The position numbers were made by a program, and so were the translations under genes. Shown here one piece after another: positions 1 to 64,000 of a stretch of DNA of 64,000 nucleotides. Below the pieces are notes generated by a model. It was not told the origin of the DNA, searched no databases, and saw only the letters and a program-made list of their open reading frames with translations. Source of the stretch: an uncultured Chloroflexia bacterium (GTDB taxonomy: Bacteria; Chloroflexota; Limnocylindria; Limnocylindrales; CSP1-4); NCBI GenBank assembly GCA_963844945.1, contig CAWJQZ010000024.1, positions 8,116 to 72,115 of the forward strand, in the 5' to 3' direction. The first letter of the stretch is position 1; the number at the start of each line of letters is the position of its first letter.

Positions 1-154
1 CGACGAACTCGGCGCGATGCTCGCGCGCCAGCTCGCCGATCCGGACGATCGCGTCCAGCCGCGCCTGCGCGAACCGCGCCTGCGCCTCGCCTTCGAGGAA
101 GTGCCGCGTCATCCCCAGCTGCCAGTCGGCCGAGTGGATGAAGCGGACGGTCAC
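1..154 (-). CDS. SbcD/Mre11-family metallophosphoesterase (DNA repair nuclease), N-terminal part only; runs off the window
   Basis: Manual translation VTVRFIHSADWQLGMTRHFLEGEAQARFAQARLDAIVRIGELAREHRAEFV; HSADWQLG is motif I of the actinobacterial Rv1277-like SbcD group. GTG start overlaps the upstream TGA (GTGA, 151-154). Confidence 0.85.
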   Translation of the reverse strand, partial: MTVRFIHSADWQLGMTRHFLEGEAQARFAQARLDAIVRIGELAREHRAEFV

Positions 155-3100
155 GCCGACGCCTCGCGGTACCGGTTGGGGCAGAGGCGCGCGTAGTCGC
201 AGCGCTCGCACGTCCGATACCCCGGCGACGCCGCGAACTCGCCGGCACGGATGCGCCCGACGGTCTCGACGATCGCCGCCCGGTAGGCGTCGAGCTGCTC
301 GTCCGTCCGCGACGTGGAGAGGGCGAGGTCCTCGTCGACGAAGTAGAGCGTGAGCTTCGTGGGCGTGGGGAGCGGGGCGCCCGTGGCCGGGTCCGTCACG
401 GCGCCCTCGCGGAGGGCGAGGGCGTAGACGGAGAGCTGCGGATCCGCGTCCACGTCCTTCTGCGTCTTCGAGTGACCAGTCTTGTAGTCGATGATCTCGA
501 TGGAGCCGTCCGGCCGGCGATCGATCCGGTCGATCTGGCCGACGAACGGGATAGGGTCGGCGCCGGTGCCGGCGTCGATCCGCATGACGAAGTCCGCCTC
601 CACGCGGATCGCGGTCGCCGGGTTGGCGAGCTCGCGCTGGTAGAAGCGCGCGAGGACCGGCTCCTTCCGCGACTCGTACATCGCCGCCCGTTCCGCGTCG
701 CCGAGGAGCGTGGGGTCCCACGCGCGGTCGAAGGCCGCGCGCAGCTCCGGCAGGCCGGGCGGGGGCTCACCGGCCGCCTCGGCCGCCCGCTTGGCCGTGA
801 CGAAGTCCTCGAAGGCCTTGTGGACGGCCGACCCGAACGTGAAGTAGCCGCGCTCCCGCACGACGGGCACGCGGTAGACCTTCTCGAAGGCGTAGCGGAG
901 CGGGCACTCACGGTAGGTGCTGAGCTGCGAGTGGCTGAACGCCGAGGGGAGCGACGCGAGCTCGAGGAGGAGCCGGCCCGCCGGGTCGTGGCGGGAGAGG
1001 ACGCGGAGCGTGACCGGGTCGACGCCGTTGCGGCGCTGGTCGTCGGCGACGCCGGCGGCCTCCTCTGCGACGTCCACCAGCTCGGCGATGACCGCGGCCC
1101 GCCCCGCGGCATCGTCCGGTGCGAGCACTTCGAGCGCCCCGATGAGCTCCACGGCGCGACGGCGGAGCGCGAAGCGCCGCTCGAACGCCGCGGGGACCGG
1201 CATGAGGCGGAGCAGGCGCGCCTGCGTGGCGGCGGTGGCCGCCGCGAGGTCGGCGGCGAAGGCATCGTCGGAGAGGACGAACCCGCCGAACCCGGCGCCG
1301 CCCGGCCCCTCCTCGTCCTCCTCCGGCGCGGGGATCTCCGAGGGCGCGACCACGGTCACCGCGACGTCGTCCGGCCCGCCGCCCCAGCGCGCGATCGTGG
1401 GCCCGGTGCCGCCGTGGATCGCGGGGTCCCTGGCGATGCCGCCCTCCGGCGCGACCTCCGCCGCGAAGCGGCTGGGGCGGCCGTCGCCGTCGATCGCCGA
1501 GAGGACCAGGCGCCGCCGGGCGCGGGTCATGGCGACGAAGAGGAGGCGGCGCTCCTCGGCGATCGCGTACTCGGTGGGCGGGGTCTGGTGGAGGAGCTCG
1601 ACGGGGATCGGCAGGGCGGTGCCGCGGTTGGACGGGAACTTCCCCTCGACCAGGCGCGGGACCAGCACCACCTCGTACTCGAGGCCCTTCGCCTGGTAGA
1701 CGGTCATGAGCTGGACGCCGTCCGCGTCGCCGACGTCGGGCGGCTCCTGGTCGATGTCGCCGGCCATCTGCTGGTAGACGTCGAGGTACGCGACGAAGTC
1801 GGCGAGCGACCCCGTGGGACGGGCCCGCTGCCAGTCCGCGACGAACCGCATGAACCGCGCGATCGCGAGGGCGGCACGCTGCGCCTCGGGCGTCTCGATC
1901 GCCACGAGGTCGGTCAGGACGCCGGTCCGGGCGAGGTACTCGTCGAGGACCGTGTGCGGGCCCTCGCGGTTCGCGCGGGCCGAGAGGTCGCCGATCGCGG
2001 CGAAGACCTGCGTCAGCTTGGCGCGGAGGCCCGCGTCCACCTGCTCGCGGTGGCTCCGCGGCGGCTGCGGCACGGACCCGCCGTTCTCCCCGTCGCCGGG
2101 CGGCGGGACGAAGTCGGCGGGCGGCCCGTCGACCCGGATCGTCCCTGCCGCGAGGATCTCCGACGCGGCGACGAAGACCGGCCGGCGGTCGAACGAGGCC
2201 GCACGCGTCACGCGGAGGATCTCCACCGCGTCGAGCCGCCACGGCGCCGCGGAGAGGAGGCGCGTGAAGCTGACGGAGTCCTCGGGGTCGGCGATGGTGC
2301 GGAGGGCGGCCTCGAGGTCGCGGATGTCCTGCTGGAGGAAGAGCCCGGCCCCGCCGATGACGACGTGGGGGATCCCCGCGCGGCGGAGCCGGTCCACCAG
2401 CAGGTCGCGATGGGAATGCGCGCGGTAGAGGACGGCGAGGTCGCCCCAGCGCTTGGGGCGGGTCCGGCCGTCCGGGAGCTCCACCATCTCCGGGAGGGTC
2501 GCGTACAGGTCGCGGACCCGGTCGATGAGCACCTCCGCCTCGTCCTCCTCCGTGGGGCTCAGGACGAGCTCCACGGGGTCGCCGTCGGGGTGGCTGGGGC
2601 GGAGAGGGCCGGCGCCCTCCTTCAGCCGCTCCGGGTTGACGGCGATGAGGCGCGACGCCGCCGAGAGGATCCGGGCCGACGACCGGCGGTTGAGGAGGAG
2701 CGGCCGGCGCGCGACCGGGACGGCCGGCCTGTCGGGTGCGAACGCGGGCGGCGCGGAGAAGATCCCCTCGAACTGGCGGAACGCGGCGAAGCTCGCTCCG
2801 CGGAACCGGTAGATCGACTGGTCGTCGTCGCCCACGACGACGACGTCGTCCGGGCGGTCCGGCGCACGGCCCACGAGCTCCACGAGGCGGATCTGCGCGA
2901 TGTTCGCGTCCTGGAACTCGTCGACGAGGACGTGACGGTATCGATTCTGGAGTCGTCGGAGGACGTTGGGCCGGCGCTCGAGCAGGCGGATCGCCGCCTG
3001 GATCTGCTCGCCGAAGTCGAGGGCGCCTCGACGACCGAGCTCCTCCTGGTACGCGGCGAAGACCTGGGCCTCCTCGCGGAGGCGGAGCACCTCGAGCGCC

Positions 3101-3897
3101 TCGGCGTCGCGGATGAGCGACGGGACCAGCGCGTCCACCGCGGCGCGCTGCTCGGGCGTGAGGTCGTGGTCGTGGCCGGCGTACCCATCCCCGCGCACCA
3201 CGCGACGCGCGACCTTCCGCGCCTCGCGATCGAGCGTGGGGCCGCCGAGGGCGGTGCGGACGTCGCGGACGTCGCGGACCATCCCGCGCTCCACGAGCGA
3301 CGCGACGGACGCGTCGAACGAGCCGGCGCCGTGCCGCTCCTCGAACGCCAGGCGCCGCTCCTCGGCGAAGGCCGCGTAGGCCTCGGGGGTGACCAGCTCG
3401 TCCTTCGCGCGGGAGATCAGGTCGGCGAAGGCGCCCACGGCCCGCGACGGGTCGTCGCCCCACACGTGGTAGACGAGGTCCAGGCGCGGGCGGATGTCGA
3501 GGAGGAGCAGACGCTGGCCAACGCCGTCGAGCACCTCGACCTCGTCCGGGAGACCGGCCTCGGCGGCGTTGTCGCGCAGGACCCCGTACCCGAACGTGTG
3601 GAAGTTGGCGATCGTCATCCGGCCGGCCCGCTCCACGCCGAGGCGGCGGCCGAAGCGATCGCCGAGCTCGCGCGCGGCCTTCACGTTGTACGTGAGGACG
3701 AGGATGTTCTCCGGCGTGAGCGAGGGATCGGTCTCGAGGAGCCAGCGGACGCGCTCGACGATGACGGTGGTCTTGCCGGTCCCCGCGCCGGCGAGGACCA
3801 TGAGGGGGCCGCCCGCCCACTCCACGATCTCCCGCTGCTCGGCGGTGAGGGTGAGGGCCGTCTCTGCGGGCGAGGCCTGCATCGCCGGGTCCGTCAT
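151..3897 (-). CDS. UvrD/PcrA-type SF1A helicase fused to a C-terminal PD-(D/E)XK nuclease with a 4-Cys Fe-S staple (AdnA/AdnB-like), 1248 aa
   Basis: Starts MTDPAMQ (ATGA overlap with upstream stop). Motifs AGAGTGKT, VLTYNVKAA, VDEFQD, VVGDDDQSIYRFRGA, MTVYQAKGLEY, EERRLLFVAMTRAR; nuclease SHSQLSTYRECP..GQIDRID..IIDYKTG..CERCDYARLCP. Confidence 0.92.
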   Translation of the reverse strand: MTDPAMQASPAETALTLTAEQREIVEWAGGPLMVLAGAGTGKTTVIVERVRWLLETDPSLTPENILVLTYNVKAARELGDRFGRRLGVERAGRMTIANFHTFGYGVLRDNAAEAGLPDEVEVLDGVGQRLLLLDIRPRLDLVYHVWGDDPSRAVGAFADLISRAKDELVTPEAYAAFAEERRLAFEERHGAGSFDASVASLVERGMVRDVRDVRTALGGPTLDREARKVARRVVRGDGYAGHDHDLTPEQRAAVDALVPSLIRDAEALEVLRLREEAQVFAAYQEELGRRGALDFGEQIQAAIRLLERRPNVLRRLQNRYRHVLVDEFQDANIAQIRLVELVGRAPDRPDDVVVVGDDDQSIYRFRGASFAAFRQFEGIFSAPPAFAPDRPAVPVARRPLLLNRRSSARILSAASRLIAVNPERLKEGAGPLRPSHPDGDPVELVLSPTEEDEAEVLIDRVRDLYATLPEMVELPDGRTRPKRWGDLAVLYRAHSHRDLLVDRLRRAGIPHVVIGGAGLFLQQDIRDLEAALRTIADPEDSVSFTRLLSAAPWRLDAVEILRVTRAASFDRRPVFVAASEILAAGTIRVDGPPADFVPPPGDGENGGSVPQPPRSHREQVDAGLRAKLTQVFAAIGDLSARANREGPHTVLDEYLARTGVLTDLVAIETPEAQRAALAIARFMRFVADWQRARPTGSLADFVAYLDVYQQMAGDIDQEPPDVGDADGVQLMTVYQAKGLEYEVVLVPRLVEGKFPSNRGTALPIPVELLHQTPPTEYAIAEERRLLFVAMTRARRRLVLSAIDGDGRPSRFAAEVAPEGGIARDPAIHGGTGPTIARWGGGPDDVAVTVVAPSEIPAPEEDEEGPGGAGFGGFVLSDDAFAADLAAATAATQARLLRLMPVPAAFERRFALRRRAVELIGALEVLAPDDAAGRAAVIAELVDVAEEAAGVADDQRRNGVDPVTLRVLSRHDPAGRLLLELASLPSAFSHSQLSTYRECPLRYAFEKVYRVPVVRERGYFTFGSAVHKAFEDFVTAKRAAEAAGEPPPGLPELRAAFDRAWDPTLLGDAERAAMYESRKEPVLARFYQRELANPATAIRVEADFVMRIDAGTGADPIPFVGQIDRIDRRPDGSIEIIDYKTGHSKTQKDVDADPQLSVYALALREGAVTDPATGAPLPTPTKLTLYFVDEDLALSTSRTDEQLDAYRAAIVETVGRIRAGEFAASPGYRTCERCDYARLCPNRYREASA

Positions 3898-5648
3898 GCG
3901 AGCCGCTCCGCGATGGCGGGCGGCGCGACGACGACGAGGTGGTCGCGGGCCCGGGTGATCCCGACGTAGAGGAGCTGGTCCAGGCGCGGGTCGTCCGGCC
4001 GGAGGTCGGTGAGGATGACGACCTTCTCGTCGAGGCCCTTGAAGCGGTGGATGGTCTCGCAGAGGACGGTGTCCGACGGCTGGTCGGGCACGGCGTCGGC
4101 CGAGAGCCCGAGGTTGCGGCCGGCGTCGTCCACGCTCCCGTTCCACAGGACGCTGTTGCCGAAGGTGCGCTGCCGCCACACGTCGCTCTTCGCGAGGGCC
4201 GTCCCGAGGAGGACGACGACGTCCCACGGCGGGACCTTGCCGTCGTCGAGGATCCGGTGGAGCGCCTTGCGCACCTCGTCCACCGTGGCAGCCCCGGGCG
4301 CGGCGGTGACGATCTCCACGCCGCCCGGGTCGTCCCGCAGCGCCACCGACCCCGTGGCTCGCCCGGCGAACCGCTCCGCGAGGTCGTGGATCGCCCCCGT
4401 GTTGCGGCAGTCCTCCTGGAGCGCATAGGTCATGAGGCCGAGCGAGTCGACCTCGTCGTCCCGGTACAGCGCCTGGCCCGGGTCGTGGAAGACGAACAGC
4501 ACGTCCGCGACGGGATCCTCGAGGAGGAAGCTGAGGGCCTCGAGCCAGTCGCGGGCGAAGTCCTGCCCCTCGTCCACGACGATCGCGTGGAACCGGTCGG
4601 GGACCCGGTCGATCGCCTCCATGAGGCCGTTCGCGATCGCGTCGAACCACGCGGGCCGCAGTGCAGGATCCACGGGCATCGGCGGCAGGAGGCCCGCCTT
4701 CTCCTCGAGACGTCGGGCGAGGTCGTGGAAGGTGGTCGCCTCGAGGTATCCGGTCTGCATGAGGTCCGCGAGCGCCTCGTCCCGCCGGAACGCCCGGGCG
4801 AGCGGCTGGTTGAAGCAGACGAGCAGCGTCCGATACCGCTCGCGCGCCAGGCGCCGGGCCTTCTCCATCGCGAGCTGCGTCTTCCCGGTCCCGGCGCCGC
4901 CCGAGATCGCCACGCGGCGGTTCCGCGTGCCGAGCGCGTCGAGGGTGCGCACCTGATGCGCCGTCAGCTGCCGGACAGCGTCCTCGCCCCGCTCCACCGT
5001 GCGGCGGAGGATGGGCCGCAGCTCCACGGGGCGCGCGATGGCCCGGTCGATCACCTCGAGGTCCCGCGCTGGGAGCGGCCGGCCGCCGCCGGGCCCCAGC
5101 CAGAACGTCCACGCGCGCTCGATGGCGGCGCGCGCGGCGGCGTCCGTCGCGAGGTCCTCCGCGTCGAGGCAGATCTCGCGCGGGGCATCGAGCCCGAGGG
5201 AGCGCACGCCGGGTCCGACCGAGGCCCAGTCGACCTCGGGGAACGCGACGGCATGCCCGTCCCGCGGGTCGCCCCCGACCCAGTCGGGATCCTCCGTGAG
5301 GAGCCGGACGAGCCGATGCTTCCCGCGCATCGCCTGCTCGAACGGCGAAAGCTCCAGGTGGCGGTGCCCGGCGAACCAGCGGCCCTGCCCGTCGACGCGG
5401 ACCGTCCCGCCCTTCACCTCGACGACGAGGATGCCGCGCTCGGGATCCACGACCAGGACGTCCGTCTCGCCGTCGGCGTTCGGCCCTTCCGCGCCCGACC
5501 CTTCCCCCGGCGCGGCGATCCACCGCACGTTGCGATGGAGGCGGACGGCGTCGGGCAGGGCCGACCGCAGTCGCGCATACACCACGTCCTCGGGAGATCC
5601 CCCGTGTCCGGGGACGGAATCACCCACGGTACGGCTGGATACCCCCAT
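3894..5648 (-). CDS. NERD nuclease domain fused to an SF1 (UvrD-like) helicase, about 584 aa
   Basis: NERD GETDVLVVDPERGILVVEVKGG; Walker A GGAGTGKT; VVDEGQD; TIHRFKGLD; LYVGITRAR. Start chosen at MGVSSR. Confidence 0.88.
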   Translation of the reverse strand: MGVSSRTVGDSVPGHGGSPEDVVYARLRSALPDAVRLHRNVRWIAAPGEGSGAEGPNADGETDVLVVDPERGILVVEVKGGTVRVDGQGRWFAGHRHLELSPFEQAMRGKHRLVRLLTEDPDWVGGDPRDGHAVAFPEVDWASVGPGVRSLGLDAPREICLDAEDLATDAAARAAIERAWTFWLGPGGGRPLPARDLEVIDRAIARPVELRPILRRTVERGEDAVRQLTAHQVRTLDALGTRNRRVAISGGAGTGKTQLAMEKARRLARERYRTLLVCFNQPLARAFRRDEALADLMQTGYLEATTFHDLARRLEEKAGLLPPMPVDPALRPAWFDAIANGLMEAIDRVPDRFHAIVVDEGQDFARDWLEALSFLLEDPVADVLFVFHDPGQALYRDDEVDSLGLMTYALQEDCRNTGAIHDLAERFAGRATGSVALRDDPGGVEIVTAAPGAATVDEVRKALHRILDDGKVPPWDVVVLLGTALAKSDVWRQRTFGNSVLWNGSVDDAGRNLGLSADAVPDQPSDTVLCETIHRFKGLDEKVVILTDLRPDDPRLDQLLYVGITRARDHLVVVAPPAIAERLA

Positions 5649-5818
5649 GGCCCCCTGGTCCGGACCGCCGTCCGACGGCCCGCATCGACATGGAGCGTAC
5701 AGCGCGGGGATCGCCTCCGGGTCACGTCCGGGATGGCGCGGGGCGGCCGGATGCCCCCAGCACCGGCCGCCCCGCATGGGGCCCGGGACGCGTGCGAGAG
5801 GAGGCGCGACGACGGCAC

Positions 5819-6493
5819 TCAGGGGACGAGCCCGTCGGGCGGGTCGGGGGGCTCCCGCCGGTGGATGGAGAGGCGGACGACGCGGCCGTCCACGACCCGC
5901 GCGGATCCCTCGACGCGCTCGCCGCGGATCGGGACGATGACGTCCGCAGGGGCCGGCGCCGCAGCCGCCCGATCCGCCACGGGCCCAGGGGCCGGCGCCC
6001 GGGCGGGCGCGACCGGGGCCGCGTCGACCGGCGCCGCATCCCCGACCGCAACGGAGGCCCGGCGAAGGAGGCGGCCCGGCGCTCCGTCGTCCGGCCTTCC
6101 CCGCCCGGGCGCCGGCGTCCGACGGGCGCGGATCGCGTCGCGCTCGCGCGCCCAGGCCTCGGCGGAGTCGGCGACGATGCCCGGCCACGCGGCGGCGAGC
6201 GCGTCCGGATCGGCGAAGGTCTCCACGCCGACGAGGCGGTCGTACAGGCCCACGGCCACCCCGACGGCGCCGGGAGGAAGCGGGAAGTCGGCGGCCTGCG
6301 GGAGCCCGTCCGTGCGCGCGTCGGCCGCATCCCCGCCGCGGCCGAGGACCACCAGCGTCAGGCCGTCCCTCGACTGCGTGACGATCGGATGCAGGCCGGC
6401 CAGCGCGGCGGCGACGGCACGCCGGGCCGCGGCATCCCCGCCCGGGACCGGTGCTCCGTGATGTCCCGCGTGGCGCCCTGCCGATCGGTCCAT
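5819..6493 (-). CDS. ARPP-1/DUF6569-like protein, apparently lacking the central region
   Basis: FPLPPGAVGVAVGLYDRLVGVETFADPDALAAAWPGIV and RGERVEGSARVVDGRVVRLSIH resemble the C-terminal half of ARPP-1 as I recall it; start uncertain. Confidence 0.55.
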   Translation of the reverse strand: MDRSAGRHAGHHGAPVPGGDAAARRAVAAALAGLHPIVTQSRDGLTLVVLGRGGDAADARTDGLPQAADFPLPPGAVGVAVGLYDRLVGVETFADPDALAAAWPGIVADSAEAWARERDAIRARRTPAPGRGRPDDGAPGRLLRRASVAVGDAAPVDAAPVAPARAPAPGPVADRAAAAPAPADVIVPIRGERVEGSARVVDGRVVRLSIHRREPPDPPDGLVP

Positions 6494-6568
6494 GCGCACG
6501 AGGCTGTCAGGCCCCCGTGCCACCTTCCCTGGCACGACGGGCCGCCGTGTCCCTGGTGCAGGCGGCCC

Positions 6569-8023
6569 TCAGACCCCGGTCTCGGCCTCGACCCTGCCGG
6601 ACGCGATCGCGGCCCTGAGCGCGGCGAGGTCCTTCTCCGTCTGGTCGGCGTACCGGTCTGCGAAGGCGGCGACCGACTCCTCGAATGCGGTGCCGGACCC
6701 CAGGTACCCCGCGATCATCAGCGGGTCGCCGGACCGTCCGTGCGCGTGGGCGAGCGTCGTCCCGCACAGGCGCAGGTACGTGACCAGCTCGTACGGGTTC
6801 ATGAGGGTGACGTCGAAGCTCCCCTTCCAGTCGCGGAGCTGGCGCCAGTAGTAGTCGTGGCCCTGCTCGTCCCAACCCCAGCCGAGGAAGGAGTCCGAGG
6901 CGGCCTGGATCATCCGCTGACCGGCCACCACCCGCTCGCCGTGCGTCCGATACCGGCTCTTCGGCAGGAAGTGCTCCAGGACGGACTCCTGCGCTTCCTT
7001 GATCTGGAGGAAGAGCGGGTCGTCCTGGCCGGCCGAGAAGTAGACGACGAAGCAGCGCGTCCCCACCGAGCCGACGCCGACGACCTTGAGCGCGACGTCG
7101 CGCAGGTCGTAGCGTGCCAGGAGCGTCCGGTGGTCGCCGAGAAGCGTCCGGCGGTAGCGCGCGAACCGCCGCTTGATGCGGTCCATGTCCACGAGGTCGG
7201 GGCGGCGGACGATGAGGGGCGGCGACTCCGCGATCATCGGGGCGCCGGTCTTCGGGTCGGGGGCGAGCTTGAGCGCGTGCGCGGTGTCACGGGCGAACGC
7301 CTCGGCGACGACGGACCGGAGCATCCGTTCGGCACGCGCGCTGGCCGCGGCGGCCCTCGCGATCTCCTCTTCGTCGATGTGCGAATACCAGACGTCGAGC
7401 GTCCGCATCTGCGCGAGGGCGAGCATCGCGTTCCGGTATGCCTCGGCGGCATGGCGCGCGGCATCGAGCCCCGCGCCCTTCGGGTGGCCGAGCGACCGCG
7501 ACGCGACGACCGCGCTCGCCGCGAGGCGCTTGACGTCCCATTCGAACGGGCCCGGGAGCGTCTCGTCGAAGTCGTTCACGTCGAAGAGGAGGTTGCGCTC
7601 AGGCGACGCGTAGAAGCCGAAGTTCGCGACGTGCGCGTCGCCAGCGAGCTGGGCGTCGAGCCCGGCGACCGGGGTCGGCGCGAGGTCCGCGGCCATGACG
7701 TAGGCCGCGCCACGGAGGAACGCGAAGGCGGACGCCGCCATGCGTCCGTATCGGATGGGGACGAGGTCCTGGATCCGCGTCGCCGCCTGCTCCTGGAGGA
7801 GCGCGATCGGGTCGGGGCGGTCCGCCGCGGGCTTCCACTCCGCGTGCGCCTCGCGGGGGGTCCGCTCCCGCAGCGCCCGACCCTTCTCGTACCGTGCCGC
7901 CCGCTCCGGGTCGGAGCGCACGCCGAACAGCGTGGGCGGAGGTGGGCGGAATGAGCCGCCGCGCGCCGGGACGATGGCCCGCGTCTTCGCCTTCTTCCTC
8001 ATGACGAGGCGACGATACGCCAC
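6569..8023 (-). CDS. DUF2252 family protein (kinase-like fold)
   Basis: RIQDLVPIRYGRM, FLRGAA, GDAHVANFG, FDVNDFDE, KVVGVGSVGTRC, RQLRDWKG, AHGRSGD. True start may be MRKK at 8002. Confidence 0.9.
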   Translation of the reverse strand: MAYRRLVMRKKAKTRAIVPARGGSFRPPPPTLFGVRSDPERAARYEKGRALRERTPREAHAEWKPAADRPDPIALLQEQAATRIQDLVPIRYGRMAASAFAFLRGAAYVMAADLAPTPVAGLDAQLAGDAHVANFGFYASPERNLLFDVNDFDETLPGPFEWDVKRLAASAVVASRSLGHPKGAGLDAARHAAEAYRNAMLALAQMRTLDVWYSHIDEEEIARAAAASARAERMLRSVVAEAFARDTAHALKLAPDPKTGAPMIAESPPLIVRRPDLVDMDRIKRRFARYRRTLLGDHRTLLARYDLRDVALKVVGVGSVGTRCFVVYFSAGQDDPLFLQIKEAQESVLEHFLPKSRYRTHGERVVAGQRMIQAASDSFLGWGWDEQGHDYYWRQLRDWKGSFDVTLMNPYELVTYLRLCGTTLAHAHGRSGDPLMIAGYLGSGTAFEESVAAFADRYADQTEKDLAALRAAIASGRVEAETGV

Positions 8024-8033
8024 TGCCGATGCG

Positions 8034-8719
8034 TCAATCGGGCACGCAGAGCGCCCACGCCTCGTTGGCTGCGTCCGCCGACCCGAAGCGGACCGTCCAG
8101 TACCGAGGGTTCGTGCCGTACGTCGTGGACCCGTCGGCGGTCGACGGGTAGCTGCCCCACATCGGGACCGAGACCTGGCCCGCCCATCCGCCGCCGCCGG
8201 TCGCGTGTTGACCGGCTCCGCAGTCGACCGTGAGGCTGGCGTGGGAGCCGGAGGCGTGGACGATCGTCACGGTCGCCGTGCCGGCAGGGCCGGTCGGACC
8301 CGTGGTGCCGGCAAGGCCCTGGACGCCGGTCGGGCCGGCGGGGCCGGCGGGGCCCTGGGGCCGGTGGGGCCGACGGGGCCCGTGGGGCCGGTGGGGCCGG
8401 TGGGGCCGGCGACAGCCTGGGCGCCGGCAGCTCCGGTCGCTCCGGCGAGACCCTGGGCACCCGTCGCCCCGGTCGGGCCGGTGGGCCCGGGCACACCCGC
8501 GACATTGATCGGCACGAGGCGCCCGCCCGTCGGCAGCCGGCACGTGTTGACGTCCGTGATCCGGACGTTGCCGTAGCTGTCGTAGCAGGCGTAGAGGACC
8601 GTCGGCGTCGAGGCGGCGAGCGTCCCGCCCGCCCCTGCGGCGACGATCGCGACGGCAGTGCCGACGACCGCGGCCCGGCGCACCGGCCCGGCGGATCCAC
8701 CGATCATCAGTCGCTTCAC
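8034..8719 (-). CDS. Secreted collagen-like protein (signal peptide, GXY/GPT repeats, Cys-containing C-terminal domain); one frameshift near 8355
   Basis: GGAGG RBS plus GTG at 8719; GVPGPTGPTGATGAQG..GPTGPTGPTGPVGPTGP continues in another frame as QGPAGPAGPTGVQGLAGTTGPTGPAG..VDCGAGQHATGGG..AWALCVPD. Confidence 0.8.
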
Positions 8720-8870
8720 GTTGGGAACCTCCTTGGGTCGCCCGCTGTCGCCACCCGGCAGCGGGCGCGGTCTCGGCGTCGGATGCATCCTCGTCCACGA
8801 GGGCGCGGCGCCGGATATGCCATCGGACCCTTCCTGCTCGTGCCGCTGCACCGATGCGGACGGAGCCGCG

Positions 8871-11800
8871 TCAGGGACGCGGAGGGCCGTCGCTGCGGCT
8901 CGTCTCGTCCCCGGCGGGCGGCGGCACGGTCTCGGGGCTCGGCTCGGCCACGGGCCCCGGGGCCGCCGCGGCGGGCGCGAGTGCGGCGGCGGGCGGAGTG
9001 GCCGCCGGCCCGCGCCCCGGATCCCCGTCGGCGGGCGCCGGACTCTTCCCCCACCGGCGCGCGCCCCAGGCCGAGAGCGCCACCACGCCGACCGCGAGGA
9101 GCAGGACGACGACCGTCCCCCCGCTCACGACGCTCGAGCCGGACGGCAGCGTCGTCACGCTCGCGAAGGCGAAGCGTGTATCCCAGCTCGGCAGGAGCGC
9201 CTGGTAGACCCACGGCCAGCCGCCCGGGACCACCACCGCGGAGAGCGCCGGGTAGAGCGCGATCGAGGCGACGACCGCCACGCCGAGGAAGGCGGCGACC
9301 ATCCTGCGGGGCGAGGATCGCAGCACGCCGATGACGAGCACCACGGTCGCGAGCGCCGTCCACGCGGCCACCGGCAGCGCCACCGCGGTGAGCGGCTCGG
9401 CGCACACGGGCGTCGCGGGGTCCGCGCCGGCGACGACGCACAGCGGCCCCTTGAGGGCCCACAGGATCGCCGGCATGTACAGGGCGACGCCCACGACCCA
9501 CCGGCCGAACCACCGCAGGCGGGCCGTCGGGCGCTCCCAGAGGTCGGCGAGGAGCCAGGCCAGGAGGAGGTACGCGAACGGGAGCGCGACGTAGTAGTGG
9601 TAGTTGAACGCCACCCGGTCGATCCGCGCCCAGGGCAGCCAGAGGCAGAGGAAGGCGACGACGCCGAACCCCAGCGCCCAGCTCCGTCGCCGCCAGGCGA
9701 GCCACGCACCCGCCCCGAGGGCGGGGATCGAGGCCCAGAGGAGGAACGGGTTCCCCGCGCCCAGGATCGTCGCCTGCGTCCCGTCCACGAACGTCTCGAG
9801 GTAGCCCCACACCGGCTTGAGGTCGAGCGGCCACGCCCACCACGGCGACCCCGACCCGTGCGGCCACCGCCACTGGTCGTGATAGGCGTACATCTGCGCC
9901 TGCAGGTCCAGGAGGGTCTGGCCCGTGTTGCCCGCTGGCCAGCCGGGGAAGAGCCGGGGGCCGCCGGCGGTCGAGAGCGCCCACGGGACGTACGAGGCCA
10001 CGTAGACACCCGCGGGGACGACGACGATGCAGGCGAGGAACCACGCGATCGGGACCGCCGCCCGCCACCGCGGCCACCGCGCGTCCATGCCGCGCGCCGC
10101 CCCCGGCGTCTCCCCGGAGGCCTCCCGCGCCTCGCCCCGGACGATCCCCACGGCGAGGACCGCTGTGAGCGCGAGCATGACGAGGAGGAACGTGAGGTTC
10201 GCGGGGTCGTCGGCGACCGCCAGGTACCCCAGGACACCGGTGAGGGCGGCCATCCCGGCGAGCGCCAGCCTCCGGCCCAGCCATGACCGCAGGAGGAAGA
10301 GCAGGCCCGCGGCGCCGATCGCGTACATGGCGACCCACTTGGACGCGAGCCCCAGCCCCAGCACCGCGCCGATCGCCGGCGGCAGCAGGATCAGCTCGAC
10401 CGTGGCCCGGCGGCCGGCGGCGGTCCCGCGGAGCAGCCACGCGAGGAGGAGCAGGCCGGCGACGATGAAGAAGCCCACGTACACGTCGTTCATCGCGATG
10501 CGGGCCTGCTGGAAGGCGAGGCCGTCCACGAGGAGGAGACCGGCGGCGATGAGTGCGATCGACCGCCGCCGGAAGAGCACGAGCGCGAGGAGGTAGACCA
10601 GCCCGACGGTGAGCGCGCCGAGGAATGCACCGGGGAGCCGCCAGCCGAACGACTGGGACCCGATCGCCACCGAGACGACGGCGCCGCTCGGCGAGAAGGT
10701 GAGGATCCGCTCGCGATCCCGGGACGGGTCCGCAGGCTGAACGTCGAGGACCCAGGTGGACGGTGCGAACGGGAGCGCGACGTCCCCGAAGACCGCGTTC
10801 GACTGCGGCGTGACGACGTAGACGGTCGGGCTGCCGGACGGCGCCGTCCCGAGGACGTGGAGGAGGTTCGACGGGCGGTCCCAGCGGACGTCGGCCACCG
10901 GCCCCGGCATCGGGAACGTCGCCGCGAGCGAAAGGCCCCCGTCCGGCGCCACGGTCGTCGCGACCATCGACGGGCCGCCGGTCGCCGCGTAGATCGCCGG
11001 CTCCTCGAGCATCTGGCGCGCCTTCTTGTCGTACGCGTTCCCGTCGACGAACCCGAGCCCGGTGACACCCCCGTCCACCGGGACCGCAGCTACCTGCGCC
11101 AGCGTCGCGGGGTCCAGGGCGACGATCCCGGTCGGCGTCGCGACGGCGATCCTGCGGACGTCGCCGACGCGGTACGGGAGGATCGCGCGGACGCCGGCGA
11201 TCGACGTGTTCGCGAGCGGCGCCGCCGTCGCCTCGTCCACGACCACGAGCCGGTCTCCGTCGAGTCGGACCAGGACGCGGCCGTCGCCGACGGCCCAGAC
11301 CCCGCGGATCGGCTCCCCCACGTTCCCGATCCGCCGCGCCGTGACCGGCGCGCCGGTGCTGCCCGCGGCGGAGAGCGACGCCGACGAGATCCCCCAGATG
11401 GAGCCGTCGTCCGTCCCGACCAGCGTCCAGTGCTGGTCCTCGTCCACGGCGAGCGACGTCGCGCCGGCGACGGGGATGGCCATCGCCTTCGCGATGTCGC
11501 CGTGCTCCGCGGAGAGGATCGCCGAGCCCGTCGCGACGAGGATCCGGTCGCCGCCGCGCCCGCCCGCGAGCGCCGGATCGGCGTACGACGGCTCGAAGGC
11601 GACGGCCGCCACCGGCGAGCCCATGACGCCACCGGCGGTGACGCGATCCGCGCCGAACAGGTCGATCCCGGCGGCCATGGCGTACTTCGCGAGGTGCGGG
11701 TGCGTCTGCTCGATGAGCGTGTGCGGCATCCCGTACCGCCAGTCCTGGAGGAGCTCCATCGCCGCGGTCGCGTGCCAGTACTCGTCGAAGTACTCGGTGC

Positions 11801-13700
11801 GCGGCGTCTCCAGGCGGTAGAGGCGCGTGCCGAAGGTGAGGACGACGATCACCGCGACGATCGCCAGGTCGCGCCGGCGGGCGCGCCCGCCGGCGACGGG
11901 CCCGCGGAAGCGCGCGAGGGTGCGGCTCGACGCGCCGCCGAGCACGGCGCCCGGGTCGACCCGGATCCCGGCGGCGGGCGGGAGGAGCGGCGCGTACCAG
12001 GGCGACATCGCGGGGCCGGGGCCGGACGCCGCGCCGCCGGTGGGGCCCGCGGCGGCAGGAGACGCATCGACCGGCACGGCCGTGTCGACGGAGGGCGCGC
12101 CGACCGGCACGGCCGAAGCGACCGCGGCGGCGGCCACGGCGAGGGCCGGCTCCGCCACCGCCGGCTCCCGCGACCGGCCGTCGCGCCACCGCCGGACGCT
12201 GGCCGGGACCGCGACGAACGCCGGCCAGGAGACGTCCCGCACGAAGGCCGTGAGCGCCAGGACGAAGAGCACCGTCGTGAGCAGGCTCACGGACATGACC
12301 GTGATCGGCGCGCGCGCGGCGTCCCCGAGCGGGAGCGCCCGCATCGCCGGGGTCCCGTACCCCTCGAACGGCATCGTGAGGATCGCGTGGAGGTTGATCG
12401 CGTTCCCCACGCCCAGGAGGACGTACCACCAGCGCCATCGCACCGACGCGGCGGCGAGCAGCGCGCCGGTCGCGAACGCCGGGAAGAGGTAGCGCTCGTG
12501 GACGCGGGTCGGCAGCGCGAAGAACGCGACGGCGAGGACGGTGAACCCCACGAGGATCGCCCAGCGGTCGTCCCGCAGCACGAGGGTCGCGACCACCAGG
12601 AGCGCGGCCAGCCCCAGGGCGGCCGTCCCGACCGTCACCGCGGGGATGCCGCCCACGATCGCGAGCGAGTCGTACGTCCACTGGTACTGGTGGCTCAGTG
12701 CCGTCATGAGCGGCGTCGGTCCCACGAGCGCCCAGCCGTTGAAGGCGTTGACGGTGAGCACGCCGTAGTAGGCGGCGGCCGAGGTCACGAGGGCGACGAA
12801 GCCGGCGATCGAGCCGACGACGGGGATCCCCGCGAGGTCCGCGGGGGCGAGGATCGGGAGGTCGAACGGGAGGAGGGCGACGACGATGACGACCGCGCCG
12901 ACGAGCGCGGACGAGACGAGCCGGACCCACCCCCGTCTGCGCGTGAACCAGCCGCCGAGGCGCGCGTCGAGCGCGCCCGTCCAGCGGCCGACCGGCGGCA
13001 CCGGCGCCTCCGACGGGCGGAGCAGGTGCCGTCCCACGAGGACGGCGCCCACGACCGCGAGCCCGATCGCGTACTGGGGCTTCGTCACGGCGGCGAGCGC
13101 CGCGACGGCGACCGCCGGCTCGCTCCAGCCCTCGATGAGCAGGAGGACCGCGCCGAGCAGGAGGAGCGCACCCACCGCATCGACCTGTCCCCAGACCGCC
13201 GCGTCGTACCAGGTGACGGGGACGAACAGGAAGACGGCTGCCGCGATCAGCCCTGCGCGCTCGCCCCACCAGCGGCGTGCGGCGCGGTACAGGAGGATCG
13301 CGACGAGCATGTCGGCCGCGATCGCCGGGAGCTTGACCAGCGGCCCGACGACGTCCGCGGGGGCGACCCCCAGCGGTCCGGCGAGCGCCTGCCCGACGAG
13401 CCCCATGATCCACAGCACGTAGAGGTAGCCCGGCGGGTAGTCGGCGAATCCCGCGTTCGCATAGAAGCCGCCCGGCCCGTGCTGCGCGAGCACGTCGGCC
13501 CAGAGCGTGAAGAGGCGCAGGTCGGAGACGAGCCCTTCGCCCGGCCAGATGACGTACGCGAGGAGCAGGCGGAGCGCGAGGCCGCCGAGAAGGACGAGCG
13601 CGACCGGGAGCACGTGAGGCGCGGCCCGCCCGGGGGTGTGCGTCCCATCCTCCGGGCCCGGTGCGTCGTCGGGCGCGTCTCGCGTCGCGACTTCGGTCAC
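8871..13700 (-). CDS. Large membrane glycosyltransferase: N-terminal GT87/DUF2029-like GT-C domain plus C-terminal PMT/GT39 protein O-mannosyltransferase-like domain with a large inserted extracytoplasmic domain, 1609 aa
   Basis: Domain 1: DYPPGYLY, KLPAIAAD, WGQVD, TKPQ, PTRVHERY. Domain 2: YFDEYWH, HPHLAK, FGWR, ARIAMND, SKW, HGSGSPWWAWP, GNP, FNYHY. GAGGAG RBS plus GTG at 13700. Confidence 0.88.
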   Translation of the reverse strand: MTEVATRDAPDDAPGPEDGTHTPGRAAPHVLPVALVLLGGLALRLLLAYVIWPGEGLVSDLRLFTLWADVLAQHGPGGFYANAGFADYPPGYLYVLWIMGLVGQALAGPLGVAPADVVGPLVKLPAIAADMLVAILLYRAARRWWGERAGLIAAAVFLFVPVTWYDAAVWGQVDAVGALLLLGAVLLLIEGWSEPAVAVAALAAVTKPQYAIGLAVVGAVLVGRHLLRPSEAPVPPVGRWTGALDARLGGWFTRRRGWVRLVSSALVGAVVIVVALLPFDLPILAPADLAGIPVVGSIAGFVALVTSAAAYYGVLTVNAFNGWALVGPTPLMTALSHQYQWTYDSLAIVGGIPAVTVGTAALGLAALLVVATLVLRDDRWAILVGFTVLAVAFFALPTRVHERYLFPAFATGALLAAASVRWRWWYVLLGVGNAINLHAILTMPFEGYGTPAMRALPLGDAARAPITVMSVSLLTTVLFVLALTAFVRDVSWPAFVAVPASVRRWRDGRSREPAVAEPALAVAAAAVASAVPVGAPSVDTAVPVDASPAAAGPTGGAASGPGPAMSPWYAPLLPPAAGIRVDPGAVLGGASSRTLARFRGPVAGGRARRRDLAIVAVIVVLTFGTRLYRLETPRTEYFDEYWHATAAMELLQDWRYGMPHTLIEQTHPHLAKYAMAAGIDLFGADRVTAGGVMGSPVAAVAFEPSYADPALAGGRGGDRILVATGSAILSAEHGDIAKAMAIPVAGATSLAVDEDQHWTLVGTDDGSIWGISSASLSAAGSTGAPVTARRIGNVGEPIRGVWAVGDGRVLVRLDGDRLVVVDEATAAPLANTSIAGVRAILPYRVGDVRRIAVATPTGIVALDPATLAQVAAVPVDGGVTGLGFVDGNAYDKKARQMLEEPAIYAATGGPSMVATTVAPDGGLSLAATFPMPGPVADVRWDRPSNLLHVLGTAPSGSPTVYVVTPQSNAVFGDVALPFAPSTWVLDVQPADPSRDRERILTFSPSGAVVSVAIGSQSFGWRLPGAFLGALTVGLVYLLALVLFRRRSIALIAAGLLLVDGLAFQQARIAMNDVYVGFFIVAGLLLLAWLLRGTAAGRRATVELILLPPAIGAVLGLGLASKWVAMYAIGAAGLLFLLRSWLGRRLALAGMAALTGVLGYLAVADDPANLTFLLVMLALTAVLAVGIVRGEAREASGETPGAARGMDARWPRWRAAVPIAWFLACIVVVPAGVYVASYVPWALSTAGGPRLFPGWPAGNTGQTLLDLQAQMYAYHDQWRWPHGSGSPWWAWPLDLKPVWGYLETFVDGTQATILGAGNPFLLWASIPALGAGAWLAWRRRSWALGFGVVAFLCLWLPWARIDRVAFNYHYYVALPFAYLLLAWLLADLWERPTARLRWFGRWVVGVALYMPAILWALKGPLCVVAGADPATPVCAEPLTAVALPVAAWTALATVVLVIGVLRSSPRRMVAAFLGVAVVASIALYPALSAVVVPGGWPWVYQALLPSWDTRFAFASVTTLPSGSSVVSGGTVVVLLLAVGVVALSAWGARRWGKSPAPADGDPGRGPAATPPAAALAPAAAAPGPVAEPSPETVPPPAGDETSRSDGPPRP

Positions 13701-13843
13701 GCGTGCTCCTCTGTCGGTCCCACGCCCGGCGCACTCCTCCGACGCGCCGGGTCCCGCCGTGCCGATCGAGTCGGCCGGCGCGGTCCCGCGACTATCATGG
13801 CACCGCCCCGGGGGGCAGGGACAAGGAGGGGGACGACCCGATC

Positions 13844-14044
13844 GTGAGGCTCGGCACGCGCTCGTTCGACACGCCGACCGCACGGCGGACGGCGGTCACG
13901 GCCGTCGCCGCCCTGGCGCTCGTCGCCGCCGTCGCCGCGTGCGGCGGGAAGTCGCCCGAGCAGCTGGCGAACGACGCGCTCGCGGCCGGCGTGGCGGCCC
14001 ATCAGGCCGGGAACATCGCCGAGACCACTATTCGTCCGAGGTGA
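13844..14044 (+). pseudogene. Truncated lipoprotein with the start of a TPR-like repeat
   Basis: Lipobox VAAC then GGKSPEQLANDALAAGVAAHQAGNIAE and an abrupt end; AGGAGG lies upstream of the GTG. Confidence 0.55.
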
Positions 14045-14556
14045 CGCAGGTGATCGACGGACCGGAGGGACCCGACGCGCGCCGTGTCGTGGTCCTCGTC
14101 TGCGGCGAGCCCGAGCGAGGCGACGACGCCGCGGCCCTCGCCGCCGTCGAAGCCCTCCCGGCTCCGATCGCGGCCCGTGCGGCCATCGTCCGCGTCGGTC
14201 AGCTCGAGGTCGACCACCTGCTCGACGTTCCGCACGGCGCCGGATGCATCGTGGTGGACGCGGCGGTCGGGGTCGCGCCCGGGGACGTCGTGGTGATCCC
14301 GCTCGCGGACATCGCCGACCGATCGGCCGCGGGGTCCCCACGCTCCTCGCACGCGCTGCCCCCGGACCAGGTCATCGCGCTCGCCGCCGCCCTCCGTGGC
14401 GGCCCACCGGCGGGTGTCTTCGTGGGGATCGGGGGTGCCGCGTTCGGGCTGGGCGCCGGCCTGTCGCCGGCCGTCCGGTCCGGCCTCCCCCTCCTCGTCG
14501 AGACCCTCGCCCGCGAGGTCGTCCGCCTGGTCGCCGAGACCCTGCCGGAGAGCTGA
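14041..14556 (+). CDS. [NiFe]-hydrogenase maturation protease (HycI/HybD family)
   Basis: VLVCGEPERGDDAAA, IVVDAA, SSHAL, GAGLSPAV; upstream of the hydrogenase structural genes. Confidence 0.85.
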   Translation: MTQVIDGPEGPDARRVVVLVCGEPERGDDAAALAAVEALPAPIAARAAIVRVGQLEVDHLLDVPHGAGCIVVDAAVGVAPGDVVVIPLADIADRSAAGSPRSSHALPPDQVIALAAALRGGPPAGVFVGIGGAAFGLGAGLSPAVRSGLPLLVETLAREVVRLVAETLPES

Positions 14557-14564
14557 GCACGGTG

Positions 14565-14588
14565 AAGGGGCGGCTCACGCCGCCCCTT
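14565..14588 (+). terminator. Stem-loop after the protease gene (possible intrinsic terminator)
   Basis: AAGGGGCGGC-TCAC-GCCGCCCCTT, 10-bp perfect stem 8 nt after the stop; weak U tract. Confidence 0.5.
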
Positions 14589-14843
14589 GGATCGGGTCGT
14601 GTCCGGCCGGGGGCGCGGCTTCGCGATCGCAGCAGCGGCCGACCGCGATGTCGCCGGATGTCCGACGCCCGTGCCCCGATCGGACCGACGCGCGTCGGGG
14701 ACGGGCCGACGTCCGTGCCCCCCGCCGGGGACGCGTGTCGCCGGCCCGCGCGGACCGGCCGGGACCCTGCGTGCCATTGGGCATCGGGCCCGGCATCGCT
14801 CGGCTCTCGCCTCCGGGAGGGAGCCGCCGCTAGCCTCAGGGCC

Positions 14844-15326
14844 ATGGGAGACACGGCGGCGCTCGTCGCTGCGCTGAACGCGACGTGGTTCGGTTCCGGA
14901 CTTCCACCCAGTGCGCAGACGCGCCTCGCGGAGCTCGGGCGAGTCGAGACGTATCCGGGCGGGAGGGAGCTGCTGACGGAGGGAGAGGTCTGCGAGGAGG
15001 TCGGCATCGTCCTTGATGGACGGATCGCGCTGCGGACGCTCGTCCCGGAGCGCGGGATGGTCACGATCCTCACGATCGAGCCTGGCGACGTCTGGGGGTG
15101 GTCGGCGATCGTGCCCCCCTACCGCGGGACGTCCACGGTCGTGACGATCGAGCCCGTGACGTCGATCGTCTTCGAGGGCGCGGCGCTGCGCATCGCGCTT
15201 CGCGAGGACAGCCAGCTCGCCCAGGTCCTCTATCCGCGGATCCTCGTCGCGGTCTCGCGCCGCCTCGCGGCCTCGCGCCTGCAGCTGCTCGACCTGTTCG
15301 CGCGCGACGCGACGGTCGGGTCCTGA
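14844..15326 (+). CDS. Stand-alone cyclic nucleotide-binding (Crp-like effector) domain protein with no HTH, 160 aa
   Basis: LLTEGE, IVLDGRIAL, TIEPGDVWGWSA, C-helix VSRRLAASRLQLLDLF; TAGCCT -10 box 7 nt before the ATG. Confidence 0.85.
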   Translation: MGDTAALVAALNATWFGSGLPPSAQTRLAELGRVETYPGGRELLTEGEVCEEVGIVLDGRIALRTLVPERGMVTILTIEPGDVWGWSAIVPPYRGTSTVVTIEPVTSIVFEGAALRIALREDSQLAQVLYPRILVAVSRRLAASRLQLLDLFARDATVGS

Positions 15327-15348
15327 CCCGGGGCCGGAGGTCTCGCAG

Positions 15349-17346
15349 ATGATGACGTTGGAGGTCAACCGGCCCGAGCGCACGACGACACAGGGCCGCT
15401 GGTACCTGGAGCGATCCGGGCTGGACGCGCTCATCTCGGCCCTTCGCGCCGATGGGCGGACCGTCATCGGCCCCACCGTCGCCGACGGCGCGGTCGTGTA
15501 CGACGAGATCCGCTCGTCGGCCGACATGCCGCACTCGGTGGGCGACGTGCAGGGCCCCGGTCGCTACCGACTGACGAAGCGGGACGACTCCCGCGTCTTC
15601 GGCTACGTGGTGGGACCGACGAGCTGGAAGCGGTGGGTCTTCCCGCCGTTCGTCGAGCTCAACACCGGGAAGCGCGCGGGGCACCGCGTCGAGTTCACGC
15701 CCACCCGCCCGGAGCCCGAGCGCCTCGCCTTCATCGGCGCCCGCGCGTGCGAGCTCGCGGCGTTCGGCATCCGCGACCGCGTCCTGGACGCGGGCCCGTT
15801 CCGCGATTCCGACTACGCGTCGCGGCGGTCGTCGGCGATGATCATCGCGGTCCAGTGCACCACGGCGGAGCCGACCTGCTTCTGCACGTCCATGGGGACG
15901 GGCCCGGAGATCGAGTCGGGCTACGACCTCGCGCTCACGGAGCTCGACGAGGGCTTCCTCGTCGACGTCGGCTCGCCCGAGGGGCAGGCCCTCATCGACG
16001 GCGGGCTCGCGGGCGCCCTCCGGCCGGCGACGCCGGTCGAGGTCTACACCGCGGCGGCGGACGTCGCGGCCACGCGGGCGCGCATCGGCGACCCGCTCCC
16101 CACCGCCGGCCTGCACGACCGGCTCCTCGCCCAGCTGGACAACCCGCGCTGGGCCCAGGTCGCCGAGCGGTGCATCACGTGCGGCAACTGCACCCTCGCG
16201 TGTCCCACGTGCTTCTGCACGAGCGTCGTCCAGAAGACCGACATGGAGGGCCAGACGGCGACGAACGTGCGGGCGTGGGACAGCTGCTTCAGCCCCGGGT
16301 TCGCCCGGGTGGCCGGCGGCTCGTTCCGGAGCCGCCCGCGCGACCGCTACCGGCAGTGGCTCACGCACAAGTTCGGCACGTGGTGGGACCAGTTCGGGAC
16401 CGCCGGGTGCGTCGGATGCGGCCGCTGCATCACGTGGTGCCCGGTGGGGATCGACGTGCGCGAGGAGCTGATGGCCATCGCGCCGCCGGTCGCGCTCTCG
16501 CCGGAGCCCGTCCGCGTGGAGCCGGTCGCCGCGTCGATCGACGAGTACGTCATCGCCCAGGTCGTCGCCACGCGCCACGAGACCGCGGACACGGTCACGC
16601 TCACGCTCTCGGGCGCGGACCCGGCGTTCAGCAAGGGCAACCTGGGACAGTTCGCGATGGTCGCGATCCCCGGGTTCCCCCCGCTGCCCATCTCGATCAG
16701 CCGTTTCACCGTGGACGGCATCGAGCTGACGATCCGTGGCGCCGGCCCCGCGACCAAGGCGATGTGCGCCCTCAAGGTCGGCGACCAGCTGGGCCTCCGC
16801 GGGCCGCTGGGGAACAACTGGCCGATCGATCGCGCCGTGGGGCGCGACCTCGTCATCGTCACCGGCGGGATCGGCCTCGCGCCGCTCCGCCCGGTCATCC
16901 ACGCGCTCGCCGCCGACCGGCGCCGGTTCGGCGACGTCCGCCTCTACTACGGCGCGCGGACCCCCGCGGACATCCTCTACGCCGAGGAGATGGAGCGGTG
17001 GGCCTCCCGCGGCGGCATCGAGGTCCACCTCACGGTGGACCGTGCCGGACCCGAATGGGAGGGCCGCGTCGGCGTCGTGACGCAGCTCTTCGACCAGGCC
17101 GCATGGGAGGGCGCGAACGCCATCGCGTTCGTCTGCGGGCCGGAACGCATGATGCGGGCGACCGCCAACACGCTCGCCGGACGCGGGGTCACGACCTCGC
17201 GCATCTACGTGACGCTCGAGCGGCACATGGAGTGCGGGATCGGCCTCTGCGGCCACTGCCAGATGGGGCGCTTCTTCGTCTGTCGGGACGGCCCCGTCTT
17301 CTCGCTCGAACAGCTCGGCGACACGTTCGGCCGGGAGGGGATCTGA
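15349..17346 (+). CDS. Group 3b [NiFe]-hydrogenase (sulfhydrogenase) fused beta (4Fe-4S dicluster, AsrA-like) and gamma (FAD/NAD(P)-binding, 2Fe-2S, AsrB-like) subunit
   Basis: CITCGNCTLACPTCFC, CVGCGRCITWCPVGID; then GQF, LRGPLGN, GGIGLAPLR, VCGPERMM, ERHMECGIGLCGHCQ..CRDGP. Confidence 0.92.
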   Translation: MMTLEVNRPERTTTQGRWYLERSGLDALISALRADGRTVIGPTVADGAVVYDEIRSSADMPHSVGDVQGPGRYRLTKRDDSRVFGYVVGPTSWKRWVFPPFVELNTGKRAGHRVEFTPTRPEPERLAFIGARACELAAFGIRDRVLDAGPFRDSDYASRRSSAMIIAVQCTTAEPTCFCTSMGTGPEIESGYDLALTELDEGFLVDVGSPEGQALIDGGLAGALRPATPVEVYTAAADVAATRARIGDPLPTAGLHDRLLAQLDNPRWAQVAERCITCGNCTLACPTCFCTSVVQKTDMEGQTATNVRAWDSCFSPGFARVAGGSFRSRPRDRYRQWLTHKFGTWWDQFGTAGCVGCGRCITWCPVGIDVREELMAIAPPVALSPEPVRVEPVAASIDEYVIAQVVATRHETADTVTLTLSGADPAFSKGNLGQFAMVAIPGFPPLPISISRFTVDGIELTIRGAGPATKAMCALKVGDQLGLRGPLGNNWPIDRAVGRDLVIVTGGIGLAPLRPVIHALAADRRRFGDVRLYYGARTPADILYAEEMERWASRGGIEVHLTVDRAGPEWEGRVGVVTQLFDQAAWEGANAIAFVCGPERMMRATANTLAGRGVTTSRIYVTLERHMECGIGLCGHCQMGRFFVCRDGPVFSLEQLGDTFGREGI

Positions 17347-18320
17347 TGTCTCCCACGACGGCGCACCCCACCGGAGGCGGGCACCCGGCGGAGCCGGGGA
17401 CGGGCGCGGCACCGGCCCACGAGTCGGCCCCGACGCCGGCCCCCGGCCCGGCCCAGGCCAGGTCCACCGCACTCGCCGCAGCCCATCAGCAGGCGAGCGA
17501 GCACGCCCACGGCGGCCGCGGCATCCCCCGGCCGCGCGTCGCGGTGGTCAAGCTCGCGAGCTGTGACGGCTGTCAGCTCACCATCCTCGACCTGGAGGAT
17601 CACCTCCTCGAGCTGTCCGAGCACTTCGAGATCGTCGACTTCCCCGAGGCGAGCTCCGCGCGGTCGAGCGGGCCGTACGACGTCCTCTTCGTCGAGGGCT
17701 CGGTGAGCACGCCCGATCACATGCGGCGCATCGGGGAGCTGCGGAAGCAGGCCCGCGTCCTCGTGACGATCGGCGCCTGCGCCACCGCGGGCGGGATCCA
17801 GGCGCTCCGCAACTGGGCCGACCATGACGCGTATCGCGCCGCGGTCTATCCCTCGCCGGAGTTCGTGGATTCGCTCGCGCGCTCCACGCCGATCTCGGAG
17901 CACGTCACGGTCGACTTCGAGCTCCGCGGCTGTCCCATCAGCCCGGAGCAGCTCGTGGAGCTGCTGACCGCGCTCGTCACCGGCCGGCGGCCACAGCTCA
18001 GGGACGAGGCGGTCTGCATGGAGTGCAAGCGGCGCGGGATCGTCTGCGTGATGAGCGCGCAGGGGATGGCGTGCCTGGGACAGGTGACGCAGACCGGCTG
18101 CGGTGCGATCTGCCCGCGGATGGGCCGCGGGTGCTACGGCTGCTTCGGGCCGCGCGAGCAGGCCAACGCTGCCGGGCTCGCGCGGTACTTCCAGACCTCG
18201 GGCGACCGCACCACCGAGGAGGTCGGCCAGCTGTTCGCCGGCTTCACGGCATACGCGGAGCCGTTCCGGAGCACGATCACCGACCTGGGCGGGACCCGGG
18301 GCGCGCGGCGGAGGGCATGA
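17346..18320 (+). CDS. Group 3b [NiFe]-hydrogenase small (delta) subunit
   Basis: KLASCDGCQL, VEGSV, IGACATAGGIQAL, GCP, VCMECK..C..CLG..TQTGCGAICP..CYGCFGP; TGATG overlap with the previous gene. Confidence 0.92.
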   Translation: MSPTTAHPTGGGHPAEPGTGAAPAHESAPTPAPGPAQARSTALAAAHQQASEHAHGGRGIPRPRVAVVKLASCDGCQLTILDLEDHLLELSEHFEIVDFPEASSARSSGPYDVLFVEGSVSTPDHMRRIGELRKQARVLVTIGACATAGGIQALRNWADHDAYRAAVYPSPEFVDSLARSTPISEHVTVDFELRGCPISPEQLVELLTALVTGRRPQLRDEAVCMECKRRGIVCVMSAQGMACLGQVTQTGCGAICPRMGRGCYGCFGPREQANAAGLARYFQTSGDRTTEEVGQLFAGFTAYAEPFRSTITDLGGTRGARRRA

Positions 18321-18323
18321 GAG

Positions 18324-19634
18324 ATGACGACTGACGCCGCGACCCGCGAACGCGTCTTCGAGGTCGACGAGCTCACCCGCGTCGAGGGCGAGGGATCGCT
18401 CGTCCTCAAGGTCCACAAGGGGAAGGTCACCGAGGCACGGCTGCGCATCTTCGAGGCGCCGCGCTACTTCGAGCAGCTGGTGGTGGAGCGGACACCCGAC
18501 GAGGTCATCGACATCGTCGCCCGCATCTGCGGCATCTGCCCGGTCGCGTACCAGATGAGCGCCGTCCACGCGTTCGAGGACCTCTTCTGGCTGAAGGTGG
18601 ACCCCGAGGTGCGGGCGCTCCGGCGCCTGCTCTACTGCGGCGAGTGGATCGAGAGCCACGCGCTCCACATCTACCTCCTCCACCTGCCCGACTTCCTCGG
18701 GTACGACTCCGCCATCGCCCTCGCGCACGACGACCGACCCGCGGTCGAGCGCGGCCTGCGGATGAAGAAGGCCGGCAACCAGATCCTCGAGGTGCTCGGC
18801 GGACGGCCGATCCACCCGGTGAGCGTCCGGGTCGGCGGCTTCAGCCGGGCGCCGCGCCCCTCCGAGCTCGAGCCCCTCCGCGCGCCGCTCGTGCAGGCGC
18901 TCGAGGACGCCAGGGAGACCGTGAAGCTCGTCGCGACCCTCGAGGCACCGGCGTTCGAGCGCGAGCCGCGGATGGTCGCGCTGCACAACCCGCGCGAGTA
19001 CCCGTACAACCACGGCCACATCCAGAGCACCGACGGGCTGGACCTCCGCCCCTCCGACTGGGACCGCGCCTTCCGCGAGGTCCAGATGGAGGGGTCCATG
19101 GCCCTCCACGCCCGCACGAAGGACGGCGGGACGTACCTCCTGGGACCGGCGTCGCGGATCGTCCTCGACGCGGACCAGCTCCATCCGATCGCCCGGGAGG
19201 CGCTGGCCGCGACCGGGATGGCGGACCGGATCCGGACGAACATCTACTGGAGCGTCATGGCGCGAGCCATCGAGCTCCTCCACGCGATCGCGGAGGCGAT
19301 CGACATCATCGACGCGTACCGGCCGCCGATCGAGGCGCGGGTGGCCTGGACGCCGAAGCCCGGCGTCGCTGCCTGGGCGACCGAGGCGCCGCGCGGCCTG
19401 CTCTTCCACCGGTACGAGGTGGACGAGCGCGGCCGCATCACGGCAGCGCAGATCGTCCCGCCCACCAGCCAGAACCAGGGCGCGATCGAGGACGACCTGC
19501 GGGCGTTCGCGCCGTCGGTCCTCGACCTGCCCGACGAGGAGGCGACCCTGCGCCTGGAGCAGCTGATCCGCAGCTACGACCCGTGCATCAGCTGCGCCAC
19601 GCACTTCCTGGACGTCCGCATCCTTCGCGATTGA
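18324..19634 (+). CDS. Group 3b [NiFe]-hydrogenase large (alpha) subunit
   Basis: TRVEGEG, L1 ARICGICP, EAPRG, L2 YDPCISCATH followed by a cleavable tail FLDVRILRD. Confidence 0.95.
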   Translation: MTTDAATRERVFEVDELTRVEGEGSLVLKVHKGKVTEARLRIFEAPRYFEQLVVERTPDEVIDIVARICGICPVAYQMSAVHAFEDLFWLKVDPEVRALRRLLYCGEWIESHALHIYLLHLPDFLGYDSAIALAHDDRPAVERGLRMKKAGNQILEVLGGRPIHPVSVRVGGFSRAPRPSELEPLRAPLVQALEDARETVKLVATLEAPAFEREPRMVALHNPREYPYNHGHIQSTDGLDLRPSDWDRAFREVQMEGSMALHARTKDGGTYLLGPASRIVLDADQLHPIAREALAATGMADRIRTNIYWSVMARAIELLHAIAEAIDIIDAYRPPIEARVAWTPKPGVAAWATEAPRGLLFHRYEVDERGRITAAQIVPPTSQNQGAIEDDLRAFAPSVLDLPDEEATLRLEQLIRSYDPCISCATHFLDVRILRD

Positions 19635-19895
19635 GGGGCACCGCGGCGGTGCCGGACGGGACGGGAGGGGGGCCGGAGCGGACGACGGGCGGCGGCGGCG
19701 AGCCGCGGCGCAGGATGCGCGCGGGGGCGGTGCGGGCGGCGCGACGATGACGTGGGCGCCCGTCGGAGGCACGCCGCGCGACGATGACGTGGGCGCCTCG
19801 CCGGACGCAGGCCGGAGCGTGCCCGCGGCCTCGGGCGGGGACGACGGCGCCACGCCCGAGCGGTCCGGGCGAGCCGGCCGATCGGCCTCGCCGTC

Positions 19896-20204
19896 GTGGC
19901 GCGCGTCCGCACGATCCTGGATGCGGCCGGGCCGTACACGATCCGGACGACGCGCAGCCAGGTCGCCTTCCGGCGGGCGCGCGGGTTCGCGTACCTCTGG
20001 GATCCCGGCCGGTACCTCCGACGACCGACCGCCGACGTGGTCCTGACGATCGCCCTGGGGCGGCACGATCGGTCGCCGCGGTTCAAGGAGGTCGTCCACC
20101 CGTCCGCGCGCCACTGGATCCACCACCTCGAGATCCACGACCCCGACGAGGTCGACCGCGAGGTCGCGGCATGGCTCCAGGAGGCGTGGGAGCGGGCCGG
20201 CTGA
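19896..20204 (+). CDS. DUF5655-like protein; N-terminus probably frameshifted and true start further upstream
   Basis: RTTRSQVAFRRARGFAYLW..SPRFKEVVHPSARHWIHHLEIHDPDEVDREVAAWLQEAW. Confidence 0.7.
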   Translation: MARVRTILDAAGPYTIRTTRSQVAFRRARGFAYLWDPGRYLRRPTADVVLTIALGRHDRSPRFKEVVHPSARHWIHHLEIHDPDEVDREVAAWLQEAWERAG

Positions 20205-20281
20205 CAGGACCGGAGCATCGGACGAGGACTCGTGGGGGCGCGGGTCGGGGGGGCGGGCGCGGGTCGGGGTGGGGGCGGCGG

Positions 20282-20364
20282 GGGGCGGCCGCGCGTCGGG
20301 CGTGGGGCGGCCGCGCGTCGGGCGTGGGGCGGCCGCGCGTCGGGCGTGGGGCGGCCGCGCGTCG
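20282..20364. repeat. Perfect 22-bp tandem repeat, 3 full copies plus 17 nt
   Basis: GGGGCGGCCGCGCGTCGGGCGT at 20282, 20304, 20326 and partial at 20348; no spacers. Confidence 0.95.
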
Positions 20365-20756
20365 TTCCTCTGCGTCACATGCACGGGGACGACGTTCGCT
20401 TGTGTGTGGTGCACGGACGCGACCATCCTCGCCTCCGCGTCGCCGCCCAGGGCCACGGACGGAGGCGAACGGCGCCGCAAGGCTCCGTTCCGGTCGGTTC
20501 CGTGCATCTCACGAACGGGATCGACGGCGAGGGGCACCTCGCGGCGCGGACACCGTCGCGTTCGTGCACCCCATGCAAGCCGGCCGATCCGCGAGGCCAG
20601 GCACCCCGGGGGCCGCGGAGGCCACGGACCGGTGCCTCGGGCACGGCCCACCGGGAGCGCCGAGGCGGCTCACGGACGCCCAGCGCGGCGGCCCAAGGCC
20701 GCACCCGGCGGGCTGCAAGGCGCACGCGTAGCGGAGTGGCGAGGCAGCCGCGGCCG

Positions 20757-21580
20757 TCAGGCGAGCAGCGTGATCCGACCCCGAGCACCACGAGGGCCGC
20801 GGCCCAGAGCGCCCCGGTCCGCGGCCGGACGCCCTCGCGCCGCCACTCGTAGGCCAGCGCCCAGAGCGGCGTGGTGGCGACCATCGTCTGGACGACGGCG
20901 GGGCTCCCCTGCCCCACGGCGACGATGACGAGGAGGAAGTACACCGTGATCGCCGCGGCACGGACCACCATCCGGGGCGTCTCGCGGAAGTCCACGTCGC
21001 GCGGGGGGATCGCGACGATGAAGACGATCCCCGCGAGCGCGGTCCGGACCACGTAGGTCTCCACCACGCCCACACCCTGGTCCGCGAGGAGCTTCGCGGT
21101 CATGGTGAGCGTCGCCGTCCCGGTGGCGACGCCGAGGATCCGGACGACCGTCCCGGCGCGGCCGAGCGGGCCGAACGCGTCGCGCAGGGCGAGCACGACG
21201 CCGGCGACGACCGCGACGGCCGCGACCACCTGGATCGGGTGGAGCGTCCCCGGCAGGAGGAGGCCGGTGAGGACGACGGCCGGGAGGGGCGCGAGCGCGA
21301 CGGCGGTGAGCTGGGACGAGGCGGGGCCGTGCGCGAGGAGGTCCCAGCCCGCGAGCGCCGTGACGATCATCGCGGCGACCGCACACAGGTGGAGCACGAC
21401 GATGAGCGGGCTCCAGGTCCACGGGGCGAACGGCGCGAACGGGAGCACGAGCGCGCAGTTGATGAGGTAGAGCGGGCCGATCATCTGCCGCGCGGGGTAG
21501 CGGCGGGTGAAGTCCTTGCTCATGAGCATCCCGGCCGCGTTCGCGACCGCGGCCGCGAGGCCGAGGAGGACGGCGGTCAT
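20757..21580 (-). CDS. DMT/EamA-family transporter; frameshift near the C-terminus (about 20780)
   Basis: MTAVLLGLAAAVANAAG, about 10 hydrophobic segments in two repeats, ATTPLWAL..REGVRPR. Confidence 0.75.
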
Positions 21581-21656
21581 CGATGATGCCGGGGGCGTGG
21601 CCCTGAGCCGCGGCGGGCCCGCGACCGGGCCCGGCAGGACGGACCGCCGGCCGCCT

Positions 21657-22663
21657 TCATCCGATCTCCAGGACGGCGGCCCCCTCCACCTCGCCCGCAC
21701 GGAGTCGCGCGAGCGCGTCGTTGCCGGCCACGAGCGGGAACCGGTCCACGGCGGTGCGGATGGGGATCTCGGCGGCGAGAGCGAGGAGCTCCTCCGCGTC
21801 GCGGCGCGTGAAGTTCGCGACGCTGCGGAGGGACCGCTCCCACCAGAGCAGGTCGTAGTCGAAGGCGGGGATCCGGTCGAGGTGGATCGCGTTGATCGCG
21901 ACCGTCCCGCCCCGGTCCACCGCGCGGAGTGCCGCGATGACGACGTCGCCGGACGGCGCGAACGTGACGGCCGCGTCGAGGGGCGCGGCGGCGGGTCGTC
22001 GTAGCCGCCGACGGAGGCGGCGCCCAGCGAGATCGCCCGCTCTCGCTCGCGCTCCGAACGGGTCGCGACGTGGACCTCGCACCCCCAGTGCCGCGCGACC
22101 TGGATGGCGATGAGCGCGGACGCCCCGAACCCGTACAGGCCCAGCCGCCCGCCGGGCTGGATCCCGGAGATCCTCAGCGCCCGGTACCCGATCACCCCGC
22201 CGCAGAGCAGGGGCGCGGCCGCGAGGTCCGCGAAGCCCTCGGGGATCCGGAGGGCGGCGTCCGCCCGGATCGCGATCCGCTCCGCGAAGCCGCCGTCGCG
22301 GTCCCATCCCGTGAAGACCGCCGCGTCGCAGAGGTTCTCGCGGCCCGCGCGGCAGCGGGGGCACGTGCCGCACGCACCGCCGAACCACCCGGCTCCGGCG
22401 CGGTCGCCCACGGCCCAGCCCTCGACGCCGGCCCCGACCGACTCCACGCGGCCGACCGGCTGGTGGCCCGGGACGATCGGGAGGCGGCGGGCGGCGATGT
22501 CGCCCTCGGCGATCTGCAGGTCCGTGCGGCACACCCCGCACGCGGCGACGCGGACGACGATCTCCCCGGGCCCGGCGATCGGGTCCGGAAGCTCCACGAG
22601 GCGGAGCGGCCCGGCGTCACCCGGCGAGGCGGGGCCGGGGTGCTCGACGACCAGCGCGCGCAC
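21657..22663 (-). CDS. Zinc-dependent alcohol dehydrogenase (AdhP-like); frameshift near 21990
   Basis: CGVCRTD, PGHQPVG, CGTCPRC..ENLC, GLYGFGASA; C-terminus LWWERSLRSVANFTR in the second frame. Confidence 0.9.
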
Positions 22664-22675
22664 GCGGGCGTCCGC

Positions 22676-24165
22676 TCAGTCCGGCAGGATCTTGCCGGGG
22701 TTCATGATCCCGAGCGGGTCGAGCCCGGCCTTGATGGCGCGCATCGCGCGCACGGAGCCCTCGCCGCGGGTCGCCTCGAGCCAGTCGCGCTTCACGAGCC
22801 CGATCCCGTGCTCCCCGGTCACGGTCCCCCCGAGCTCGACGGCGGCGGCGTACACGCGATGACGCGCGTGGTCGATCCGGTCGGCCGCCGACGGGTCGTC
22901 GCGCGGCACGATGAACGTGGGGTGCAGGTTCCCGTCGCCGACGTGGCCGAAGGTCCCGCCGGGCATCCCCTCCTCGGAGAGCACGCGCTCCACGGCCGCC
23001 ACCAGCTCGGCCATCCGCGACCGCGGGACCGCGACGTCCTCCATCCGGGCCACCCCCAGCCGCTCGAGCGCGTAGTAGGCCTGCCGTCGTCCCTGCCGGA
23101 GCATGTCGGCCTCGCCGGGATCGGTCGAGGCGACCGTGAAGGTGGACCCGGCGTCCACGCATGCCTGCTCGGCGACCGCGACCTCCGCCGCGGCGGCCGC
23201 TCCCGGCGCATCCGACTCGACCATGAGCATCGCCGCCGCGGTCGTGTCGAACCCGAAGTGCCCGAACTCCTCGGCCGCGCGGATCGTGAACCCGTCCATC
23301 ATCTCCAGGGTGCACGGGACGATCCTCGCCGCGGTGATCCGCGAGACGGCGTCGCCCGCGGCCGCAAGCGACGAGAAGAAGGCGAGCATCGTCATCTTGG
23401 GCGGCGGGGTGGGCCGCAGGCGGACCGTGATCTCCGTCACGATCCCGAGCGTCCCCTGCGACCCGACCATCAGGCGCGTGAGGTCGTAGCCGGCCACGTC
23501 CTTCACGGTGGGGCGGGCCGTCCGGATGACGCTCCCGTCGGCGAGGACCACCTCCAGCGAGGCGATCGATTCGCGCGTCACGCCGTACTTGACGCAGCAG
23601 AGGCCGCCGGCGTTCGTCCCCACGTTGCCGCCGAGCGAGCAGGTCTCGTAGCTCGCCGGATCCGGCGGGTAGAAGAGCCCGTGCTCGGCCACGGCCGTCT
23701 TGTACGCGGCGTTGATGATCCCCGGCTGGACGACGGACGTGAGGTCCGCCTCGTCGATCGAGAGGATGCTCGCCATCTTCCGGAACGTCATGACCACGCC
23801 GCCCTCGACGGCGGCGGCGCCGCCCGAGAGCCCCGTCCCCTCGCCCCGCGGGACGATCGGGATCCGATACGCGGCCGCGAGGCGGACGACCTCCGCGACC
23901 TCGCTCGTGGACGACGGCGCGACGACGGCGATCGGCAGGGGCGGCTCGATGTTGGCGGTCTCGTCGCAGCGGTTCGCCTCGAGGTCGGTGGGATCCGTGC
24001 GGACGGACAGGCCCGGAAGGCGCGCGGCGAGCGCGGCGAGGAAGGCGGCCCCGCGGGCGGATCCGGCCGCGCGTGGCGCAGCGGCTCGGCGCCGATCGGC
24101 TCGACGACCGCGGGGCTCGGGTCGACGGTGGCGAGGCCGGCGCCCCCAGTGGATCGATCGCTCAC
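22676..24165 (-). CDS. FAD-linked oxidase, glycolate oxidase GlcD / D-lactate dehydrogenase family; N-terminal frameshifts
   Basis: YPPDPAS, GGNVGTNAGG, KYGVTR, GSQGTLGIVTE, GHVGDGNLHP, TGEHGIG, MNPGK. Confidence 0.88.
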
Positions 24166-24220
24166 GCTCGCACCTCCGGCGACCCCCAGATCGAGGGCCC
24201 GCGGCGCGGGCCTGGTTCCG

Positions 24221-24887
24221 TCAGCGGTCGGCCGACCGCCGGCCGATCGCCATCCACGTGGCGCGCAGGATCACCGCCGCGAGGACGAGCTTCAGCACGT
24301 CGCCGAGGATGAACGGGACGAGGCCGAGGGAGATGGCCTCGCCGAGCGGGAGGGCCATCGACACGGCCAGCCACGGGACGCCCACCGCGTAGATCGCGAC
24401 GGTCCCCAGGATCATCGCGGCCACCGCCCCACCCGGCGCGCGGTCCCAGCCGAGCTCGGCGAGCCGGCCGGTGAGCCCGGCGGCGAGCGCGAACCCGATG
24501 AGGTAGCCACCCGTCGGCGCGAGATGGAGGCCGCCCTGGAGCGTCCCGAAGGTGTCGATCCCCGACGTGTGGCCCGCGTACACGGGCAGCCCCACCAGGC
24601 CGAGGGCGAGGTAGAGCACCGCGGCGGCGACACCGCGGCGGAAGCCGAGGGCGCTGCCCACGACGAGGACCGCGAGGGTCTGCGCGGTGACGGGGACGGG
24701 CGTGCCCGGGACGGGGATGACGATCGTCGCGGAGAGGGCGATCAGGAGCGCCCCGAGGATGACGAGGCCGAGGTGCCGCATCCGCGCGGACACCCTCTCG
24801 CCCACCCTGACCGGGACAAGGAAGTCCCCGATCGTGATCCCGCTCAGCAGCGGGCACGCGGACGAGCCGCGGGGTCGCGATCGTCAT
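24221..24887 (-). CDS. bioY: Biotin ECF transporter S-component BioY; frameshift near the start
   Basis: PVPVTAQTLAV, YLALGLVGLPVYA, PTGGYLIGF, IYAVGVPWL, PFILGDVLK. Confidence 0.9.
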
Positions 24888-25019
24888 CCATCCCTCCATG
24901 GCCCGGCAGGGGCCGGGTCCGTCCGCTCAGTCTATCAGCGGGCTGAGGCGGGCGGGCTCCCGGACGGCCGGGCGGATGGGTCGAGCGGGGGGCCGGAACC
25001 GCCCCGGGTCGCCCGCCGG

Positions 25020-27546
25020 CTACTCGCCGCGGACGGCGCGGACGATCTGGACCCGGCTCGCGATCCGCGCGGGATAGGCCGCGGCGAGCATCGCGACGAC
25101 GACGCCGAGGATCGCGACGACGACGATCGTGTTCCACGGCACATCGGCGATCCCGGAGAGCGGCGCACCCTGCGTGACGATCATGACGACGCCGACGAGC
25201 AGGCCCGCGACCACGCCGAGGATCGCCCCGACGACGCCGAGGATGCCGGCTTCCACGAGGACCATCCGCCACGCCTGTGAGCGGGTGAGGCCGGTGGCGC
25301 GGAGGACGCCGATCTCGCGGATGCGCTCCATCACGTTCATGGCCAGCGTGTTCACGATCCCGAGGCCGGCGACGATGATGGCGATGAGCGCGATCGCGTC
25401 GAAGATGCCGAAGAGCCGGCCGACCGCCCCCTCCGCCTGCGAACGGATGGCGTCCAGCCCGGTGGGCTCGAGGGCGAGCTCGCGGGACGCGGCCGCGACC
25501 TGGGGCGCGGCCGTGGCCTCCGCCCCGGCGTCATAGCGGACGGCGAAGAAGTCGGCGCCGACCGCTCCCAGGCTGTCGGTCGCGTCGGCCCAGGAGACGA
25601 GCGCGGTCTCCGACCCGGGGCCGGGGAACGTGTGCTGGACGATGCCGGCGACGGTGAGCTCCGTCACCGCATCGCCGAAGCCGATCCGCATGACGTCCCC
25701 GAGCTTGAGCCCGAGCCGGTCGGCGAGGGTGCGGGGGAGGATCGTGGTGCCGCCCGCGTCCAGGCCGCCCAGGGCGGCCTGGCGGTCGCCGTCCACGAAG
25801 GTGAGCCGGCCGTCCGCGAGGAGGTCCGCCCCCGAGATCGCCGATGCGGGCACCCGGTACAGATCCGCCCCGCCGCCCACCTGGGCGGCGATGACGAACG
25901 AGCCGACGGGGGTCACGCGCTCCACGCCCGGGATCGCCGCGAGCTCCTCCGCGGTCCCCTCGTCGGGGGCGATGGGGCGGATCGACGAGACCACGGTGGA
26001 CCCGGGGACGACGTCGGTGATCCACGCGCCGGCCGAGGAGCGGGCGAGCGAGCCGATGGACGCGATCGCGACCACCATCGAGACCCCGATCGCCAGCGCA
26101 CCCACCGTGAGCGCCGTCCGCGTGGGGTCGCGGACGAGGGCGCCACGCGTGAGACGGACCTCCGTCCGGAAGAAGAGCGCGAACGGCCACGAGGCGATCG
26201 CCCGAGCGGTCGGAGCAGGAACGGCGATGCGAGGGCGGTCGCGAGGAGGACGAGGTACACGAGGAGCGGTCCCAGGAGGCGGATCCCGGACTGGGCGCCG
26301 GCAGGGAGGAAGACCACGCCGCCGATCCCGACGACGATCGCGACGACAGCGAGCCACCAGAGGCGAGCGCGGACGGCGCGGGACGGGTCGACGACGGAGC
26401 GGAGCGCCTCGACCGGCGAGAGGCGGCCGGCCCGCCACGCGGGCTCGAGCGCGGCGACCGCGGTGACGATCACACCGAGCACGAGGGCGAAGACGGGGCC
26501 CACCGGATCGACCGTGAGGGAGGTCACGCGCACGCCCTCCGCGGCGCGAAGCACCGCGAGGACGACGGCCCCGAGCAGGAGCCCGAGGACGGCCCCCGCC
26601 GCGGCGCCGAGGAGGCCGACGACGATCGCCTGGAGCAGGAAGATCACGTGACCTGCCGGCGCGTGGCGCCGGCGGCCCGGAGCAGCGCGACCTCGCGAAG
26701 GCGCTCGGCGACGGTCATCGAGATCGTGTTGAAGATGACGAACGCCGCCACGAACAGCACCACGGCGGCGACGATGCCGAAGATCGTCCGGATGTCCGCC
26801 GTCGACTCGCGGAGCGAGGCGGCGATGTCCGCGGGGAGCTCCAGCACGTACGGATCACGGTCAGGCTCGCGGCGAGGGAGTCCGCCGCGGCCGTGACGTC
26901 CGTGCCCTGGCCCAGGTCCACGTCCACGACGGAGACGGCATCCGTCGCGAAGAGCTCCTGCGCGGAGTCGAGCGTCACCCACGCCGTGCGGCCGAACGCG
27001 GTGGGGACGGGGCCGTCGCCCGCGACGATCCCGATGACGCGGTAGTCGGTGGGCGCGCCGGCGCCGTACAGCGTCACGGTGCTCCCGAGGTCCAGGCCGC
27101 GCTCCTTCGCGAGCGCCTCCGTGACGAGCATGCTCCGCTGGGTGTCGGCACCGAGGTCGATGCCGCGGACGATCGTGAGGTCGCGGATGAGGCGCTCGGC
27201 GTCCGGGTCGATCCTCGACGGTGATCGGGTCGCCCGTGGGCAGCTCCTGCGCCACCAGGAAGGTCTTCCGTTCGAGGACGGGGGCGACCGCGGAGACGCC
27301 CGGCGTGTCGCGGATCGCCTGCACCGACGCGGGCGAGAGCCCGGTCTCGGCGAACGCCTGGACCCGCAGGTCGGCGCGGCCGACGAGATCGCGCACCGTG
27401 GAGGCGACCGCCGCGTCGAGCGTCGCGCTCGTCACCTGCATGGCGAACAGGACGCCGACGCCGAGCGCGACGCCCATGATGGTGAGGACGGTGCGGACGC
27501 GCCGCGCCGCGAGGCTGCGCCAGGCCAGCGAGGCGAGGCTGCGCAC
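25020..27546 (-). CDS. MacB/FtsX-like ABC transporter permease (two-repeat type); several frameshifts
   Basis: LAWRSLAARRVRTVLT, IFNTISMTVAERLREVALLRAAGATRRQV, IVNTLAMNVMERIREIGVLRATGLTRSQ, AYPARIASR. Confidence 0.88.
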
Positions 27547-27549
27547 GGG

Positions 27550-28342
27550 CTAGAGGCCCAGCTGCGCGAGCCGCTGGATGAGGGGCAGCGCCGTGTGCTC
27601 GGTCCGGCGGCCCAGCACGATCTCGTCGCCCACGTGCCCGTCGAGGAAGACGAAGACGCGGTCCGCGTAGGCGGCGGCCTTCGCGTCGTGGGTCACGAGG
27701 ATGATCGTCTGGCCCTGCTCGTTGCACGAGCGGAAGAGGACGTCGAGGATCTGGTGCCGGTGGAGAAGTCGAGGTTGCCGGTGGGCTCGTCGGCGAAGAG
27801 GAGGGCGGGGCGGGTCACGAGCGCACGCGCGATGGCGACGCGCTGCTGCTCGCCGGCGACAGCTGGTCGGGCCGGTTGCGCTCCTTGCCGGTCAGCTCCA
27901 CCGAGTCGATGGCCGCCTGCACCCGCTCGCCGGCCTCGCCGCGCGTGGGGTCCACGCCGGCGATCGTGAACGGGAGCGCGACGTTCTCGCGGACGTTGAG
28001 CACCGGGATGAGGTTGAAGAACTGGAAGACGAAGCCCGTGCGGTCGCGGCGGAGGCGCGTGGCCTCGTTGTCCGTCAGGGCGCTGATGTCGCGACCCTCG
28101 AGCACGACGCGTCCCGAGGTGGGTCGGTCGAGCCCGCCGAGCAGCTGGAGGAGCGTGCTCTTCCCGGAGCCGGAGGGGCCCATGAAGGCGACGAACTCGC
28201 CAGGGCTCACGGAGAGGGTCACGCCCCGGAGGGCCTCGACCACGTTCTCGCCCACGATGTAGCGCTTGGCGAGGTCGTGGGCCTCCAGGATGGGCGTGGG
28301 GGCGGCCGGGGCAGGAGCAGGTGCGGCGGTCGTCTCGGTCAT
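27550..28342 (-). CDS. ABC transporter ATP-binding protein (LolD/MacB type); frameshifts
   Basis: [43 protein letters not shown]. Confidence 0.92.
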
Positions 28343-28397
28343 CGCGCGTCCAGTCTAGCCGCCCGCGGGAGCGGCTCAAGGGTCATCGGGACCGGCT

Positions 28398-29491
28398 TCA
28401 GAACCCGAAGAGTCCGGAGAGGATGAACGACACGAGCGATGCGACCAGATCCTGGCCGCCCGGGAGCGGATAGACGCGGAGGCTGACGCCCGGCGGGAGG
28501 ACCGACGGGCCGGGTGACGGCGACGGCGTGGGCGCCATCGTGGGGGCGGGAGTAGGCGTCAGGGCGGAGGTCGGGATGGGCGATGCCGTCGGGGCCGGGG
28601 TGGGCGGGGGCGCCGGGGTCGAGACCGGGGTCGGCGGGGGTGTCGGGACCGGGGTCGGCATCGGCGTGGCCGTCGGCCGCGGCGTCGCCGTCGGCCGCGC
28701 CGTCGCCCGCGGATCGCCCTTCGCCATCCCCGGAGTCGGCATGGGCCTCGCCGTCGGCCTCAGGGTCGGCTTCGGCGTGGGCCTCGGCGTCGGCTTCGCG
28801 GTCGGCTTCGGCGTGGGAGTGGCGGCCATCGTGGGTGCCGCCGTCGCGGGCGCGCGGTGGGCTTCGGTGTCGGCTTCGGTGTGGGCTTGGGGTCGGTCGG
28901 GTGGGCTTGGGGGTGGGTTTCGGGGTGGGCTTCGGGGTGGGCTTGGGGGTCGGTGCCGGCTTCCCCCCGCACCTGTCGGCGAAGAGGACCGTCCACGTCT
29001 TGTCTCCGTCGCCGGAGTAGGCGCCGATCCCCACGACGTCCCATGCCTTGCCCACGATGTTCTCGCGATGCGACGGCGAGTTCATGAACATCGACTGGAT
29101 GGCGCCGGTCGCCTCTCCGTCGGGGTAGGTGTTCCAGCCGATGTTCTCGCCCGCGAGCTCGTAGCAGTAGCCGCGCGCGTCGAGCACGTTGAAGACGTTG
29201 CCGCCACCGGGGATCGAGTGGCTGAAGTAGTCGTTCTCGATCATGTCCTTGCTCCGCCACCGCGCGACCTCGCGGAGGGTCGAGTCGACCTTCAGCGCCG
29301 GGAGGCCGGCCGCGGCCCTGGCCTGGTTCGTGAGCGCGACCAGGTCCGACTCGGACGCGGCGTTGTACGTGCCCGGCGACCATGCCGCGACACGTCCCGG
29401 CGTGAGCGCGAGCGACGCCGAAGGCGACGAGCAGCGCAAGGACGATCGGCGAGAGCCGCAGGGCACGTGGACGCGCGGGGACGAGGATCAT
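28398..29491 (-). CDS. Secreted CAP (SCP/YkwD) domain protein with a long Pro/Thr/Lys-rich linker; frameshifts
   Basis: LTNQARAAAGL, ARWRSKDM..YFSH, AGENIG, FMNSPSHRENI; PTPKPTPKPT repeats; hydrophobic C-terminus. Confidence 0.85.
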
Positions 29492-29695
29492 GACCCTGCG
29501 AACGTTGATCCGCCGGCGTGCGGTCGGACACCGCGCGATGGTGCCGGGCGGCACCGCCATAGGTACCGGGGCACCCGGCCGGCGCTGCGAAGGTTCCGCA
29601 ACGGAGAGGGCCGCGAGACGCACCCTCCCGCTATACTCCGCCGTGCCCGAGGCCCGGGCGACGAGTAGATCCGACCGCGGGGCTTCGCCGGCCGC

Positions 29696-29774
29696 GGTGG
29701 CCATAGCTCAATCGGCAGAGCACTGGATTGTGGCTCCAGAGAGGTCGCGGGTTCGAACCCCGCTGGCCACCCCA
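29696..29774 (+). tRNA. tRNA-His(GTG) with G-1 and encoded CCA
   Basis: Acceptor GTGGCCA/TGGCCAC, C discriminator plus CCA, D arm GCTC/GAGC, anticodon arm CTGGA-TTGTGGC-TCCAG, T arm GCGGG-TTCGAAC-CCCGC; TATACT at 29632. Variable loop AGAGGTC is 2 nt longer than usual. Confidence 0.95.
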
Positions 29775-29850
29775 CCGCCGTCGCGATCGCTCCGGTGAAG
29801 TCGGGCCTGTCGAACCCGATGACGATGTACTCCAGCGGACCGAGCGTCAT
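29775..29850 (-). pseudogene. 5' fragment (about 25 codons) of a DUF6325-like gene, cut off at the tRNA 3' end
   Basis: AGGAGG RBS plus MTLGPLEYIVIGFDRPDFTGAIA, then reads into the antisense of the tRNA. Confidence 0.7.
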
Positions 29851-29994
29851 GGATCGCCTCCTGTTCGTGTCGCGAGGCCCCGGCCGGAGGGGTCCTGCCG
29901 AAGGCCCGGGCTCAGGCGCCCATCGCGAGGGTCGCGACCCGACTGAGGTGGGACTCGAACTCCCTTGCCTCATGGAGCAGTGAAACGCCTTCGT

Positions 29995-30035
29995 CCGGCT
30001 CCCGCATCACTCGCCGGGAGTGATGCGGGAGCCGG
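29995..30035. promoter_or_regulatory. Perfect inverted repeat with 18-bp arms, containing palindrome copy 1 (30003-30027)
   Basis: CCGGCTCCCGCATCACTC-GCCGG-GAGTGATGCGGGAGCCGG between two divergent genes. Confidence 0.65.
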
Positions 30036-30200
30036 GTTTCGCGCGTGCAATGGCGCGGATGACCAGCAGCGAGCGCACGGTCGGAACCGCGAGGTGAGCC
30101 GGATGACCGGCCTTGAGGGGCGAAGGCCGCCCGATGGCATGATGGGACGACCGGCCGGAGGGTCCGTGGCCGACGGATCCCGTCGCGGGCCGAGCGCCGC

Positions 30201-32413
30201 ATGAGCCTCGGCGATCGCACCGTGCCGGCAGGGGAGGATCCCGGGCTGGTGCCCGTCTGGCTCCAGAACCTCGCCGCCTTCGGCTGGCGGATCTTCGCGA
30301 TCGTGGGGCTGGCGCTCGTCCTCGTGTGGGTCGCGCTCCTCCTCATCTCCATCACCGCGTCGCTCGTGCTCTCGGCGGTCCTCGCATCCACGGCGGCGCC
30401 CCTCGTCATCCGTCTGCGGGAGCGGGGCTGGCCGCACAGCCGGACGGCGCTCGCCGCGTGGGCGGCGATCAGCGTCGTCATCCTCGCCGGGCTCGCATTC
30501 GTGGTCGTCACGATCGTCCCTGCGGCCGTCGACCTCCTCCGGGGCCTCCAGGCCGGCGTCGACACGCTGAAGTCGAACCTGGGCGGGACGACACTCTCCC
30601 CGGAGGCCGCCGCGACCCTCGACCGGGTCGCGTCCGTCGTCACGACGTTCGTGAAAAACCGGGCCAGCGAGCTTGCCGGCTAGGTCTCGCTGACCGCGAC
30701 AATCGCGATCCTCTCCACCTTCCTGACGTTCTTCATCCTCCTCGACGCGGACCGCGGCGCCACATGGGCGCTGCAGGCGTCCACCCCGAGGACCGCGACG
30801 CCCTCCGCCTCCGCTGTCGCGATGCCGCGCTGCGCGTCGGCGGCCTCTTCCGGGCGCTGGCCGCCACCTCGGCCGTCCGGGCCGCCGCGATGTTCGTGGT
30901 CATGCTGGTGGTCGGGACGCCGTACGCCGGGCCGCTCGCGGCGATCCTCCTCGTGGGCGGGATGATCCCGTACCTGGGCATCTTCGTCGCCTACCTCCTC
31001 GTCGGGCTCGTCGCCTTCGGCGGCCAGGGCCTGGCACCCGCGCTGCTCGTCCTCGCCTTTGCGGCCGGGATCGAGGTCGCGATCACGTTCGGCCGCCGCC
31101 GGGCGGGCGGTCCGGCGCCCTTCCGCGTCCACCCGGCCGTCGCCCTGCTCGCCCTCGGGATCGGTGCGCTGGCGGCGGGCATCATCGGGATAATCGTCAC
31201 GGTGCCCGTCGCCGCGTTCCTCCAGCAGGTAACCGGACCGGCCCTTGCGGCGTTCCAGCCCCGCCTGCCGGCGATCACGTCGTCCGGCCCCATCGTGCCC
31301 GGCTGGCTGGACCGGCTCGCGAACTGGAGCTGGCGCCTCCTGGTGGGGATCGGCCTCCTCGCGCTCGCTGTCGCGCTGACCATCGCGCTGTCGGGGCCGG
31401 TCCTCGCGGTCGTGCTCGCGGCGGTCCTCGCCGCAACGCTCGCGCCCGCGGCCTCCGCCCTCCGCCGACGGGGCGTCGGGCCCACCGCGGCCGCGCTCAC
31501 GGCTGCACTCGGCCTCTTCGCGATCATCGCGGTCATCCTCGGCCTCACCGTGGTCTCGCTGGTGGCGAACATGAGCGAGATCGCCGCGCAGGCGAGCGCG
31601 GGCGCCGGGAACCTCGACACGTCCGCGAACGGCGCAATCTCCTGGGTGCCCGACCTCGTCTCGAAGATCTCCGGCGGTGCCCTCGACGCCGTCGTCGCGT
31701 TCGCCGCGATGCCGCCCGGCCTGCTGCTGATCGGGACGCTCACCGTCATCCTGACCTTCTTCTTCCTGCGCGACGGCGGGGCGGCGTGGCGCTGGGCGAC
31801 GCGGATGCTCGCCGGCTGGCGGCGCACCGAGGTGGACGCGGCGGGCACGCGGGCCGCGGGCGTCCTCGGCGGCTACATGATCGCGACCGGGGTGATCTCC
31901 ACGTTCGGCGCGGCGACGCAGTTCGCGATCATGACGGTCCTCGGCCTTCCGCTCGCGCTGCCGCTTGCCGTCCTGTCGTTCTTCGGTGGCTTCATCCCGT
32001 ACATCGGCTCGTTCATCACGACCGGCATCGCGCTGCTCGTGACCATCGCCGTGGGGTCGCCGACCGACATCGCGGTGATGCTCGTCTTCACCCTCGTCTT
32101 CAACATCGTCACCGGCAACGTGGTGGCGCCGCTCGTCTACGGCCGCGCGGTGAGCATCCACCCCGCGGTCGTGCTCCTCGCCATCCCCGCGGGCTCCACG
32201 ATCGCCGGCGTCTTCGGGATGTTCATCGTCGTCCCGCTCATCGGCGTGGTCGTCGCCACGTGGCGGACCGTGCTGTTCATCCTCGGCGACGGTCCGAAGG
32301 ATGGGAGCGGCGCCGCCACCGGGGACGCCGGTGGCGAGCCGTCGGCCGAGGGGCCCGGCACGCCCGCGGAAGACGCCGGCGGAGGGGTGACGGAGCCCGC
32401 ACCGGTGAGCTGA
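30201..32413 (+). CDS. AI-2E family transporter with two tandem AI-2E domains; in-frame TAG at 30681 and frameshift near 30785
   Basis: VPVWLQNLAAFGWR and VPGWLDRLANWSWR open each half; GGMIPYLG / GGFIPYIG; RVHPAVAL / SIHPAVVL; collinear with the paralog at 62109-64000. Confidence 0.85.
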
Positions 32414-32462
32414 CGGCCCCCGGTGCCGCGCGCGAGCGTGCACGCCGGGCGGGATCCGCTCG

Positions 32463-32487
32463 CGCATCGCTCTCTGCGAGTGACGCG
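32463..32487. promoter_or_regulatory. Palindrome copy 2, upstream of the UPF0104 gene
   Basis: CGCATCGCTCTCTGCGAGTGACGCG; its 23-nt core is 18/23 identical to copy 1. Confidence 0.6.
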
Positions 32488-32606
32488 CCCGCCCGTCCCT
32501 GCTGGTTCAATCGGTCCAGCGGGCAGCCGTTGTACGGCACCTGCGTGCGAGAAGCCCGAGACTCGTCCGGACCTGCGGATCGATCGGGCGGGGCGAGGAG
32601 ACGGCG

Positions 32607-33772
32607 ATGATCGAGTCCGGAGCCGATCCCGTGGACGGCACGCCCGCGCCCCAGGCGACACCCGGTCCCGATGCGACCCCGGGCACGGACCCGGCGTCTG
32701 CCGCTGCGCCCCCGAGCCGGCGCGCGGCGCTCATGCGGTCGGGCCTGATCGTCGCGGTCCTCGTCGTCGTCTTCGGCATCATCCTGCCGGCGACGGGCGT
32801 GGACTACGCCGAGGTCTTCGCCGCCTTCCAGGCGCTCTCGCCCGATCAGGTCGTCGTCATCACGATCCTCGGCGCCCTGGCCTGGCTCGTGAGCGGGCTT
32901 GTCTTCTCTGCCCTCATCCCCGGGCTGTCGGTCCTCCGCGGCCCGGAGTCGTGGCTGATCCTCTCGGGGATCGGTTCGAGCGTCCCCTTCGGCCCGTGGA
33001 ACATGGGCGTCCTCTTGGGTCGTGGTCCGCGGCTGGGGCATCCCGAACATCCCCGCCACCTCGGGGATCGCGCTCTACGGCGTGGTCAACGAGTGAGCGG
33101 CCTGTTCCTGCCGCTCTTCGCGATCATCCTCCTCGCCGTGACCGGCGCCCTGGCCGGCGCGAGCCAGGCGAATGCGGCGTGGGCCATCGCGATCATCAGC
33201 GCCATCGTCTTCGTCATCGCGATCGCGCTCATCGTCGCGGTCGTCCGGTCGGAGAAGGTCGCCGACTGGCTCGGGCAGACCGGGCAGCGGCTCGTCACCG
33301 CGACGCTGGCCAAGCTTGGCAGCAAGGGTGCCCCTGACGTCGACGGCGCGATCCACCGCTTCCGCGACCAGCTCGGCGTGGTCATCCGCCAGCGGGGCTT
33401 CGCCGCCATGGGCACGTCGATCGCCTCGCAGTTCGCGTGGGTGATCGTCCTGATCGTCTCGCTCCGGATGCGCGGCGTGCCGGCCGACGTGCTCAGCCCC
33501 GCCATCGTCTTCGGGGTCTACGCCCTCGTCATGGTCATCACGATCATCCCGCTCTCACCGGGCGGCGCGGGCGTCCCGGAGCTCCTGTTCATCACGGCGT
33601 TCACGAACATCGCGGGGGAGCAGTACAACGCGGCCATCACGGCAGGGGTCTTCCTCTACCGCCTTTACTTCTGGTTCCTGCCGATCCCGCTCGCCTGGAC
33701 CTGCTTAAGCTGACCCGGCGCGGGAAGTCGATGCTGCCGACGACGGCGGAGCTGAAGGCCGCCGCGCACTGA
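32607..33772 (+). CDS. UPF0104/YbhN (lysylphosphatidylglycerol synthase TM, flippase-like) membrane protein; frameshifts
   Basis: Multiple TM segments; IPLSPGGAGVPE, AGVFLYRLYFWFLPIP. Confidence 0.82.
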
Positions 33773-33803
33773 CCCGCTGACCCGCTCCCGACCGCGAGCG
33801 CGC

Positions 33804-35547
33804 TCAGGACACTGCGGTCGGCGCTCCTGGATCGGCCCGGTCGCCGCGCGTCTCGCGCGCGAACGCCTCCCTGGTGCCTCGTTCACCGTCCGGTAGAAGT
33901 GGGCGCGGTCGATCGTCTCGTGCAGCTCGTAGCGCACGACCCAGTCGTGGACCGAGCTCTGCAGCTCGGCGAACGCGAGGTGAATCCCGCTCGCGTTGAG
34001 CTCGAGGTCGAGATCCGCGAGCATCGCCCCGGCGGTCGTGTCGATGTCGGTGATCGGCTCGGCGGCGATGAGGACCCACTTCGGCGGCGGTGTCGCCGAC
34101 CTGACGGCCTCGCGGACCAGGTCCCGGAACTGGGTCGCGTTCGCGAAGAAGAGCGGGGCCGACCAGCGGATGATGACGAGCCCCGGCACCTGCTCCGCCT
34201 CGGGGTACCGGGTATGTCGTGGTAGCCCGCCACGTCCGGGGCCTTCCCGAGGATCGCCGAGTACGGGCTCCAGACACGCTTGAAGATGTAGAAGACGGAC
34301 AGGACCACCGCGATGACGATGCCCTGGAGGACGCCGACGAACGCGACCCCGAGGAGGCACAGGATCGCGAGGACGAACTCGGCCTTCCGGACCCGCCAGA
34401 GCCGGCGCAGCTCGGCGAGGTCGAAGAGGCTGATCGACGCGGCGATGACGACGGCCGCGAGGACCGGCTGGGCATCGACTGGACGAGCCCGGGGACGAAG
34501 ACGAGCATCGCGAGAACGAGCGCGGCCGCGACGATACCCGCGAGCTGCGTCTTCGCGCCGGACTGGACCGCGACCGCGGTGCGCGATCCGCTCGAGCTCA
34601 CGGGGAAGCCGGAGAAGAACCCGACGGCGACGTTCGCCGAGCCGATGCCGGCGAGCTCCTGGTTCGTGATCACCTCGTACCCGCCCTTGCTCGCGAAGGC
34701 GCCGGACGTGGAGATCGTGTCGCCGATCGCGACGAGCGAGATGCCGACGGCCGAGCCATGAGCAGCGGGATGTCCGAGAGGTCGACTGCGGGGATCGACG
34801 GCAGCGGGAAGCCCTGGGGCAGGACGCCGATGACCGAGACGCCGTGCGACGCGAGGTCGAGGACGGTCGACAGGACGATCGAGACGACGACGGCGACGAG
34901 GATCCCCGGCGCCCGCGGCGCGAACGCCTTCAGGCCGAGGATGATCGCGAGGCTCAGGAGCCCGATCCCGAGCGCCCAGACGTTCGTCTGGTCGAGGCCC
35001 TGGACGAACGCCTGCACCTCGCCGACGAGGCTGCCCGCGTCGGTCGAGAACCCGAAGAGCTTCGGCAGCTGGCCGATGAAGATCGTGATCGCGAGCCCCG
35101 CGAGATAGCCGGTCCGGACGGGGCTCGAGAGCAGGTCGGCGACGAAGCCGAGACGGGCGATGCCGGTGGCGAGGGTGATGATCCCGACGAGGATCGCGAG
35201 CACCCCGGCGAGCGCGATCGCCGCGTCGGAGCCGCCCGCGGCGAGCGGCAGGATCGTCGCTGCGATCATCGGCCCCAGGGAGGAGTCGGGGCCGAGGACG
35301 AGGCTCGGGGACGACCCGACGAGCGCGAACGCGATGAGGCAGATGACGGTCGTGTAGAGGCCGGTGATCGCAGGGAGACCGGCGAGCTCGGCGTACGCCA
35401 TCCCCTGGGGGACGAGCAGCGTCGCGAGCACGATGCCCGCGACCAGGTCGCGCGACAGCCAGGCCCGCTCGTACGAGCGATCGCCCGGAGGCCGGGCATC
35501 CAGTCGTCCACCCAGCCGCGCCGGGAGCCAGAGACCTCCTGAGCCAT
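33804..35547 (-). CDS. SulP/SLC26 anion permease with STAS domain; several frameshifts
   Basis: RDLVAG, VPQGMAYAELAG, GLYT, LGPDSS, GQLPKLFG, NQELAGIG, SSSGSRT, APLFFANA, DIDTTA. Confidence 0.92.
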
Positions 35548-35661
35548 TCTTAAGCGCTCCCGGATGCGCGTCCCCACGGCGTCGACGCCCTCGCCGGGAC
35601 GGCCCTCGCGGTGCACGTCTCCAGCGGGTCGCGAACAACGTTGCGACTCCCTCGAGACCCC

Positions 35662-35686
35662 CGCATCGCGCGCCGCGCGCGATGCG
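35662..35686. promoter_or_regulatory. Palindrome copy 3, between the divergent SulP and CMD-MalT genes
   Basis: CGCATCGCGCGCCGCGCGCGATGCG; core 18/23 identical to copy 1 with symmetry-preserving changes. Confidence 0.6.
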
Positions 35687-35760
35687 CCGGATGGAGCGGC
35701 GGGCACACAGTTGGCGCGGCGGTCGCTCCGTCCAGCTTGTGTATCGAGGCGTGGGATCAG

Positions 35761-36204
35761 ATGACCGTGGTGGCGGCCGAGGAGATGTTCCGCAGGCTCA
35801 CGATCGGCGAGACCGGCCTCGTCGCGGCCCTCGCCGGCAGGGAGGACCGCAGTCGGGACCTGCGACGACTCGATGCGAAGACCTCATCGCTGCTGCAGGT
35901 GGGAGCGCTCGTCGCGCTCGATGCGCCCGAGACGGCATACCGGACCGCGGTCGACGATGCGCTGCGGCTCGGCGCGGACATCGAGGACCTGCTCGCAGTC
36001 CTCCTCGCGGTCGCCGAGCAGGTCGGTTCCGCGCGCGTCATCGCCGCGGCGCCCAGGGTCGCCCTCGCCGCCGGCTACGACGTGGAGACCGATCTCGACA
36101 GGAACGAGCCCTCCGACCACGGTTACGGCCGGCGTATCGGGGGCGCTGCCGGTTCGGATCCCGGGGCGCCGAAGGCCGATCCGGGAGCGCGACCGACCGC
36201 CTGA
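35761..36204 (+). CDS. Carboxymuconolactone decarboxylase/AhpD-fold protein with no cysteine
   Basis: LDAKTSSLLQVGALVALDA..ALRLGADIEDLLAVLLAVAEQVGSARVIAAAPRVALAAGYDVE. Confidence 0.8.
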   Translation: MTVVAAEEMFRRLTIGETGLVAALAGREDRSRDLRRLDAKTSSLLQVGALVALDAPETAYRTAVDDALRLGADIEDLLAVLLAVAEQVGSARVIAAAPRVALAAGYDVETDLDRNEPSDHGYGRRIGGAAGSDPGAPKADPGARPTA

Positions 36205-36299
36205 CGGGGTCCTCGCTCGGTCATGTAGGCCTCGTCCTACTGCATGCCGGGCGCTCCCGATGCTACGGTCTCCCCGGTCCCCAGCGATCGGAGGCAGAG

Positions 36300-38617
36300 A
36301 TCAGCGTCGTACGCACCGGGAGGACCCGGCTCTCTCGAGAGGAGGGCGAGGATCCCGAGACCCGCGCGCACTTCCGCCCGTCGTTCCCGCTCGTCGAGGC
36401 GAAGCTGCATCCTCCCGCGCCCCAGCCGGGGTGGGTCCCGCGCGGGCGCCTGGTCCGGCTGCTGTCGGCCGAGCCCCGTCCGACCGTCGAGTCGATCGTC
36501 GCGCCGCCCGGGTACGGCAAGACGGTGCTCCTCGCCGACTGGGCCTCACGCGCGCGCGAGCCGGTCGCCTGGCTGACGCTCGACGCCTTCGACAACGACC
36601 CGAGCGTCTTCCTCGCGTACCTCGGAGCGGCGATCGACCGCATCGAGCCCCTCGACAGCGCGGCCGGTGCCGCGCTCTCCGCCCCCGCGACGCGCGTGCT
36701 CGCAAGCGCCGTGCCACACCTTGCGCGCGCTCTCCACGCCATCGGCCGGCCGGCGACGGTCATCCTCGACGACGCCCATCGTCTCGTCGACCGCACGTGC
36801 CTCGACGCGGTGACGCTGCTCCTCGACTACCTGCCGCCGGGGCTCCGCTTCGTCCTCGCGGCGAGGACGGAGCCCGACCTGCCGTTCGGGCGGATCCGGG
36901 CGCGCGGCGGCCTGCGCGAGATCACCGGGGGCGACCTCGCGCTCGACGCGCAGGAGACGGAGGCGATCGCGCGCGCGGCCGGGTGGCCGCTCGAGCCGAG
37001 AGAGGCAGAGGCGCTCGCCGAGCGGACCGAGGGCTGGGCCGCGGGCGTCTACCTCGCGGCCGTCGCCGGGCGCCGAGGTGGCCCGGGGAGCGCATCGACC
37101 GATGTCTCGGGCCCGAGCAGCTTCATCGCCGCATACCTCCGGACGGAGTTCGAGGCCGACCTGCAGGCCGAGGACCTGGTGCTCCTGACGCGGACGTCGA
37201 TCCTCGAGGTCGTCGAGCCACCCCTTGCGGACGCGGTCGTCGAGTGCGGCGACGCCGCCGCGCGGCTCGCCCGGCTGGCCCATGCGAACCAGCTGATCAC
37301 CGTCGTCTCCGGCTCGCCCACCGCCTACCGCTACCACAGCCTGCTGCGCGAGTTCCTCAGGGTGGAGCTCGAGCGCCGGGAGCCGGGGTCGGCCCCGGCG
37401 CTGCACCGCCGGGCCGCGACCTGGTCGGCGGCTGCCGGCCACGCGGAGCTCGCGATCGAGCACGCGCTCGCCGGGGACGACCCCGACCTGGCGGCCGGAC
37501 TCGTATCCACCTCGATGTTGACGACCCTCTACGGCGGCCACGGCGACACCCTCGACCGATGGCTGGGCAGGTTCGACGGCGCGACATTCGAGCGCCACCC
37601 GCCGCTTGCGGTCGTCGGTGCATGGGTCCACCTCCTCCACGGAAGGACGGACGCGACCGATCGCCTCGCGGACATCGTGGAGCGCTCGACCTTCGCGGGC
37701 GATCCAGGCGACGGAACCGCCTCGTTCGCCTCCGGACGCGCCATGCTCCGAGCGATGCTGGGGAGGCGCGGGCCCGAGGACGTGCTCGCGAACGCTGCCT
37801 TCGCGGTGGACGCCGAGCGACCGGGCAGCGGGTGGCGCACGAACGCGCTCGCCCTGCTCGGGTCGGCGCACTCGATGCTGGGCGACGACGCAGCAGCCGA
37901 CGCGGCGTACGCCGAGGCCATCGGGGCGGGGGGCATGGCCGGGTCCATGGTCGCGCTGGCGCGGCGGGCCGGCATCGCGCTCGCGCGGGGGGACTCGACC
38001 GCGGCCGACTCGTTCTCCCGCGAGGCCGACGCCGTCCTCACGACGGCGGCCTACGGCAACCTGGTCTCGGCACTGCTGGTGAACGCCGTCTCCGCGCGCG
38101 TGGCGATCCACCTGGGGGACCAGGCGCGAGCTCGGGAGAAGCTCGTCCTCGCCCAGCTCGCCCGGCCTTCGGCGTCGACCGCCGCCCCGTGGTTCTCCGT
38201 GGGTGCGCTGCTCGAGCTGGCCCGCGCATACCTTGCGGTCTCCGACCTCGCGGGCGCCCAGGTGGCGGTCCGGGAGGCGGACGTGATCGCGCGCAGGCGC
38301 CCGGCCCTCGGGATCCTCGCGACGGAGTCGAGGAGATGCGGGCGCGCCTCCAGGATGCCTCGGGCGTGCTCATCGGGTCGTCGGCGCTCACGCCGGCGGA
38401 GCTGCGGCTTCTGCCCATCCTCTCCACGCACCTGCAGTTCGAGGAGATCGGCCTGCGCCTCCACCTCTCGCCACACACGGTCAAGACGCACGCGCGGTCG
38501 ATCTACGGGAAGCTCGGCGCGTCGAACCGGAGCGAGGCGATCGAGCGGGCGGTGGAGATCGGGCTGCTCGAGCCGTACCCGGGCCTGGCGCTGAACGCGC
38601 GGCCACCGCGTCGCTGA
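36300..38617 (+). CDS. MalT-like STAND ATPase / TPR / LuxR-HTH transcriptional regulator; frameshift near 38330; start codon uncertain
   Basis: EAKLHPP, APPGYGKT, VAWLTLD..DNDP, ILDDAH, RTEGWAAG, YRYHSLLREFL; HTH LTPAELRLL..LSPHTVKTHARSIYGKLGASNRSEAI. Confidence 0.92.
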
Positions 38618-38656
38618 TCACGGACCCGCGGCGGTCCGTCGGGATCCGGCGTGCCT

Positions 38657-39112
38657 TCAGCCGCCCCGGCGGTAGTCCGTGTCGATCTCGTCGATCTTCG
38701 CCACCTTCGGCGCCGAGCGACCACCCTGGAACTCCGAGCGCATGAACGCATCGACGAGCAGCTTCGCGGTCTCGACCCCCACGGTCAGGGCGCCGAGCGT
38801 GACGATCTGCGCGTCGTTGCTCTTCGCCGCGCGCTCCGCGGAATACGGGTCGGCGATCTGCGCCGCGCGGATCCCCGGGACCTTGTTCGCGGCCATCGCC
38901 ATCCCGATCCCCGTCCCGCAGACGAGGACGCCGCGCTCGTGCCGGCCGGCAGCGATGTCCTCCGCGACGGCCCGGGCGACGTCCGGGTAGTCGACCGGGT
39001 CATCGGTCGCGACACCCGCGTCGTCGACCTGCCAGCCGCCCTCGCGCAGGTGGTCGCGCAGCGCGTCCTTCATCGGCCGCCCCAGGTGATCGCTCCCGAC
39101 GATGATTCGCAT
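38657..39112 (-). CDS. RpiB/LacA/LacB sugar-phosphate isomerase, DerI/EryI-like subgroup
   Basis: GSDHLG, DYPD, CGTGIG, ANKVPGIRAA; SAERAAKSNDAQ and GGRSAPKV in place of the canonical RpiB HNNAN and RHxRR. Confidence 0.88.
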   Translation of the reverse strand: MRIIVGSDHLGRPMKDALRDHLREGGWQVDDAGVATDDPVDYPDVARAVAEDIAAGRHERGVLVCGTGIGMAMAANKVPGIRAAQIADPYSAERAAKSNDAQIVTLGALTVGVETAKLLVDAFMRSEFQGGRSAPKVAKIDEIDTDYRRGG

Positions 39113-40275
39113 CAGTCGCCTCCGGCCTCGGTCTCCTCCGCGAGCGTCCGCATGACGAGCGCGTCGGCCACGTCGCCGGCGCCGCCGACGTGCAGCATCG
39201 CGCGGCTGTTCCCCGCCAGCGCCCGGGCGACGTCGAGCTTCGCCGCGCCGACGTCCCAGGCCGCCGCCTCCGGGAAGGCCCGGAGCCGCTCCTGGAGCTT
39301 CGCGAGGCGGAAGGCCTCGGTCTCCGCCTCCACCTCGACCACGCGGCGGCGGGTCTCCGCCTCGATGACCCGACGCTCCATCTCCTCGCGGTCCCTCGCG
39401 AGCCTGGCGGCGACCTCCTGCTTCGCGAGCGACTCGCGGTCGGCCTGCCTGTGCTGCTCGAGCGCGAACCGCTCCGCCTGCTCCAGCTGCTGGAGGCCGG
39501 CGAGCCGGCGGGCCTCACGCGAGGCCATGAACTCGGCCGGAGGCGCGATGTGCGTGATGAGTGCACGTTCCACGGTCGCCCCATACCCCCCGAGGGCAGC
39601 ACCGATGCCGGCGGCGAGGCTCGCGGACTCCTTCTCGGCGAGGTCGAGGACGCCGTCGATGGGGATCCCCCGGACGAGGTGGCGGACCGCCTCCTGGCAG
39701 GTCCCCTGGAAGACGGTGTCGAAGTCCGACGGGGCGATCGCGTAGACGAATTGTTCCGGCTGCGCGATCCGGAAGGTCAGGAGGATGTCCGCGTTGACCC
39801 GGACGTCGTCGCTCGTGATCACCCCGGGGATCTGGGCGTCGAACGGGATCTCGCGCGTCGTCACGAGGTGGCTGATCCCGATCCCCGGCCGGAGGATGCG
39901 GACGCCCGGCCCGAGCGTCCTGAAGAACCGCCCACGCTTCACGAGCATCGCCTGCGAGCCTTCGGGGATCGAGACGAAGAAGCTCGGGACGATCCCGGCG
40001 ATGAGCGCGACGATGCCTGCGAGGCCGATCACGCCCGCGGCGACGATCTGGATCGGGAGGACGAGGGCGAGGACGACCGCGACGAGCCCGCCGATCGTCA
40101 GCGGGAGGTTCACGCGCATGAGCCGGCGGGGCTGGACGACGATCGGGAGGCGGCCGCTCGCGTCGGGCTGCGCGAAGGCGTCGCCCGCGCGGTCGAGCGA
40201 GACGCGGGCCTGGGTCAGCTGCGGTGCGGTCGAAGGCGAGAGTTCGGCGAGGTCGGCAGGGGCCTGCTCAACCAT
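39112..40275 (-). CDS. SPFH/Band 7 domain membrane protein
   Basis: Two TM helices, IPEG..LGPG..REIPFD..TSDDVRV..TFRIAQP..EAVR, coiled-coil tail. Confidence 0.85.
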   Translation of the reverse strand: MVEQAPADLAELSPSTAPQLTQARVSLDRAGDAFAQPDASGRLPIVVQPRRLMRVNLPLTIGGLVAVVLALVLPIQIVAAGVIGLAGIVALIAGIVPSFFVSIPEGSQAMLVKRGRFFRTLGPGVRILRPGIGISHLVTTREIPFDAQIPGVITSDDVRVNADILLTFRIAQPEQFVYAIAPSDFDTVFQGTCQEAVRHLVRGIPIDGVLDLAEKESASLAAGIGAALGGYGATVERALITHIAPPAEFMASREARRLAGLQQLEQAERFALEQHRQADRESLAKQEVAARLARDREEMERRVIEAETRRRVVEVEAETEAFRLAKLQERLRAFPEAAAWDVGAAKLDVARALAGNSRAMLHVGGAGDVADALVMRTLAEETEAGGD

Positions 40276-41680
40276 GGGCGGTCATCTCCTCGGGGCGCAC
40301 GGGCGGGATGGCGGTGGCGAGTGGGGCGACCGGGGCCGGAGCGGACGCGGGGCCCGGCGTCGCTGAGGAAGCCGGCGCGGCCGCCACGACCGGACCGACC
40401 CCGGCGACGGGCGACCGGCGCTCGGCGGCGGCGCGGCGGTAGACGAGCGGGACCCGCGGGCCGGAGCGGGCCCGTGCCGTCCCGACAGGCGGGGGCAACG
40501 GCTGCCATGGGAGGAGGCCGGGCGGGCGAGGCGGCTCGGCGAAGCGCCCGTAGACGTACTGGACGGCGTGCACGGCGACCGCGATGAGCGGACCGGCGAC
40601 CAGGAGCGGGATGATCCCGATCTGGCTCGCGACGACCACACCCGGGATGAGGATCGCCGGGTGCACGTCGAGCGCCGGGCCCGAGAGCCGCCCGCCGACG
40701 AGCATCCCCGCGACCTTGAGGACGACGACGTACGAGACGACGAACGCGAGCGCGATCTCCGGGGGCTGCGTGGCGAGGAGGACGAGCGCGGGGAGCGCGC
40801 CGAGGATCGGCCCCACCTGCGGGATGAGCTGCGCGGCGCCGGCGATCGCGGAGACGGCGATGTACGGCGCCTCGGGGATGAGCCCGAACCGTCCGGCCGC
40901 GTAGAGCGCGAGCCACACACCCAGGCCGGTCCCGACCGACGCGAGGAGCTGGACGCGGAGGTACGCGCTCGCGACCGCGTCCACGATGCGCGCGAGCGCG
41001 AGGAGGTCGGGCCGCAGCCATGGCGCGATGTGCCGTGAGAGACGCCGCCGCGCCGGGGGCGTGTCGCGCGTCACCGACAGGATCCAGGTCGGGATGACGA
41101 GGAGCCCGAGGACGACGCTCAACGCATCGAAGGTGTGGATGATCGAGTCGGCGATGAGCTTCGCCAGGCCGTCCACGACGCCGTTGATGTCGGCCTTGAG
41201 GATGGTCACGACCCGCTCGATGACCTCGGTGGCGATCGTCCGCGACCCGTCCGGCAGCGTGGCGAGCCAGTCGCGCACCCGAACGCCGACGTCCGCGAGC
41301 CGGTCCCCGGTCGGGAGCTCGAGGAAGATCTTCACGAGCTGCGCGAGGATGGGCGGGCCCACCACCACGAGGAACGCGATGACGGCGGCGACGACCGCGA
41401 CGACCGCGAGGAGGCCCGCCACCGCGCGCGGCATGTATCGGTCGAGGCGGTCCACGACCGGCAGGACGGCGTAGGCCAGCACACCGCCCGCCAGGAACGG
41501 GACGATCGCCGGCCACGTGACGCCGAGCAGCGCCGCGAGGGCCAGGACGGTGAACGTCACGACGACGATCCGGCCGACGCCGGCGGGGGTCACCGTACGG
41601 ATGCGCGCCCCGAGGGCGCGCCAGGCGGCCCCCGCCCGCTGCTGCGCGTCCGTCGTCGCCACCTGCTGGGCCACCGACAC
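40268..41680 (-). CDS. AI-2E family transporter (single domain)
   Basis: PFLAGGVLAYAVLPVVDRL, AYLRVQL, LIPQVGPILGALP, LDVHPAIL; GTG start at 41680. Confidence 0.85.
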   Translation of the reverse strand: MSVAQQVATTDAQQRAGAAWRALGARIRTVTPAGVGRIVVVTFTVLALAALLGVTWPAIVPFLAGGVLAYAVLPVVDRLDRYMPRAVAGLLAVVAVVAAVIAFLVVVGPPILAQLVKIFLELPTGDRLADVGVRVRDWLATLPDGSRTIATEVIERVVTILKADINGVVDGLAKLIADSIIHTFDALSVVLGLLVIPTWILSVTRDTPPARRRLSRHIAPWLRPDLLALARIVDAVASAYLRVQLLASVGTGLGVWLALYAAGRFGLIPEAPYIAVSAIAGAAQLIPQVGPILGALPALVLLATQPPEIALAFVVSYVVVLKVAGMLVGGRLSGPALDVHPAILIPGVVVASQIGIIPLLVAGPLIAVAVHAVQYVYGRFAEPPRPPGLLPWQPLPPPVGTARARSGPRVPLVYRRAAAERRSPVAGVGPVVAAAPASSATPGPASAPAPVAPLATAIPPVRPEEMTAHG

Positions 41681-42010
41681 CTCGACCTGCGGCACCGCGG
41701 CGCGGCACCCTGGCCATCCTATCGCGGCGGCACGACCGTGATGGGACCGGAGGACGCCCCCGCGGACGCAGAGGGTGCCCAGGAGGGAGCAGCCGTTGAC
41801 GCCGGGTGCCGACACTGGGTCACTCGGGCAGCGCCAGGGGGAGATGGACGGAGGGGTCGCCCGCACCGACGTCTCCCCCTCTCGTGCCCGTGTGCTCTAC
41901 GATGCCTGCGACGCGACCACGTCACGTATGGGACCCGTCCGAGTCGCTCTGTCGCCGGATGCATGGGTCCGCGATGGCGTGGAGCGTGCACGCGACAGGG
42001 AGTCACGCGC

Positions 42011-43116
<1,106 letters not shown>

Positions 43117-43120
<4 letters not shown>

Positions 43121-43821
43121 GCTCCGCAGACCCCGGCGCGCGCGACGACGCGACGCGCGCGCCGGACGCATCCGTTCCCGCTCCCGCGGCCGTTCCGGAC
43201 CCCGGCTCCGCCGGGGTCCCGTTCGCGCCCCCGCCGGCAGACGACCCCGACGCGCGCCTGCGCGAGACCGTGGTGGACAGCGAGATCCTCCACCGCGGCC
43301 GCACGCTCACCTTCCGCATCGACACGGTCCGCAGGCCGGACGGATCCCTTCGGCGGCGCGAGGTCGCCGGTCACCCCGGCGCGGTGGCGATCGTCGCCGT
43401 GGACGAGGCCGGGCGCATCCTGCTCGTCCGCCAGCCCCGCTCCGCAACCGGGCGGATCCTCCTGGAGATCCCCGCGGGCACGCTCGAGGTGGGGCCGGAC
43501 GGCGCGACCGAGGACCCTGCGAGCGCCGCCCGGCGCGAGCTCGAGGAGGAGACCGGCCACCGCGCACGCGCGTGGCGGCACGCGGCCGACTTCTACACGG
43601 CGCCAGGCTTCACCGACGAACTCATGCATCTCTTCATCGCGACCGGGTGCGCCCCGGTGGACGAGGGACTCCCTCCGGATGAGGACGAGTCGATCGAGCT
43701 CGTCCGGCTGACGTGGGACGAGGCGCTCGCCGCCATCGACGGCGGCGAGGTCCAGGACGGGAAGTCGCTCGTCGGGCTCCTGTGGCTCGCTCGCATGGGC
43801 GGGCCGGCCGCGGCGCCCTAG
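43117..43821 (+). CDS. NUDIX hydrolase, ADP-ribose pyrophosphatase (NudF-like); start uncertain
   Basis: REVAGHPGAV, LEIPAGTLE..AARRELEEETG, FYTAPGFTDE, DEDE, DGKS. Confidence 0.9.
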
Positions 43822-44001
43822 CTGTCGTCCGACTCGGTCCTCGAAGACGCGTTACGCGCGCTGCCGGAAGTCGCCACCGCCGACGATCACCGCAGGGCTT
43901 CGGCGCTCTGCCCGACCCTGTCTCCGTCCTGGGTGCGGTCCGCGACGAGGCCGGCGCGATCGTGGAGTGGTCGTCGAGTACGCGAACAGGCGGACGAACC
44001 G

Positions 44002-44478
44002 CTACTCCGGGTCGGCCTCGGCGTCGGCGTCCGCGCGGCGCTCCGCGTCGCCCATGACGATCCCCGTCCCCTCGCCGCCGAGTCGGCGGAGCGCCGACGC
44101 GTACAGGCGGTTCTCGGGCGCGAGGGCCACCGCGAGGCGCAGGTGGGTGGCGGCCTCGTCGGTCCGGCCCACCTGCTTGAGGCTCTGGCCGAGCGCGTAG
44201 TGGGCGTAGTGGGCGGACGGGTCGACCACGAGCAGGTCCGCGAAGACCTCGGCGGCGCGAGCGTGGTCGCCGGCGTTGTACGACGCCCGACCCAGCGACT
44301 CGAGGATCGAGCCGCGGCCGGGCTCGAGGCGCGCGGCGCGCTCGAGGACGATGGCCGCCTGCGCGAAATGGCGGCCGCGCATGAGCTCACGGCCGCGCTG
44401 GAGGAGCGCGTACGGGGTCTCGCGATCCGCCGGATCGTCGCCCGGATCCGGGGGGAAGTCGAAGCGCTGGTCGTCCAC
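44002..44478 (-). CDS. TPR-repeat protein
   Basis: AQAAIVLERAARLEP..ILESLGRA..YAHYALGQSL..HLRLAVALAPEN. Confidence 0.85.
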   Translation of the reverse strand: MDDQRFDFPPDPGDDPADRETPYALLQRGRELMRGRHFAQAAIVLERAARLEPGRGSILESLGRASYNAGDHARAAEVFADLLVVDPSAHYAHYALGQSLKQVGRTDEAATHLRLAVALAPENRLYASALRRLGGEGTGIVMGDAERRADADAEADPE

Positions 44479-44530
44479 GTGCGCATCGTCCCACGGAACG
44501 CCGGGGAGCGCCGCCGGCGACGTCGCCGCC

Positions 44531-45086
44531 CTAGACCCGCGTGGTCCCGATGGCGGGCGGCGTCGCGGGGACGACGGCGGCGAGCCGGTCGGCGTAGCGG
44601 GCGAAGAGCCCGAGCCTGGCGGCTCTCGCGGTCCGGGCGCGGCGGGATGCGGCCGCCGATCCAGAGCCAGGCCGCCGATTCCTCGAACAGGAGGTCGCAG
44701 AGGGCCAGGGCGCGCGCCAGCGCGAGGCCGAGCTCGTCCTCGTCGAGGACCGCGAGCGGGATCTCCTGGGTGAGGATCGGCCGGTCATCCGTCGCGAGCG
44801 AGAACTTCGCGAACGGGATCTCGTCGTTCCAGCGGAGGAGCTTCCGGTACGACTTGATGCGCGAGTCCCCGATGGGGGGCGCGTAGTGGACCCAGACGAC
44901 GACGCCGGTCTCGGGGTCGAGGATGAGCGTGACGCGGACGTCGAAGCGGCGGAGGCCGTCGAGCGTCAGGTCCCAGGACGCGGCACCGTCGCGCTCGTGG
45001 CGCGCCGGCGGCTCGATGCCGAGGTCGACGAGCCAGCCCTCGACGACCTCGGGCGTGACGTCCCGGCCGGACCGGGGCACCGTCAA
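44531..45086 (-). CDS. YbjN-like (T3SS chaperone-fold) protein; frameshift near 44630
   Basis: WDLTLDGLRR..WVHYAPP..YRKLLRWN..FAKFSL..DELGLALAR; TTGA overlap with the glgC stop. Confidence 0.65.
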
Positions 45087-46492
45087 CGGCGCGGGCGCGG
45101 GGTCTTCGCCGGCCCGGCCGCCTTCTCGTCGGGATCGACCGCGCCGGCCGCGACGTCGGCCGCCGTGGCGACCTCCTCGATCGCCGCCTCCGCGGCCTTC
45201 TCGATCTGCCGGACGACCCTCTTGCGCGCGGCGCGGGTCTCGCTGTGGGTGACGGTCTCGCCCGCGGCGACGACGCGCGACGCGTAGTCGCTCGCCTTGA
45301 CGTCGGGGTCGATGCGCACGTTGCGCCCGATCCGGTGGCTGCGCGGGACGACCGCCCGCTTCCCGACGACCGTGATGCCGGTCGTCAGGGCGTTGGGCTC
45401 CTTCTTGTTCGCCGGGGCGGGGATGGGCCCCTCGCCGACGATGGCCCCCGCCCCCACGACGACCTCCTTGTCGAGGATCGACTGGTCGACGATCGCGCCG
45501 GTGCGGATCACGGAGTCGAACATGACGATCGAGTCGCGGACGACCGCGCCCTGCTCCACGCGGACGCCCGGCGAGAGGACGGAGTTCACGACGGTCCCGT
45601 CGACGACGCAGCCGTGGGAGACGAGGCTCCGGACGACCATCGCGGTCCGGCCGATCTTCGCCGGCGCGCGCTCCTCGGACCGGGTGTGGATCAGCCATTC
45701 GCGGTCGTACATGTCGAGCGCCGGGGACTCCTCGAGGAGCTCGAGGTTCGTCGCCCAGTAGCTGCCGATCGTCCCCACGTCCTGCCAGTAGCCGTCGAAC
45801 CGGTACGCGTACACCCGCGCGCCGCCCTCGAGCATCGCCGGGATGACGTCGCCGCCGAAGTCGGGCCGGGACTCGGAGAGCCACTCGCGGAGGGCGCGCT
45901 TCGAGAAGACGTAGATGCCCATGCTCGCGAGGTCGCTCTTGGGCTGCTTCGGCTTCTCCTGCCACTCGGTCACGCGGCCGTGCTCGTCGACCGCGAGGAT
46001 CCCCATCCGCGGCGCCTCCGCCATCGGGACGCGACGGACGGCGATCGTGACGTCGGCCCGGCGGCGCCGGTGGAGGTTCACGAACGGCTGGTAGTCCATC
46101 TTGTAGACGTGGTCGCCGGCGAGGACCAGGACGCAGTCGCCCGGCGCCTGCTCCACCGCGCGGATGTTCTGGAAGACCGCGTCCGCCGTCCCGCGGTACC
46201 AGATCGCGATGCGGCCCTGGGCGATGTACGGCTGGAGGATGCGGATGCCGCCGCTCGTGCGGTCGAGGTCCCACGGACGGCCGGTCCCCATGTGGTCGTT
46301 GAGCGACCGCGGGTTGTACTGCGTGAGGACCACGACGTTGTCGCCGCCCGAGTTGACGATGTTGCTCAGGGCGAAGTCGATGATCCGGTACTTGCCCGCG
46401 AACGGCACGGCAGGCTTCGCGCGCTGCGACGAGAGGATCGAGAGGCGCGCCCCTTCGCCGCCGGCAAGGATCACGCTCAGCGTCCGCTTCAC
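45083..46492 (-). CDS. glgC: Glucose-1-phosphate adenylyltransferase
   Basis: [68 protein letters not shown], left-handed beta-helix tail. Confidence 0.93.
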
Positions 46493-46594
46493 GAGGGCCC
46501 CTCCGCACCGGGACGCACGTCAATGGGTGGACGCGTCCCCGCTGCCGATGCTAGCACGCACGGTGGGCGCGCCTGAGGGGTCGCGGGACCGGGC

Positions 46595-47930
46595 CTACAG
46601 GAAGAGGCGCGGGTTCGAGAAGTTGTTGTTGAGGTCGACCATCCAGTGGAGGTGCGGGCCGCTCGTCCGGCCCGTCATCCCCACGTACCCGATGACCTGG
46701 CCCTGGCTCACGCGCTGGCCCGCGTGGACCGGCAGCCCGGGCTCCAGGTGGCCGTACCACGTCTGGAGGGACGTGGAGTGGGCGATGATCACGATGACCG
46801 CCTTCGGGAAGGGGTCGTACGGGTTGTACCCCGCGAACGCGACGATCCCGTCGCCGGAGGCGCGGATCGGGGTCCCGATCGGCGCGGCGATGTCGATCCC
46901 GTTGTGCCAGTGGCTGCAGCCGCCGGCGGGCGGCTCCCAGCCCACGCCGGTGCACCCGTACTCCTGCGTCACCACGCCCCCGAGCGGCCAGATCAGCGAG
47001 CCGTTGTACTGCGACGGGATGTTGCCGCCGAGCTGCTGGGCGTTGATGAGCTTCTGGATCTTGTTCTTGAGGGCGTTCTCGGCGGCGATCTCGCGGTTCA
47101 TCGCCGCCTTGAGCTGCGAAGCGGTGAGCTTCACCTTGTTGAAGTTGCGCTGCTGGATCGCCAGCTGCGCCTTCACCTTCGCGTCGAGCTTCTTGAGCGC
47201 GTCCTTGGCCTTCTTCAGCTCGGCGAGCTGGCCGACGAGCGCGGTCTTCTGGTCGCGCGCCTCGAGCCGCAGCTCGTTCGTGGTCTCGCGCGCGTCGGCC
47301 GCCATCTGGCGGGTGATCGCGACCTGCTGGCGGTCCTTCTCGATCTGCGCGGCGAGGGCCTGGTCCTGGACGGAGAAGTCGAGGTACGAGGAGACGTCCG
47401 ATATGACGTCGGTGAACGACTGCGCGGAGAGGACCGTCTCGAGGAGCGACGTCCGGTCCGTCATGTAGGCGGCGCGGAGGCGCGTGGCGAGGAGGGACTT
47501 GCGGATCTCGAGGAGGCGGTCCTCCTTCGCGGCCTCCGCGTCCAGGTCGGCGACCTGCGCGTCCCACTCCCGGACCGTGGCGCCGAGGTACTCGACGCGC
47601 TTGCGCGCCTCGGTCACGTCGATCGCTCACCTTCGCGACGCGCTTGCGCGCGACCTTCAGGTCGGCGTTGACCGAGGCGAGGGCGTCCGCGGTCGCGTTG
47701 ATGTCCTGCTGCAGGTTCGCCTGCTGGGCCTTCAGCTTGACGATCTGCTTCTTCTGCGCCTCGATCTTCGCGCGCAGCGCCTTCTGCTTCGCGATCGCGT
47801 CGGCGAGGGGGTCGCCGGCGCTCACCGGCGCGGCGACCGCGCCCGTGACGAGGGCGATGAGGAAGGCGATGAGGAAGAGGCGCGAGAGGCGCCGGAAGCC
47901 GGGCGACCGCCCGGTCCGCGTCCCGATCAC
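46595..47930 (-). CDS. Secreted coiled-coil protein with a C-terminal M23 peptidase (EnvC/CwlO-like architecture); frameshift near 47620
   Basis: Signal peptide, long coiled coil, WPLGG, HNGID (HxxxD), [13 protein letters not shown] (HxH). Confidence 0.9.
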
Positions 47931-48110
47931 TCTTCGCCTCGAGAGAACGACGTCATCCGCCGAACGAGACTCCCTTGCCGCGATACCCCGCGGGTCGTCG
48001 CCACGCTCGCCGTTGGCGTCGTCCCACGCCGGGCACACCGTGGGACGACCCCGGCTCTTCCCGAGTCTACCACCGGGTCGCGGAACGGCCCCCCGACGGG
48101 TCCGGGCGCC

Positions 48111-48757
48111 TCAGAGCGACAGGAGGACGGCGTAGACCGCGCCGATGATGAGGAACGGCCCGTACGGGACATACGTCCGCAGCGTGATCCGGCGGAAGAG
48201 CGAGCAGGACGAGCAGGACGACGCCGGCGAGGATCGATCCCCGCGACCACGCCGGTGAGCGGTCCGCGTGAAGCCCGCGAGGAGGCCCGGCCGAGACGAG
48301 GTACTTCACGTCGCCGAGGCCGAACGCGCCCGAGCCGAACGGGATGGAGAGCGACGAAGAGGACGCGCGGGGATGACGACCGCGGCCACGACCGCCCCGA
48401 GCTCCGAGCCCCTGACGAGCGGGTTCAGCCCCGCGACGAGGAGGACGGCGGCCGACGGCGATCGAGCGGGAGCGTGAGCGACGTCGGGCAGGAGCCGCTG
48501 GTCGAGGTCGATCGGCGAAGAGAGGACGAGCGCCGACGAACCACGCCGCGAGGATGACGAACGTCGCCGGCTCCGGGTCGCGCGCCGCGAGCACGCGCGA
48601 AGGCCGTCCCGGCCGCGACGACGGTCACGGCGGTCCGCCATCCCGGGCGCCGGCCGCCCTCGCCCGGCTCGTGCTCCGGCCAGCGGACGGCGATCCGGTC
48701 CGCGGCGAGACCCCACGCGGCGCCCGCGAGCGCGAGGAGGACGACGAGGGGCGTCAT
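48111..48757 (-). CDS. A24 prepilin peptidase-like membrane protein; heavily frameshifted
   Basis: Fragments IDLDQRLLPD, FGLGDVKYL, VPYGPFLIIGA in different frames. Confidence 0.75.
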
Positions 48758-48811
48758 CGTCCTGCCGTCACCCCGCGTGCTGCCGGCGGCCGGCGTGTCG
48801 GGCCCGGCGCC

Positions 48812-50317
48812 CTATCGCGCGCCGGCGAGCGCGAGCTCGACGAGCGTCGCGTGGGTGACGCCGTTCGCGCCGCGCGGCGCCCACGGCCGCGGCTTGCGGA
48901 AGTAGCCCGTCCCGCCGATGTCGAGGTGCGCCCAGGGCTTCGTCGTGAACTCGCGGATGAAGAGCCCGCTCTTCACGAGGCTCCCCTCGGACGCGCCCGA
49001 GTTGGTGAGGTCCGCGTACCAGCTCTTCATGTCGGCGAGGTAGTCGTCGACGAGGGGGATCTGCCAGTAGCGCTCGCCGGCGCGGTCCGCGGCGGCCGCG
49101 ATCGCGTCGTACCAGGACTGCGGCGTCGCGAAGGCGCCCGTGACGAGCTCGCCGAACGCCCGGCTCACGAGGCCCGTGAGGGTGGCGACGTCCACGAGGT
49201 GGCTGGCGCCGAGCTGCTCGGCGTACGTGAGCGCGTCGCCGAGGATGAGGCGGCCCTCCGCGTCCGTGTTGATGATGTCGACCGTCTTCCCGTTGAGGGC
49301 GCGGACGATGTCGCCTGGCCGCGCCGAATGCGGCCCGGGCATGTTCTCGACGGCCGGCGCGATCGCGAGGAGCGGCGTCCCGGGCGCGAGGCGGGCGACG
49401 GTGGCGATGGCCGCGATGACCGTGCATGCGCCGGTCTTGTCCATCTTCATCTCTTCCATCCGGTCGGCGCCCTTGAGGCTGATGCCGCCGGAGTCGAAGC
49501 AGACGCCCTTGCCGACCATCGCGAGCAGGCGGCCCTGGGCGTCGGTGGCGCCCTCCGGCCCGGAGCGCATGACGATCATCCGGGGCGGGTTCGTGCTGCC
49601 GCGCCCGACCGCGAGGAACATCCCCATGCCGAGCTCCGCCGCACGCTCGGGGCCGATCACGTCGATCGACAGCCCGTGCGCCTCGGCGAGCGCGCGCGCC
49701 TCCTCGGCGAGGACCTCGGGGCTCACGTCGTTCGCGGAGCGGTTCGCGAGGCGGCGGGCCGTGTTCGCGCCCTCGCCGACGATGCGGCCGCGCTCGGCGG
49801 CGGCGGCCAGCGCGGTCGCGTTCGCGCCGGTGGCGACGAGGACGAGCTCGTCGAGCGTCGGCGGCGCGTCCTTGACGTCGTCGCGGTAGATCGCGGCGGG
49901 CTCGAACGAGCCCTCGACGACGCCGCGCGCCAGGAGCTCGACGACCGCGGTGGCGCCGCCGTCGACATGCGCCGCGACGGCGTCCACGACGATCGCGAGG
50001 CTCGCGACCTTCATCCCGGCGAGCCGGCGCTCGATCGTCGCGCCGAGATGCACCACCGTCTCGCGGTCGAGCTCGGCCGCGTCGCCGGCGCCGACGCCGA
50101 GGAGCCGGCGAGCGCGCAGCTCGCCGCCGGGGGCGAGAGCCGTGGCGTACCGCTTGGTCTGCAGCTCGCCGAGGTCGAGCTGCGTCCGCAGCTCACCCGC
50201 TGCCCGGCGATCGATCTCGCCGAGCGGGCCGTCCCAGTCGGGCGTGTCGAAGAGCGGGACCGCGAGGACGTCGGCGGGGACTTCCCAGGGCTGGTCGGTG
50301 GCGATGCGGATCTGCAT
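48812..50317 (-). CDS. pepA: Leucyl aminopeptidase (M17)
   Basis: VGKGVCFDSGGISLK, MKMDKTGA, ENMP, NTDAEGRLILGD, DVATLTG, WAHLDI. Confidence 0.93.
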   Translation of the reverse strand: MQIRIATDQPWEVPADVLAVPLFDTPDWDGPLGEIDRRAAGELRTQLDLGELQTKRYATALAPGGELRARRLLGVGAGDAAELDRETVVHLGATIERRLAGMKVASLAIVVDAVAAHVDGGATAVVELLARGVVEGSFEPAAIYRDDVKDAPPTLDELVLVATGANATALAAAAERGRIVGEGANTARRLANRSANDVSPEVLAEEARALAEAHGLSIDVIGPERAAELGMGMFLAVGRGSTNPPRMIVMRSGPEGATDAQGRLLAMVGKGVCFDSGGISLKGADRMEEMKMDKTGACTVIAAIATVARLAPGTPLLAIAPAVENMPGPHSARPGDIVRALNGKTVDIINTDAEGRLILGDALTYAEQLGASHLVDVATLTGLVSRAFGELVTGAFATPQSWYDAIAAAADRAGERYWQIPLVDDYLADMKSWYADLTNSGASEGSLVKSGLFIREFTTKPWAHLDIGGTGYFRKPRPWAPRGANGVTHATLVELALAGAR

Positions 50318-50430
50318 CGGGAGAACCTCGGGCGATGCCGCCGGGTGGCGGCGGGATGCGTGCGTCCCGGCACGGGGCCGCGCCCGTCGGGGCGGCGCGG
50401 CGGGCTCCGCATGGGTGCGCGGGGACGCTC

Positions 50431-51377
50431 CTACTCTACCGTCCCGGCCGCGGCGGCGAGCCGTCCGCGTGCCTCCTCGATCGCGATGACGGACTGGTTC
50501 AGCCCGCCACGGGCGATGTCGCCGAGGATGAGGACGAGGGCACGCGTGTCCGGGGGGAGGGCGGCGCGCGCGGAATCCACCGCCGCGAGCGCCGCGGTCA
50601 CGCCGGGCGTGAGCCTGCCGTTCGACGACTCGAGGCGCGTGTAGAGCCTCCGCAGCGCCGTGTCGATCGCCTCGTTCCGCGCGATCCACTGGTCCAGCGT
50701 CCCGACGTCCACCCGCTCGGCGAGGTCGTCGCGGATCACGCTCGCGGCCGTGAGCTCCGCCTCCGCCGCGTCGATCCCGGTGATGGCGTCCGCGTAGCGG
50801 CCCTGGCTCCCCGCGAGGACCGCCTCCCCTGCCTTCGCGTCGTGCGCCGTCAGGTGGGCGGAGAGCGCGAGGGCGGGCGCCGCGCCGCGTGCGAGGGCGG
50901 CCCAGCGTTCGCGGAGCCCGTCCGTCGCGGGCAGCGCGGCGACGAGCCGGTCGTAGCGGGCGATCGTCTCCGGCGAGTACCGGACCACGGCTTCCGCCGC
51001 GCCCAGGGGGAGAGCGGCCAGGGCGGCGCGGAGGTCCGCGACGCCCGCGTCGATCGTGTCGAGCTGCGTGGACCCGCGCGGCCACCTCCGCGTCGACCGT
51101 CGCGGCATCGGAGGCGACGAGCGCCGCGAGCGCGGCCCTCCCGTGCTCCCCGAGGGCCGCGACGTCCGTCGCGAGCCCGCCGAGCGCGGCGTCCGCTGCG
51201 GCGAGACCGGGCGCCACCTGCGCGTCGGCCGCGGCGGTGAGCTCCGGGCACTGCCGCGGTCGGCTGGACGCGCGAGGCGCCGGCGACGATCCCCGCGCCA
51301 CCGAGCGCGATGACCGCGGCGGCCGCCACCCAGACGACGCCGAACAGGATCCCCCGGAGGCGGTCGAGACGGTCCGT
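50431..51377 (-). CDS. Membrane-anchored helical hypothetical protein; frameshifts, start uncertain
   Basis: N-terminal TM ILFGVVWVAAAAVIALGGAGIVAG after an AGGAGG RBS; Ala-rich helical body ending LPPDTRALVLILGDIARGGLNQSVIAIEEARGRL. Confidence 0.65.
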
Positions 51378-51402
51378 GGTCCCCTCCTGCGCGGTCGCCG
51401 GC

Positions 51403-52384
51403 CTAGGCGGTCGCCGGCCGCCCCGCCGGCCGAGGCTTCGCCGTCGCCGGGTCCTGGTCGCGCTTCTTCGTCCGGAGGTACCAGAGCTGGCCCTCCATCG
51501 CGCGCGGCACGAAGCCGAAGGCGCGGTAGCAGCCATCGAGCGGCCCGATGTTGTCGAGCTTGAGCTGGCGGAGCTGGTCGGTCGCGACGGGGAACGGCAG
51601 GTGGACGAGCTCGGCCGCGCCGGCGACCGTGCCGATGATCGGCACCGGCATCGGGACGATCCGCCGGCCCTTCCGCATCCCGCGGCAGACCTCCTGCGTG
51701 ATCTCGCGGTAGGTCCAGTAGCGCGGCCCGCCGAGGTCGATCGACCTCCCGATCGTCTTCGGGTCCTCCAGCGCCATCCGCGTGCAGATCGCGACGTCGG
51801 CGACGGCGATCGGCTGGAAGCGCGCCTTCCCGGACCCGGGGACGGGGACGATCCCGGGAGAGGTGCGGACGAGATCGGCGACGATGTTGAAGAAGCCGTC
51901 GCGCGGGCCCCACATCAGCGACGGCTTGAGGATCGTCCAGTCGAGGTCGCTCGCGCGCACGGCCTTCTCGGCTCGCGCCTTGGATCGCGCGTAGTGGAGC
52001 TCCTCGTCGTCCCTGACGGCCATCGCGCCCATGTGGACGAAGCGGCGGACGCCCGACTTCGCCGCGGCCGCGAGCATGTTCTCCGTCCCGCCGAGGTTCA
52101 CCTTCAGACAGGGACTTCCCGCCGTCGCGGTCGCGCGCGATCGCGACGAGGTGGACGACCGCGTCGACCCCGGCGAGCGCCTCGTCGAGGCCCTTCCCGC
52201 TGACGGGATCGCCGGTGCGGAACGAGACGGCACGCGCCTGGTCGGCATCGAGTCGCGCCGTCACCGCCGCGGCGGCGCGGTCGTCGCGGACGAGCGCCAC
52301 GACGTGGTGCCCACCGGAGACGAGCTCCGGGACGACGTACGAGCCGACGAACCCGCTGGCGCCGGTGACGAGGACGGTGGACAT
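51403..52384 (-). CDS. NAD(P)-dependent atypical SDR (NDUFA9-like epimerase/dehydratase); frameshift near 52110
   Basis: VLVTGASGFVGS, VVHLVAI, YARSK, FQPIAVADVA. Confidence 0.88.
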
Positions 52385-52483
52385 CGCTGGACCCTCTGCA
52401 GACGAGCGGCCGCGGTCGCGGCCATCCGATGGACGTTCGGGCGCCGCGGACGGACGGATGCACCGGCATCGTAGCATCGGGGG

Positions 52484-53628
52484 ATGGACGGACTGCCGGA
52501 TCCCCGGGGATCACGACGCGACGGCACGGCGAAGGAGCGCCGGACGGCGCCGGCGCGGGGCGGCATCGGCGGCGGGCTGACGCCGTCGGCCCTCCGGCGC
52601 CTCGTCGAGGCGATGCCCAAGGCGGAGCTCCACCTCCACCTCGACGGGGCGGTGCTCCCGGCGACGGCCCTGTGGATCGCGCGCACGCGCGGCGTGGACG
52701 CGCCGCGCGACTTCGCCGGGATGGCGGCCGCGCTCGTCGCGCCGATGCCCTGCCGGGACCAGGACCAGCTCATCGACGCGTTCGACCTGCCCGTCGCGCT
52801 CATGCAGGACGCGGACGCGCTCGCGCGGATCGCGCGGGAGCTCGTCGAGCTCGAGGCGGCGAGCGGCGTCCGGTACGCGGAGATCCGGTGGGCGCCCGCG
52901 CTGCACACGGCGAAGGGCCTCTCGACGGACGATGTCATCGCCGCGGTCTGCGACGGCACGGCCGCCGGCGCGGCCGCGACCGGCGTGACCGCCCGCCTCA
53001 TCTGCACGGCGATGCGGTCGCACGAGCCCACGGCGAACGTCGCCCTGGCCGAGTCGGCCGCCAGGTTCCGCGACCGCGGGATGGTCGGCTTCGACCTGGC
53101 CGGGCGGGAGGAGCGGTACCCGGACGCGAGCCTGCACCGCGCCGCGTTCGACGCGGCCCGCGCCGGGGGGCTGCGGATCACGCTCCACGCCGGCGAGTGG
53201 GGCGGGGCCGCGCAGGTGCGTCGCGCGCTGGCGCTCGAACCCGAGAGGGATCGCGCACGGGCCGGGCGCGGCGGACGACCCGGCGCTCGTCGACGAGCTG
53301 CGCAGGCGCGGCGTCGTCCTCGACCTCACGCCCACGAGCAACGTCCAGGCGGGGATCGTCCCGGACGTGCGCCTCCCACCCGCTCGCCCGGCTGCACCGC
53401 GCCGGGGTCCGGGTCACGCTGAGCACGGACGACCCGACCGTCGCGGACGTCCGGCTCACGGACGAGTACGAGCGGGCGGTGCGCGAGATCGGCCTCACGC
53501 CGGCGGAGCTCTGGGCGATCGACCGGCGTGCGCTCGACGTGGCGTTCGCCGACGAGACGACCCTGGCGCCGCTCCGCGTCGCGTTCGACGCCTGGGCGGC
53601 GGAGATCCCGGAGCTCGCGGCGGGCTGA
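52484..53628 (+). CDS. add: Adenosine/adenine deaminase; frameshifts at about 53245-53370
   Basis: MPKAELHLHLDG, YAEIR, GFDLAG, HAGE, PTSNV, LSTDDP. Confidence 0.88.
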
Positions 53629-53705
53629 GCCGGACAGCGGGGCCCGCGCGCGGCGAGGCTCGCCGGCGCCCGTGCCGCCCGCGGGCGACGCGCTACGATG
53701 CCGTC

Positions 53706-54236
53706 ATGATCGATCTAGTCATCACGCTCATCGGCCCTGACCACCCCGGGATCGTGGACGAAGTGTCGGAGGTCGTCGCCGCCAACGGGGGCAACTGGCT
53801 GGAGAGCCGGATGGCGCACCTCGCCGGCAAGTTCGCCGGCGTGCTGTGCGTCGAGGTCGCCGACGAGCAGGCGGCGGCGCTCGAGGCGGCGCTCGGGCAG
53901 CTGGGCGCGAGCGGCCTGCAGGTGATCGTCGAGCGGAGCGCGCCGGCGGAGGCCGCGCCCCTGCGGATCACCGAGATCGAGCTGCTCGGCCTGGACCGGC
54001 CGGGCCTCGTCCACGAGATCTCGGAGCTCCTCGCGACGCACCGGATCAACGTGGAGGACCTCTCCACCGACCGCCCGGCCGCGGCGATGTCCGGCAGCCG
54101 CATGTTCCACGCGCACGTCCGGGCCGCCGTGCCGGACGGCGTGGACATGACCGAGCTCCGCCAGGGCCTCGAGCGGCTCGCCGCGGACCTCATGGTGGAG
54201 ATCCGCCTCGCGGAGGCGATCGGCTCCGCGCGCTGA
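53706..54236 (+). CDS. GcvR-like tandem ACT-domain protein
   Basis: LIGPDHPGIV..NWLESRM..LAGKFA; GLDRPGLV..INVEDL. Confidence 0.85.
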   Translation: MIDLVITLIGPDHPGIVDEVSEVVAANGGNWLESRMAHLAGKFAGVLCVEVADEQAAALEAALGQLGASGLQVIVERSAPAEAAPLRITEIELLGLDRPGLVHEISELLATHRINVEDLSTDRPAAAMSGSRMFHAHVRAAVPDGVDMTELRQGLERLAADLMVEIRLAEAIGSAR

Positions 54237-54248
54237 TCCCGCGACGGG

Positions 54249-55085
54249 TCAGCCGCCGAGGCGGTCCAGGGCGGCGCGGAGCTCGTCCGCGTCCAGGGCG
54301 ACGATCGTCGGCCGCTCGTGCTCGGCGGCGGCGTCGAGGTGCTCCTGCCGGGTGACGCCCGTCATGAGCAGGATCGAGGCCACGCCCGCCGCGCGGGCGG
54401 CGGGGATGTCCGCGAGGAGGCTGTCACCGATGACGACCGCGCCGTCGAGCGGGACCCCCGCGGCCTCGGCGGCGATCCGGAGGAGGATGGGGCCGGGCTT
54501 CCCGATGGCGAGCGGGGCGGTCCCGGCGGCGGCCTCGACGGCGGCCACGATCGACCCGGCACCGGGCTCGAACCCGTGCTCGGTGGGGAAGACCGGGTCG
54601 CGGTTCGTCGCGACGAAGAGCACGCCGGCGCGGACGCAGGCGGAGGCGATGTTGAGCCGGGCGTAGTCGAACTCGCGGTCGAGGCCCACGACGACCGCCT
54701 GCGGGTCCCCGGCGGCGGCCATCGGCGATGCACCCGCCGCGAGCGCGGCCGCGGCGTCGCCCGCGCGGACGACCGTGAGGCCCACCTCCTGCAGCTCCTC
54801 GACCATCCCGGGAGCGCCCACGGCGAGGACGCGTTCCACCCACGGCTCGTGGGTGACGAGGTGGACGGCGGTCGCGCGCGACGAGGTGACGATCCGGGTC
54901 AGGTCCGACGGAGCCCCCAGGCGCTCGAGGCGCGCGGCGTAGTCGCGCCGGTGGCGCATCGAGTTGTTCGTGACGTAGGCCACGACGTCGCCCTGCCGCT
55001 CGCGCTCGACGAGCAGCTCCGGGACGCCGGGGACGGGGGCATCGCCACGCCAGACGGTGCCGTCGAGATCGACGAGGAGGAGCAT
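54249..55085 (-). CDS. HAD-IIA phosphatase (NagD-like)
   Basis: DLDGTVW, VTNNS, ATNRD, PGAGS, GKP, IGDSLLADI, TGVT. Confidence 0.92.
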   Translation of the reverse strand: MLLLVDLDGTVWRGDAPVPGVPELLVERERQGDVVAYVTNNSMRHRRDYAARLERLGAPSDLTRIVTSSRATAVHLVTHEPWVERVLAVGAPGMVEELQEVGLTVVRAGDAAAALAAGASPMAAAGDPQAVVVGLDREFDYARLNIASACVRAGVLFVATNRDPVFPTEHGFEPGAGSIVAAVEAAAGTAPLAIGKPGPILLRIAAEAAGVPLDGAVVIGDSLLADIPAARAAGVASILLMTGVTRQEHLDAAAEHERPTIVALDADELRAALDRLGG

Positions 55086-55143
55086 GCGACCGATGCTACC
55101 GGAGGCGGACGGCCCCGGCCGGGTGGGCGCGTACACTGGCCCC

Positions 55144-55705
55144 GTGCCCCACGCCGACCCGTTCCTCGAGGCGACCCTGCTCATCGTGGACGGCCGCAAC
55201 GCGCTCGGCGCGATGCAGCGGACGCGCGGTCCGGTCCCGGAGCAGGCGCTGCTGTCGCGCCTGTGGACGGTGGTGGGGCCGCGGACGCGGATCCTCGTCG
55301 TCTTCGACGGGATGCGCGACGGCGGGGCGATGATGCCGGAGCGGTCGAGCCGCCTGGGCGTCCGCTGGAGCCGCTATGAGTCCGCGGACGACCTCATCGT
55401 CCGGATCGTGGGCGACGCGCCGGACGGAGACCCTCGTCGCGACCGACGACATCGAGCTGGGCGCACGCGTCCGCGCGCTCGGCGCCCGCTCCGTGCGCTC
55501 CCGCCAGCTCGTGGACCGGTTCGCGCAGCAGCGTCCGGTCGCCCCGTCCGTGGGCGCGTCGCGGCCGGTGAAGCCGCCGCTCGGCGCCGGCCCCGTCGGC
55601 CACGGCAAGGACGACCCGGCACAGGCGGACCGGCAGGCCTGGAGCCCCGGCCGGGGCGCGACGAAGAAGAAGGGGAACCCGAAGCGCGGCCACCAGCCCC
55701 GCTGA
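55144..55705 (+). CDS. NYN (YacP/Rae1-like, PIN-fold) domain protein; frameshift near 55428
   Basis: LIVDGRN, VVFDG, SADDLI, VATDDIEL..RALGA. Confidence 0.72.
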
Positions 55706-55763
55706 CGGGACGCACCCCGCTCGGGGCTTCGCACCCCCCTCCGCCGATGCTAGGATGCGCGCC

Positions 55764-56237
55764 GTGGACGCAGCATCCGGGCTCGGCCAGATCTGGACCC
55801 AGTTCCTCGACTTCCTGGCGAAGATCGTCTCGCCCGACTGGGGCGCGCTCGTCGCCCTGATCCCGCTCGCCCTCGCCCCCCTCGTCGGGCTCTTCGCCCT
55901 CGCGATGGTCCTGCTGTGGCTGGGCTACGGCGCGACCAAGCCGCGCGCGAAGCTCCGCTACGTGACCGGCCCCCGCCCCGCGGCGATCGGGGCGGACGGG
56001 GCGGCGCTGCTGCCCGCCGGGTATCCGGTGGACGCGTCGAAGGCGCTCGTGTACCCGCCCGGCACCATCCGCGGCGACGACGGGACGCCGCTCACGGTCG
56101 CCTGCCCCATGTGCCACGTGGAGCGGAGCGCCGAGCTCTCCACGTGCGGGAACTGCGGCCTCGTCCTGAAGATCGACGCACCGATCGCCGTCGCACCGCC
56201 GCCGGGACCGCCCGCGGGCGGCGCGGCGATCGCCTGA
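55764..56237 (+). CDS. Membrane protein with a C-terminal Cys cluster (CPMCH..CGNC, zinc-ribbon-like)
   Basis: N-terminal amphipathic helix plus TM; ACPMCHVERSAELSTCGNCG; TAGGAT 7 nt before the GTG. Confidence 0.7.
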   Translation: MDAASGLGQIWTQFLDFLAKIVSPDWGALVALIPLALAPLVGLFALAMVLLWLGYGATKPRAKLRYVTGPRPAAIGADGAALLPAGYPVDASKALVYPPGTIRGDDGTPLTVACPMCHVERSAELSTCGNCGLVLKIDAPIAVAPPPGPPAGGAAIA

Positions 56238-56268
56238 CCCGCTCCCCCACCCCGAGCCAGCGTCCCCC

Positions 56269-57201
56269 ATGGCTTCCGGAGCGTTCTACCTCACCGTCGT
56301 CGGGACGATCCTGCTCGCCCTCGCGTTCGCCGCGCACGTCGCCCACGCCGTCCTCCTCGCGTCCGGCCGCAGGGTCGCCCTGCTCGCGCCCGCCGCGGCG
56401 CCCGCGTTCGCCGGCGTCGTCACCGGCAGCTTCGTGGAGCGGGAGGCGTCCGCTCCCGACGCCGGCGCCGCACGGGACCGGACCTCGATCGCCCCGATCG
56501 CGTGGGGGCTCGCCGCGGCGGCCGCCGCATCGCTCGGGCTCGCGCTCGTCCTCCGTGGGCTCGTCGTGGGCCGCGGTCCGTGGGGGAACCTCTACGAGTT
56601 CACCGTCGCGTTCTCGTTCGGGATCACGCTCGGCTACGTCGTGCTGGCGGCCCGCTACCCGGTCCGATCGCTCGGCGCCATCCCGCTGGGGATCGCGCTC
56701 GCGCTCGCCCTCTACGCGTTCTCGCTCCCCTCGCAGGTCGAGCAGCTCGTGCCCGCCCTCCAGAACCCGCCGCTCCTCACGATCCACGTGGGCTTCGCGA
56801 TGATCGCGTACGGCATCTTCGCGATGAGCTTCGCCGCCGGCGTCGGGTACCTGGTCCAGGGGCGCGACGACCGCTTCGCCTGGCTCCCGTCGCACCGGAC
56901 GCTCGACGAGGTCGCCTACCGGTCGGTCGTCGTCGGGTTCCCGATCTTCGCGACGATGATCGTCCTCGGCAGCTGGTGGGCCTCGATCGCGTGGAGCAGC
57001 TGGTGGGGCTGGGATCCGAAGGAGACCGCCGCGCTCGTCACGTGGCTCGTGTACGCCGTCTACCTGCACGCGCGGAACCAGCGCGGATGGAGCGGCCGGC
57101 CGGCCGCCCTCATCCTCGTCGTCGGCTTCGCGATGGTGCTCGTGACGTACAGCGGGAACCTCTGGTTCAGCGGCCTCCACGCCTACTCCGGGCTGAACTG
57201 A
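56269..57201 (+). CDS. ccsA: System II cytochrome c biogenesis protein CcsA/ResC
   Basis: PWGNLYE, LVPALQN..IHV, WWD motif WWGWDPKET, YLHAR, GLHAYS. Confidence 0.93.
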   Translation: MASGAFYLTVVGTILLALAFAAHVAHAVLLASGRRVALLAPAAAPAFAGVVTGSFVEREASAPDAGAARDRTSIAPIAWGLAAAAAASLGLALVLRGLVVGRGPWGNLYEFTVAFSFGITLGYVVLAARYPVRSLGAIPLGIALALALYAFSLPSQVEQLVPALQNPPLLTIHVGFAMIAYGIFAMSFAAGVGYLVQGRDDRFAWLPSHRTLDEVAYRSVVVGFPIFATMIVLGSWWASIAWSSWWGWDPKETAALVTWLVYAVYLHARNQRGWSGRPAALILVVGFAMVLVTYSGNLWFSGLHAYSGLN

Positions 57202-57218
57202 CGCCGCAGCGCCCGGGC

Positions 57219-57542
57219 TCAGGCGGCCAGCGCCGCGGGCGCGTCGCCGCCCACCTCCCAGTGCGTCACCCGGGTCTCGCGCTCGACGAGGAACGCGTCG
57301 TCCGCGGGGAAGAAGACCGCGGCCCCCGGGTCCGGCCCGGCGAAGCGCCGGATGGCGTCCTCGTCGGTCCAGAACGAGATGAACGTGAACTCCTCCCGGT
57401 CCCCGACCTCTCGTCGGAGGACGACGACGCCGGCGTTGCCGGGGGTCTCCCGGCAGGCCACGACGCCGGTCGCCTCGAGATAGGCCGCGTACCGGTCCGC
57501 ATCGGCCGGGATCGTCGTCCCGCGCCACATCCTCGCGATCAT
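57219..57542 (-). CDS. Antibiotic biosynthesis monooxygenase-like (dimeric alpha/beta barrel) protein
   Basis: MIARMWRG..YLEATG..PGN..ISFW..AIRRFAGPD..AVFFPADDAFL..VTHWEV. Confidence 0.85.
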   Translation of the reverse strand: MIARMWRGTTIPADADRYAAYLEATGVVACRETPGNAGVVVLRREVGDREEFTFISFWTDEDAIRRFAGPDPGAAVFFPADDAFLVERETRVTHWEVGGDAPAALAA

Positions 57543-57600
57543 CCTGGTTCCCCTTCCTCGCGCGGCGTCTCCGCGCGACCCTTCACTTCGTCGCTTCTCG

Positions 57601-57819
57601 TCACTCGGTCCCGGCCGACCGCGGCGCCGGCGTGAACGTGAGCGTCACGACCAGGCGCGGGAGCCGGACCGACAGCCGCCTCCCGGTCGCCGGCGATCGC
57701 CGCACGCCGGCCGGGCGAGCCGGCGCGTGCTGCCGCGCCCGCTCGATGTCGAGCGCCGCCTCCCGGCGCGCCCGGATGTACTCGTCCGCCAGGAGGATGA
57801 TCCCGAACCCCTGCTGCAT
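57601..57819 (-). CDS. Small hypothetical protein, 72 aa
   Basis: GGAAGGGG RBS; near-consensus sigma70 promoter upstream; LADEYIRARREAA helix. Confidence 0.6.
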   Translation of the reverse strand: MQQGFGIILLADEYIRARREAALDIERARQHAPARPAGVRRSPATGRRLSVRLPRLVVTLTFTPAPRSAGTE

Positions 57820-57872
57820 CGGATGGACCCCTTCCGCGTGCCCGGCGCCCGGCCTTCGCCGTCCCGAACCAC

Positions 57873-57949
57873 CTAACCATCGTACTCTGTGTTGATGGTG
57901 TGCACACTGTACGGGCCATGTGCTAACCTGTCAAGCGTTATGACTGGTG
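57873..57949. promoter_or_regulatory. Divergent promoter with two CTAACC-N17/18-GGTG operator-like sites; minus-strand TTGACA-17-TACAGT
   Basis: AT-richer patch; TTGACA at 57934-57929 and TACAGT at 57911-57906; sites at 57873-57900 and 57923-57949. Confidence 0.7.
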
Positions 57950-57969
57950 ATGGAGAGGGACGCCACACC

Positions 57970-58602
57970 ATGGACGTCGACGACGGGATGGCGCGCACAC
58001 CGGGCTCGGTCGCGCTCGAGCTGGCACCGGCCGGGCCGCCGGACGATCCGCCGACACCGCCCGGGATCGCCCGCGTGCGCGCCTTCGTCAACACGCGCGA
58101 GATCGACGGCGAGTCCTTCGTCGAGGGCTTCGGGACCCCGGCGGACCTCGCGGCCTGGCTCGCCGCGCACGGCCTCGTGCCGGACGGCACACCCGCGGAC
58201 GAGGGCGACCTCCACGAGGCGATCGTCGTCCGCGAGGCGCTGCGGGACCTCCTCGAGGCGAACGCCGGCCACGGCGTGCACGCCGATGCGCTCCGGGCCC
58301 TCGAGGAGGCGGCGTCGCGCTCGCCTCTCGCCGTCCGCTTCGACCGGGCGGGCGACGCATCGCTCGCGCCCGTCGGCGGCGGCCCGCGAGCGGCGCTGGG
58401 CCGGCTGTTCGCCGATGTCGCGACCGCCGTCGCGGACGGGACCTGGGCCCGTCTCAAGGTCTGCCGCAACGACGAATGCCGGTGGGCCTACTACGACGTC
58501 TCGCGCAACCGGTCGGGCCGGTGGTGCTCCATGGCCGGTTGCGGCAACCGCATGAAGGGCCGTGCGTACCGCAGCCGCACGCGGGCCGGCGGGCCCGCCT
58601 GA
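57970..58602 (+). CDS. ABATE domain / CGNR zinc finger protein (DUF1470 family putative regulator)
   Basis: AFVNT, LAAWL, RLKVCRNDECRWAYYDVSRNRSGRWCSMAGCGNRMK. Confidence 0.92.
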   Translation: MDVDDGMARTPGSVALELAPAGPPDDPPTPPGIARVRAFVNTREIDGESFVEGFGTPADLAAWLAAHGLVPDGTPADEGDLHEAIVVREALRDLLEANAGHGVHADALRALEEAASRSPLAVRFDRAGDASLAPVGGGPRAALGRLFADVATAVADGTWARLKVCRNDECRWAYYDVSRNRSGRWCSMAGCGNRMKGRAYRSRTRAGGPA

Positions 58603-58683
58603 GGCCGCGTGACGGGATAGAACGACCGTTCTATACTCGGTCCCCGACGGCGTTCCCGCTGCCCGGAGACCTCCGCGCGCGTC

Positions 58684-58768
58684 CTACCACATGTTGATAT
58701 GCCCCCATGGTACGGACCACTACATGTTGTGGTTTCGGCTTGACTCGTCGGTCGCACGGGCGTAGTGT
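58684..58768 (+). promoter_or_regulatory. Two NrdR boxes and the sigma70 promoter of nrdJ
   Basis: ctaCcAcATgTtGata (58684) and ccaCtAcATgTtGtgg (58717) fit acaCwAtATaTwGtgt, 33 bp apart; TTGACT (58740), 17 bp, TAGTGT (58763). Confidence 0.85.
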
Positions 58769-58899
58769 TCTCGGGCCGGGAAGCGGCTCCGTCGGATGGT
58801 CGGAGCGTCCCACGACCGGGCGTCGGAAGCCCCCATCGGGGGGTCTGAGAGGTCTCCTGACGCGGCCGGACCCGGTGACGATCCGTGGAGGGAGAGGGA

Positions 58900-61800
58900 A
58901 TGGCGCGAGGGGCATCCGGGACGACGGCGACCGCCAGGCGGACCGAGGCGGCAGTGGCGGCACGGGCGCACGGGGCCGCCGCGGCGGCGAAGGCGGCGGA
59001 TCGCGCGCGGGAGCTCTCGGACGCCGCGGCGCTCGCCGCGGCAGAGGCGATGGACGCCCTGCGCTTCACGGGCGAAGGGACCCGCGGCCTCACCTTCGAG
59101 CGCCGCTGGACGCGCCCCGGCGTGCACCCGTACGACGAGGTGGCGTGGGAGACGCGCACGGCGTCGATCGGGAACGAGTCGGGCAAGCTCGTCTTCGAGC
59201 AGCGCGACGTCGAGGTCCCGGCCTTCTGGAGCCAGCTCGCCACCAACGTCGTGGTGAGCAAGTACTTCCGCGGGCCACGTGGGGACGCCCGAGCGCGAGC
59301 GCAGCGTCCGCCAGCTCCTCGACCGCGTCGTCAACACGATCGCCGCGTGGGCGGAGAGCCAGCGCTACTTCGCCACCTCCGAGGATCTCGACACCTTCAA
59401 GGCCGAGCTGACCCATCTCCTGCTCCACCAGAAGATGAGCTTCAACTCGCCGGTCTGGTTCAACGTGGGCATCGAGGCCAAGCCCCAGTGCTCCGCGTGC
59501 TTCATCAACTCCGTGAAGGACTCCATGACCTCGATCATGGACCTCGCGAAGACGGAGGCGATGCTCTTCAAGTTCGGGTCCGGCGCCGGCTCCAACCTCT
59601 CCCCCATCCGCTCGTCGCGGGAGAAGATGAGCGGCGGCGGCACCGCGTCCGGCCCGGTGAGCTTCATGCGCGGCTACGACGCCTTCGCCGGCGTCGTGAA
59701 GTCGGGCGGCAAGACCCGCCGCGCCGCGAAGATGGTGATCCTCGACGTCGGCCATCCGGACGTCCTCGACTTCATCGACAGCAAGATGCTCGAGGAGAAG
59801 AAGGCCTGGGCCCTGATCGAGGAGGGCTACGACGCCTCGTTCACCGGCGAGGCCTACGGCTCGGTCGCCTTCCAGAACGCGAACCACTCGGTGCGCGTGA
59901 CGGACGACTTCATGGAGGCCGTCGTCGCGGACCGCGAGTGGACCACGCACGCGGTCGTCGGCGGCGCGCCCATGGGCACGTACCGGGCGCGCGAGGTCTT
60001 CCGCCGGATGGCGGACGCGGCATGGCTGTGCGGCGACCCGGGCATCCAGTACGACACCACGATCAACGCCTGGCACACGAGCGCGAACACGGACCGGATC
60101 CACGCGTCCAACCCGTGCTCCGAGTACATGTTCCTCGACGACACCGCGTGCAACCTCGCGTCGCTGAACCTCATGAAGTTCGTCGGGGACGACGGCGAGT
60201 TCGACGTGGACGGCTTCCGGTACGCCTCGCGCCTGACCATCACGGCGCAGGAGATCCTCGTCGACAACGCGAGCTACCCCACGCCGCTCATCGAGGAGAA
60301 CTCGCACCGCTTCCGGCCGCTCGGCCTGGGCTACGCGAACCTCGGCGCGCTCCTCATGAGCCGCGGGCTCGCGTACGACAGCGACGAGGGGCGCGACTAC
60401 GCGGCCGCCATCACCGCGATCATGCACGGCGAGGCGTACCGGCAGTCGTCGGTCGTCGCCCGCGACCACGGCGGCGCGTTCGTCGAGTACACGAAGAACC
60501 GCGAGCCGTTCCTCGGCGTCATGCGCAAGCACCGCGACGCCGCGTACCGCATCCCGGAGGCCCACGTCCCCGCGGACATGATCGCGGCCGCCCGGCGCGT
60601 CTACGACGAGGCGCTCGAGCTCGGCGAGGTCCACGGCTACCGCAACGCACAGGTGACCGTGCTCGCCCCCACCGGGACGATCGCGTTCATGATGGATTGC
60701 GACACCACCGGGATCGAGCCGGACATCGCCCTCATCAAGTACAAGAAGCTCGTCGGCGAGGGCTACCTCAAGATCGTGAACAACACGGTCCCCGGCGCGC
60801 TCCGGCGGCTCGGCTACACGCCCGCCCAGGTGGAGGAGATCGTCGCGTTCATCGACGAGCGCGAGACGATCGAGGGCGCACCCGGCCTCAAGCCCGAGCA
60901 CCTCTCGGTCTTCGACTGCGCCTTCAAGCCCGTGAACGGCGAGCGGACCATCCACTACATGGGCCACGTCCGGATGATGGCCGCGGTCCAGCCGTTCCTC
61001 TCCGGCGCGATCAGCAAGACCGTGAACATGCCGGAGACGGCCACCGCGGAGGAGATCGAGCAGGTCTACCTCGAGGGCTGGAAGCTCGGCCTCAAGGCGA
61101 TCGCGATCTACCGCGACAACTCCAAGCGCAGCCAGCCGCTCTCCACCAGCCGGAAGAAGGACGGCGAGGCCGTCGAGACCGAGACCGTCGCGGCCCTCCG
61201 GGCCCAGCTCGCCGCGGCCCAGGCCGAGGCGGTGAAGCCGCACCGGCGCCGGCTCCCGGCCGAGCGCGCCGCGGTCACGCACAAGTTCGACATCGCCGGC
61301 CACGAGGGGTACATCACCGTCGGCCTGTACCCCGAGGGCCAGCCCGGCGAGATCTTCCTCAAGATGGCGAAGGAAGGCTCCACCGTCAGCGGCCTCATGG
61401 ACACGTTCGCGACGTCCGTGAGCCTCGCGCTCCAGTACGGCGTCCCGCTCCGCGACCTCGTGAACAAGTTCGCGCACGTCCGGTTCGAGCCGTCCGGCTT
61501 CACCGGCAACAGCGAGATCCCGATCGCCAAGTCGATCGTCGACTACATCTTCCGGTGGCTCGGCGCCCGCTTCCTCGCGGCCGACGACAAGGCCGGCCTG
61601 GGCCTCCAGGGCGCAGCGTCCACGGTCGTCGCGGAGGCGCCGGCGGCGTTCGCCGCGCCCGTCTCCTTCGGCGTGGCCACCGTCGCCGCGCCGGCTCCGG
61701 CCGGCCCGTCCGAGGGCGAGTCCACGGGCGAGGACGTCGAGGCGGCCGCTGCGGCCGGGTCGAGCGCGCTCCCGGTCATCCAGCCGGCGGCGAAGGCCGG

Positions 61801-61996
61801 AGGGAACGGCAACGGGAGCGGCCACAAGGGCGGGAACGGCAACGGGAGCGGGCTGTCGATGTCCCTGGGGACCACGACGGTCGCGTTCACCGTCCAGGAG
61901 GACGCCCCGTCCTGCGCCGAGTGCGGCTCGATCATGGTCCGCAACGGCAGCTGCTACAAGTGCATGAACTGCGGGAGCACGAGCGGCTGCTCCTGA
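58900..61996 (+). CDS. nrdJ: Class II (adenosylcobalamin-dependent) ribonucleotide reductase with TSCPD and C-terminal Zn-ribbon domains; frameshift near 59277
   Basis: FNSPVWFN, QCSACFI, GGKTRRAAKM, NPCSEY, ACNLASLNL, RPLGLGYANLG, APTGTI, SGAISKTVN, CAECG..CYKCMNCG. Confidence 0.95.
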
Positions 61997-62108
61997 CCCA
62001 CGGGGCGTCACGCCCCGCCGCCACGGTTCGGAACGATGCCCGGGCGCCGTCAGGCTCCCGGGCATCGGCACCTCAGGGACCAGTCGCGCGCCTCGTCTCC
62101 GCCGTCGA

Positions 62109-64000
62109 TCAGGCCGGCGCCGCGTCCGGGCTCAGGTCCGTCGCGGCGCCGGCTGCCGGGGCCTCGGCCGCAGCGGCATCCCCACCGGCCGGGGCCGGGT
62201 CGATCTCCTTCGACGCACCGCCCGTGGCCGCCGGCGGATCGTCGAAGACGCTGAGGACGGTCCGCCACGTGGTCGCGATGATCCCGACGATCGGGACGAC
62301 GAGGAACATCCCCAGGATCCCGCCGATCGCGCCGCCGGCCGGGATCGCCATGAGCACGATGGCCGGGTGGATGTTGACGGCCTTCCCGTACACGAGCGGC
62401 GCGACGATGTTCCCGGTGACGATGTTGAAGATGAGCGTGAACGCCAGCATGATCACGATGTCGGTCGGCGAGCCCACCGCGACCGTCACGAGGAACGCGA
62501 GGCCGGTGGTGATCATGCTGCCGATGTACGGGATGAACCCGCCGAAGAACGAGAGGACCGCGAGCGGGAGGGCGAGCGGCAGCCCCAGGACGGCCATGAT
62601 CAGGAACTGCGTGATCGCGCCGAACGCGGAGATCGCTCCCGTCCCGATCATGTAGCCGCTCAGGACCGTCGCCGCCTGTCCCGCCGCGCGGTCCGCGCGC
62701 TCGCGGCGCCACGGGACGAGACGCGCGGCGATCTCGCTCCAGATCCGGGCGCCGTCCCGGAGGAGGAAGAAGCACAGGAGCACCGAGAGGACGACTGCGA
62801 CGGTGAGCGCGGCCGCCTCGCCACTCACGCCGTCGAGCCCGGCGGTGAGGGAGACCCCCACCTCGTCGACGCCGGACCGAAGCGCCGCGAGCGCGTCGGC
62901 GAGCGCCTGGTCGATCCCACTGGCGCCCTGGAGCGCGGTCTCGACGATCTCCCGCGCCTGCTTCGCGAGCGAGGCGACCGTGAGCGCGAGGATCGCCACG
63001 GTGGCGATCAGGGCACCGGCCGTCGAGACCAGGGCGGCCGAGGTCGAGCCCATGCCGCGGCGGCCGAGAGCCCGGACGAGCGGCGCGAGCGTGGCTGCGA
63101 ACACCGCGGCCAGGACGAGCGGCAGGACGATGAGGGGGACGAGCAGCACCGCGCGGACCGCGAGCGCCAGCAGGAGGATGACGACGAGAAGGCGCCAGCT
63201 CCACTGGCCGAGGCGATCGAGCCATACCGGCATGAACTCGTCGTCCTCGCGCTCCACGTTCGATCCGATCGCGGTGACGACGGCGCCGGAGATCGCCGAC
63301 AGCGCAAGGGTGACGGGGACGGCGAGCGCGAGGCCGAGGACCCCGGCCACGGCCGCCCCGACCGGCAGGGCGACGATGACCGCCATCGGGTCCAGCAGCG
63401 TGAGACGCGCACGCGCCCACCGGGACAGGAGGATCTCGGCCGCGACATAGGTGAGGACGACGAGCCCGAGCGTGGCGAGTGCCGTGGGCACGCTCCCGGT
63501 GCCGAGCGCGGCCATGACGACCGCGGCGGTGGTCGCGAGCGGTCCGAGGAACGGCACGAACGAGCCGAGGAACACGATCGCGGCGAGCGGCCCCGCGTAC
63601 GGGACGCCGAGGCCCCAGAGGATCGCGAGCGTGGCGAGGGCACGTGCCGTGCCGATGACCGCGGACCCGCGCACGAAGGCGCCGACGCGCGTGGCCGCCG
63701 TCCGCCCGCTGCTCGCGAGCGTCTCCCGCTGCTCGTCGCTCGCCGCCTGGAGGATCCACGTGACGGCGTGGTCCGCGTCGAGCATCGCGAAGAACGTGAG
63801 GAAGAAGGTGAGGATCCCGACGGTCGCGATGAAGGAGACGGACGAGACGATCTCGCTGAGGCTCGCGGTGATCCAGTCCTTCACCTTGTCGCCGACCTCG
63901 GTGACGGCCGCCGAGGCCTCGGGCGAGAGCGAGAGCGACTGGAGGTGGTCGTCGAGCGCGGCGAGGCCGGCCGACATCGATCGGATCAGGTCGACGGCAT
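62109..64000 (-). CDS. Second tandem-domain AI-2E transporter; 5' end outside the window
   Basis: GSFVPFLG, MPVWLDRLGQWSWR, GGFIPYIG, VNIHPAIVL; C-terminal half closely similar to 30201-32413. Confidence 0.88.
   Translation of the reverse strand, partial: AVDLIRSMSAGLAALDDHLQSLSLSPEASAAVTEVGDKVKDWITASLSEIVSSVSFIATVGILTFFLTFFAMLDADHAVTWILQAASDEQRETLASSGRTAATRVGAFVRGSAVIGTARALATLAILWGLGVPYAGPLAAIVFLGSFVPFLGPLATTAAVVMAALGTGSVPTALATLGLVVLTYVAAEILLSRWARARLTLLDPMAVIVALPVGAAVAGVLGLALAVPVTLALSAISGAVVTAIGSNVEREDDEFMPVWLDRLGQWSWRLLVVILLLALAVRAVLLVPLIVLPLVLAAVFAATLAPLVRALGRRGMGSTSAALVSTAGALIATVAILALTVASLAKQAREIVETALQGASGIDQALADALAALRSGVDEVGVSLTAGLDGVSGEAAALTVAVVLSVLLCFFLLRDGARIWSEIAARLVPWRRERADRAAGQAATVLSGYMIGTGAISAFGAITQFLIMAVLGLPLALPLAVLSFFGGFIPYIGSMITTGLAFLVTVAVGSPTDIVIMLAFTLIFNIVTGNIVAPLVYGKAVNIHPAIVLMAIPAGGAIGGILGMFLVVPIVGIIATTWRTVLSVFDDPPAATGGASKEIDPAPAGGDAAAAEAPAAGAATDLSPDAAPA

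Follow-up and report, generated by a model that had tools for sequence, protein, structure and literature searches.

Beside a tRNA-His gene of an uncultured Chloroflexota bacterium, one 25-bp palindrome occurs in three intergenic regions, and this raises the question of which protein, if any, reads it. The original prediction was that the palindrome is a new operator of the adjacent MalT-like LuxR regulator, autoregulation included. We analyzed a window of 64 kb from contig C24 of the source assembly (4.15 Mb, 73.5% G+C). The three 25-mers were present in the window exactly as written, and the coordinates and the 17 of 25 invariant positions (counted from the strings) were confirmed. The three copies are as follows; bit scores are from the weight matrix described below.

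30003..30027, no strand: palindrome copy 1, divergent DUF6325/AI-2E intergenic region (25.2 bits)
32463..32487, no strand: palindrome copy 2, interval between AI-2E stop and UPF0104 start (20.5 bits)
35662..35686, no strand: palindrome copy 3, divergent SulP/CMD-regulator intergenic region (27.0 bits)

In the window only, copy 1 is part of a longer palindrome of 41 bp (29995-30035). Its distance is 150 bp to the DUF6325 start (29852, minus strand) and 173 bp to the AI-2E start (30201). The AI-2E stop is 49 bp before copy 2 and the UPF0104 start (32607) is 119 bp after it. Copy 3 is 74 bp from the CMD start (35761) and 115 bp from the SulP start (35546, minus strand). The measured distances to starts (74-173 bp) agree with those claimed (about 75-175 bp). 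With the consensus CGCATCRCKC-N5-GMGYGAYGCG and at most one mismatch, we obtained 6 strand-matches (3 sites); over 100 dinucleotide shuffles the mean was 0.03, and none of them (0/100) reached 6. When up to three mismatches were allowed, the same degenerate consensus was not significant (6 versus 3.59 expected). A weight matrix was then trained only on nine CMD-upstream sites from six assemblies. This matrix gave just three matches of at least 11 bits in the 64-kb window, and these were the three copies.

The genes around the copies form a block next to the tRNA gene.

29697..29774, plus strand: tRNA-His(GTG) (ARAGORN; Rfam tRNA, 63.8 bits)
29780..38656, no strand: 8.9-kb block with DUF6325 stub, AI-2E, UPF0104, SulP, CMD and MalT-like regulator
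29780..29852, minus strand: 5′ remnant of a DUF6325 gene, about 24 codons, cut at 29780 (window ORF without Pfam match)
30201..32413, plus strand: AI-2E family transporter region (Pfam PF01594, E 1.8e-47 and 1.1e-4)
32607..33713, plus strand: UPF0104/LPG_synthase_TM-like membrane protein (Pfam PF03706)
33804..35546, minus strand: SulP-STAS anion transporter (Pfam Sulfate_transp in both pieces; start read from the sequence)
35761..36204, plus strand: CMD-fold (AhpD-like family) protein, 147 aa (Pfam PF02627, 25 bits)
36306..38617, plus strand: MalT-like LAL/STAND LuxR-family regulator (start approximate; Pfam AAA_16, AAA_22, TPR_MalT and GerE)

The window was compared with its own assembly by blastn and megablast, and the junction sequences were inspected. 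The block starts 5 bp past the 3′ end of tRNA-His (homology break at 29779/29780) and is missing from contig C26, which is 98% identical. A second copy of the block, with 91% and 82% identity, is present on contig C32 and ends 46 bp from a tRNA-Arg gene. The block is strain-variable. On C32, the DUF6325 gene is full-length and is followed by a SHOCT-domain gene (Pfam DUF6325 and SHOCT), and the UPF0104 protein has a weak NCBIfam MprF match. The original prediction named DUF6325, AI-2E, UPF0104, SulP and CMD-MalT as the genes downstream of the palindromes. Of these, DUF6325 is only the stub of about 24 codons in the window. Several frames in the window are broken. The AI-2E frame is split into two pieces (30201-30683 and 30326-32413) with 1-bp gaps relative to C32 at 30776, 31047 and 31535. 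The SulP frame is broken near 34670, whereas the C32 copy is intact (581 aa, with STAS; TIGR00815, 424 bits). A frame change near 38331 puts the GerE helix-turn-helix of the regulator in another frame. In the block itself, the window lacks 14 single bases and C32 lacks 2. Outside the block, over 9 kb of C24 and C26, 10 bases are missing in C24 and 4 in C26. Pseudogenisation of the window block was considered and rejected as unproven; similar 1-bp gaps also occur outside it, and consensus errors are at least as likely an explanation of the frameshifts.

The "CMD-MalT" gene of the original prediction is in fact two genes, namely that for the 147-aa CMD-fold protein (35761-36204) and then that for the regulator from about 36306. 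A 978-aa "fusion" ORF on C32 was rejected, because its first 230 or so residues are an Arg/Pro/Gly-rich out-of-frame translation over the CMD gene. The CMD gene is the first of the CMD-regulator pair, and tblastn found orthologues in 9 of the 10 loci tested. The CMD-fold protein of the window contains no cysteine, and the alignment shows no invariant Cys. Among the papers listed by a literature search, judged from titles and abstract openings, there was no relevant report of a CMD-LuxR/MalT pairing.

The regulator has the architecture of LAL or MalT-like STAND proteins: an N-terminal P-loop NTPase, a TPR-like sensor and a C-terminal GerE domain. NTPase (AAA_16 and AAA_22) and GerE domains were found in the regulator proteins from C32 and from a related genome (G004). 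The TPR_MalT match was weak in the window ORF and reached 30 bits, below the cut-off, in the homologous locus L077. The GYGKT Walker A motif is invariant in all eight aligned regulator proteins. Because the regulator scored 243 bits (E 4.4e-72) against the NCBIfam MalT model, the equivalog cut-off of which is 537, it is a homologue of MalT and not MalT itself.

We then examined how the palindrome is distributed over the assembly. The degenerate consensus was found at four places, namely the three window copies and one on C32. The weight matrix gave 7 sites of at least 20 bits in 4.15 Mb, all in three paralogous regulator-carrying loci (C24, C32 and C38), although this co-occurrence is partly built in because most of the sites used adjoin the regulator gene or sit in its own operon. 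In five Markov-1 nulls, the numbers of such matches were 3, 0, 1, 0 and 0. Below 18 bits, there was no excess over the null in the assembly. An 18.2-bit match at C19:55347, with a beta-lactamase-family gene on one side and a PGA_cap gene on the other, does not exceed the null expectation and was not counted as a site. Thus, the genome scan proposed with the original prediction found no high-scoring copy outside the regulator loci. We also tried the simple pattern CGCATCG-N11-CGATGCG. With one mismatch, it matched in 37 of 41 related genomes and its reversed control matched in many too; therefore, it does not discriminate well enough for a test of whether motif and regulator occur together. With no mismatch, only G000 (the source assembly), G004 and G010 appeared among the matches listed.

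A repeat left by mobile DNA or recombination (REP-like, or an integration or recombination site of the tRNA-linked block) without a regulatory role would suit a strain-variable block with one end at tRNA-His and, in the second copy, the other near tRNA-Arg. However, the 7 strong copies lie inside the loci rather than at their ends, many dispersed copies unrelated to particular genes were not observed, and the block ORFs that were scanned showed no domain of an integrase or a transposase. Moreover, the distance to gene starts is constant in 17 loci despite diverged flanks. Together, the tests of chance and of a REP-like repeat favor an operator, and we regard a mobile-DNA origin as extremely unlikely.

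The constancy of position was observed in 17 loci in which CMD precedes the regulator. When up to 160 bp upstream was searched, the best match ended 67-95 bp before the CMD start, and it scored 18-30 bits in 15 of the 17. Among the eight loci outside the training set, six scored 18.4-30.1 bits. The other two, L072 (5.6 bits) and L147 (6.4 bits), have a degenerate copy at the same position with the inner core kept. In the rest of these loci, only 7 of 212,595 positions reached 20 bits, and all 7 were other sites already listed. Compilation of 23 sites gave the consensus CGCATC-R-Y-N-C, 5 nt, G-N-R-Y-GATGCG. Positions 3, 5, 6, 20, 21 and 23 are invariant in 23/23 sites, and positions 4 and 22 agree in 21/23. 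The layout of hexamer, 5 nt and hexamer inside the 25-mer is found in the three window copies and in all 23 compiled sites. Across these 23 sites, the sequence of the outer bases is conserved and not their pairing alone.

This layout is not new. In Actinoplanes sp. SE50/110, the activator MalT is reported to act through a TCATCC-5 nt-GGATGA palindrome upstream of 17 transcript starts, and regulation by MalT was demonstrated by deletion and overexpression (PMC7567727). The 3′ end of that palindrome is 34.4 ± 1.0 nt from the transcript start and overlaps the −35 region, and its authors linked it to the E. coli MalT box, GGA(T/G)GA (PMC7567727). The core architecture and spacing (inverted hexamers, 5 nt apart) are the same as in the window. 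In both organisms, the sites lie upstream of several operons clustered around a MalT-like regulator gene, its own operon included, and both motifs are conserved in relatives. The published core was found exactly in some of the homologous loci that we examined. In 79 homologous regulator loci (765,602 bp), the core with at most 2 mismatches in 12 occurred 149 times, as compared with 26-35 times in three Markov-1 nulls, an approximately five-fold enrichment. In the 68 loci with full flanks, 26 core matches fell in the 750 bp before the regulator and 30 in the 500 bp after it, against 5 in 2 kb of coding sequence. The TGCG extension of the core is likewise retained around homologous regulators. 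The window sites differ from the Actinoplanes operator in that their best-conserved bases are the outer CGCATC/GATGCG, and the inner hexamers are relaxed. The latter agree with TCATCC/GGATGA at only 3-4 of the 6 positions in each half (TC plus the last C; G plus the last GA), whereas related sites (L077, L130, L149 and others) match at 5-6 of 6. This looks like lineage-specific drift of the inner positions in the window. In addition, the predicted regulon here is a small local set of genes for transporters and small unknown proteins, unlike the 51-gene maltose-responsive region described for Actinoplanes, and the host is an uncultured Chloroflexota lineage.

The E. coli MalT box, with its GGA(T/G)GA core, is bound cooperatively by multimeric MalT (PMC7567727, PMC9628970, PMC4381067). 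E. coli MalT and the window regulator share the STAND-NTPase, TPR-like sensor and GerE architecture, and the GATG-containing half-site of the window resembles the core of the MalT box. As in E. coli, there are several sites per promoter region, possibly with a third box-like element about 30 bp downstream. However, those papers describe the E. coli MalT boxes as asymmetric and as arranged in direct or inverted arrays at maltose genes; the window instead has a strict 25-bp palindrome. The lux-box (a 20-bp inverted repeat; PMC9628970) is also an inverted repeat for a GerE-type helix-turn-helix, and autoregulation is common there. The window site is longer (25 bp), its conserved blocks are wider apart, and its regulator, a large protein, would form ATP-dependent multimers, unlike the small dimers that bind autoinducers.

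CATC and GATG are the most conserved blocks of the motif, and their centres are separated by about 19 bp, a wide spacing for a simple LuxR-type dimer. This spacing, the indirect nature of the link between protein and site, and the presence of the CMD gene with both regulator and site in most loci would suit an operator of another transcription factor encoded elsewhere, or of the CMD-fold protein, with the MalT-like regulator merely one target. We consider this improbable. All matches of at least 20 bits in the source assembly fall within regulator loci, and the architecture equals the motif genetically assigned to a MalT homologue in Actinoplanes (PMC7567727). Furthermore, CMD-fold proteins have no DNA-binding domain by Pfam, and Pfam and NCBIfam gave no DNA-binding domain other than that of the regulator among the block ORFs scanned.

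When the flanks of 25 sites were aligned, a further element (YTNAATGG or TTSACTTG) was found at a distance of 18 bp outside the palindrome. Divergent regions carry it on both sides, whereas copy 2 has it on one side only.

29977..29984, minus strand: flanking element TTCACTGC, 18 bp outward of copy 1, DUF6325 side
30046..30053, plus strand: flanking element TGCAATGG, 18 bp outward of copy 1, AI-2E side
32506..32513, plus strand: flanking element TTCAATCG, 18 bp outward of copy 2, UPF0104 side; none on the other side

Judged from the sequence, this arrangement is as expected for promoter architecture on DNA. The element fits neither the canonical −10 nor the canonical −35, and a consensus scan found no sigma-70 consensus promoter at the sites. 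Under the Actinoplanes geometry, it would fall at the −10 position but without the canonical A at −11. It may be a −10 element, a −35 element or a third MalT-box-like half-site.

A palindrome can also act as a hairpin, in RNA or as a DNA cruciform: a 5′-UTR attenuator, a processing or stability element, or an intergenic terminator lacking a T-tract. Copy 1 folds to a stem of 19 bp (−45.1 kcal/mol, z −7.4). For copy 2, which sits 49 nt past the AI-2E stop, z is −2.8. In contrast, copy 3 folds no more stably than its shuffles (z −0.6). For the orthologous sites L064, L068 and L066, the z values were −1.5, −0.3 and −0.5, and the minimum-energy folds of L064 and L068 leave the halves of the palindrome unpaired with one another. 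At the two bases that flank copy 1, the window and C32 differ in a manner that preserves pairing, but the long stem is not kept in the C32 copy. The original prediction pointed to symmetry-preserving differences between copies, which resemble hairpin covariation; this signal became weak once 23 sites were compared. Inner symmetric positions are paired in 70 of 115 cases, as compared with 57.2 ± 3.8 in column shuffles, although many sites are mutually related, and on the sense strand there are 13 cases of G:T (G:U) against 5 of A:C. However, 27 of the 115 inner pairs are plain mismatches, and the outer bases are conserved in sequence. No T-tract or terminator-like call was obtained at any copy, and the tails are G+C-rich. 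Copies 1 and 3 lie between divergent genes. None of the copies thus qualifies as an intrinsic terminator, and the mirrored flanking elements fit DNA promoters and not one transcript. Rfam 15 (29500-36300, E up to 1) gave no match except the tRNA and, overlying it, a sub-threshold Plastid-ycf2 match (25.5 bits; cut-off 65.7). Thus, a conserved RNA hairpin is not supported, and a hairpin function of either kind is very unlikely.

Because the motif is confined to regulator loci, its position is conserved, the MalT-like core is enriched and the hairpin is unsupported, we propose that the 25-bp palindrome is quite probably the operator of the adjacent MalT-like STAND/LuxR-family regulator, autoregulation included. 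The regulatory part of the original prediction is thus supported by comparative genomics and by published precedent. The binding form of the regulator would be a multimer that depends on ATP and an inducer, and the two half-sites would be contacted by its C-terminal GerE helix-turn-helix domains. Through copy 3, the regulator would control the divergent SulP gene as well as its own CMD-regulator operon; through copy 2, UPF0104; and through copy 1, AI-2E together with the DUF6325-SHOCT genes. By analogy with E. coli and Actinoplanes MalT, the most likely effect would be activation of transcription from a fixed position beside the core promoter.

A broader reading may be entertained, although we think it rather unlikely. 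The MalT-like STAND regulator, an always-adjacent Cys-less CMD-fold protein and the 25-bp operator (the core, the CGCA/TGCG arms and the third element 18 bp away) might be an undescribed conserved three-part signalling module in Chloroflexota and Actinomycetota, with the CMD gene ahead of the regulator gene in one of these phyla and behind it in the other. The CMD-fold protein might then be a non-enzymatic co-sensor or anti-activator, comparable to MalY, a protein inhibitor of MalT (PMC4381067). If this is true, the output of the module would be anion and membrane transporters (SulP-STAS, AI-2E and UPF0104) and DUF6325-SHOCT proteins.

The result is a sound but fairly ordinary regulon prediction for an uncultured soil bacterium, in which the operator type has already been described for a related regulator, and our understanding of the class of MalT-like regulators is unchanged by it. 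Nevertheless, it extends the MalT-type palindromic operator, previously from one Actinoplanes study, to a widespread regulator subfamily in two phyla. It also provides a regulon that can be tested in an uncultured high-G+C lineage of Chloroflexota with hardly any known transcription-factor sites. Furthermore, by connecting the Cys-less CMD-fold protein and the DUF6325, SHOCT, UPF0104 and AI-2E proteins, all of unknown role, with a single switch, it would make the search for their function and for the inducer narrower.

Three 25-bp palindromes are present in the window exactly as claimed in the original prediction, at 30003-30027, 32463-32487 and 35662-35686 (copies 1, 2 and 3). They are listed below with the genes of the block at 29780-38656 and with an additional flanking element, which recurs at the same offsets in 25 sites.

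Features of the block around the three palindromes (window positions)
29977-29984, flanking element
30003-30027, palindrome copy 1
30046-30053, flanking element
30300-30551, AI-2E-like N-terminal piece
about 31346-32263, AI-2E-like full domain, inside a long ORF
32463-32487, palindrome copy 2
32506-32513, flanking element
start 35546, minus strand, SulP
35662-35686, palindrome copy 3
35761-36204, CMD-fold protein of 147 aa (Pfam, NCBIfam, tblastn)
start near 36306, MalT-like large ATP-binding LuxR-family regulator (Pfam, NCBIfam, tblastn)

CMD and MalT had been listed as one gene, but Pfam, NCBIfam and tblastn all separate them into two. Long ORFs that appear to fuse the two were rejected as out-of-frame read-through of high-G+C DNA. 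A remnant of the DUF6325 gene is indeed present near copy 1; in the window, however, it is merely a stub of about 24 codons. Contig C32 of the same assembly carries the full DUF6325 gene and then a SHOCT-domain gene. The AI-2E region (30201-32413) seemingly holds two AI-2E-like segments with interrupted frames, perhaps two genes in tandem or one long fusion protein.

The consensus given in the original prediction, with at most one mismatch, had six strand-matches in the 64-kb window, which are the same three places on both strands. In 100 dinucleotide-preserving shuffles the mean was 0.03 and no shuffle reached 6. At up to three mismatches the consensus was not significant in the window (6 observed, 3.59 expected). 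Across the assembly as a whole (59 contigs, 4.15 Mb, 73.5% G+C), it matched four places: the three window copies and one on C32. We then used a symmetric weight matrix trained only on nine sites upstream of CMD genes; copies 1 and 2 were outside the training set. The matrix recovered both (25.2 and 20.5 bits), and copies 1 to 3 were the sole matches of at least 11 bits within 64 kb. The original prediction had proposed a genome-wide scan of this kind; it gave seven matches of at least 20 bits, more than in five Markov-1 genomes (3, 0, 1, 0 and 0). All seven are in C24 (the contig of the window), C32 or C38, which contradicts a genome-wide REP-like repeat. Lower scores showed no excess in the assembly (20 matches at 14 bits or more; null, 20-29). 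C32 retains all three palindromes, and C38 carries a palindrome 68 bp ahead of CMD and another in front of SulP. No copy of the motif was found at the AI-2E paralogues at 40268-41866 (minus strand) and, past the window end, at C24:70350-71954, where the matrix scan likewise gave no site, or at the Band_7/SPFH gene near the block (39112-41866 and C24 beyond the window). At C19:55347-55371 (2848-2872 of the extracted locus L151), a partly palindromic sequence between a divergent pair of genes, one of the beta-lactamase family and one PGA_cap, scores 18.2 bits, no more than chance would give.

Homologues of the regulator (50-60% identity) are found in five of six other genomes of the same genus, in one further genus, and in MAGs annotated as uncultured Chloroflexia, Chloroflexi or Anaerolineae; the match to a Candidatus Limnocylindria record is at 40%. 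For the 17 loci with CMD ahead of the regulator, we took the best matrix match within the 160 bp that precede CMD. In 17 of 17, this match ends 67-95 bp before the CMD start codon, and the flanks otherwise align poorly. The score was 18-30 bits in 15 loci, and 18.4-30.1 bits in six of the eight outside the training set; the other two, L072 and L147, reach about 6 bits and retain the inner core. Four loci have second sites between the regulator stop and the downstream SulP. Across 23 sites, positions 3, 5, 6, 20, 21 and 23 are invariant, positions 4 and 22 agree in 21, and position 10 is C in 22.

The palindrome was originally put forward as a new operator. However, this operator type is already known: in Actinoplanes sp. 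SE50/110, a MalT-like LuxR-family regulator is reported to activate a gene region via the palindrome TCATCC-5 nt-GGATGA (PMC7567727). In that study the Actinoplanes motif precedes 17 transcript starts, its 3' end being 34.4 +/- 1.0 nt away from the start, and the authors link it to the MalT box of E. coli, GGA(T/G)GA (PMC7567727). For MalT itself, multimerization is described as dependent on inducer and ATP, and binding to its boxes as cooperative (PMC4381067). The window motif has the same layout as the Actinoplanes palindrome, but differs from it in having arms (CGCA and TGCG) and less strict inner positions. The exact published core, with at most two mismatches in 12 positions, had 149 matches in 79 homologous regulator loci (nulls, 26-35). 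Among the 68 loci whose flanks are complete, 26 matches fall in the 750 bp before the regulator and 30 in the 500 bp after it, with only five inside 2 kb of its coding sequence. In Actinomycetota loci, a core site and then the CMD gene follow 3' of the regulator, and these loci also retain the TGCG arm and the AAT element downstream.

An extra conserved element, YTNAATGG or TTSACTTG, stands 18 bp outward of the palindrome in 25 sites. Where genes diverge it flanks the palindrome on both sides, and at copy 2 on one side; Actinomycetota loci retain it as well. In some loci it resembles another GGATGA half-site. The Actinoplanes geometry would place the -10 at this element, which lacks the canonical A at -11.

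Alternatively, the palindrome might act as a hairpin and not as an operator. The inner symmetric positions are complementary in 70 of 115 pairs, somewhat above column shuffles (57.2 +/- 3.8), and G:T exceeds A:C among these pairs (13 and 5); however, many of the 23 sites counted are paralogous and 27 of the 115 inner pairs are plain mismatches. In RNA folding, copy 1 alone stands out (19-bp stem, z -7.4). The z-scores are -2.8 for copy 2, -0.6 for copy 3, and -1.5, -0.3 and -0.5 for three orthologous sites, two of which leave their halves unpaired in the best fold. C32 does not preserve the long stem seen at copy 1. Copy 1 sits inside a 41-bp palindrome with 19-bp arms (29995-30035); on C32 the arms outside the 25-mer differ, a local substitution burst in an otherwise 94%-identical intergenic region. 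Rfam gave only the tRNA and a single match below threshold that lies on it, and no terminator-like site coincides with any copy. The flanking element on both sides of divergent regions fits DNA promoter architecture. We prefer a DNA operator to a hairpin.

The block starts 5 bp past tRNA-His and is missing from C26, which otherwise matches its flanks at 90-98% and has 44 unrelated bp in its place (7356-7400 of the extracted locus L003). The left junction interrupts the DUF6325 gene. We read it as an insertion of 8.9 kb that varies between strains; neither integrase nor direct repeats were seen for it, and the join may instead be an assembly chimera. The window belongs to a metagenome-assembled genome of 76% completeness. 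C32 carries a diverged second copy of the block (91% and 82% identity) in inverted orientation, with its end 46 bp away from tRNA-Arg(CCT), and C38 holds a third paralogous CMD-regulator-SulP locus. Window 17845-44514 and C26 are two versions of a near-identical chromosomal region (98-99.7% identity), so the bin probably mixes strains. Several genes of the block have interrupted frames, and 14 single bases are missing from the window block relative to C32, whose version of the regulator is intact. Because C24 shows similar 1-bp gaps outside the block against its 98%-identical twin C26, consensus errors are as likely as decay to explain the broken frames. Such gaps are frequent in C24 against both C26 and C32, and account for many of the window's split ORFs (ABC_tran, FtsX, AI-2E, SulP, regulator).

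The small CMD-fold protein has no invariant cysteine and is therefore probably not an AhpD-type enzyme. Its gene adjoins that of the regulator subfamily in many loci (L079-L150): in Chloroflexota it precedes the regulator, and in many MAGs of Actinomycetota, Thermoleophilia and Acidimicrobiia it directly follows it. Among the matches listed in a literature search, no paper on this pairing was found.

From site conservation and the MalT precedent, the best reading is the one originally inferred, autoregulation included: the palindrome is quite likely the operator of the adjacent MalT-like regulator. By binding the palindromes, the regulator would control its own CMD-regulator operon and also SulP, UPF0104, AI-2E and, where intact, DUF6325-SHOCT. 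By analogy, we lean modestly towards activation rather than repression. What is new is the variant operator sequence, its host lineage and a predicted small transporter regulon, together with a Cys-less CMD-fold protein that accompanies this regulator subfamily in two phyla.
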